Assembly (NCBI RefSeq): GCF_037902255.1
Contig: NZ_CP147990.1
Location: 480,001 to 512,000 of the forward strand
DNA: 32,000 bases
Reading direction: 5' to 3'
Origin: Candidatus Electrothrix sp. GW3-4
Lineage (GTDB): Bacteria; Desulfobacterota; Desulfobulbia; Desulfobulbales; Desulfobulbaceae
Under the pieces are notes generated by a model. It saw only the letters and a list, made by a program, of their open reading frames with translations, had not been told where the DNA came from and ran no database searches. Position numbers and translations under genes: made by a program. Shown in pieces: positions 1 to 32,000 of the stretch (its first letter is position 1; the number at the start of each line of letters is the position of its first letter).

Positions 1-693
1 TATTATCCTATTTCCCTCAAGCTCTTCCCGTTGACCGATCTTGTTGTTTTCGTTATAGAATTCTAGATCAACTCCGTTGTCAACCAATGAAACCTTTCCA
101 CCATATTCTTCAATTACTAATTTATCAGCTTCACTAACAGCAATACATCTATCGACCCTAGGATACCATTTTCTTTCAAGTTTTTCTATTCTTTTAGCCT
201 GAACTCTCCCTAGCAATCGTTTGAAAATATTTGAGCCATTCAACGCAAACCTATACCAAATATCAGATTCAATATTATGGGCAGCTATTACAGTGGGAAA
301 ATCGCCATATTCTTCGAGCAAAGGTGCTAGATTTGTCCACTCGCAATGAATAAGGTCGGGAGATAATCTACGCACAGCATTATGCATTCGCTCTTTAAAT
401 GCTTTCGTGACATGATACTGCGTAGAAAAGGGTACCGATAAAAAAAAATTTATTATCACCTCCCAATAAAATTTAGTTGTCCATTTAGCAGTACGGACAT
501 CAGGGACAGGTATCACATGGATACCGATTTCCTGAAAAATTTTAATTTTCTCGTTGTCTTTATTCTTGTCAACGTATGCTAGAAAATGTATTTCATGCCG
601 ATTGGCAAGATTGGCTATCGTGTTAAAAGTACGAATTTTTTTTCCTGTTTCTAAAGGCCATGGCAACCATTCATCCACCACTAAAACTTTCAT
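1..693 (-). CDS. Glycosyltransferase, GT4-like N-terminal part (3' end runs off the window)
   Basis: Absent from the ORF track because it has no stop inside the window. Hand translation of the reverse strand from ATG 693-691 is open for 231 codons down to position 1: MKVLVVDEWLPWPLETGKKIRTFNTIANLANRHEIHFLAYVDK...AAHNIESDIWYRF...CIAVSEADK. The N-terminal strand plus Gly-containing loop and overall layout resemble GT-B/GT4 N-domains. The region is AT-rich. The family call is from memory of motifs only. Confidence 0.6.
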   Translation of the reverse strand, partial: MKVLVVDEWLPWPLETGKKIRTFNTIANLANRHEIHFLAYVDKNKDNEKIKIFQEIGIHVIPVPDVRTAKWTTKFYWEVIINFFLSVPFSTQYHVTKAFKERMHNAVRRLSPDLIHCEWTNLAPLLEEYGDFPTVIAAHNIESDIWYRFALNGSNIFKRLLGRVQAKRIEKLERKWYPRVDRCIAVSEADKLVIEEYGGKVSLVDNGVDLEFYNENNKIGQREELEGNRII

Positions 694-996
694 TTACTCT
701 TCCTCTCAATTTTTGCGGGTCACCCCGCTGAGTGAGATACGGCGGTTTTCTGGTTCGCCAACACTCTAAAGAGGCACCACCCAATTTTTGGTTATCAACT
801 TAAGCCGGGACAGAAAATAAATTTAAAGAATAAAAAGGGCAGAGTAAAATTGATGGTTTCGTAAAAAGTCCAATTTTGCGAAAAATCGTGTTGTAACTCG
901 ATAGTATAGGAATTTTCATTTTTTCGCCTTGATATCATTCATGTTTTTTTGAAGCCTTAGGCATTCGCTGTTTCAAGTCGTGAGCATGTCGGGGGA

Positions 997-1018
997 CTAA
1001 AAACCCGCCCGTAGGGCG
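997..1018 (-). terminator. Putative intrinsic terminator after the nqr cluster
   Basis: On the minus strand: CGCCC-tac-GGGCG followed by GGTTTTTAG, about 70 nt downstream of the last nqr-linked ORF. The stem is short (5 bp). Confidence 0.35.
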
Positions 1019-1085
1019 CTAAGTTCTTGAGTTGCCGTTAGCGAATTACTGTTTTCTGACTTTTTACCAGGCCATCAAAATTAAA

Positions 1086-1289
1086 TCAGATATCACGATT
1101 AGAATCATCAGCCTCCTTTTTTATTTGCCCCCCACAAGAACCGCAAACCACCCTACCACTCCGATGACACATCCCAGTCAACCCATGCGGCGATTTCCGC
1201 TGCCGTCGTTTACTGAAATTAATAATCAAAGCAGCAACAAGAATAACCATAAAACTAATCCCGAAAGTAAGCAAGAGAATCTTCATCAT
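1086..1289 (-). CDS. nqrM: Small single-TM Cys-rich protein, NqrM-like (Na+-NQR maturation factor candidate)
   Basis: 67 aa: one hydrophobic helix (ILLLTFGISFMVILVAALIINF), then a basic stretch and CHRSGRVVCGSCGG. Its ATG overlaps the nqrF TGA (ATGA, 1286-1289), suggesting translational coupling. The position after nqrF and the GSCGG-type Cys cluster match my recollection of NqrM/DUF539. FeoB-associated Cys-rich membrane proteins look similar. Confidence 0.5.
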   Translation of the reverse strand: MMKILLLTFGISFMVILVAALIINFSKRRQRKSPHGLTGMCHRSGRVVCGSCGGQIKKEADDSNRDI

Positions 1290-2509
1290 CCCCCGAACTC
1301 ATCCTTATAGATATTATCCTCTTCCACCCCCAGATCAATCAGCATCTTGACCAGAGATCGGGTCATCATCGGCGGGCCGCAGGTATAGTACTGGATATCC
1401 TCAGGTGCCTCGTGGTCCTTCAGATACTCCTCGTACAGGACATTATGGACATGCCCCACCGGTCCGGTCCACTTATCTTCCTCCTTGGGCCGGGACAGGC
1501 AGAGGTGAAAGGTGAAATTCGGATACTTTTCAGACAGCGCGGTAAAGTCGTCCAGGTAGGGAACCTCCAGCAGGGTACGGCTGCCGTACCAGTAGGATAT
1601 CTTGCGGTTGGAATGGCGTCCCTTCATCAGCTCCAGGATCTGGCTGCGCAGCGGGGCCATGCCTGCCCCGGCACCTACGTAGATCATCTCCTGCTTGCCT
1701 TCGTGGATGTAGAAATCCCCATAAGGCCCGGAGATGGTGACCTCATCGCCTGGTTTCAGGTTAAAGATATAAGAAGAAGCCTTGCCCGGAGGGGGTGGCT
1801 CTTCGCAGCCGCCGGGCGGACAGGCAATCTTGACATCCAGCTTGAGCAGGCCCTTCTCTCCAGGATAGTTGGCCATAGAGTAGGCCCTGGTGATGGGCAT
1901 GGTCACATTGGACTTGTACTGAAAAAGGCGGAACTTGCTCCAGTCAGACAGGAATTTTTTATTAATATCAAAGCTCTTAAAGGAGAGGGCATGGGGCGGG
2001 ATATCGATCTGAATATAGCCGCCAGGCCGGAAGTCCATCTCCTCGCCTTCAGGCAGCTTGAGCACCAGCTCCTTAATAAAGGTGGCGATATTCTCGTTGG
2101 AAACTACCGTGCATTGCCATTTCCGGGTCTCCAGCATCTCCGGCGGCACCTCAATCTGCATGTCCCGCTTGACCTGGACCTGACAGGCCAGCCGCATGCC
2201 TTGCTTGGCCTCCCGGCGCGTGATATAGCCCCGTTCAGTAGGCAGGATACTGCCCCCGCCTTCCTTGATCGTGACCCGGCATTGCCCGCAGCTGCCCCCG
2301 CCGCCGCAGGCCGAGGAGAGAAAGATCTCCTCGTTTGCCAGGGTGGTGAGTAAACGGCTCCCCGGCTTGACCTGGAGCTCCTTTTTGTCGTTGATCTCAA
2401 TGGTGACCTCTCCGCCGGGCTGGAGCTTTTTCTTGGCCAGTACAATCAGGCAGACCAGGAGGAACTGGAGAGCGAGAAAGGTAAGAACGGCGGCAATAAT
2501 TTCCTGCAT
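1286..2509 (-). CDS. nqrF: Na+-translocating NADH:quinone oxidoreductase subunit F
   Basis: 407 aa: N-terminal TM helix, plant-type 2Fe-2S motif [14 protein letters not shown]...C, then an FAD/NAD(P)H-binding ferredoxin-reductase domain ([16 protein letters not shown]). It is the last large gene of the nqrBCDEF order. Confidence 0.95.
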
Positions 2510-2522
2510 GTCGCGATATCCC

Positions 2523-3131
2523 TTAAAATGAAATTCCGGCCAGCCCCATAAAGGCCAGGGCCATCAGGCCAGCAGTGATAAAGGTTAGGCCGAGGCCCCG
2601 GAGGCCAGCTGGCGGATCGGCATATTCGAGTTTTTCCCGGATTCCGGCCAGGGCCACCACCGCTAGAAGAAAACCGCCACCGGACCCGATGCCGTAGAAC
2701 AGGCTTTCCCCGAAGCTGTATTCGCGTTCCACCATAAAGAGGCTGCCTCCCAGGATGGCGCAATTCACCGTGAGCAGGGGCAGGTAAATCCCCAGGGTGT
2801 TGTACAGGGCAGGGGCAAAGCGATCCAGGGCCATCTCCAGGATCTGGACCACTGCCGCAATTACCCCGATGTAGATGAGCAGACCGAGAAAGGTCAGGTC
2901 CAGTCCGGGGAAACCGGCCCAGGCCAGGGCATCCGGCTTGAGCAGATAATGATAGATCAGGTTATTGATGGGCACAGTGATGACCTGGATCAGAAGCACG
3001 GCAAAGCCCAGACCGGCAGCCGCATTGATCTGCTTGGAGATCGCGAGAAAGGTACACATCCCCAGAAAAAAGGAGAGCACCATGTTCTCCATAAACAGGG
3101 CGGTGAACAGTATTTCCATATAATGCAGCAT
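2523..3131 (-). CDS. nqrE: Na+-NQR subunit E
   Basis: Polytopic membrane protein, [33 protein letters not shown]..., colinear with the Vibrio NqrE N-terminus (MEHYISL...[21 protein letters not shown], from memory). I place the start at ATG 3131, overlapping the nqrD TGA by 1 nt. The track ORF begins one TTG codon earlier (3134). Confidence 0.9.
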
Positions 3132-3754
3132 CAATCCTTCTCCTGTTGGTTGGGGTACACTGTGCGCAGGGTCCAGATCACCAGGGCGATGAGGAAAAAG
3201 GCCCCGGCAGGCAGGAGCATGAGTCCGTTGCCCTGATACCAGCCACCATCGGCAACCAGAGGCATGATTTCATGACCGAAGACCGTGCCGCTGCCCAGCA
3301 ATTCCCGGCAAAAAGACACCGTCATCAGGACAAAGCCGTAGCCCATGCCGTTGCCCAACCCGTCAATAAAGGCCTTGCCCGGCGTGTGGCTCATGGCAAA
3401 GCCCTCTGCCCGTCCCATAACAATACAGTTGGTGATGATCAGGCCCACATAGACCGAGAGCTGCTTGGCAAGATCATAGAAAAAGGCCTTGAGGATTTGG
3501 TCCACCAGGATAACCAGGGTGGCGATCACCGTGATTTGGATACCGATGCGCACGGTGTTGGGAATCTGCTGACGGATCAGGCTGATGATCAGGCTGGAAA
3601 AGGCCACTACCAGCGAAAGGCAGACCGACATGACCAGAGCGGTCGCCATGCTGCCGGTCACAGCCAGGGCCGAGCAGATCCCCAGCACCAGCAGGGCAAT
3701 GGGGTTGCGTTGGAAAAATGGGTTAAGGAGGAGTTCGCTTTTTTTCTCAGGCAT
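3131..3754 (-). CDS. nqrD: Na+-NQR subunit D
   Basis: The track ORF runs to 3853, but its first 33 codons read through the palindromic spacer. [33 protein letters not shown] (ATG 3754) matches the NqrD N-terminus pattern (NPIAL.VLG.CSALAVT), with AAGGGA about 10 nt upstream. Confidence 0.9.
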
Positions 3755-3798
3755 CGTTGTTGATCCCTTTTTGGTTTGTCCGAAGGTTTTGTAATCCG

Positions 3799-4056
3799 GT
3801 AGGGACACGGCATGCCGTGTCCCTACAATAATAATGATACCACCATGCCCCAACGCGGCGCGTTAACCAGCCCAGGGTAACACCCTGGGGATAAATGCGG
3901 AACGCATTCAGGTTGATTGCTCGGGGTGTTACCCCGAGCTGGATAAATATAACCCCTTCGGGGTATGTTTTTCTGGTTCCCAAGCTCTGGCTTGGGAACG
4001 GCTTTTTCTGAAGCTCTGCTTCATTTCGGTATTCAAGGTGTCCAAGCAGAGCTTGG
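3799..4056. repeat. Cluster of at least eight palindromes/hairpins (REP/BIME-like) filling the nqrC-nqrD spacer
   Basis: Read directly. 3799-3826 is a perfect 28-nt palindrome, GTAGGGACACGGCATGCCGTGTCCCTAC. 3852-3864 is AACGCG-g-CGCGTT. 3871-3889 is CCCAGGGT-aac-ACCCTGGG. 3894-3908 is AATGCG-gaa-CGCATT. 3920-3938 is CTCGGGGT-gtt-ACCCCGAG. 3952-3964 is ACCCC-ttc-GGGGT. 3976-3999 is GTTCCCAAGC-tctg-GCTTGGGAAC. 4011-4021 (AAGCTCTGCTT) pairs with 4044-4054 (AAGCAGAGCTT). Confidence 0.8.
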
Positions 4057-4080
4057 GCACCAGTATCTTTTAGAATTTGT

Positions 4081-4854
4081 TTATTTTTTAGAAACACCCC
4101 TGAATCGTTCCAGAAACGGGCCGAACCCGTGCTCGCCGAACCAGAAATGCATTAGGTTGTTGACTCCTTTCATGGTCAGGGTGGCCCCGGAGACCCCGTC
4201 CACCTGATGCGGACCTTTTCCCTGGCTTTTCACGATCTGAATGGCCGGTTGTCCGTTGGGGGCATTGGAGTCATAGAGCTGTTTGCCCTGCCAACCGGCC
4301 TGCCAGTCAGGGTTTTCAATCTCACCGCCCAAGCCCGGTGTTTCACCGTGTTCGTAAAAGGTGATACCGATAATGGTGGAGAGATCCGCTGACAGGGCCA
4401 GGTAGCCGTACAGGGTGGACCAGAGGCCCTTACCGCGAATGGGCAGGATCACCTTGTCCAGCTGTCCGTCCTTTTTCACCAGATAGACCAGGGAATATTT
4501 TTCCTGGCGGTTCAGTCCGGCCGTATCCTCTTCCTTGCTCAGCTTCCTGCTGGTCTCCTTGCTCTGGAGAGAGCCGAGTTGGTCAAATTCCGCAGGATCA
4601 ATCTGTTCGGGCGGGACAAAGCTGCCGTCTGCCAGCCGAATGACCTTGGTCTCCACCTGTTGAAACAATTCCTCCACATCACCCTTGCCCTGATAAAGAC
4701 CAGCGGCGCGGAGGATGTTTTTCTTCCGATCAAGCTTGCGGTTGGCCTCCTGCCTCGGTCGGAGTCCTACAGCAGCCCCGGCAACCAGGACCGAGCAGAT
4801 CAGGGCCAGGACCATGACAGCGCGAAAGGCACCGACCGATGTTTCCTTATCCAT
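4081..4854 (-). CDS. nqrC: Na+-NQR subunit C (FMN-binding)
   Basis: Start chosen at MDKETSVGAFRAVMVLALICSVLVAGAAVGLR (ATG 4854), with GAGGAGG upstream and an 8-nt overlap with the nqrB end. It has a single TM anchor and the flavinylation motif VSGATLT. The track ORF extends to 4920 inside nqrB. Confidence 0.9.
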   Translation of the reverse strand: MDKETSVGAFRAVMVLALICSVLVAGAAVGLRPRQEANRKLDRKKNILRAAGLYQGKGDVEELFQQVETKVIRLADGSFVPPEQIDPAEFDQLGSLQSKETSRKLSKEEDTAGLNRQEKYSLVYLVKKDGQLDKVILPIRGKGLWSTLYGYLALSADLSTIIGITFYEHGETPGLGGEIENPDWQAGWQGKQLYDSNAPNGQPAIQIVKSQGKGPHQVDGVSGATLTMKGVNNLMHFWFGEHGFGPFLERFRGVSKK

Positions 4855-6061
4855 GTCGGAGCCTCCTCTGTCGGATATTGGCCTGGATGACCGGGTAGTC
4901 AAAGAGCGGGGAAAAAACATTGCCGAGCAGGATCGCCAGCATTACCCCTTCAGGATAGGCCGGGTTGATCACCCGGATCAGGATAGACAAGGCCCCGATG
5001 AAAAAGCCGTAACACCACCTGCCGATATCGGTATGCGGGGCTGTGACCGGGTCCGTGGCCATGAAGATGAGACCGAAGGCAAAGCCGCCCAGAACCGGGT
5101 GCCAGTAAAAGGGCAGGTTGATCAGGGCGTTGGAGGATGAGGCAATAAACTGGAAGAGCAGGGCCAGACTCAGGCCACCCAGAAGCATGGAGACCATGAT
5201 CCGCCAGGAGGCGATACCGCAGACCAGGAGCAGGGTCGCGCCCAGCAGGCAGGCCACCACTGAGGTCTCGCCCATTGAACCGGGGATGGTGCCGACAAAG
5301 GCATCTGCCCAGCTGAAGTTGAGGTTGGCAAGCGGGGTCTCAGCAGGGGCCGCTGCCACCTTGGCTAAGGCCGTGGCACTGGACAGGCCATCCACGCCCA
5401 CCCAGACCGTGTCGCCGCTCATGTTGCCGGGATAGGCGAAAAAGAGAAAGGCCCGGGCAACCAGGGCCGGGTTCATGAAATTGCGTCCTACGCCGCCATA
5501 GGCCTCTTTGGCAAAGATAATACCGAAGCTGATGCCCAGAGCCACCTGCCACAGGGGCACGGTGGGGGGCAGGGTCAGGGGGAAGAGGAGGCTGGTGACC
5601 AGAAAGGCTTCAGACATCTCATGGCCCCGGGCAAGATTGAAGATGACCTCCCAGAGTCCGCCTGCTGTCAGGGAAACCAGATAAATCGGCAGGAAATAGA
5701 GGCTGCCGTGGATGAGATTGGCAAGGAAGCTGTCCGGTGTGCAGTGCATACCCATCGCGGCCATGATTGCGCCGCGCCAGCCCGCAGGGCCTGTCAGGCC
5801 CAAGGCTTGCAGGGCCAGATTGGCCTGATACCCGGTGTTCCACATCGCCATGAACACGCAGGGGATGAGGGCGATCACCACCAGAATCATGATCCGCTTT
5901 AGGTCCATAGCGTCCCGGACATGGGGCGCGGAGTTGGTGGTGTGGCGGCTTCCCATGAGGAAGGAGTCCAGCGCATCAAAGGCCGGGTACCAGCGCTCAA
6001 GGCGGCCACCATTATTGAAGAGGGGGGCGGCTTTTTGTAAGAGGGTGTTAAGGATTTTCAT
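4847..6061 (-). CDS. nqrB: Na+-NQR subunit B
   Basis: 404 aa polytopic protein. HVRDAMDLKRIMILV, ...SGDTVW.GVDG.SSATAL (flavinylation-site region) and FMATDPVTAP are NqrB/RnfD hallmarks. No SD is visible upstream (GTGTTTTTCTGAC-ATG). Confidence 0.93.
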   Translation of the reverse strand: MKILNTLLQKAAPLFNNGGRLERWYPAFDALDSFLMGSRHTTNSAPHVRDAMDLKRIMILVVIALIPCVFMAMWNTGYQANLALQALGLTGPAGWRGAIMAAMGMHCTPDSFLANLIHGSLYFLPIYLVSLTAGGLWEVIFNLARGHEMSEAFLVTSLLFPLTLPPTVPLWQVALGISFGIIFAKEAYGGVGRNFMNPALVARAFLFFAYPGNMSGDTVWVGVDGLSSATALAKVAAAPAETPLANLNFSWADAFVGTIPGSMGETSVVACLLGATLLLVCGIASWRIMVSMLLGGLSLALLFQFIASSSNALINLPFYWHPVLGGFAFGLIFMATDPVTAPHTDIGRWCYGFFIGALSILIRVINPAYPEGVMLAILLGNVFSPLFDYPVIQANIRQRRLRHG

Positions 6062-6144
6062 GTCAGAAAAACACGCTGGCCGTATAGTAATAAAATTGTT
6101 ATCATGGGGTTATGAAATGGCGGATTACATATAGGTGTTAAACG

Positions 6145-6327
6145 ATGAATCATTCTGAATTAAAAAAGAAAGCTCTCCAGAAAAAAAATGTCCAACTCGC
6201 TTATGATGCCTTGGAACCGGAATTCTCACTACTTCGTGAGCTGTTAAAAGCAAAGCGTAAAGCTGGCCTCAGTCAAGCTGAAATTGCTGAGCGTATGGGC
6301 GTCAAAGCACCGGCCAAAAAGCCATGA
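6145..6327 (+). pseudogene. Truncated XRE/HigA-like HTH antitoxin fragment
   Basis: 60 aa: MNHSELKKKALQKKNVQLAYDALEPEFSLLRELLKAKRKAGLSQAEIAERMGVKAPA-KKP*. The N-terminal layout and the LSQAEIAERMG helix-turn are typical of roughly 95-100 aa HTH antitoxins. The recognition helix and C-terminal half are missing. No toxin ORF lies upstream, where only 83 nt separate it from nqrB. Confidence 0.55.
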
Positions 6328-6336
6328 GTTAGATTT
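6328..6336. repeat. Left arm of a perfect 9-bp inverted repeat (GTTAGATTT)
   Basis: GTTAGATTT at 6328-6336 is the exact reverse complement of AAATCTAAC at 7068-7076. It lies between the two convergent stop codons (TGA 6325-6327, TAA 6336-6338). Confidence 0.7.
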
Positions 6337-6743
6337 TATTTTCTGCTTATGTCTTTGATTCTAAGCTCATTAATTACGTTAAAAAGTTTCTTGGCAGGAG
6401 CTTTCGCTGGTAGTAAGTTGATAACCCAATCTGCAAGGGCACGGCTTCCATACCGCCAACCTTCTTTGTCGCTCATTCTTGTCAGGTTGGCGTTATTGCA
6501 ATAATTATGTATTGGCTTGGCGGTTCTAATCAGATCCTCAAGATATGAATGAACTGACTGAAAAGCTGCTGCTCGTTGAAGATGTTCAATTGTAGAAGCA
6601 ATTGCTGAGGTGAAGTCAATCTCTGTTCGCCTTTCTGATGCAAATGCTTGAAATAATAATAAGTCACTTTCTCCGCTATATTGCCAATCAAAATCTGTTT
6701 CGAACTCTGACACGCATTCAACAAATTTTTTTTCACTAAACAT
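6336..6743 (-). CDS. Hypothetical protein, probably the C-terminal two-thirds of a TAG-interrupted 238-codon frame
   Basis: A 135-aa ORF, predicted mostly helical, with no family recognised. There is no SD before its ATG (AAAAATATCTAT-ATG). It shares its frame with ORF 6810-7052, and the 22 codons between them (6744-6809) contain no stop. Confidence 0.55.
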   Translation of the reverse strand: MFSEKKFVECVSEFETDFDWQYSGESDLLLFQAFASERRTEIDFTSAIASTIEHLQRAAAFQSVHSYLEDLIRTAKPIHNYCNNANLTRMSDKEGWRYGSRALADWVINLLPAKAPAKKLFNVINELRIKDISRK

Positions 6744-6809
6744 ATAGATATTTTTGTTACTTTCAATTTGCTCGTTTATATTGAGTGCTGCTCTATAATC
6801 AGGAACACT

Positions 6810-7052
6810 CTAGTTTCCACGAGCATACCTTTTATTACCAAATGCAAATCCTGGGCAAAAGAAGTGCATATGTGTCGCTGACCTGCGGTGCAGGTATTCA
6901 AGGTTTGGTATTATTTCGTTTTTTGCAAGAGACAATGACGGACGAGTAAACAGCACTCCAATAATCAGTCTACCTTGAGGTGGAACCTTATTGATGGTTA
7001 CCAAGCGTCTCAAAGTCCAAAGGATATCATTTTTGCTTATGGCTTCGAACAT
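6810..7052 (-). CDS. Hypothetical protein, probably the N-terminal part of the same interrupted gene
   Basis: An 80-aa ORF with a good SD (AGGAG, 7059-7063, 6 nt before ATG 7052) and an alpha/beta-like pattern (RLIIGVLFTRPS...MHFFCPGF). It ends at TAG 6810-6812. No family recognised. Confidence 0.55.
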   Translation of the reverse strand: MFEAISKNDILWTLRRLVTINKVPPQGRLIIGVLFTRPSLSLAKNEIIPNLEYLHRRSATHMHFFCPGFAFGNKRYARGN

Positions 7053-7067
7053 TTAAGGCTCCTGCTC

Positions 7068-7076
7068 AAATCTAAC
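7068..7076. repeat. Right arm of the perfect 9-bp inverted repeat (AAATCTAAC)
   Basis: Reverse complement of 6328-6336. It sits 4 nt upstream, in gene orientation, of the SD of ORF 6810-7052. Confidence 0.7.
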
Positions 7077-7187
7077 GTAAATCAGACAAATCGGGATTCG
7101 GGAGATCAACTGTCCGCTTTCGTTCCACTCAAGCTGACTTACTCGATTTACCCGGTAAGCATACCAGCAGGCAGCAACTTCCGGGTT

Positions 7188-7493
7188 TCATCTCTCATAG
7201 ATTATTTCCCCGGCTTCTATTTCACGCAGGAATGCACCCTTTGCCGCTGCTTTCAGCGGAAGCACATCAACAGGGAGTATCTTCGAAATTTCCCGAACAA
7301 GCCTTCGATACTTGAGAGCAAGGGGAAGATATTTTTTATCGCTGTTCTGGAAGACAGCAATGTCAACATCATTGGGTTGATCCGAGTGAAGAAAAGACCC
7401 GAACAGGACTATTTTTTGAATTTCTTTTTCGTGGCAGAGCGTGTTTCTGATCTGTTCTTTGATGAACTCTTTACGACTTTTGGAAATACTCAT
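7188..7493 (-). CDS. Minimal nucleotidyltransferase, MntA-like (antitoxin type of HEPN/MNT modules)
   Basis: 101 aa carrying the pol-beta superfamily NTase signature LFGSFLHSDQPNDVDIAVF (GS-x10-DxD). Size and C-terminus (...GEIIYER*) are typical of MNT proteins. SD AGAGG lies 7 nt before the ATG. Confidence 0.8.
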   Translation of the reverse strand: MSISKSRKEFIKEQIRNTLCHEKEIQKIVLFGSFLHSDQPNDVDIAVFQNSDKKYLPLALKYRRLVREISKILPVDVLPLKAAAKGAFLREIEAGEIIYER

Positions 7494-7651
7494 TGAAATG
7501 CCTCTTCATGAAATATGAACGCAAGCCTTGCCCGTTTCTCTCTTATGGTCATATGCCGAGTAAGCTGCTGCAAGAAGGATCATTTTTTATCTTAATTTTC
7601 CAACGTCCCGGTGTGTCCGAGCGAAAGCAGACCAGCGCGACTGCCGCTGGA

Positions 7652-7996
7652 TTAGAAGCCAATATCATAACTTTCGACCCATTCATCCACTTTGTCTTCA
7701 AAAGAGTCCATTTGTTTTTGAGTTAACCCTGTTGGGACAAAATCCATAGTTAACCAATTTATGATGTGATTCGTAATAGCAATAAGATCTTCCCCTGATT
7801 GCATCGAAATCCTTTGAGCACTTTCTTCTATTGTTAACCTGCTGCCATCATTCCAAATGATTTTTTTTGCTTGCAAGTCAATATCAGCACCCTCAAGAGC
7901 TTCATCAACAGCATCCATAGCATTGACTGCTATTTCCGTTGCTATTGCCTCATTGTCATATAATAATTCGTCTTCAGCTCTTGCTTTATTTTTCAT
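7652..7996 (-). CDS. Small strongly acidic hypothetical protein
   Basis: 114 aa. By hand count it has 25 Asp+Glu against 9 Lys+Arg. A 345-nt ORF in AT-rich DNA is unlikely to be open by chance. The start lies 44 nt after the nqrA stop and has no clear SD. No family recognised. Confidence 0.6.
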   Translation of the reverse strand: MKNKARAEDELLYDNEAIATEIAVNAMDAVDEALEGADIDLQAKKIIWNDGSRLTIEESAQRISMQSGEDLIAITNHIINWLTMDFVPTGLTQKQMDSFEDKVDEWVESYDIGF

Positions 7997-8040
7997 TTTG
8001 GAAAGTGGCTTGGTTTAATGGTCGTTGACAAATCGAACGG

Positions 8041-9411
8041 TCACCCATCCTCCTCAATCCTCGTCAAAACCTCCCGCAACATTGGCCCGAAGTTATTCTT
8101 CCCAGGACAGACAAAACTGCACAGGGCCAGATCCTCCTCAATCAACTCAAGGCAACCCAAGGCAGCTGCCTTTTCCGTATTGCCGGTGGCAATGGCCTTG
8201 AGCAGGGCCGTGGCAATCAGGTTCAGCGGCATAACCTGTTCATAAGTTCCCATAGGCAGGATGGCCCGTTTTCCTCCCCAGCTTGCCGTACTCAGAGGAA
8301 ATTTGCTCCCGGCTTTCTTTGTAAAGGCAGAGAGGAAGATCGGAAGGCTGGAATAGCGGTCGCCTCCCGGACGCAGCCAGTTCAACAGGCCGGAGCCGTC
8401 TTTTTCCGGCAGGGCGCAGACCTGCTGCTGGTAGCGGCCCAGATAACCGTGAACGTTCTCTTCGCCCATCCCATGCCCGCTTAACACCGATCCGGCAAGC
8501 ACGCGGGCCTGGGAATCAGCAAGCTCATCCTGACAAAGTTCGAGAACAGAGGCACCGGCCAAGGTTTTTATGAGACGAGGACGCTGCATGGACGGTCCTG
8601 TGAGGGCGACAACACGTTCCTCCCAGAGCTTACCGGTGCGGAAGAGATGACCGATTGCAATCACATCCTGGTAGCCGATATGCCAGACCACTTTGCCGGA
8701 ATGTACCGGATCAAGAAAATGGATATGGGTTGAAGCCAGCCCGGCAGGATGGGGGCCGGAAAAATGAGCAACCTCGATATTCGGGAGGTCAGCTCTCCGC
8801 AGACTTATGTCCTGAGAGCAACAGAGAAAGGTTTTGGCTGTCAGGGGTTGAAGAGCGTTCAGCCCTAAGATAAAATCACTTCGGTACTCGTTAATGATGA
8901 TTGATGGATCTGCTGCTAAGGGCTGAGTATCAATAGCCGTGATAAAGAGGGAGGCCGCTTCCGCCTCGGGGGAGGGCACCTTGCCATAGGGCCGTGTTCG
9001 CAGGGCTGTCCATTGCCCGGATGCAATAAGGACATTCCTGATGGTTTCCGCATCGGGCAGTTGCTCTGGGGCAGGGCAGGGGGCGGTAAAGGTGAGGCGT
9101 TCTTCTCCCTCCAGTTTAATCACCAGAGATTCAAAGCGACGACGAAACCCCCGATGGATGGCAATGACCTTGCCCGGAGCCGGGGCGGTAAAGCGGACGC
9201 CGGGATTCTTCTTATCCGTAAAAAGAAGCTGGCCCCCGGCAACCTGATCATCGACCCGCACCTTCATGGTGGGTTTCAGGCCAACATAATCAATGCCGAG
9301 CAGGGCGACCTCGGTGACCGGAGTATCCTCCTGGATACTTTGCTCCGGTGCGCCGCTGATGGGGATATCAAGCCCTTTGCCTATGGTGAACTCCGTTCTG
9401 GAAGAAGCCAT
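8041..9411 (-). CDS. nqrA: Na+-NQR subunit A
   Basis: MASSRTEFTIGKGLDIPISGAP...LLGIDYVGLKPTMKVRVDDQV..GQLLFTDKKNPGVRFTAPAPGKV is colinear with the Vibrio NqrA N-terminus (from memory). I use ATG 9411, 1 nt after the apbE TGA. The track ORF starts at TTG 9423. Confidence 0.92.
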   Translation of the reverse strand: MASSRTEFTIGKGLDIPISGAPEQSIQEDTPVTEVALLGIDYVGLKPTMKVRVDDQVAGGQLLFTDKKNPGVRFTAPAPGKVIAIHRGFRRRFESLVIKLEGEERLTFTAPCPAPEQLPDAETIRNVLIASGQWTALRTRPYGKVPSPEAEAASLFITAIDTQPLAADPSIIINEYRSDFILGLNALQPLTAKTFLCCSQDISLRRADLPNIEVAHFSGPHPAGLASTHIHFLDPVHSGKVVWHIGYQDVIAIGHLFRTGKLWEERVVALTGPSMQRPRLIKTLAGASVLELCQDELADSQARVLAGSVLSGHGMGEENVHGYLGRYQQQVCALPEKDGSGLLNWLRPGGDRYSSLPIFLSAFTKKAGSKFPLSTASWGGKRAILPMGTYEQVMPLNLIATALLKAIATGNTEKAAALGCLELIEEDLALCSFVCPGKNNFGPMLREVLTRIEEDG

Positions 9412-9412
9412 C

Positions 9413-10456
9413 TCAGCCTGCAAAGCCCTGAGTTTTATGAACAGATAAATCCTTCCCGATGAACAGGCCCTCGCAGCCCGGCATATCTGCCAGCATATCC
9501 ATGCTGTCTTTCTTCCCCAGAACCATACAGCCGGTGGCTAAGGCATCAGCCAAGGCGGCATTGGGTGCCGTTATGGTACAGCTTGCCAGTTCGGGTGGGG
9601 AAAAACCTGTCTTGGGATTAATGATATGGTGATAGCGCAGGTCCGGGCTGAAGGGTTGGAAGTAATCCCCCGAGGTTGCCACAGCCATATTATCGCCATT
9701 CACTGTAGGGAGGCTCCCCGGCATTGCAGAACGGGGTTTTCTGATGCCGATCTGCCACAATGCCCCTTGGGGTTTGCCGCCAGTCACCAGCAGGTCTCCG
9801 CCCGCTTCAACAAGGACCTGCTGAAAGCCGTAGGATTGCAGAATGTTAACCCCTTGATCCACAATATAGCCCTTACCGATGCCGTCCAAGGTGATTCCTG
9901 CTGTCCCCGTTCCCTTGTTGTGCAAATGAATCGTATCAGGGGTAAGGCGAAGCTGCTCCTGTCCAATATTCTGCACCAGATTCTGGAGAAGCGTTGTTTG
10001 GCTGACCAGAGATGCCCCTTGCTCCTGATACTGGGTTAAGAGGGGCAGCACGGTGATGTCAAAGGCCCCGGCTGTCTTGTTATGAATCGTATTGGCCAAC
10101 TCCAGAACGGCCCGCAGCTCCTGGCTTGGTTGGTTGAGCAAACCGGTGCGGTTCAGTCTTGCGACTTCGCTTGTCTGCTGATGACGGGTGAGCTTCTTTT
10201 CCAATGCCTGCATCCGGGAGACCGTGGCTGTAATAGCCGCCTCAGCCTGGTCGCGGTCTGGGCTATACACCGTCAGATTGAGCTGGGTTCCCATCAGGGG
10301 AAAAGACTCACGGACGGTAACAATACGAGAATCATCAGGAGAAAAAGGAAAGAAGCGGGCGGCTCCTGCTAGCCCGGCAAGGGCGGCAATGTGCAGGAAG
10401 GTTCGGCGATTCAGACCGTTTTGCAGGTTTCTCGGTGGGGGGGGCATGTTGTTCAT
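9413..10456 (-). CDS. apbE: FAD:protein FMN transferase (flavin transferase ApbE), Tat-exported
   Basis: 347 aa with the twin-arginine signal NRRTFLHIAALAGLAGAA and ApbE-type motifs (AFDITV, AVATSGDY). It lies directly upstream of nqrA. SD GGGAGA sits 8 nt before the ATG. Confidence 0.88.
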   Translation of the reverse strand: MNNMPPPPRNLQNGLNRRTFLHIAALAGLAGAARFFPFSPDDSRIVTVRESFPLMGTQLNLTVYSPDRDQAEAAITATVSRMQALEKKLTRHQQTSEVARLNRTGLLNQPSQELRAVLELANTIHNKTAGAFDITVLPLLTQYQEQGASLVSQTTLLQNLVQNIGQEQLRLTPDTIHLHNKGTGTAGITLDGIGKGYIVDQGVNILQSYGFQQVLVEAGGDLLVTGGKPQGALWQIGIRKPRSAMPGSLPTVNGDNMAVATSGDYFQPFSPDLRYHHIINPKTGFSPPELASCTITAPNAALADALATGCMVLGKKDSMDMLADMPGCEGLFIGKDLSVHKTQGFAG

Positions 10457-10838
10457 GGCAAGTGTCTCCCTTGAAGGTGTAGAGTAAGAGGAAGTTTCTC
10501 GTTCCCTTTGTGCGACGACTTAGAACGACGTGATAAGGGGACAACAAACGAAAAATACTCCATAAGGTACGACGGAACCAAATAAATACACACCTACTCT
10601 GTTCATTTCATTCTGTCAAGACTGATTTTGTGATGACAGGCCCGGCAAGAAACAATTGAAATATTCATGTCAGTGTCAGCTGGGCTGGCAATAATTCAGT
10701 GCAAGACTGTCTGACCCGTTGATCTTTTTTAAGATACAGGGGCAATGCAGTTATCTTGATGAATTTTTGATAGAATCCATGAGTTTTTTTGATAAGAAGT
10801 ATTACAGGGACTTGCAGAGAACCAGGAAAGATTTTTCC

Positions 10839-10867
10839 TTGACATTCGTCAAACAACAAATTATTAA
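10839..10867 (+). promoter_or_regulatory. Candidate sigma70-type promoter for aprBA
   Basis: TTGACA (10839-10844), a 17-nt spacer, then TATTAA (10862-10867). This would give an aprB leader of about 210 nt. Sequence pattern only. Confidence 0.35.
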
Positions 10868-11081
10868 GTGACACACTCCCGATATAATCCAGTGATTATT
10901 GAGGGCCAGAAGTTGAAATTTTAAGGACGAAATACAAAGATAGCAACCGTGTAAAAAAAAATGTTCAGGCAGGAATGCTGTGGATAAGTTGCTGTTCTTT
11001 GAATTTAATTTTTAGTGGTAGATCTTAATGTGATGGCGGATGAACGCTGTCATAAAGAAAATCCTATGAGGAGGTAGTTAA

Positions 11082-11507
11082 ATGCCAAGTTACGTAAATC
11101 CAGAGAAATGTGATGGTTGCAAGGGTGGTGATAAGACCGCCTGTATGTACATCTGCCCCAATGACCTGATGGTGCTGAACACCGAAGAGATGAAGGCATA
11201 CAATCAGGAGCCGGATGCATGCTGGGAGTGTTACTCCTGTGTTAAGATCTGTCCGCAGGGTGCTATTGCTGTTCGCGGTTACGATGACTTCGTGCCTATG
11301 GGTGGTCAGGTTCATCCAATGCGTTCTTCTGATTCCATTATGTGGACCATCAAATTCCGTAACGGCAATATCAAGCGCTTTAAGTTCCCGATCCGCACAA
11401 CTGCTGAAGGTAGTGCCAACGCTTATCCTGATGAGAAAGGTGTAAATCTGGATGACGAGTGTCTGACGCTTGAGACTGAGCTGAAGAAACCCACCATGGT
11501 TGCTTAG
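11082..11507 (+). CDS. aprB: Adenylylsulfate (APS) reductase beta subunit
   Basis: 141 aa: MPSYVNPEKCDGCKGGDKTACMYICPNDLM...CWECYSCVKICPQGAI (two 4Fe-4S clusters) and a C-terminal tail. Strong SD GAGGAGG. Immediately followed by aprA. Confidence 0.95.
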   Translation: MPSYVNPEKCDGCKGGDKTACMYICPNDLMVLNTEEMKAYNQEPDACWECYSCVKICPQGAIAVRGYDDFVPMGGQVHPMRSSDSIMWTIKFRNGNIKRFKFPIRTTAEGSANAYPDEKGVNLDDECLTLETELKKPTMVA

Positions 11508-11559
11508 TACTGCGAAAAAATAAATATTTCTAATATTTGATATATAAGGAGATTTGAAT

Positions 11560-13575
11560 ATGGCGTTACCAAATAAGCCGAAAGGTGAGTTGCCTGCGAT
11601 TGCCAATCCTGAGATTGTTGAGCACGAGACCGATGTCCTGATCGTCGGTGGTGGTATGGGAGCTTGTGGTGCTGCTTTTGAGATCAAAAAATGGGCACCT
11701 GCTGACCTGAAGATTATCCTGGTTGACAAGGCCGCTATGGAGCGCTCCGGTGCTGTTGCTCAGGGTCTTTCTGCTATCAATACCTATATCGGTGAGAATG
11801 AGATTGAGAACTACGTAAAGATGGTTCGTAATGACCTGATGGGCGTTGTTCGTGAAGACCTTATCTACGATCTCGGACGTCACGTTGATGAGTCTGTTAA
11901 GCTGTTCGAAGAGTGGGGCCTGCCCATCTGGAAGAAAGCTGACGACGGATCTAACCTTGATGGTGCCAAGCCTGCTCCGACCCTGCGTGAGGGCGGGCAG
12001 CCAGTACGTACCGGTAAGTGGCAGATCATGATCAATGGTGAGTCCTACAAGTGCATCGTTGCTGAGGCAGCGAAGAAAGCTCTGGGTGAAGAAAACATCA
12101 TGGAGCGTATTTTCATCGTTAAGATGCTGCTGGACAAAAACAAAGAAAACCACATTGCTGGTGCTGTTGGTTTCTCCAACCGTGAAAACAAAGTTCACGT
12201 CTTCAAATGTAAGACCGCTATGGTAGCCTGCGGTGGTGCAGTAAACATCTTCCGTCCCCGTTCTACCGGTGAGGGTAAGGGACGTGCATGGTATCCGGTA
12301 TGGAATGCTGGTTCCACCTACACCATGTGTGCGCAGGTTGGTGCTACCCTGACCATGATGGAAAACCGTTTCACCCCGGCCCGTTTTAAAGACGGTTACG
12401 GTCCTGTTGGTGCATGGTTCCTCCTGTTCAAGGCAAAAGTATCCAACGGTAATGGCGAGTTCTACGCAATGGGCGATGCTGCTAAAGAAGAGCTCAAGCA
12501 GTTCATGCCGTACGGTCAGTCTGCTGTTACCCCGACCTGTCTGCGTAACCATCTGATGGTTAACGAGTTCAAGGCTGGACGTGGACCGGTTTACATGGCT
12601 ACTGACGTTGCTCTGAACTCCTTCCTCGACGAAGCTCGCGAAGCTGGTAAGAACGAGAAAGAAGTGAAGAAGATCTGGAAACATCTTGAGTCTGAGGCTT
12701 GGGAAGACTTCCTGGATATGTCCATTGGACAGGCTGGTCTGTGGGCTGGTATGAACATTGAGCCTGAAAAAGTAGGTTCTGAGATCATGCCGACCGAACC
12801 GTACATGCTCGGGTCGCATTCCGGTTGTTGCGGTATCTGGACCTCTGGACCGGATGAAGATTGGGTTCCGACTGTTGATGGTCCGCGTTCTCACCAGTAC
12901 AAATGGGGCTATAACCGTATGACCACCGTTGACGGTCTATTCACCGCTGGTGATGGTGTTGGTGCTTCCGGTCATAAGTTCTCCTCTGGTTCGCACACCG
13001 AGGGTCGTATTGTTGGTAAGCAGATGGTGAAGTACTGTCGCGACAATGCTGACTTCCAGCCTGAGCTGGAGAAGACCGCTGAAGAGCTGGCTGCTGAGAT
13101 CTACGCCCCGGTAACCCGTTACCTGGAGCACGTTGGCGCTACCACCCATCAGGATGTTAACCCCAACTACTGCAAGCCGCACGGTCTGATGATGCGTCTC
13201 ATGAAGGCCACTGATGAGTATGGTGGTGGTGTTGCTACCTACTACATGACCTCTGGTAAGCTCCTCAACATCTGTCTGGATCTCCTTCGCATGCTGCGTG
13301 AAGATGCCGAGAAGATGGCTGCTGGTGACCTCCATGAGCTGATGCGTGCCTGGGAAAACTACCACCGCATCTGGTGTGTTGAGACCCACATCCGCCACAT
13401 TGAGTTTCGTAAAGAATCCCGTTATCCGGGCTTCTACTACCGCTCAGATTACCCGACCGTTGATGAAGAAAACTGGAAGGCATTTGTTAACTCCACCTTC
13501 GATCCGAAGACTCAGGAGTGGAAGTGTGAGAAAGTTGAGTGCATCAACATCGTAGAAACCGATCCGTGGATCTAA
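11560..13575 (+). CDS. aprA: Adenylylsulfate (APS) reductase alpha subunit
   Basis: FAD fold VLIVGGGMGACGAAFE and a fumarate-reductase-like flavoprotein of about 670 aa, paired with aprB. Start taken at ATG 11560 (AAGGAG 11547-11552). The track begins 2 codons earlier at TTG. T-ending codon bias is typical of a highly expressed gene. Confidence 0.95.
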   Translation: MALPNKPKGELPAIANPEIVEHETDVLIVGGGMGACGAAFEIKKWAPADLKIILVDKAAMERSGAVAQGLSAINTYIGENEIENYVKMVRNDLMGVVREDLIYDLGRHVDESVKLFEEWGLPIWKKADDGSNLDGAKPAPTLREGGQPVRTGKWQIMINGESYKCIVAEAAKKALGEENIMERIFIVKMLLDKNKENHIAGAVGFSNRENKVHVFKCKTAMVACGGAVNIFRPRSTGEGKGRAWYPVWNAGSTYTMCAQVGATLTMMENRFTPARFKDGYGPVGAWFLLFKAKVSNGNGEFYAMGDAAKEELKQFMPYGQSAVTPTCLRNHLMVNEFKAGRGPVYMATDVALNSFLDEAREAGKNEKEVKKIWKHLESEAWEDFLDMSIGQAGLWAGMNIEPEKVGSEIMPTEPYMLGSHSGCCGIWTSGPDEDWVPTVDGPRSHQYKWGYNRMTTVDGLFTAGDGVGASGHKFSSGSHTEGRIVGKQMVKYCRDNADFQPELEKTAEELAAEIYAPVTRYLEHVGATTHQDVNPNYCKPHGLMMRLMKATDEYGGGVATYYMTSGKLLNICLDLLRMLREDAEKMAAGDLHELMRAWENYHRIWCVETHIRHIEFRKESRYPGFYYRSDYPTVDEENWKAFVNSTFDPKTQEWKCEKVECINIVETDPWI

Positions 13576-13677
13576 GGATACAGGGGCGGTAATATGACGG
13601 GCAGAGGGTATTTTTCTTCTGCCCGGTTAAGCTCTGTACAGTTCTGTGCCTGCTTAACCGTCACCGTCAGATTGAAT

Positions 13678-13712
13678 CTCCAGGCCCCGTTTAACGAGGT
13701 CTGGAGTTTTTT
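13678..13712 (+). terminator. Intrinsic terminator/attenuator after aprA
   Basis: CTCCAGGCC (13678-13686) pairs with GGTCTGGAG (13698-13706): 9 bp with one G-U and an 11-nt loop, followed by TTTTTT (13707-12). Two further hairpins precede it (13598-13625 and 13624-13660). Confidence 0.6.
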
Positions 13713-13834
13713 ATGTCCTCTGGAAAATCAGGATAGTTCTGTTTGAACAGAGCAGCATGTTGTTTGATCATGCTTTTCTCTTGAACCAGAAATAATCAAT
13801 TTATCAATACCAGCAGTTTTTATGGAGGTTTGGC

Positions 13835-15088
13835 ATGAGTGATGCTACAAAAACTGGTGCGGTACTGGTTGTTGGCGGCGGTATCAGCGGTTTGACCGCT
13901 GCGCTGGAAGCTGCGGAAGTGGGTAATGATGTTTACATTATCGAAAAAAATCCGTACTTCGGCGGTCGTGTGGCCCAGCTGAATCAGTATTTCCCGAAAC
14001 TTTGTCCCCCCACCTGCGGCTTAGAAATTAATTTCAAGCGGGTAAAGAACAACCGGAAAATTCGTCCCTACACTATGACTACGGTCAAATCAGTGGCTGG
14101 CGGACCGGGTAACTACGAGGTGACGCTGGAGACCGCACCCCGTTATATCAACTCCAACTGTACTGCCTGCGGTGATTGTGCTGAGGCCTGCACCGACGAG
14201 ATTGATAATGCCTTTAACTTTGGCATGAACAAGACCAAGGCGATTTATCTGCCCCATGAGATGGCCTTTCCGCGTCGTTATGTGTTGGATAAAGATGCCT
14301 GTTCTGCTGATTGTCTGGAGGCTATCAAGGGTGCTTGTAAGTATAATGCCATTGATACCGAGATGGCGACTGAGACCTTCACCTTGAATGTGAGCTCCAT
14401 TGTTTGGGCAACCGGCTGGAATCCGTATGATCGGACCAAGCTGGAAAATTTGAAGCCCGAGTCCTCTCCTGCCATTATCTCTAATATGATGATGGAGCGG
14501 ATGGCAGCGCCTAATGGACCTACTGGCGGCAAGATCCTCCGTCCTGGCGATGACAAAGAGATTGAGTCCATTGCCTTTGTTCAGTGTGCTGGTTCCCGTG
14601 ATGAGAATCACCTGGAGTACTGCTCTTATATCTGCTGCATGGCAACCTTTAAGCAGATGACTTATGTGCGCGAGCGCTACCCTGATGCCAAGATCTATGT
14701 CTTCTACATTGATCTGCGGACACCAGGTAAGTACGAGCATTTCCGTGAGCAACTCAGAACTTATGAAAATGCTGAGTTTATCAAAGGAAAGGTCGCTGAT
14801 ATCATTGCTGAGAACGATGGTGGTGTCACTGTGGTGGCAGAGGATGCAGTCGGTGGTGGCAAGGTGCAGCAGAAGGTCGATATGTGCGTCTTGGCCACTG
14901 GTATGCAGCCTGCTCTCGGTGAGCAGGGCAAGTCTCTTGGCCTGAAAATGGACGGCAATGGTTTTGTTGTTTCCGAGCCGGAGAAAGGTATGATCGCCGC
15001 CGGTTGCGCGAAGTCAGCATCCGATGTGTACACCTGTACACAGTCTGCTACTGCCGCAGCTCTCAAAGCAATTCAGAACGCACAGTAG
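13835..15088 (+). CDS. qmoA: Quinone-interacting membrane-bound oxidoreductase subunit A (HdrA-like flavoprotein)
   Basis: 417 aa with the FAD fold GAVLVVGGGISGLTAALEAAE. HdrA-like, located directly after aprBA as in sulfate reducers. SD GGAGG. Confidence 0.9.
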   Translation: MSDATKTGAVLVVGGGISGLTAALEAAEVGNDVYIIEKNPYFGGRVAQLNQYFPKLCPPTCGLEINFKRVKNNRKIRPYTMTTVKSVAGGPGNYEVTLETAPRYINSNCTACGDCAEACTDEIDNAFNFGMNKTKAIYLPHEMAFPRRYVLDKDACSADCLEAIKGACKYNAIDTEMATETFTLNVSSIVWATGWNPYDRTKLENLKPESSPAIISNMMMERMAAPNGPTGGKILRPGDDKEIESIAFVQCAGSRDENHLEYCSYICCMATFKQMTYVRERYPDAKIYVFYIDLRTPGKYEHFREQLRTYENAEFIKGKVADIIAENDGGVTVVAEDAVGGGKVQQKVDMCVLATGMQPALGEQGKSLGLKMDGNGFVVSEPEKGMIAAGCAKSASDVYTCTQSATAAALKAIQNAQ

Positions 15089-15098
15089 GAGGGAATCA

Positions 15099-17351
15099 AT
15101 GGATAAAGTATATGGTGCGTATCTTTGCACAGGGTGCAGTATCGGTGACGTTCTTGATGTTGACGGTCTCAAAGAGGCTGCCTCTGAAACCGGTATGGAG
15201 ATGCAGGAGCATGCCTGTCTCTGTGGCGAAGAAGGCCAGGCCCTGATCAAGAAAGATATAGATGAAAACGGTGTAAACACCTTTGTTGTTTGTGCTTGTT
15301 CTCCCCGCGTAATGCAGGATACCTTTGATTACGGAGAAGGAACTATCACTGTTCGCGGTAATTTGCGTGAGCATGTGGCATGGACTGCTCAGCCTGATGA
15401 GGAAGACGAGGACGCAGCTGAGTACCTGCAGGAAGTGGGTGAGGACTATGTCCGTATGGCTGTAACCCGTGCGCAAAAGAGTGAGGTGCCTGAGCCCTAT
15501 CAGATGGAGCAGATCACCAAGAGTATTCTGGTCATGGGTGGTGGTATTGCCGGTCTGACAGCAGCCACTGAAGCGGCAAAGGCGGGCTACGGAGTAACCA
15601 TCGTTGAAAAGACCGATAAGCTTGGTGGTAAGGCACTGGGATGGCGCAAGATGTTTCCAACGGCCTATCCCTACAGCGAGCTGGAAGAACCGAATATTGA
15701 GCAGATGATTGCCGAGGTGACCAGCAACGATAAAATCACCATTAAAACAGAGACCGAGGTTGCCCGTATCAGTGGCGCTCCTGGTGAATTTCGAGTGACC
15801 TTGAAGCCTGCTGGCACTGAGTCTGAGTGGGATGCTCCAGAAAAGGTTGGCGTTGACGAGCGTGACCTGATCGAGAAAGGGGAGATGGAAGACCCCAATA
15901 CCGGTCTCAAGGTCTACACAGAGACCAACCCCGATGCTGAGCTGGTTGGTGCGGTTGTGCTGGCCACGGGCTGGCGGCCTGCTGATGTCTCAGAGTACGA
16001 GCATCTCGGACATGGCAGCTTGCAGAATGTGGTCACCAATGCTGAGTTTGAGAGATTGGCCAAGCAGGGTAAGGTCCCGGCCAAGGTTGCCTTTATTCAG
16101 AGCCCTGGTAGCACTGATAATGATCGTGACTTCCCGTACTGTAACTCTGTTACCTCTATGGTTGCTCTGAAGCAGGCTCAGTATGTCTGTGATGATAACG
16201 GTGATAATGCCCAGGCCTATATCCTTTATCAGCATATGCGGACCCCGGGCAACACCGAGCTGTTCTACAAAGGTATGCAGCAACGTGACGGCGTCTTTAT
16301 GACCAAGGCCACGGTCACCAAGGTGGAAGAAGCTGGTGGGAGCCTGAAGGTGACGGCAGAGAATACCCTACTGGGCGAAGATCTTGAGCTTAATGTGGAC
16401 ATGGTTGTGTTGGCGGCTGGTATGGTACCGACCACTGTAGATGAGTCCACCATTAACTTGGCCTATCGCCAGGGGCCAGGCTTCCTGGATCTGGACCTCT
16501 TTGATGGGTATGCGGATTCCCACTTTATCTGCTTCCCCTATGAGACCCGCCGGACCGGCGTGTATGCCTGTGGTGGTGTGCGTAAAGCAGAAACCATGGA
16601 AGAGACCATTGATGATGCCACTGGTGCAGCGTTAAAGGCTATTCAATGTATTGAGTCTGCTGATCGTGGTGTGGCGGTTCACCCGCGTTCCGGCGACCAG
16701 ACGTATCCGGATTTCTTCTTCCAGCGTTGTACCCAGTGTAAGCGCTGTACCGAGGAATGCCCTTTTGGTGCTCTGGATGATGATGCCAAGGGCACTCCGC
16801 TGCCTAATCCGACCCGTTGTCGGCGCTGTGGTACCTGTATGGGTGCTTGTCCTGAGCGTATCATCGGTTTTGCCGATTATAATATCGATATGATCGGTTC
16901 CATGGTCAAGGCCATTGAGGTCCCTGATGATGACGAGGATAAACTCCGCGTCGCCGTCTTTGTCTGTGAGAACGACGCGTATCCGGCCATTGATATGTCT
17001 GGTATGCGCCATAATAAGATGAACACCTTGGTTCGTTTTATCCCGGTTCGTTGCCTTGGGTCTGTCAACATGGTCTGGATCAAGGATGCCATGTCCTCTG
17101 GTATGGACGGTGTGTTGCTTCTCGGTTGTCGTTACGGTGATAACTACCAGTGCCATTTTGTGAAAGGCTCTGAAATCGCCAATAAGCGTATGGAGAACAT
17201 CGGTGAAACCCTGGGCACTCTGGGACTTGAGCCGGAGCGCTGCGCTGCTGAGCAGGTAGCCATCTCTGACTACGACAAGATTCCTGAGATCATTGAAGAG
17301 TTTGTTGAGTCGATTATTGAGATGGGGCCGAACCCCTTTAAGGGCTTCTAA
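15099..17351 (+). CDS. qmoB: Qmo subunit B (HdrA-like flavoprotein with 2x[4Fe-4S] and an MvhD-like C-terminal domain)
   Basis: Start at MDKVYGAYLCTGCSIG (ATG 15099, AGGAGGG upstream). FAD fold ILVMGGGIAGLTAATEAAKAG and ferredoxin motifs CTQCKRCTEECP / CRRCGTCMGACP. The C-terminal segment VAVFVCENDAYPA is MvhD-like. Confidence 0.9.
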   Translation: MDKVYGAYLCTGCSIGDVLDVDGLKEAASETGMEMQEHACLCGEEGQALIKKDIDENGVNTFVVCACSPRVMQDTFDYGEGTITVRGNLREHVAWTAQPDEEDEDAAEYLQEVGEDYVRMAVTRAQKSEVPEPYQMEQITKSILVMGGGIAGLTAATEAAKAGYGVTIVEKTDKLGGKALGWRKMFPTAYPYSELEEPNIEQMIAEVTSNDKITIKTETEVARISGAPGEFRVTLKPAGTESEWDAPEKVGVDERDLIEKGEMEDPNTGLKVYTETNPDAELVGAVVLATGWRPADVSEYEHLGHGSLQNVVTNAEFERLAKQGKVPAKVAFIQSPGSTDNDRDFPYCNSVTSMVALKQAQYVCDDNGDNAQAYILYQHMRTPGNTELFYKGMQQRDGVFMTKATVTKVEEAGGSLKVTAENTLLGEDLELNVDMVVLAAGMVPTTVDESTINLAYRQGPGFLDLDLFDGYADSHFICFPYETRRTGVYACGGVRKAETMEETIDDATGAALKAIQCIESADRGVAVHPRSGDQTYPDFFFQRCTQCKRCTEECPFGALDDDAKGTPLPNPTRCRRCGTCMGACPERIIGFADYNIDMIGSMVKAIEVPDDDEDKLRVAVFVCENDAYPAIDMSGMRHNKMNTLVRFIPVRCLGSVNMVWIKDAMSSGMDGVLLLGCRYGDNYQCHFVKGSEIANKRMENIGETLGTLGLEPERCAAEQVAISDYDKIPEIIEEFVESIIEMGPNPFKGF

Positions 17352-17474
17352 CCTCTGTTGTGTCGAGTTCGTATTCGCTTGAATTCGTTCTAATCTGTTC
17401 GGGCGAATACGGATCATATGTTAAAAGATCATCGTTTCGGCATCTTGAAAAAGCTTTCAGGACAGGAGAAGAAA

Positions 17475-18698
17475 ATGTCTATGAATGTACAACCAGATAT
17501 TGAATTTATTAAGGACATGAAGGAGGCTGGGGGAGATACCCTGAAAAAATGCTTCCAATGTGCCACCTGCTCTGTGGTCTGTCCTCTTTCCACTGATGAG
17601 AATCCTTTTCCCCGTCAACAGATGATTTACTCGCAATGGGGATTGAAGGATAAATTGATCGGTGATCCGAATATGCTGCTTTGTCACCATTGCGGTGATT
17701 GTACAGCCTATTGCCCACGCGGTGCCAAACCCGGCGATGTTATGGGCGCAATTCGGGCCTATGCCTATAAATTTTACGGCTGGCCTGCGCCTTTGGCTAA
17801 GTTGGCATCATCAGGGAAATATCTCCCCGCACTTGTCGCGATACCGGCGCTGGTCGTTATGCTGGTATGGCTGATTTCCGGGGCCAATGTTCTTTCCCAT
17901 GAAGAATTTCTCCATGCCGGTTTTAGTAATTTTTTTGGTGAAGGATATGTTACGATTTTTGGCTTTAAGTTGCTGAGTAGAAATGTATTTTTTATTAATT
18001 CCTTCATGATTCCCTCAGCAGCCTTGGCTGCCTTTGCCTCGTTCAAGGGCGTGACAGCAATGTGGCGGAAGATGTCAGAGAATGCCGGGGTAGGTGAAGC
18101 CCTGTACCGTCCCTCAGTCCCCCAATTCGTCAAAGAATTCCTGTGGCCTTCCCTTGTAGAGATTGTTCAGCATGATCGCTTTAAAAAATGTGAGACAAAT
18201 CAAGATCGTGTTCGTGGTCATCAGCCCTTGATGTGGGCTTTTATTGGCCTCTTCGTTGTTACTACCTACTCCTTTGTTTCCCAGGATATTATTGGCCATT
18301 TTATTCCGTCCTTGCACGGCCCCATGTCCATGATCAATCCGTTTAAAATTCTCGCGAATGTTGCAGCCGGTGCTCTAATCTTTGGTCTTGTTATTTTGTG
18401 GAAAAACCGTAATCAGATGGTGGAGAATAAGCAGGCGGGCAATACCTTTTACGATTGGTTCCTGATCTGGATGATTGCAGGCGTTGGTGTGACTGGCCTG
18501 GGAGCAGAAATCCTGCGCCTCATTGGCGTGGTTAAACTGGGGTATCTGGTGTATTACCTGCATTTGGTTTCTGTTATGATGCTTTTCCTCTACATGCCAT
18601 ACACTAAATTTGCCCATCTGGTGTACAGGACCTGTGCTATGACCTTTGAACGGTACAGAGACTCCGCTTATGTCAAAAATCCAGTGAATAATGGATGA
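17475..18698 (+). CDS. qmoC: Qmo subunit C (HdrC-like FeS domain fused to an HdrE/NarI-like heme-b membrane domain)
   Basis: Start at MSMNVQPD (ATG 17475, AGGAG 17464-68). CFQCATCSVVCP and CHHCGDCTAYCPRGA are followed by several TM helices containing conserved His. Confidence 0.88.
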   Translation: MSMNVQPDIEFIKDMKEAGGDTLKKCFQCATCSVVCPLSTDENPFPRQQMIYSQWGLKDKLIGDPNMLLCHHCGDCTAYCPRGAKPGDVMGAIRAYAYKFYGWPAPLAKLASSGKYLPALVAIPALVVMLVWLISGANVLSHEEFLHAGFSNFFGEGYVTIFGFKLLSRNVFFINSFMIPSAALAAFASFKGVTAMWRKMSENAGVGEALYRPSVPQFVKEFLWPSLVEIVQHDRFKKCETNQDRVRGHQPLMWAFIGLFVVTTYSFVSQDIIGHFIPSLHGPMSMINPFKILANVAAGALIFGLVILWKNRNQMVENKQAGNTFYDWFLIWMIAGVGVTGLGAEILRLIGVVKLGYLVYYLHLVSVMMLFLYMPYTKFAHLVYRTCAMTFERYRDSAYVKNPVNNG

Positions 18699-18733
18699 TT
18701 TTCTGGATGTAACGCGTTGTTTTTAGGCATTTT

Positions 18734-18765
18734 AAAAAACCAGACTTTTAAAGTCTGGTTTTTTT
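18734..18765 (+). terminator. Intrinsic (bidirectional-looking) terminator after qmoC
   Basis: AAAAAA-CCAGACTT-tta-AAGTCTGG-TTTTTTT: an 8-bp stem flanked by an A-run and a 7-T run. Confidence 0.75.
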
Positions 18766-18786
18766 GTTTAAGTAAGAAAAAAAGAC

Positions 18787-18815
18787 TTGCAAAGTGATAT
18801 TGAGGCCTGTATAAT
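18787..18815 (+). promoter_or_regulatory. Near-consensus sigma70 promoter of the tRNA-tuf operon with a GC-rich discriminator
   Basis: TTGCAA (18787-92), exactly 17 nt, TATAAT (18810-15), then GCGCCCC. An A/T-rich UP-like stretch lies upstream (GTAAGAAAAAAAGA). tRNA-Thr starts 20 nt after the -10 hexamer. Confidence 0.7.
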
Positions 18816-18834
18816 GCGCCCCACAAATTATAGC

Positions 18835-18910
<76 letters not shown>

Positions 18911-18978
18911 GTGTTCGGAAGTTGATGGAAAGATGTCGAAGGTGGGAGTTCGACAGTTGCCCATTGTTTTTCGGATAA

Positions 18979-19063
18979 GGAGGGGTTCCCGAGCGGTCAA
19001 AGGGAACAGACTGTAAATCTGTCGGCGGCGCCTTCGGAGGTTCGAATCCTCCCCCCTCCACCA
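18979..19063 (+). tRNA. tyrU: tRNA-Tyr (anticodon GUA), long variable arm, CCA encoded
   Basis: Acceptor GGAGGGG/CCCCTCC, anticodon loop CTGTAAA, long variable arm, T arm GGAGG-TTCGAAT-CCTCC. Confidence 0.9.
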
Positions 19064-19120
19064 TCTTGTTTGAAGCAGGCATGCGCATGGAATGTGCTGC
19101 CTGTTCTTTTTTGTACATGA

Positions 19121-19196
19121 GCGGGAATAGCTCAATTGGTAGAGCATCAGCCTTCCAAGCTGAGGGTTGCGAGTTCGAGTCTCGTTTCCCGCTCCA
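19121..19196 (+). tRNA. glyT: tRNA-Gly (anticodon UCC), CCA encoded
   Basis: Acceptor GCGGGAA/TTCCCGC, anticodon stem TCAGC/GCTGA with loop CTTCCAA, T arm GCGAG-TTCGAGT-CTCGT. Confidence 0.92.
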
Positions 19197-19223
19197 TGTA
19201 TTTCTTTGAAGTAAGTTTTTAGC

Positions 19224-19298
19224 GCCCACGTAACTCAGTGGTAGAGTACCTCCTTGGTAAGGAGGAAGTCACCGGTTCAAGTCCGGTCGTGGGCTCCA
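19224..19298 (+). tRNA. thrT: tRNA-Thr (anticodon GGU), CCA encoded
   Basis: Acceptor GCCCACG/CGTGGGC, anticodon stem CCTCC/GGAGG with loop TTGGTAA, T arm ACCGG-TTCAAGT-CCGGT. Confidence 0.92.
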
Positions 19299-19362
19299 GG
19301 ATTGCCGATAGGGAAGTGGTGGTCGGTAGAGAGAAGAAAAAATTGTCTGGGGAGACATAGTA

Positions 19363-20553
19363 ATGGCAAAAGAGAAGTTTGAGCGGACAAAGCCGCATGT
19401 CAATGTTGGAACCATCGGTCATATTGACCATGGTAAGACTACCCTGACAGCGGCGATCACACGAGTATTAGCAACCAAGGGGCAGGCAGATTTTACTGAT
19501 TTTAGTGATATCGATAAGGCACCTGAAGAGAAAGAGCGTGGAATTACCATTGCAACAGCTCATGTCGAGTATGAGAGCGAGGGGCGTCATTACGCGCATG
19601 TAGACTGTCCTGGTCATGCTGATTATATCAAGAATATGATTACCGGTGCTGCTCAGATGGACGGCGCAATTCTTGTTGTTGCTGCTACTGACGGTCCTAT
19701 GCCGCAGACTCGCGAGCATATCCTGCTGGCGCGTCAGGTCGGTGTTCCGGCTATGGTTGTCTTTCTGAACAAGTGTGATCAGGTTGATGATGAAGAGTTG
19801 ATTGAGCTGGTTGAGATGGAGCTTCGTGAGTTGCTGGATAAGTATGATTTTCCTGGTGACGATACTCCGATCATTCAGGGTTCTGCTCTGGAGGCGCTGG
19901 AGAATCCCGAAGATGAGGTTAAGTCTAAATGTATTTGGGATTTGATCGAGTCTGTTGATTCCTGGGTCCCGGAACCTGAGCGTGACGTAGATAAGCCTTT
20001 CCTGATGCCGGTTGAGGATGTCTTTTCTATCTCTGGTCGTGGTACTGTTGCAACCGGTCGTGTTGAGAGCGGTGTGATTCACGTTGGTGATGAGATTGAG
20101 ATCGTTGGTATTCGTGAGACTCAGAAGACTACCATTACCGGGGTGGAGATGTTTCGCAAGATCCTTGATGAAGGTCAGGCTGGCGATAACATCGGTGCTC
20201 TGCTACGTGGAACCAAGCGTGAAGAGGTTGTTCGTGGTCAGGTTCTTGCCGCACCTGGTTCTATCACTCCGCATAAGAAGTTCAAGGCAGAGTGCTATAT
20301 TCTGACCAAAGAAGAGGGTGGCCGTCACACCCCGTTTTTTAACGGTTACCGGCCCCAGTTCTATTTTCGCACCACCGACGTGACAGGCGTTTGTACGCTT
20401 GAGGAAGGGGTGGAGATGGTTATGCCTGGAGATAATATTCATATCACAGGAGAGTTGATTACACCTATCGCTATGCAGGAAGGACTTCGCTTCGCTATCC
20501 GTGAAGGTGGTCGTACCGTAGGTGCTGGCGTAATCAGTGAGATTATCGAGTAA
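19363..20553 (+). CDS. tuf: Translation elongation factor Tu
   Basis: 396 aa with [18 protein letters not shown] and NKCD. It follows the Thr-Tyr-Gly-Thr tRNA set, the same order as the E. coli thrU-tyrU-glyT-thrT-tufB operon. Confidence 0.98.
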
Positions 20554-20650
20554 GCTGCTGTTTAGAATTATTCTGAACAGAATCTGCTTGAAGAATGAGG
20601 CTCCGGTTTGACCTTGTGGTCGCCGGAGTCTATATATCAGGGGGTCTGGT

Positions 20651-20800
20651 ATGCGAGATATAATTACGCTTGCCTGTATGGAGTGTAAACAAAGAAATTA
20701 CACGACAACAAAAAATAAAAGAACAATACCTCATAAGCTTGAGTTGAAAAAATACTGCCCTTTTTGCAGGACACATACCCCGCATAAGGAAACAAAGTAA
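20651..20800 (+). CDS. rpmG: 50S ribosomal protein L33 (Zn-ribbon form)
   Basis: Below the ORF-track size cutoff. Hand translation gives [49 protein letters not shown] (49 aa), with CxxC...CxxC. Confidence 0.9.
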
Positions 20801-20854
20801 TTTTACGACAAGTTAAAGTGAGTGCATAGGTAGAAGTAGTAGCGAATGTTGTGC

Positions 20855-20931
20855 AGGCCAGTAGCTCTAATTGGTAGAGCATCGGACTCCAAATCCGAGG
20901 GCTGGGGGTTCGAGTCCCTCCTGGCCTGCCA
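20855..20931 (+). tRNA. trpT: tRNA-Trp (anticodon CCA), CCA encoded
   Basis: Acceptor AGGCCAG/CTGGCCT, anticodon stem TCGGA/TCCGA with loop CTCCAAA, T arm GGGGG-TTCGAGT-CCCTC. Followed by a T9 run. Confidence 0.92.
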
Positions 20932-20960
20932 TTTTTTTTTCCGCTGGGTGTTGAAAGGAA

Positions 20961-21218
20961 ATGACGACTAAGAAAAAGAAAAATAATGCCAAGGGCGGAG
21001 CGGTTGAAGAAGGTGTATCCTCCTTTGTGCTTGCTCCAGGAAACATTCGCCGTTTTTACCATGAGGTAGTCGCTGAATTTAAAAAAATTGTCTGGCCTGA
21101 CCGTAAGGTAACCTTTGGTTTGTCAGGTTTTGTCATTTTATTGACTGTGCTACTTTCTGTGTATCTTGGGACTGTTGACCTGATTCTCGGGAAGTTGGTA
21201 GGGCTGGTTCTGCAATAG
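20961..21218 (+). CDS. secE: Preprotein translocase subunit SecE
   Basis: 85 aa with a basic N-terminus, the conserved EFKKIVWPDRK motif and one C-terminal TM helix. Located immediately upstream of nusG. Confidence 0.9.
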   Translation: MTTKKKKNNAKGGAVEEGVSSFVLAPGNIRRFYHEVVAEFKKIVWPDRKVTFGLSGFVILLTVLLSVYLGTVDLILGKLVGLVLQ

Positions 21219-21225
21219 GCATGTC

Positions 21226-21792
21226 ATGGCAAAGAAATGGTATATAGTTCACACTCATACCGGTTTTGAGGTGAAGGTTAAAGCAACGCTTGAGGATAAT
21301 ATCAGGCAGGCTGGCCAGGAAGAATTTTTTGGTGATATCCTGGTGCCCACCGAGCAGGTTGTTGAGATGGTCAAGGGAGAGCGAAAGACTTCAGAACGGA
21401 AGTTTTTTCCCGGCTATATACTGGTTCAAATGGAAATGAACGAGCATTCCTGGCACACAGTCATGGAAACCCAGCGTGTTACCGGGTTTGTCGGAGTGAA
21501 TAGTGGTCAGGGGGCTTCAGCAGGTGCTGAGGTTTATAAGCTGATACCTGCGTTAACAGAGCAGGAGGCGAACAAGATTATTATGCGCATTGAAGAGGGC
21601 GCAGAAAAACCCATACCAAAGGTTGTCTTTGAGGTAGGTGATATTGTTCGTGTGACTGAAGGTCCTTTTGCAAATTTTGAAGGGACAGTTGATGAGGTTT
21701 TTCCTGATAAAGGAAGGGTCCGGGTTATGGTCTCTATCTTTGGGCGTTCAACTCCGGTTGAGCTTGAGTATATGCAGGTAAGCAATAATTAA
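21226..21792 (+). CDS. nusG: Transcription termination/antitermination factor NusG
   Basis: 188 aa: [15 protein letters not shown] domain and KOW motif [18 protein letters not shown]. Confidence 0.96.
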
Positions 21793-21824
21793 AAACTCCA
21801 GGTGGGTCCGTGGAGGAGTGAATA

Positions 21825-22250
21825 ATGGCAAAAAAAATCCAATCATACATAAAATTGCAAATACCGGCCGGAAAGGCCAACCCGTCTCCTCCGGTAGGGC
21901 CAGCTTTGGGCCAGCACGGTGTGAATATTATGGACTTCTGCAAGGCCTTCAATGCGAAGACGCAGTCAGAAGGTGACATGATTATTCCTGTTGTTATCAC
22001 CGTTTATAATGATCGCTCATTCAGCTTTATTACAAAGACTCCACCAGCATCTGTGCTTCTTTTTAAGGCTGCTGGTCTCCAGAAAGGATCAGGTAATCCG
22101 AAAAAAGAGCGTGTAGCTGAGATCGGAAGAGATAAGATTAAAGAGATTGCCGAGATTAAGATGCCGGATTTGAATGCATATGATATCAATCAGGCAATGA
22201 GGATTGTAGAAGGAACTGCTCGTAGTTGCGGGATTACCGTCGTTGACTAA
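21825..22250 (+). CDS. rplK: 50S ribosomal protein L11
   Basis: 141 aa: [43 protein letters not shown]. Confidence 0.97.
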
Positions 22251-22325
22251 GTCAGTTTGCTCTGAATATATTTTTCGCTCGTACCACGCCTGATCTTGGG
22301 TGTGGGAGACAAATAGAGGTTGATT

Positions 22326-23033
22326 ATGCCAAAACATGGTAAGCAGTACCGCAAAGCAGCTGAAGGGATCGAGAGTGGAGCCCTGTATTCCGTGGAAGAA
22401 GCTGTTCATTTGGTGCTTGCAAATAATTGTGCAAAGTTTGATGAATCCATTGAGGTCGCTGTCCGGCTGGGCATTGACCCGCGCCATGCAGACCAGATGG
22501 TTCGTTCTTCAGTTATCCTGCCCCATGGTACAGGGAAAGAAGTGCGTGTCCTTGTCTTTGCCAAAGGTGAGAAAGAGACAGAAGCGCTGAACGCAGGTGC
22601 TGATTATGCTGGCTCTGAGGAGTTGGTGAATAAAATTAAAGATGGTTGGCTTGAGTTTGATAAAACGATAGCAACTCCTGACATGATGGGTGAGGTAGGC
22701 AAGATCGGTCGTATTCTCGGGCCGAGAAATTTGATGCCTAATGCCAAGCTTGGCTCTGTTACCTTTGATATTGAGCGCGTTGTTCAGGAGACAAAAAAAG
22801 GAAAAGTTGACTTTAAGTCTGATAAGGCTGGTATTATTCATGCGTTGGTCGGTAAGCGTTCGTTTGGGGCGGAAAAGTTGGAGGCGAATATCTGTCATTT
22901 TGTTGACAAGTTGATCCAGCTGAAGCCTTCAACCAGTAAGGGCGTATATCTTCGATCGGTCAGTCTGTCAAGCACTATGGGCCCCGGTGTTAAGGTTGAT
23001 CCGTTACAGGTTCGTACCTTAATAAAGGCCTGA
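22326..23033 (+). CDS. rplA: 50S ribosomal protein L1
   Basis: MPKHGKQYRKAAE... with a typical L1 sequence. Start taken at ATG 22326 (AGAGG upstream). The track starts 2 codons earlier at TTG. Confidence 0.95.
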   Translation: MPKHGKQYRKAAEGIESGALYSVEEAVHLVLANNCAKFDESIEVAVRLGIDPRHADQMVRSSVILPHGTGKEVRVLVFAKGEKETEALNAGADYAGSEELVNKIKDGWLEFDKTIATPDMMGEVGKIGRILGPRNLMPNAKLGSVTFDIERVVQETKKGKVDFKSDKAGIIHALVGKRSFGAEKLEANICHFVDKLIQLKPSTSKGVYLRSVSLSSTMGPGVKVDPLQVRTLIKA

Positions 23034-23320
23034 AGCATTTCACCTGTCTTTTTCAGAAAGACTGAGAGAGACGGTGGTATTTTTCATGTTGCGAAAAGAA
23101 ATTCGTTGCAAGAGTTACGAGTAAGGTTGTTTTTATAGCTTGGGATGGTCAGAGACAGCAGGTACAGTTCTGTTTAATAATCATTAGGTTACCAGCCGAG
23201 ACCAGTGAATTCCTTTCGAGCCCAGAGTATATCTCTATCAGTTCGGAATGTATGAATAACATAATTTCATTCCTGTTGTCCTGTGACAATCCCGTGCCTA
23301 ATTTCTAGGAGGTGTAACAG
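23034..23320 (+). promoter_or_regulatory. rplJ leader region (expected site of the L10 autoregulatory leader and rplJL promoter)
   Basis: A 287-nt non-coding spacer before rplJ, unusually long compared with the other ribosomal-gene spacers here. The position matches the known L10(L12)4 feedback leader of other bacteria. I could not verify the fold by eye. Confidence 0.3.
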
Positions 23321-23839
23321 TTGAATCGCGAAAATAAGGCGAAAAAGGTTGATGAGCTGAAAGATACCTTTGCCAAAGCCAAGTTCGCAGTAGTAGCTGA
23401 TTACCGCGGATTAAAAGTAAATGAATTTGAGCAGCTTCGTGTTTCTCTGCGTGAGCAGGGCGGACAGGTTCAGGTTGCCAAAAATACCCTTCTTAAATTG
23501 GCTGTACAGGATACAGATTTTGAAGGGTTAACGCAGGACTTCACCGGTACTACAGCCGTAGCGTTTAGTTTTGATGAACCAGTGGGCTCAGCTAAAGCTT
23601 TAGCTGATTTTACAAAGGAGCATGAGGCGTTGGTTGTCCGCTCAGCAGTCTTTGAAGGAAAGATGCTGAGTCCTGAAGACTTGGTTGCTTTGTCAAAACT
23701 GCCGAGCAAAGAACAATTGCTTGGTCAGTTGTGTAACGTTCTTTCAGCAGTACCGACAAAACTTGTCCGTACATTGAATGCTGCACCGAGTAATTTGGTC
23801 TATGCGCTGCAGGCGATTAAAGATCAGAAAGAGAATTAA
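23321..23839 (+). CDS. rplJ: 50S ribosomal protein L10
   Basis: 172 aa with a TTG start 8 nt after AGGAGG (23307-12). Typical L10 sequence (ADYRGLKVNEFEQLR). Confidence 0.93.
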   Translation: MNRENKAKKVDELKDTFAKAKFAVVADYRGLKVNEFEQLRVSLREQGGQVQVAKNTLLKLAVQDTDFEGLTQDFTGTTAVAFSFDEPVGSAKALADFTKEHEALVVRSAVFEGKMLSPEDLVALSKLPSKEQLLGQLCNVLSAVPTKLVRTLNAAPSNLVYALQAIKDQKEN

Positions 23840-23866
23840 GTTATTTTATATCTGGAGGAATGAAAG

Positions 23867-24250
23867 ATGTCTGAAGCTAAAGATCAGGTAGTAGAACTTG
23901 TAAAGAACATGACTCTTCTCGAGGTCGCTGACCTCGTAAAAGCACTCGAAGATGAGTTTGGTGTTTCCGCAGCAGCCCCTGTTGCTATGGCAGCAATGCC
24001 CGGAGCAGCTGGTGGTGATGCTGGCGGAGCAGCAGAACAGACAGAGTTTGACGCTGTTCTGACAGCTGCTGGTGATCAGAAGATTAAGGTCATCAAAGAG
24101 GTCCGTGGGATTACTGCACTCGGCCTCAAAGAGGCAAAGGCCTTGGTAGAAGGTGTACCTGCTCCGATTAAGGAAGGCGTCACCAAGGAAGAAGCTGAAG
24201 AGATTAAAGAAAAGATTGAAGCCGTAGGTGGTACTGTGGAAATCAAGTAA
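23867..24250 (+). CDS. rplL: 50S ribosomal protein L7/L12
   Basis: 127 aa with an Ala/Gly-rich hinge and the C-terminal domain [22 protein letters not shown]. Confidence 0.97.
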
Positions 24251-24309
24251 CCGGACAGCTTCAGCTGTTTGTGGCTGAGAGTATTTATCAGTCAAGAAGT
24301 CATTTCTAA

Positions 24310-24344
24310 GTAACGCTATGGGGGAGTCTCCCTCGTAGCGTTAC
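24310..24344 (+). promoter_or_regulatory. Long hairpin in the rplL-rpoB spacer (candidate RNase III site/attenuator)
   Basis: GTAACGCTATGGGGGA-gtc-TCCCTCGTAGCGTTAC: 16 consecutive pairs (13 Watson-Crick, 3 G-U) with a 3-nt loop and no U-run after it. Confidence 0.45.
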
Positions 24345-24462
24345 TGCGTTTGTGGACTGGCCAGCGATTTGAGTTGTACCCAAAGAGAATAAATTAGGGG
24401 CTTGGATGGGATTCAACCCGCTGTTAAAGCTGAATTTTGCAGATAGTATAAAAGAGGGGATC

Positions 24463-27400
24463 ATGAAAAGAGTACGCAAGGGATTTGCCAAAACACGCAA
24501 GCTTGTAGAACCACCGCATCTTATTGCTATGCAGCGGCACTCCTATGACCGTTTTCTGCAGATGAATGTTGATCCGTCTCAGCGAGAAGATATCGGTCTG
24601 CAGGCGATTTTTAAAAATATTTTTCCAATAAGCGATTTTAACGGGCTCTGTACGCTGGAGTTTGTCAGCTATTCTTTTGGAGAACACAAGTACACCGTCT
24701 CTGAATGTATCGAACGCGGGATGACCTATGAGGTCCCCGTCAAAATAACCGTTCGTTTGATTACCTTTGAAGTTGATGACGAGACCGGTGTCCAGACCGT
24801 CCGCGATATTAAGGAGCAGGAAGTCTTTCTTGGCTCGCTCCCGCTGATGACCGATGATGGTGTCTTTATAATAAACGGAACAGAGCGGGTTATTGTTAAT
24901 CAGTTACAGCGCTCTCCGGGACTGTTTTATACCCATGATAATGGTAAGTCCCATATTTCAAATAAACGCTTGTACTCTGCCCGGATTATTCCGGTGCGCG
25001 GTTCATGGCTCGATTTTGAGTTTGACATAAAAGATGTGTTACATGTCCGTATCGATAGGCGGCGTAAGCTTCCGGTAACGACCTTGCTCAGGGCCCTCGG
25101 GTATACAGATGAGGAGTTACTGCGTGAATTTTATCCTGTAGATACGGTGCAAATCACGGAAAACGGTTTTAAGGTCCTGTTTCAGCCGCAGACCTTTATT
25201 GGTCAGCGTTTGACAGCGGATCTGGTAAATCCCGCAGACGGTGAAGTGCTTGGCAAGAAAGGGCGAAAAATTTCCAAGGCCCTGGCCAAAAGAATCGCCA
25301 AGGCTGGTATAGAATCCATCGAGGCCTCAGCTGAGGAACTTCTTGGCCGGACTCTGGTCACCGAGCTGCTTCACCCCGAAACAGGCGAGGTCTTGGCAAA
25401 GTGCAATGACCAGCTGACTGAGGAGCTGATTGAAGCGATTCGAGAGAATAATATCGCCAGCTTTGAAGTTCTCTTTATAGATAACGTCAATATTTCTGAG
25501 GCGTTTAGAAAGACTCTTGCCGTTGATAAGGTCAAAAGTGTGGAGCAGGCCCTGGTTGAGATTTATCGACGACTCCGTCCTTCCAGCCCTCCCACTCTTG
25601 AAATTGCTCAGGAGTTTTTTAATAAGCTCTTCTACGATCCGGCCACCTATGATCTTTCCGTTGTCGGGCGCTATAAGATCAACTCCAAGCTTGGCCTTGA
25701 TACGCCTATAGAGCATCGTACCCTGACCAGGGAAGATATCGTTCTCAGCGTGAAGCATCTGGTGCGCCTAAAGGATGAACTGCGCGACGGTGATGATATC
25801 GATCATCTTGGTAATCGTCGGGTACGCACAGTTGGTGAGCTCTGTGAGAACCAGTATCGAATGGGCTTGGTTCGGATGGAGCGGGCGATCAAGGAGCGGA
25901 TGAACCTTCAGGAGGTAGAGACCCTGATGCCCCACGATCTGGTGAATCCTAAACCAGTGACCTCGGCTGTCAAAGAGTTCTTTGCCACCTCGCAGCTCTC
26001 CCAGTTCATGGATCAGACCAATCCGCTTTCCGAGGTGACCCATAAGCGGCGTCTGTCGGCATTGGGACCAGGCGGTCTGACCCGGGAGCGGGCTGGTTTT
26101 GAGGTGCGCGACGTTCACCCCACCCATTATGGACGTATTTGCCCGGTTGAGACACCAGAGGGGCCGAACATCGGCCTTATTGTTTCCCTGGCAACCTATG
26201 CCAAGGTGAACGCCTACGGCTTCATTGAATCTCCGTATCGATTGGTTAAGGATCGTCAGGTCACTGATGAGATTAAGGATTTCACAGCCATTCAGGAGCA
26301 GGGCAATGTGGTTGCGCCTGCTAACGCACATGTGAGTGAAGACGGGACTATTGTTGATGACAGCCTGATTGTCCGTATGGATGGTGAGGTTGTTACGGTC
26401 TCTTCTGATGAAGTGACAGCGATGGATATCGCGCCGAACCAGTTAGTTTCTGTGGCGGCCTCCTTGATCCCCTTCCTGGAAAATGACGATGCGAACCGGG
26501 CCCTGATGGGCTCTAACATGCAGCGTCAGGCAGTGCCTCTTTTGAAACCAGCCTCTCCTCTTGTCGGAACAGGGGTTGAAAAAAATCTGGCCCAGGATTC
26601 AGGGGCCTGTCTTCTGGCTGGTGGTGATGGTGTCGTGGAAGAGGTTGACGCGAACCGGGTGGTGATTCGCTACGACGAGCCAGGGACAGATAGGTTTGAT
26701 ACCGGAATCGGTGTATATCGTCTTTCAAAGTATAAAAAAACCAACCAAAATACCTGCTTTAATCAGAAGCCCTTGATTCTGCCCGGTACTCGAGTGAAAA
26801 AAGGCGATGTGCTGGCAGACGGCCCCTCTACCGAGATGGGCGAGCTTGCCCTGGGTAAGAATGTGACCATCGCCTTTATGCCGTGGCGGGGATACAACTT
26901 TGAGGACTCCATTCTGATTAATGAACGTCTCCTGAAAGAGGATACCTTTACCTCTGTTCACATCGAGATTTTTGATGTGGTCGCCCGTGATACGAAGTTG
27001 GGAAAGGAGGATATTACCCGTGATATTCCGAATATAGGCGATGAAGCCCTGCGCAATCTTGACGAATCCGGTATTGTTCGCATCGGTGCTGAGATTCGGG
27101 CCGGGGACATGTTGGTCGGCAAGGTAACTCCCAAGGGGGAAACCATGCTTTCTCCTGAAGAGAAACTCCTGCGGGCGATCTTTGGAGAAAAAGCAGGCGA
27201 TGTTAAGGATACTTCACTGAGAGTACCTCCCGGTGTTGAAGGCGTGGTTATTGACGCCAAGGTCTTCTCTCGCAAAGGCGTGGACAAAGACGAGCGCAGT
27301 CTGATGATTGAGGAGCAGGAAGTCAGCCGCCTGAATCGGGATATGGAGGATGAGCTCAGCAGTCTGAAAAACGGGGTTCGCAATAAGCTCTGCGACCTGA

Positions 27401-28551
27401 TGGTGAACCGGACAGCAAAAAAGGATATCCTTGATGCGGACGGTAATGTCATTCTTCCTCTCGGTAAAAAATTGACTGAAGAAAGCCTGGAGTCTGTGGA
27501 GTTTGAGCAGCTGCGCGGCCTTGATTTTTCAGAACGGGCCAAGTACGAGGATGACCTGGAGGATATCTTTAATAATTATTCACGCCAGGCCCAAGCTGTC
27601 CGTGAACGCTATGAAGGGATTGTTGCCCGGATGGAAAAGGGCGATGACCTGCCTCCGGGTGTCGTCAAGATGGTGAAAATCTATGTCGCCACCAAGCGGA
27701 AGCTGGCAGTGGGGGACAAGATGGCTGGACGACATGGCAATAAAGGTGTTGTTTCCAGGTTGCTACCGGAAGAGGATATGCCCTTTTTTCAGGATGGTAC
27801 CACGGTTGATGTGGTCCTGAATCCTCTGGGGGTTCCCTCCCGGATGAATGTCGGGCAGGTCCTTGAGTGTCATCTGGGTTTTGCTGCTAAGCGCTTGGGA
27901 GAGCAGGTGCAGAAGCTGGCCACGGCTTTTGAGGTTGAGCAGGTCAAGGATCGCCTCCGGACAATTTATTCTGAAGAGGAGTATACCGCAATAATCGGTG
28001 ACCTCTCAGATGAACAGCTGATTGATAAGATACGAAAGTACGGCCACGGCATTCACATGGCCACACCGGTCTTTGATGGTGCCACTGAGGCGGAGATTCG
28101 TAACCTGCTCATTGAGGCTGGCGTGGATGAGGTGGGCCAATCCACCCTGTTTGACGGCCTTACCGGCGAACAGTTTGATAATAAGGTGACCGTTGGTGTT
28201 ATGTACATGCTCAAGCTGCACCATTTGGTTGATAATAAGATTCACGCTCGTTCCACAGGACCGTACTCTTTGGTGACGCAGCAACCGTTAGGCGGAAAGG
28301 CGCAGTTCGGTGGTCAGCGACTTGGAGAGATGGAGGTCTGGGCTATGGAGTCGTACGGTGCCGCCTATACCTTGAAGGAATTCCTGACTGTCAAATCTGA
28401 TGATGTTGAAGGAAGAACCTCAATGTATGAAAAAATTGTCAAGGGCAATAATTTTCTTGATGCCGGGTTGCCTGAGTCCTTCCATGTTCTGGTGAAGGAA
28501 TTGAAAGGACTGTGTCTGGATGTTGAGCTGTTGTCAACAGACGATCAGTAA
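24463..28551 (+). CDS. rpoB: DNA-directed RNA polymerase beta subunit
   Basis: Start at [10 protein letters not shown] (ATG 24463, AGAGGGG upstream); the track ORF starts 19 codons earlier. Conserved blocks [27 protein letters not shown]. About 1362 aa. Confidence 0.97.
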
Positions 28552-28650
28552 CAGCGCTCCAGACAATAACGTAGCAACCAAGCATTTATAGAGTTTGATT
28601 TTGAAGGCAGCAGGTTACTGCTGCTGCATTAACAGGGGAGGGTAATCTTC

Positions 28651-31600
28651 GTGGAAGAACTGTTCAGCTTTTTTAACAAGCCGAAAGGGCCGCTTGTTTT
28701 TGACAAGGTTAAAATTTCCCTTGCGTCACCGACAAAGATACTTGAATGGTCCCACGGTGAAGTGAAAAAACCCGAGACCATTAACTACCGGACCTTTAAG
28801 CCGGAACGGGACGGTTTATTCTGTGCCAAGATTTTTGGACCAGTTAAGGATTACGAGTGTAATTGCGGAAAGTACAAACGTATGAAACACCGTGGCGTGG
28901 TCTGTGAAAAATGCGGTGTAGAGGTTATTCAGTCTAAGGTTCGACGAGAGCGCCTCGGTCATATTAAATTAGCCGCACCTGTGGCGCATATCTGGTTTTT
29001 AAAATCCTTGCCTACCAAGATTGGGTCGATACTGGATATGACGCTCAAGGAGATGGAGAGGATTCTCTACTTTGAGTCCTATGCCGTTATTCGTTCTGAG
29101 GAGGAAAGCATCCCGGTAGGGACCTTGCTTAATGAGGAACAGTATCAGGATGCAATGGAGCAATTTCCGGGGAGTTTTGAAGTCGGCATAGGCGCTGAAG
29201 CCATTCGTGATATGCTGAAGGATCTGGACCTGGTTGAGCTGTCAGCGCAGCTGCGCAAGGATATGAAGGAAACCGGGTCCGTTACTAAGCGCACCAAGCT
29301 TGGAAAACGATTAAATATTGCTGAGGCGTTTCGTGATTCCGGTAACCGGCCTGAGTGGATGATCCTGGAGGTCGTTCCGGTTCTTCCACCAGATCTGCGT
29401 CCCTTGGTGCCGTTGGAAGGTGGTCGTTTTGCAACCTCTGATCTTAATGATCTCTATCGTCGGGTTATTAACCGTAATAACCGTTTAAAGCGTCTGTTGG
29501 AGCTTGATGCGCCGGATATCATCATTCGCAACGAGAAGCGCATGCTTCAGGAAGCAGTGGACGTCCTTTTTGATAATGGACGCCGTGGTCGCACCATTAC
29601 CGGACCGAATAAGCGACCGCTGAAGTCATTGTCCGACATGCTGAAAGGAAAGCAGGGCCGCTTTCGTCAGAACCTGCTCGGTAAGCGGGTTGACTACTCG
29701 GGACGTTCCGTTATCGTTGTTGGGCCACATCTCCGTCTTCATCAATGTGGTCTGCCCAAGAAAATGGCTCAGGAGCTCTTTAAGCCTTTTATTTATAATA
29801 AGCTTGAATCATTAGGCTATGTAACGACCATTAAGAGTGCCCGGAAGATGGTGGAAAAGGGGGCAAAAGAGGTCTGGGATGTCCTGGATGACATTGTGCG
29901 CGAGTATCCGGTTATCCTGAACCGCGCCCCAACCCTGCATAGACTGGGGATGCAGGCCTTTGAGGTCGTGTTGATTGAGGGGAAGGCTATCCAGCTCCAT
30001 CCCTTGGTTTGCTCTGCCTTTAACGCCGACTTTGATGGCGACCAGATGGCAGTGCATCTCCCGCTGTCGGTTGAGGCCCAGGTTGAGGCCAGGGTCCTGA
30101 TGATGTCCACCAATAATATCCTCTCTCCGGCCAGCGGCAGCCCCGTTATTATACCGAGTCAGGATATTGTCCTCGGTCTTTACTATATGACCAGGGAACG
30201 CTACGGTGTTGCTGGTGAAGGGGCTGTTTTCAGCTCACCTGCTGAGGCGCGCATGGCTTATGACCACGGTGCAGCCCATCTCCAGGCAAGAGTGAAGGTA
30301 CGTCTGAACGGTGAATTGGTTAAGACAACGGTTGGAAGAATTATTGTTGGTGAACTTCTGCCGGAACGTATTCCCTTTGCTGTGGTTAATAAGGAGCTTT
30401 CCAAGAAAGAGCTGGGATTTCTGGTGGACTATACATACCGTCATGCTGGCACCAAAGATACCGTTATTCTTGCTGACCGTCTGAAAGACTTGGGATATGA
30501 GCAGGCGACCAGGGCAGGGATCTCTATCTGTATTAATGATATGAAGATCCCGGTCAACAAAGAAGAATTTGTTGAGGAGTCTGAGCGCAAGGCTGCCGAG
30601 GTGGATGAGCAGTATTCGGACGGTTTGATCACCGATGGTGAGAAATATAATAAGATCGTTGATATCTGGTCAAAGGCCACTGACAAAATCACCCAGGAAA
30701 TGATGGAAGAAATGTCTGTGGACTATGTCAGGGACGGGGAGGGGAACCTGCGTGATTTGAAGAGCTTTAACTCCGTCTACATTATGGCCGATTCTGGTGC
30801 TCGTGGTTCAAAAGACCAGATCAGGCAGTTGGCCGGTATGCGCGGGCTGATGGCAAAGCCCTCCGGTGCTATTATTGAAACACCGATTAAGGCGAATTTC
30901 CGTGAAGGGCTGTCAGTTCTGGAGTACTTTATCTCAACCCACGGTGCCCGTAAAGGTCTTGCAGATACAGCGTTGAAGACAGCGAACTCCGGTTACCTGA
31001 CCAGACGATTGGTCGATGTTGCCCAGGATTCCACGATTGTGGAGAAAGACTGTGGCACCATGCGCTACACAGTTGCTGAGCCTCTCCTGGATGGTGGTGA
31101 AGTTATTGTCCGTATTGGCGAGCGAATACTCGGTCGGGTTGCCAGTGACGACATCATTGATCCACAAAACGGTGACATCATCGTTGAGATGGATGAAGAG
31201 ATCACCGAAGAGAAAGTAGAGGCCATTGAAGCTGCTGGTATTGACCGGGTGCGGATTCGTTCCGTTCTGACCTGCGAATCGCGACGGGGAGTGTGCGCGA
31301 TGTGTTACGGTCGTGATCTGGGGCGTGGCCATATGGTAAATATCGGTGAGGCGGTTGGTATCATTGCTGCCCAGTCCATTGGTGAGCCGGGTACCCAGCT
31401 GACCATGCGGACCTTCCATATCGGTGGTACGGCAAGTCGATCTATTGAGCAGGCGGAAATCCGCAGCCAGCGCTCTGGTATTGTGCGCTATAAGGAACTG
31501 CACTCGGTAACCAATGCTGCTGGCTTTGAGGTGGTCATGAACCGCAATGCTGAGATCACCATTGTGGATGACCAGAATGTAGACCGGGAACGCTTTCCTG

Positions 31601-32000
31601 TGCCTTACGGAGCCGAAGTCCGGGTCGCCGATGGTGAGCGGGTAGAGCCGGGTACCGTTATTGCCGATTGGGATGCCTTTTCTATTCCCATTGTTGCAGA
31701 AGTCACTGGTCGGGTGAAGTATGGCGATGTTATTGAAGGTGATACCATGCAGGAGCGTGTTGACCAGGTGACCGGTAAGGTATCCAGGGTTATTATTCAC
31801 GCCACCACGGCGAAACACTCCAGCCCGAGGATTTCTCTCAAGGACGGTCGTGGTCGGACCATTAAGCTGCTTGAAGTCGAGCATGACGCCCGCTATCCAT
31901 TGCCTGTCGGTTCCATTATTACGGTTGATGAGGGGAATGAGGTGCCAGCGGGTACTGTGGTCGCAAAGATTCCGCGTGAAACCACCAAGACCAAGGATAT
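28651..32000 (+). CDS. rpoC: DNA-directed RNA polymerase beta' subunit (5' part, runs off the window)
   Basis: Absent from the track because there is no stop in the window. A GTG start 9 nt after GGAGGG gives [77 protein letters not shown]. The catalytic [12 protein letters not shown] motif lies near 30020-30060. Confidence 0.96.

Follow-up and report, generated by a model that had tools for sequence, protein, structure and literature searches.

A probable recombination hotspot for accessory genes at the nqrA-nqrB junction of Candidatus Electrothrix

NQR is regarded as a signature marine adaptation of Electrothrix (PMC12093952, PMC10030654). In Candidatus Electrothrix sp. GW3-4, the nqrA and nqrB genes are separated by 1979 nt of AT-rich DNA. 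We analyzed this DNA in a 32-kb window (the whole stretch of GW3-4 DNA that was analyzed, 32,000 nt) and in the corresponding junctions of related genomes.

The spacer and its flanking genes

The spacer occupies 6062-8040, between the nqrA stop codon at 8041 and the ATG of nqrB at 6061, and the coordinates and distance reported in an initial annotation of the window are borne out. The nqrA gene (8041..9423, minus strand) was identified by the Pfam domains NQRA_N, NQRA_2nd, and NQRA_SLBB and by the gene call on the identical contig, and its product has 456 aa if translation begins at the gene-caller start (9411) and 460 aa if it begins at a TTG (9423). The final 15 nt of the gene (8041-8055) read GAGGAGGATGGGTGA and include the Shine-Dalgarno-like GAGGAGGA. 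The nqrB gene (4847..6061, minus strand) encodes 404 aa (Pfam NQR2_RnfD_RnfE, 1.4e-99). Complete Pfam domain sets show that both proteins are full length, as first proposed, and ApbE also has a full-length domain set. Independent gene calls on the identical contig and in relatives reproduce the remaining junctions of the cluster as they were originally listed. The flanking nqr genes are intact and under purifying selection, with omega values of 0.05-0.13 for nqrA and nqrB (0.07-0.13 for nqrB alone). We uphold the central claim that accessory, compositionally deviant DNA sits precisely at the boundary of two intact cistrons, in an operon that relatives have in contiguous form. The nqrC-nqrD junction is likewise expanded across the genus; a cargo ORF called in the nqrC-nqrD spacer of locus L086 was rejected as a wrong-strand gene call over nqrD. 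We also rejected a xenologous nqrB in L050: its 61% amino acid identity is due to assembly frameshifts, and its DNA is 83% identical over the full length.

The G+C content of the spacer is 0.407, compared with 0.497 for the window and a mean of 0.499 (sd 0.036) for 2-kb windows, and it is the minimum among 301 sliding windows. Its tetranucleotide distance of 0.41 (mean 0.25, sd 0.047) is the window maximum. The spacer is thus the most deviant 2-kb stretch by both measures within the 32-kb window, in agreement with the atypical composition first noted by spot counts. The G+C contrast is sharpened because the nqr genes are G+C-rich (0.55-0.60), and ordinary intergenic DNA at 10457-11060 is also at about 0.39. 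We saw no ORF for an integrase or a transposase anywhere in the 32-kb window. Outside the island, the large ORFs are those of core genes, namely FAD and 4Fe-4S oxidoreductases upstream of apbE, which we take to be of the apr/qmo type, and tuf, nusG, rplK, rplA, rplJ, and rpoB.

An assembly or binning artefact could produce such a spacer, or its genes could be lineage-specific accessory subunits of NQR, a reading that has only the co-orientation with nqr in its favor. Two independent Logan assemblies contain the identical spacer sequence, as does a 4.64-Mb contig, equivalent gaps are present on long or chromosome-level records of three other species, and the content varies in nearly every species and includes pseudogenes. 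We reject both readings as extremely improbable.

Contents of the GW3-4 spacer

The spacer is a mosaic of five parts, which are, going from nqrA to nqrB, the gene o114, an MNT-type gene with a HEPN remnant, a palindrome, a 238-codon pseudogene, and HigA and HigB remnants. The initial annotation had recognized small ORFs of toxin-antitoxin (TA) or defence flavor, some of them damaged, and had described the larger ones as co-oriented with nqr; all of this agrees with our results and with the ORF list, except that three genes rather than two are visibly damaged.

Nearest to nqrA, o114 (WGN25_02240; 7652..7996, minus strand) starts 44 nt past the nqrA stop and is an intact gene of 114 aa. Its homologs in other Electrothrix (71-91% identity) are invariably inside the nqrA-nqrB gap, and omega is 0.24-0.56. 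No match was found in Pfam, PADLOC, or NCBIfam. The AF2 model has a pLDDT of 85, and a fold search with it against the PDB returned no match at E<=0.001. A profile search found 175 remote relatives; none of those tested against Pfam was significant, and one had a sub-threshold match to Nmad5.

The left border of the next cassette is a 26-nt sequence (7617..7642, minus strand) that repeats the palindrome's 5' end. This sequence, AGTCGCGCTGGTCTGCTTTCGCTCGG, is also found to the left of the MNT gene in L084, L087, and L004, and over its first ~18 nt it agrees with the beginning of the full palindrome. The gene itself, o101 (7188..7493, minus strand), has an MNT/Pol-beta domain (Polbeta, PF18765, 1.2e-12; PF01909, 9.8e-6), and its translation contains LFGSFLHSDQPNDVDIAV, a G-S-x(n)-D-x-D motif. 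Downstream of it, a HEPN remnant of 16 codons (7148..7198, minus strand) consists of the start region fused to the last ~30 nt, and alignment to the intact HEPN genes of L084 and L087 places an internal deletion of ~340 nt between them. The deletion junction (GGAAGT joined to TGCTG) is common to the window and L005, while the junction in L004 is different. In L084 and L087 the MNT gene is followed by an intact HEPN gene (PF05168, 1e-22), which in L084 reads KLQKTH, with K-x4-H where the R-x4-6-H nuclease motif would have R-x4-H; this partner is absent from the window.

The arrangement resembles type VII HEPN-MNT systems, whose antitoxin is a MntA-type adenylyltransferase, in the nucleotidyltransferase fold and GS...DVD motif of o101 and, in E. 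aestuarii and another species, in an MNT gene that overlaps a 128-aa HEPN gene by 11 nt. It differs in that the window has no intact adjacent toxin, and o101 scores below the NCBIfam MntA equivalog cut-off (NF047752, 3.9e-6, 26.7 bits against 60 bits). Because the HEPN gene is cut to 16 codons, only an orphan antitoxin is left. The o101 protein is 97-99% identical in L004, L005, L084, and L087, and omega is 0.02-0.22 overall and 0.02-0.08 among genomes that lack the HEPN toxin. Judged by its sequence, o101 is the predicted orphan antitoxin of a HEPN-MNT pair and is under strong purifying selection.

A copy of the ~95-nt palindrome follows at 7054..7147 (minus strand; nhmmer E=1.8e-24), with a decayed 3' arm. 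Next to it, the ORFs o80 and o135 (6336..7052, minus strand) are in the same frame and together form one gene of 238 codons interrupted by a TAG at 6810-6812; intact homologs have 238-247 aa. The TAG aligns with a tryptophan common to all five intact homologs that cover this stretch, so the change was TGG to TAG, and we regard the gene as a pseudogene killed by this nonsense mutation. The family has no match in Pfam or PADLOC. Its AF2 model has a pLDDT of only 61, and we discarded weak matches of this model to a thioredoxin-like fold as not meaningful. One homolog adjoins a C5 DNA methylase, a hint from a single context.

Closest to nqrB and on the opposite strand are the remains of a HigBA pair. 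The HigA-type HTH antitoxin o60 (6145..6327, plus strand) is truncated after residue ~57 of 96 and aligns to residues 1-57 of the intact L004 HigA with 93% identity. Its match to HTH_3 (E=0.0026, profile positions 1-23 of 55) is under the cut-off, compared with 1.1e-12 for the intact protein. Upstream of it, 9 codons of higB remain (6112..6141, plus strand; MKWRITYRC and a stop); alignment to L004 and L006, both with an intact Gp49-like HigB, attributes this remnant to an internal deletion of ~289 nt. L004, whose HigB matches PF05973 at 3.2e-28, and L006 hold the intact pair in the same place and orientation. In contrast, the window retains the promoter region, the 9 higB codons, and 57 higA codons, and both genes are inactivated.

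The initial annotation proposed that the spacer is one mobile 2-kb element that was inserted as a unit and carries a new TA or defence module. Consistent with this, composition changes sharply where the AT-rich block meets either cistron, and its genes are small and partly co-oriented. However, the spacer is pieced together from at least four units whose histories differ, and these parts occur separately or otherwise combined in relatives. No recombinase, target-site duplication, or terminal repeats surround the whole, and the direct and inverted matches flanking the block are short and at chance level. Those genes that can be recognized are remnants of two known families, HEPN-MNT and HigBA, and have lost their toxin partners by deletion. 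We consider a single insertion very unlikely, and the proposal of an undescribed module is not sustained.

The junction across Electrothrix

The nqrA-nqrB gap measures 720-4072 nt in all 13 complete core-Electrothrix loci and is also expanded in two partial loci. The outlying AR4 locus has a gap of 125 nt, and among 74 other taxa the gap never exceeds 366 nt and is mostly 2-60 nt. The operon is split in every core Electrothrix genome examined and in no other lineage examined. Whether relatives share the spacer as an ancestral arrangement, as the initial annotation asked, has a divided answer: the gap is ancestral to core Electrothrix, and its content differs in nearly every species. The 15 loci (13 complete and two partial) contain 27 cargo families, including two HEPN-MNT families, HigBA, BrnTA, a methyltransferase, an nqrF paralog, a TIR-KaiC ATPase (PADLOC PDC-S66, 1.6e-63), and a 956-aa TIR-STAND protein. 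Even two assemblies of E. gigas (L003 and L091) differ in gap content.

The same core flanks therefore enclose different accessory genes in different genomes. Chromosomal hotspots of horizontal gene transfer and defence, flanked by conserved core genes, are an established concept, and core defence hotspots are reportedly described in Enterobacteria and Pseudomonas in work on such hotspots. Electrothrix resembles them in that one interval between the same two core genes holds accessory genes that vary by genome, are enriched in TA and anti-phage functions, and mostly lack an integrase, with flank homology that can drive exchange. It differs in that the interval is a cistron junction inside the operon of a respiratory complex, the cargo, at 0.7-4 kb, is very small, the scars are partial 3' copies of the upstream gene, and the cargo is accompanied by a palindrome found only here in the DNA searched.

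Synonymous divergence points to exchange between species. In the same genome pairs, dS of the cargo is 2-9 times below that of the nqr flanks, a signal that different codon or G+C constraints in AT-rich genes may inflate. For o101, dS is 0.13 between the window and L004 (flanks 0.53-0.57) and 0.08 between L004 and L005 (flanks 0.61-0.75), and for o114 it is 0.21 between the window and L091 (flank 0.86). Based on the low cargo dS together with the deviant G+C and tetranucleotide composition, we take the cargo to be horizontally acquired.

The gaps also contain scars. Partial copies of the nqrA 3' end, 46-184 nt long, lie between cassettes in L005, L086, L084, L088, L091, and L083 (twice in the last). 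Real and scar copies differ by 11-17%, which fits separate origins and, equally, old duplications. The joins show microhomology, for example TTGAAGAC and AACT. Toxin genes have been deleted repeatedly, with two different junctions for HEPN and loss of HigB in the window and apparently in L089 and L096.

We believe that the nqrA-nqrB junction is probably a homology-anchored recombination hotspot at which species acquire accessory genes, mainly of TA and defence type, trade them with one another, and lose them. Other Electrothrix strains would supply the DNA, which would enter by homologous recombination anchored at the conserved nqrA 3' end, with its other side joined at short microhomologies; Campbell-type integration of a circle carrying an nqrA 3' copy is a possible route. 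Each event would restore an intact nqrA and leave a partial nqrA 3' scar in front of the older cargo. The palindrome is probably a fragile site for many of the breaks, and the orphan MNT antitoxin may have been kept by selection after the HEPN deletion. The window shows a late, decayed state of the hotspot. Homology-facilitated illegitimate recombination has been described for naturally transformable bacteria, and it likewise uses one homologous anchor (here nqrA) and a join at 4-8-nt microhomologies, with the same outcome of foreign DNA beside the anchor. In cable bacteria, by contrast, we infer the process from its scars alone, having seen no donor, transfer route, or intermediate of recombination.

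The junction preserves, in compact form, a natural history of genes gained and exchanged between species, of toxins lost, and of orphan antitoxins retained, and it offers a small, PCR-sized marker for strain identity and gene flow in uncultured cable bacteria. We found no description of the nqrA-nqrB junction, integrons, or TA systems in the cable-bacteria literature.

The palindrome and expression of nqrB-F

All 15 copies of the palindrome lie inside nqrA-nqrB gaps and in one orientation (nqr-sense). The ~185 kb of non-gap Electrothrix DNA searched contained no copy, which is not what is seen for a dispersed repeat of the REP or MITE type; the search covered the gaps and this ~185 kb, and copies are possible elsewhere in the genomes. 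A scan of JGI metagenomes returned one contig, itself an nqr gap. Viral contigs contained neither the palindrome nor a relative of the MNT gene, so we rejected a viral origin. The window has one decayed copy and the 26-nt fragment, two copies are present in L089, L086, L005, and L083, and none in L006, L084, L088, and L096. In the simplest loci (L050, L003, and L032) the palindrome lies directly past nqrA. The intact L050 copy folds at -45.4 kcal/mol as RNA (z=-7.9) and at -28.3 as DNA (z=-8.7), and the fold of the window copy is no more stable than those of shuffled sequences (z=-0.4).

These properties bring to mind an integron-like, site-specific cassette array, in which the palindrome is an attC-type site, the recombinase is encoded elsewhere, and units of an ORF plus a palindrome are inserted beside nqrA. 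Sedentary chromosomal integrons, such as the Vibrio superintegron with its VCR repeats, and CALINs, which are clusters of two or more attC sites within about 4 kb that lack an integrase, likewise consist of short ORFs followed by highly similar imperfect palindromes of ~100 nt, with interspersed TA cassettes and new units at the proximal end. In Electrothrix, ORF-plus-palindrome units do recur (o114 and o157 in L089, o166 and o229 in L086, MNT-HEPN in L087), the copies are ~87% alike as in sedentary integrons, the single-stranded DNA folds strongly, a direct repeat of ~18 nt of the palindrome 5' end flanks the MNT cassette, and the cargo is small, mostly co-oriented, and TA-rich. However, there is no intI nearby, and no integrase was called in the related gaps. 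The palindrome ends, AGTCGCGTAGGTC...GACCTACGAACT by inspection of the 15 copies, are unlike the attC cores RYYYAAC and GTTRRRY. Arrays hold only 0-2 palindromes, and several cassettes are without one. Rearrangements have broken the palindrome at seven or more different points, which are scattered along it instead of sharing a single fixed position. Duplication of the proximal attachment region, the nqrA 3' end, would not be expected from recombination between attI and attC. We therefore consider an integron-like array unlikely.

We think it equally unlikely that the palindrome and the nqrA 3' end are the attachment sites of an undescribed cassette-capture system without a nearby integrase, whose units (an ORF plus a palindrome, or an ORF plus an nqrA 3' copy) would excise as circles and reinsert at the nqrA end. 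If this were true, cable bacteria would hold an exchangeable array of defence and TA cassettes in, and transcribed with, a respiratory operon; should both the palindrome and the repeats of the nqrA 3' end turn out to be sites of recombination, this would be a new way to build cassette arrays.

Somewhat less doubtful, although still not our favored reading, is that the palindrome is primarily a cis-acting RNA element, such as a 3' stabilizer of apbE-nqrA or a processing site that uncouples nqrA from nqrB-F, and that cargo builds up for no other reason than that insertions are tolerated at an uncoupled junction. Such an element and a hotspot could coexist, and the two readings differ in the role of the palindrome. 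As RNA, folding is stronger for the nqr-sense strand (-45.4 kcal/mol) than for the complementary strand (-37.1 kcal/mol), two G-U pairs are unchanged in 10 of 10 copies, and both the uniform sense orientation and the position directly past nqrA in the simplest loci would suit such an element, as would the expanded nqrC-nqrD junction, which suggests that the operon is subdivided. In contrast, although 88% of the alignment cells pair, no covariation measure exceeds shuffled controls, so the structure is supported by palindromy only. There is no U-tract past the stem, and the palindrome is therefore not an intrinsic terminator. It is missing from four loci and decayed in the window, and is thus dispensable. 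Rfam searches gave one chance-level match in the window spacer (psRNA6, E=0.96), nothing at the gathering score in four related loci, and only generic hairpin (miRNA precursor) noise for the intact palindrome at a permissive E-value.

A hypervariable accessory region splits the NQR operon genus-wide, and the six subunits of a membrane complex must be expressed stoichiometrically across foreign, changing, and partly antisense-transcribed DNA. A consensus scan alone placed sigma-70-like hexamers (ATGTCA-17-TATAGT) at 6060..6088 on the plus strand, a candidate higBA promoter that adjoins and partly covers the nqrB start of the other strand and lies in a region conserved with L004, L006, and L088. 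On the nqr strand, neither the consensus scan nor the upstream alignment revealed a promoter near nqrB. Expression of nqrB-F would then depend either on transcription that reads through the co-oriented cargo or on a promoter in the vicinity of nqrB. As originally described, nqrB has no Shine-Dalgarno sequence, and the upstream alignment shows a T-rich leader in front of it; the insertion is not the cause, since several relatives with a 2-20-nt junction also lack one.

The nqrA-nqrB spacer in the window and in relatives

In the window, apbE and the nqr genes lie on the minus strand (apbE 9413-10456, nqrA 8041-9423, nqrB 4847-6061, nqrC 4081-4854, nqrD 3131-3754, nqrE 2523-3134, nqrF 1286-2509), and the gene coordinates give the same 1979 nt between nqrA and nqrB (6062-8040) that the initial annotation reported; its remaining junction distances match those from independent gene calling, both on the identical contig and in relatives. 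The spacer had also been called foreign, and it does have the lowest G+C of 301 sliding 2-kb windows (0.407; mean 0.499, sd 0.036) and the largest tetranucleotide distance to the whole window (0.41 vs 0.25, sd 0.047), but this is softened by the G+C-rich nqr genes and by ordinary intergenic DNA, which is also AT-rich (~0.39 G+C). The nqr genes and apbE (1286-6061, 8041-10456) are at 0.55-0.60 G+C, compared with a window average of 0.497 and about 0.45-0.52 in the ribosomal and rpoB neighbours. An assembly artefact is ruled out, since the identical spacer is present in two independent Logan assemblies and on the 4.64-Mb contig of Candidatus Electrothrix sp. GW3-4 (locus tags WGN25_02230, WGN25_02240). 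The large ORFs beyond the spacer are core genes: tuf, nusG, rplK, rplA, rplJ, rpoB and, upstream of apbE, FAD and 4Fe-4S oxidoreductase genes that we take to be of the apr/qmo type.

We measured the nqrA-nqrB distance in 80 loci from an NqrB scan of one genome per species. The two genes are close in the 74 loci outside Electrothrix (gap at most 366 nt, mostly 2-60 nt), which span other Desulfobulbaceae, Planctomycetota and Gammaproteobacteria among others, while every Electrothrix locus of the scan has an expanded gap. Further Electrothrix loci were gathered through homologs of NqrA and of a 114-aa spacer gene (o114). The 13 complete core Electrothrix loci have gaps of 720-4072 nt with 0.38-0.48 G+C, and two partial loci are likewise expanded. 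The outlying "Electrothrix sp. AR4" (L095; NqrA 72%, different synteny) has a gap of 125 nt; either this MAG branches deeply or its contig was mis-binned. There (QYKT01000003.1), exbB, exbD and tonB replace the redox genes found beside apbE elsewhere. Because all core loci are expanded, the gap is ancestral to core Electrothrix, but its content is not: on whether relatives carry the same spacer, the expanded gap recurs throughout the core genus and the contents, with 27 cargo families, are not conserved. Two papers count NQR among the traits of marine Electrothrix (PMC12093952, PMC10030654), and we found no description of a split nqr operon in them or in the other literature searched.

The cargo (related nqr loci are given by L handles) includes an intact pair of HEPN toxin and MNT antitoxin (type VII) in E. 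aestuarii and L087, another HEPN-MNT pair, not related to the first, in L088 and L091, intact HigBA (HigB toxin, HigA antitoxin) in L004 and L006, BrnT with a partner in L091, in E. laxa a TIR-KaiC-type ATPase (PADLOC PDC-S66, 1.6e-63) together with an O-methyltransferase, a 956-aa TIR-STAND-FGE protein in L096, and a divergent nqrF paralog in L005 (4613-5833) and L086 (10758-11978); many families have no assigned identity. Cargo differs even between two E. gigas assemblies (L003, L091). The nqrF-like gene encodes 407 aa, 61% identical to the operon NqrF (Fer2, FAD_binding_6, NAD_binding_1), and L005 retains a normal nqrF downstream (93% identical). A ~240-nt block, 88-95% conserved in five loci (L003 3450-3690, L005 ~3882-4123, L050 ~5880-5980, the metagenome contig L083, and L091 ~9084-9326), runs from upstream into the start of a 154-aa cargo ORF; it is absent from the window and had no Rfam match at gathering score in L003, L005 or L050.

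Remnants of toxin-antitoxin genes

Reading from nqrA in the nqr direction, the window's spacer holds o114, an intact gene with no family assignment (7652-7996), 26 nt repeating the beginning of a palindrome (7617-7642), with the MNT leader next, the MNT/Pol-beta nucleotidyltransferase o101 (7188-7493; Pfam 1.2e-12), a HEPN partner cut down to 16 codons (7148-7198), the ~95-nt palindrome in decayed form (7054-7147), and o80 and o135, a single frame (6336-7052) split by a TAG at 6810-6812. This TAG aligns with a Trp common to the intact 238-247-aa homologs covering the site, a TGG>TAG change. On the opposite strand are o60, residues 1-57 of the 96 of a HigA-type HTH antitoxin (6145-6327), and a 9-codon HigB stump (6112-6141). 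Feature by feature, this amounts to three broken genes, one orphaned antitoxin and the intact o114; the damage noted in the initial annotation is there, in three genes and not two. Its suggestion of an undescribed toxin-antitoxin or defence module was not borne out: the parts belong to the known HEPN-MNT type VII and HigBA families, and with both toxin genes lost neither is present as a functional system.

In E. aestuarii the HEPN and MNT genes overlap by 11 nt. In the window and L005 the HEPN start is joined to its own last ~30 nt at an identical junction (GGAAGT|TGCTG), and L004 has a different deletion with an AAGT microhomology at the join, so HEPN was lost at least twice. MNT stays 97-99% identical in protein, and among these three genomes without the toxin its omega is 0.02-0.08, which fits an orphan antitoxin maintained by selection. 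The window lacks ~289 nt of higB kept in L004 and L006, and the o80/o135 unit has taken the place of its higA 3' end. The only o80/o135 homolog found on a long contig (L094, 242 aa, 50% identity) directly follows a gene for a C5 DNA methylase (PF00145); both (4696-6729) are inserted between Fer4/FlpD-type redox genes, which hints at a possible restriction-modification association of the family. A 173-aa ORF antisense to MNT and the palindrome (6975-7496, plus strand) has no family match and is probably spurious; its L005 counterpart is shorter (119 aa).

Cargo turnover and the palindrome

In the same genome pairs, dS points to cargo younger than the genes on either side. For o101 it is 0.13 between the window and L004 (nqrA/nqrB 0.53-0.57), 0.19 between the window and L005 (0.54-0.69) and 0.08 between L004 and L005 (0.61-0.75); for o114, it is 0.21 between the window and L091 (0.86). 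Partial copies of the nqrA 3' end (46-184 nt) lie between successive cassettes in L005, L086, L084, L088 and L091, the metagenome contig has three tandem nqrA ends with different cargo after each, and there are short microhomologies at the joins. L088 and L091, whose real nqrA ends differ from each other, share an essentially identical MNT2-HEPN2 block with its 100-nt scar; here the scar moves together with the cargo. Such scars would be expected if incoming Electrothrix DNA used nqrA as its homologous anchor and its other end was joined illegitimately, with selection retaining only events that restored nqrA. A circle with an nqrA 3' copy, integrating in the Campbell manner, would produce identical scars.

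The palindrome (consensus AGTCGCGTAGGTCCGCTTGAGTGGAACGAAAGCGGACAGTTGATTTCCCGAATCCTGAATTGTCTGATTTCGTTGCACTCAATTAGACCTACGAACTG) is found at this locus alone: all 15 copies are within nqrA-nqrB gaps and nqr-sense, another 185 kb or so of Electrothrix DNA and the viral contigs searched contained none, and a JGI metagenome scan gave one contig, likewise an nqr gap. The element 5' of it varies by genome (nqrA, o114, o157, o166, o229, MNT-HEPN or the conserved 240-nt block). In five genomes o114 is always 3' of an nqrA 3' sequence, and wherever the sequence continues the palindrome comes next. The folding energy of an intact palindrome is -45.4 kcal/mol for RNA (z=-7.9) and -28.3 for DNA (z=-8.7); in the window's copy the 3' arm is gone (z=-0.4). 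Pairing is 88%, compared with 20-44% in slid controls, and covariation did not exceed shuffled controls. At least 7 distinct rearrangement breakpoints fall within it (positions ~13, 18-26, 22, 52, 63, 74-80, 83), and we read it as a fragile site that concentrates breaks. It might instead be an attC-like recombination site or, within the nqr message, an RNA element. Its ends mismatch attC cores and there is no integrase nearby; neither the spacer nor the rest of the 32-kb window shows an evident recombinase ORF. We think it quite unlikely that the palindrome and the nqrA 3' end serve an integrase-independent cassette-capture system. As a whole the gap works like a hotspot for horizontal transfer or defence genes flanked by core genes. 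It is unusual in being tiny, in sitting where two cistrons of a respiratory operon meet, in its scars of nqrA 3' copies and in having a palindrome of its own.

Expression and layout of the nqr operon

Both nqrA and nqrB are under purifying selection (omega 0.05-0.13), so the NQR complex is presumably made. The window's nqrB indeed has no Shine-Dalgarno sequence, but the insertion is not the cause, as several tight-junction relatives also lack one. A T-rich ~25-nt leader 5' of the nqrB ATG is common to Electrothrix regardless of cargo. We found no sigma-70-like promoter on the nqr strand near nqrB and only weak terminator-like hairpins in the spacer; nqrB-F may be expressed either by read-through or from its own promoter. 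In L004 and L006 the intact higBA runs opposite to nqr and is transcribed against it.

In L091 (10408-11745), nqrB is annotated at 445 aa, versus 404 aa in other genomes; its start is probably placed too far upstream, extending into the BrnT/partner cassette. In L050 (E. aarhusensis MCF, MTKO01000102.1, 6001-9631), nqrB, nqrD and nqrE translate piecewise (NqrB 61% aa identity), yet at the DNA level identity to the window is 83% over the full length; these breaks are probably frameshift errors of the draft assembly.

The nqrC-nqrD spacer is also widened in every core Electrothrix locus compared (134-450 nt; the window, L003-L006, L032, L050, L084, L086 and L088-L091), versus 67 other taxa in which the median is 1 nt and the longest spacer 175 nt. 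In the window it is 326 nt (3755-4080) and holds several hairpins. The operon seems to fall into the sections apbE-nqrA, nqrBC and nqrDEF.
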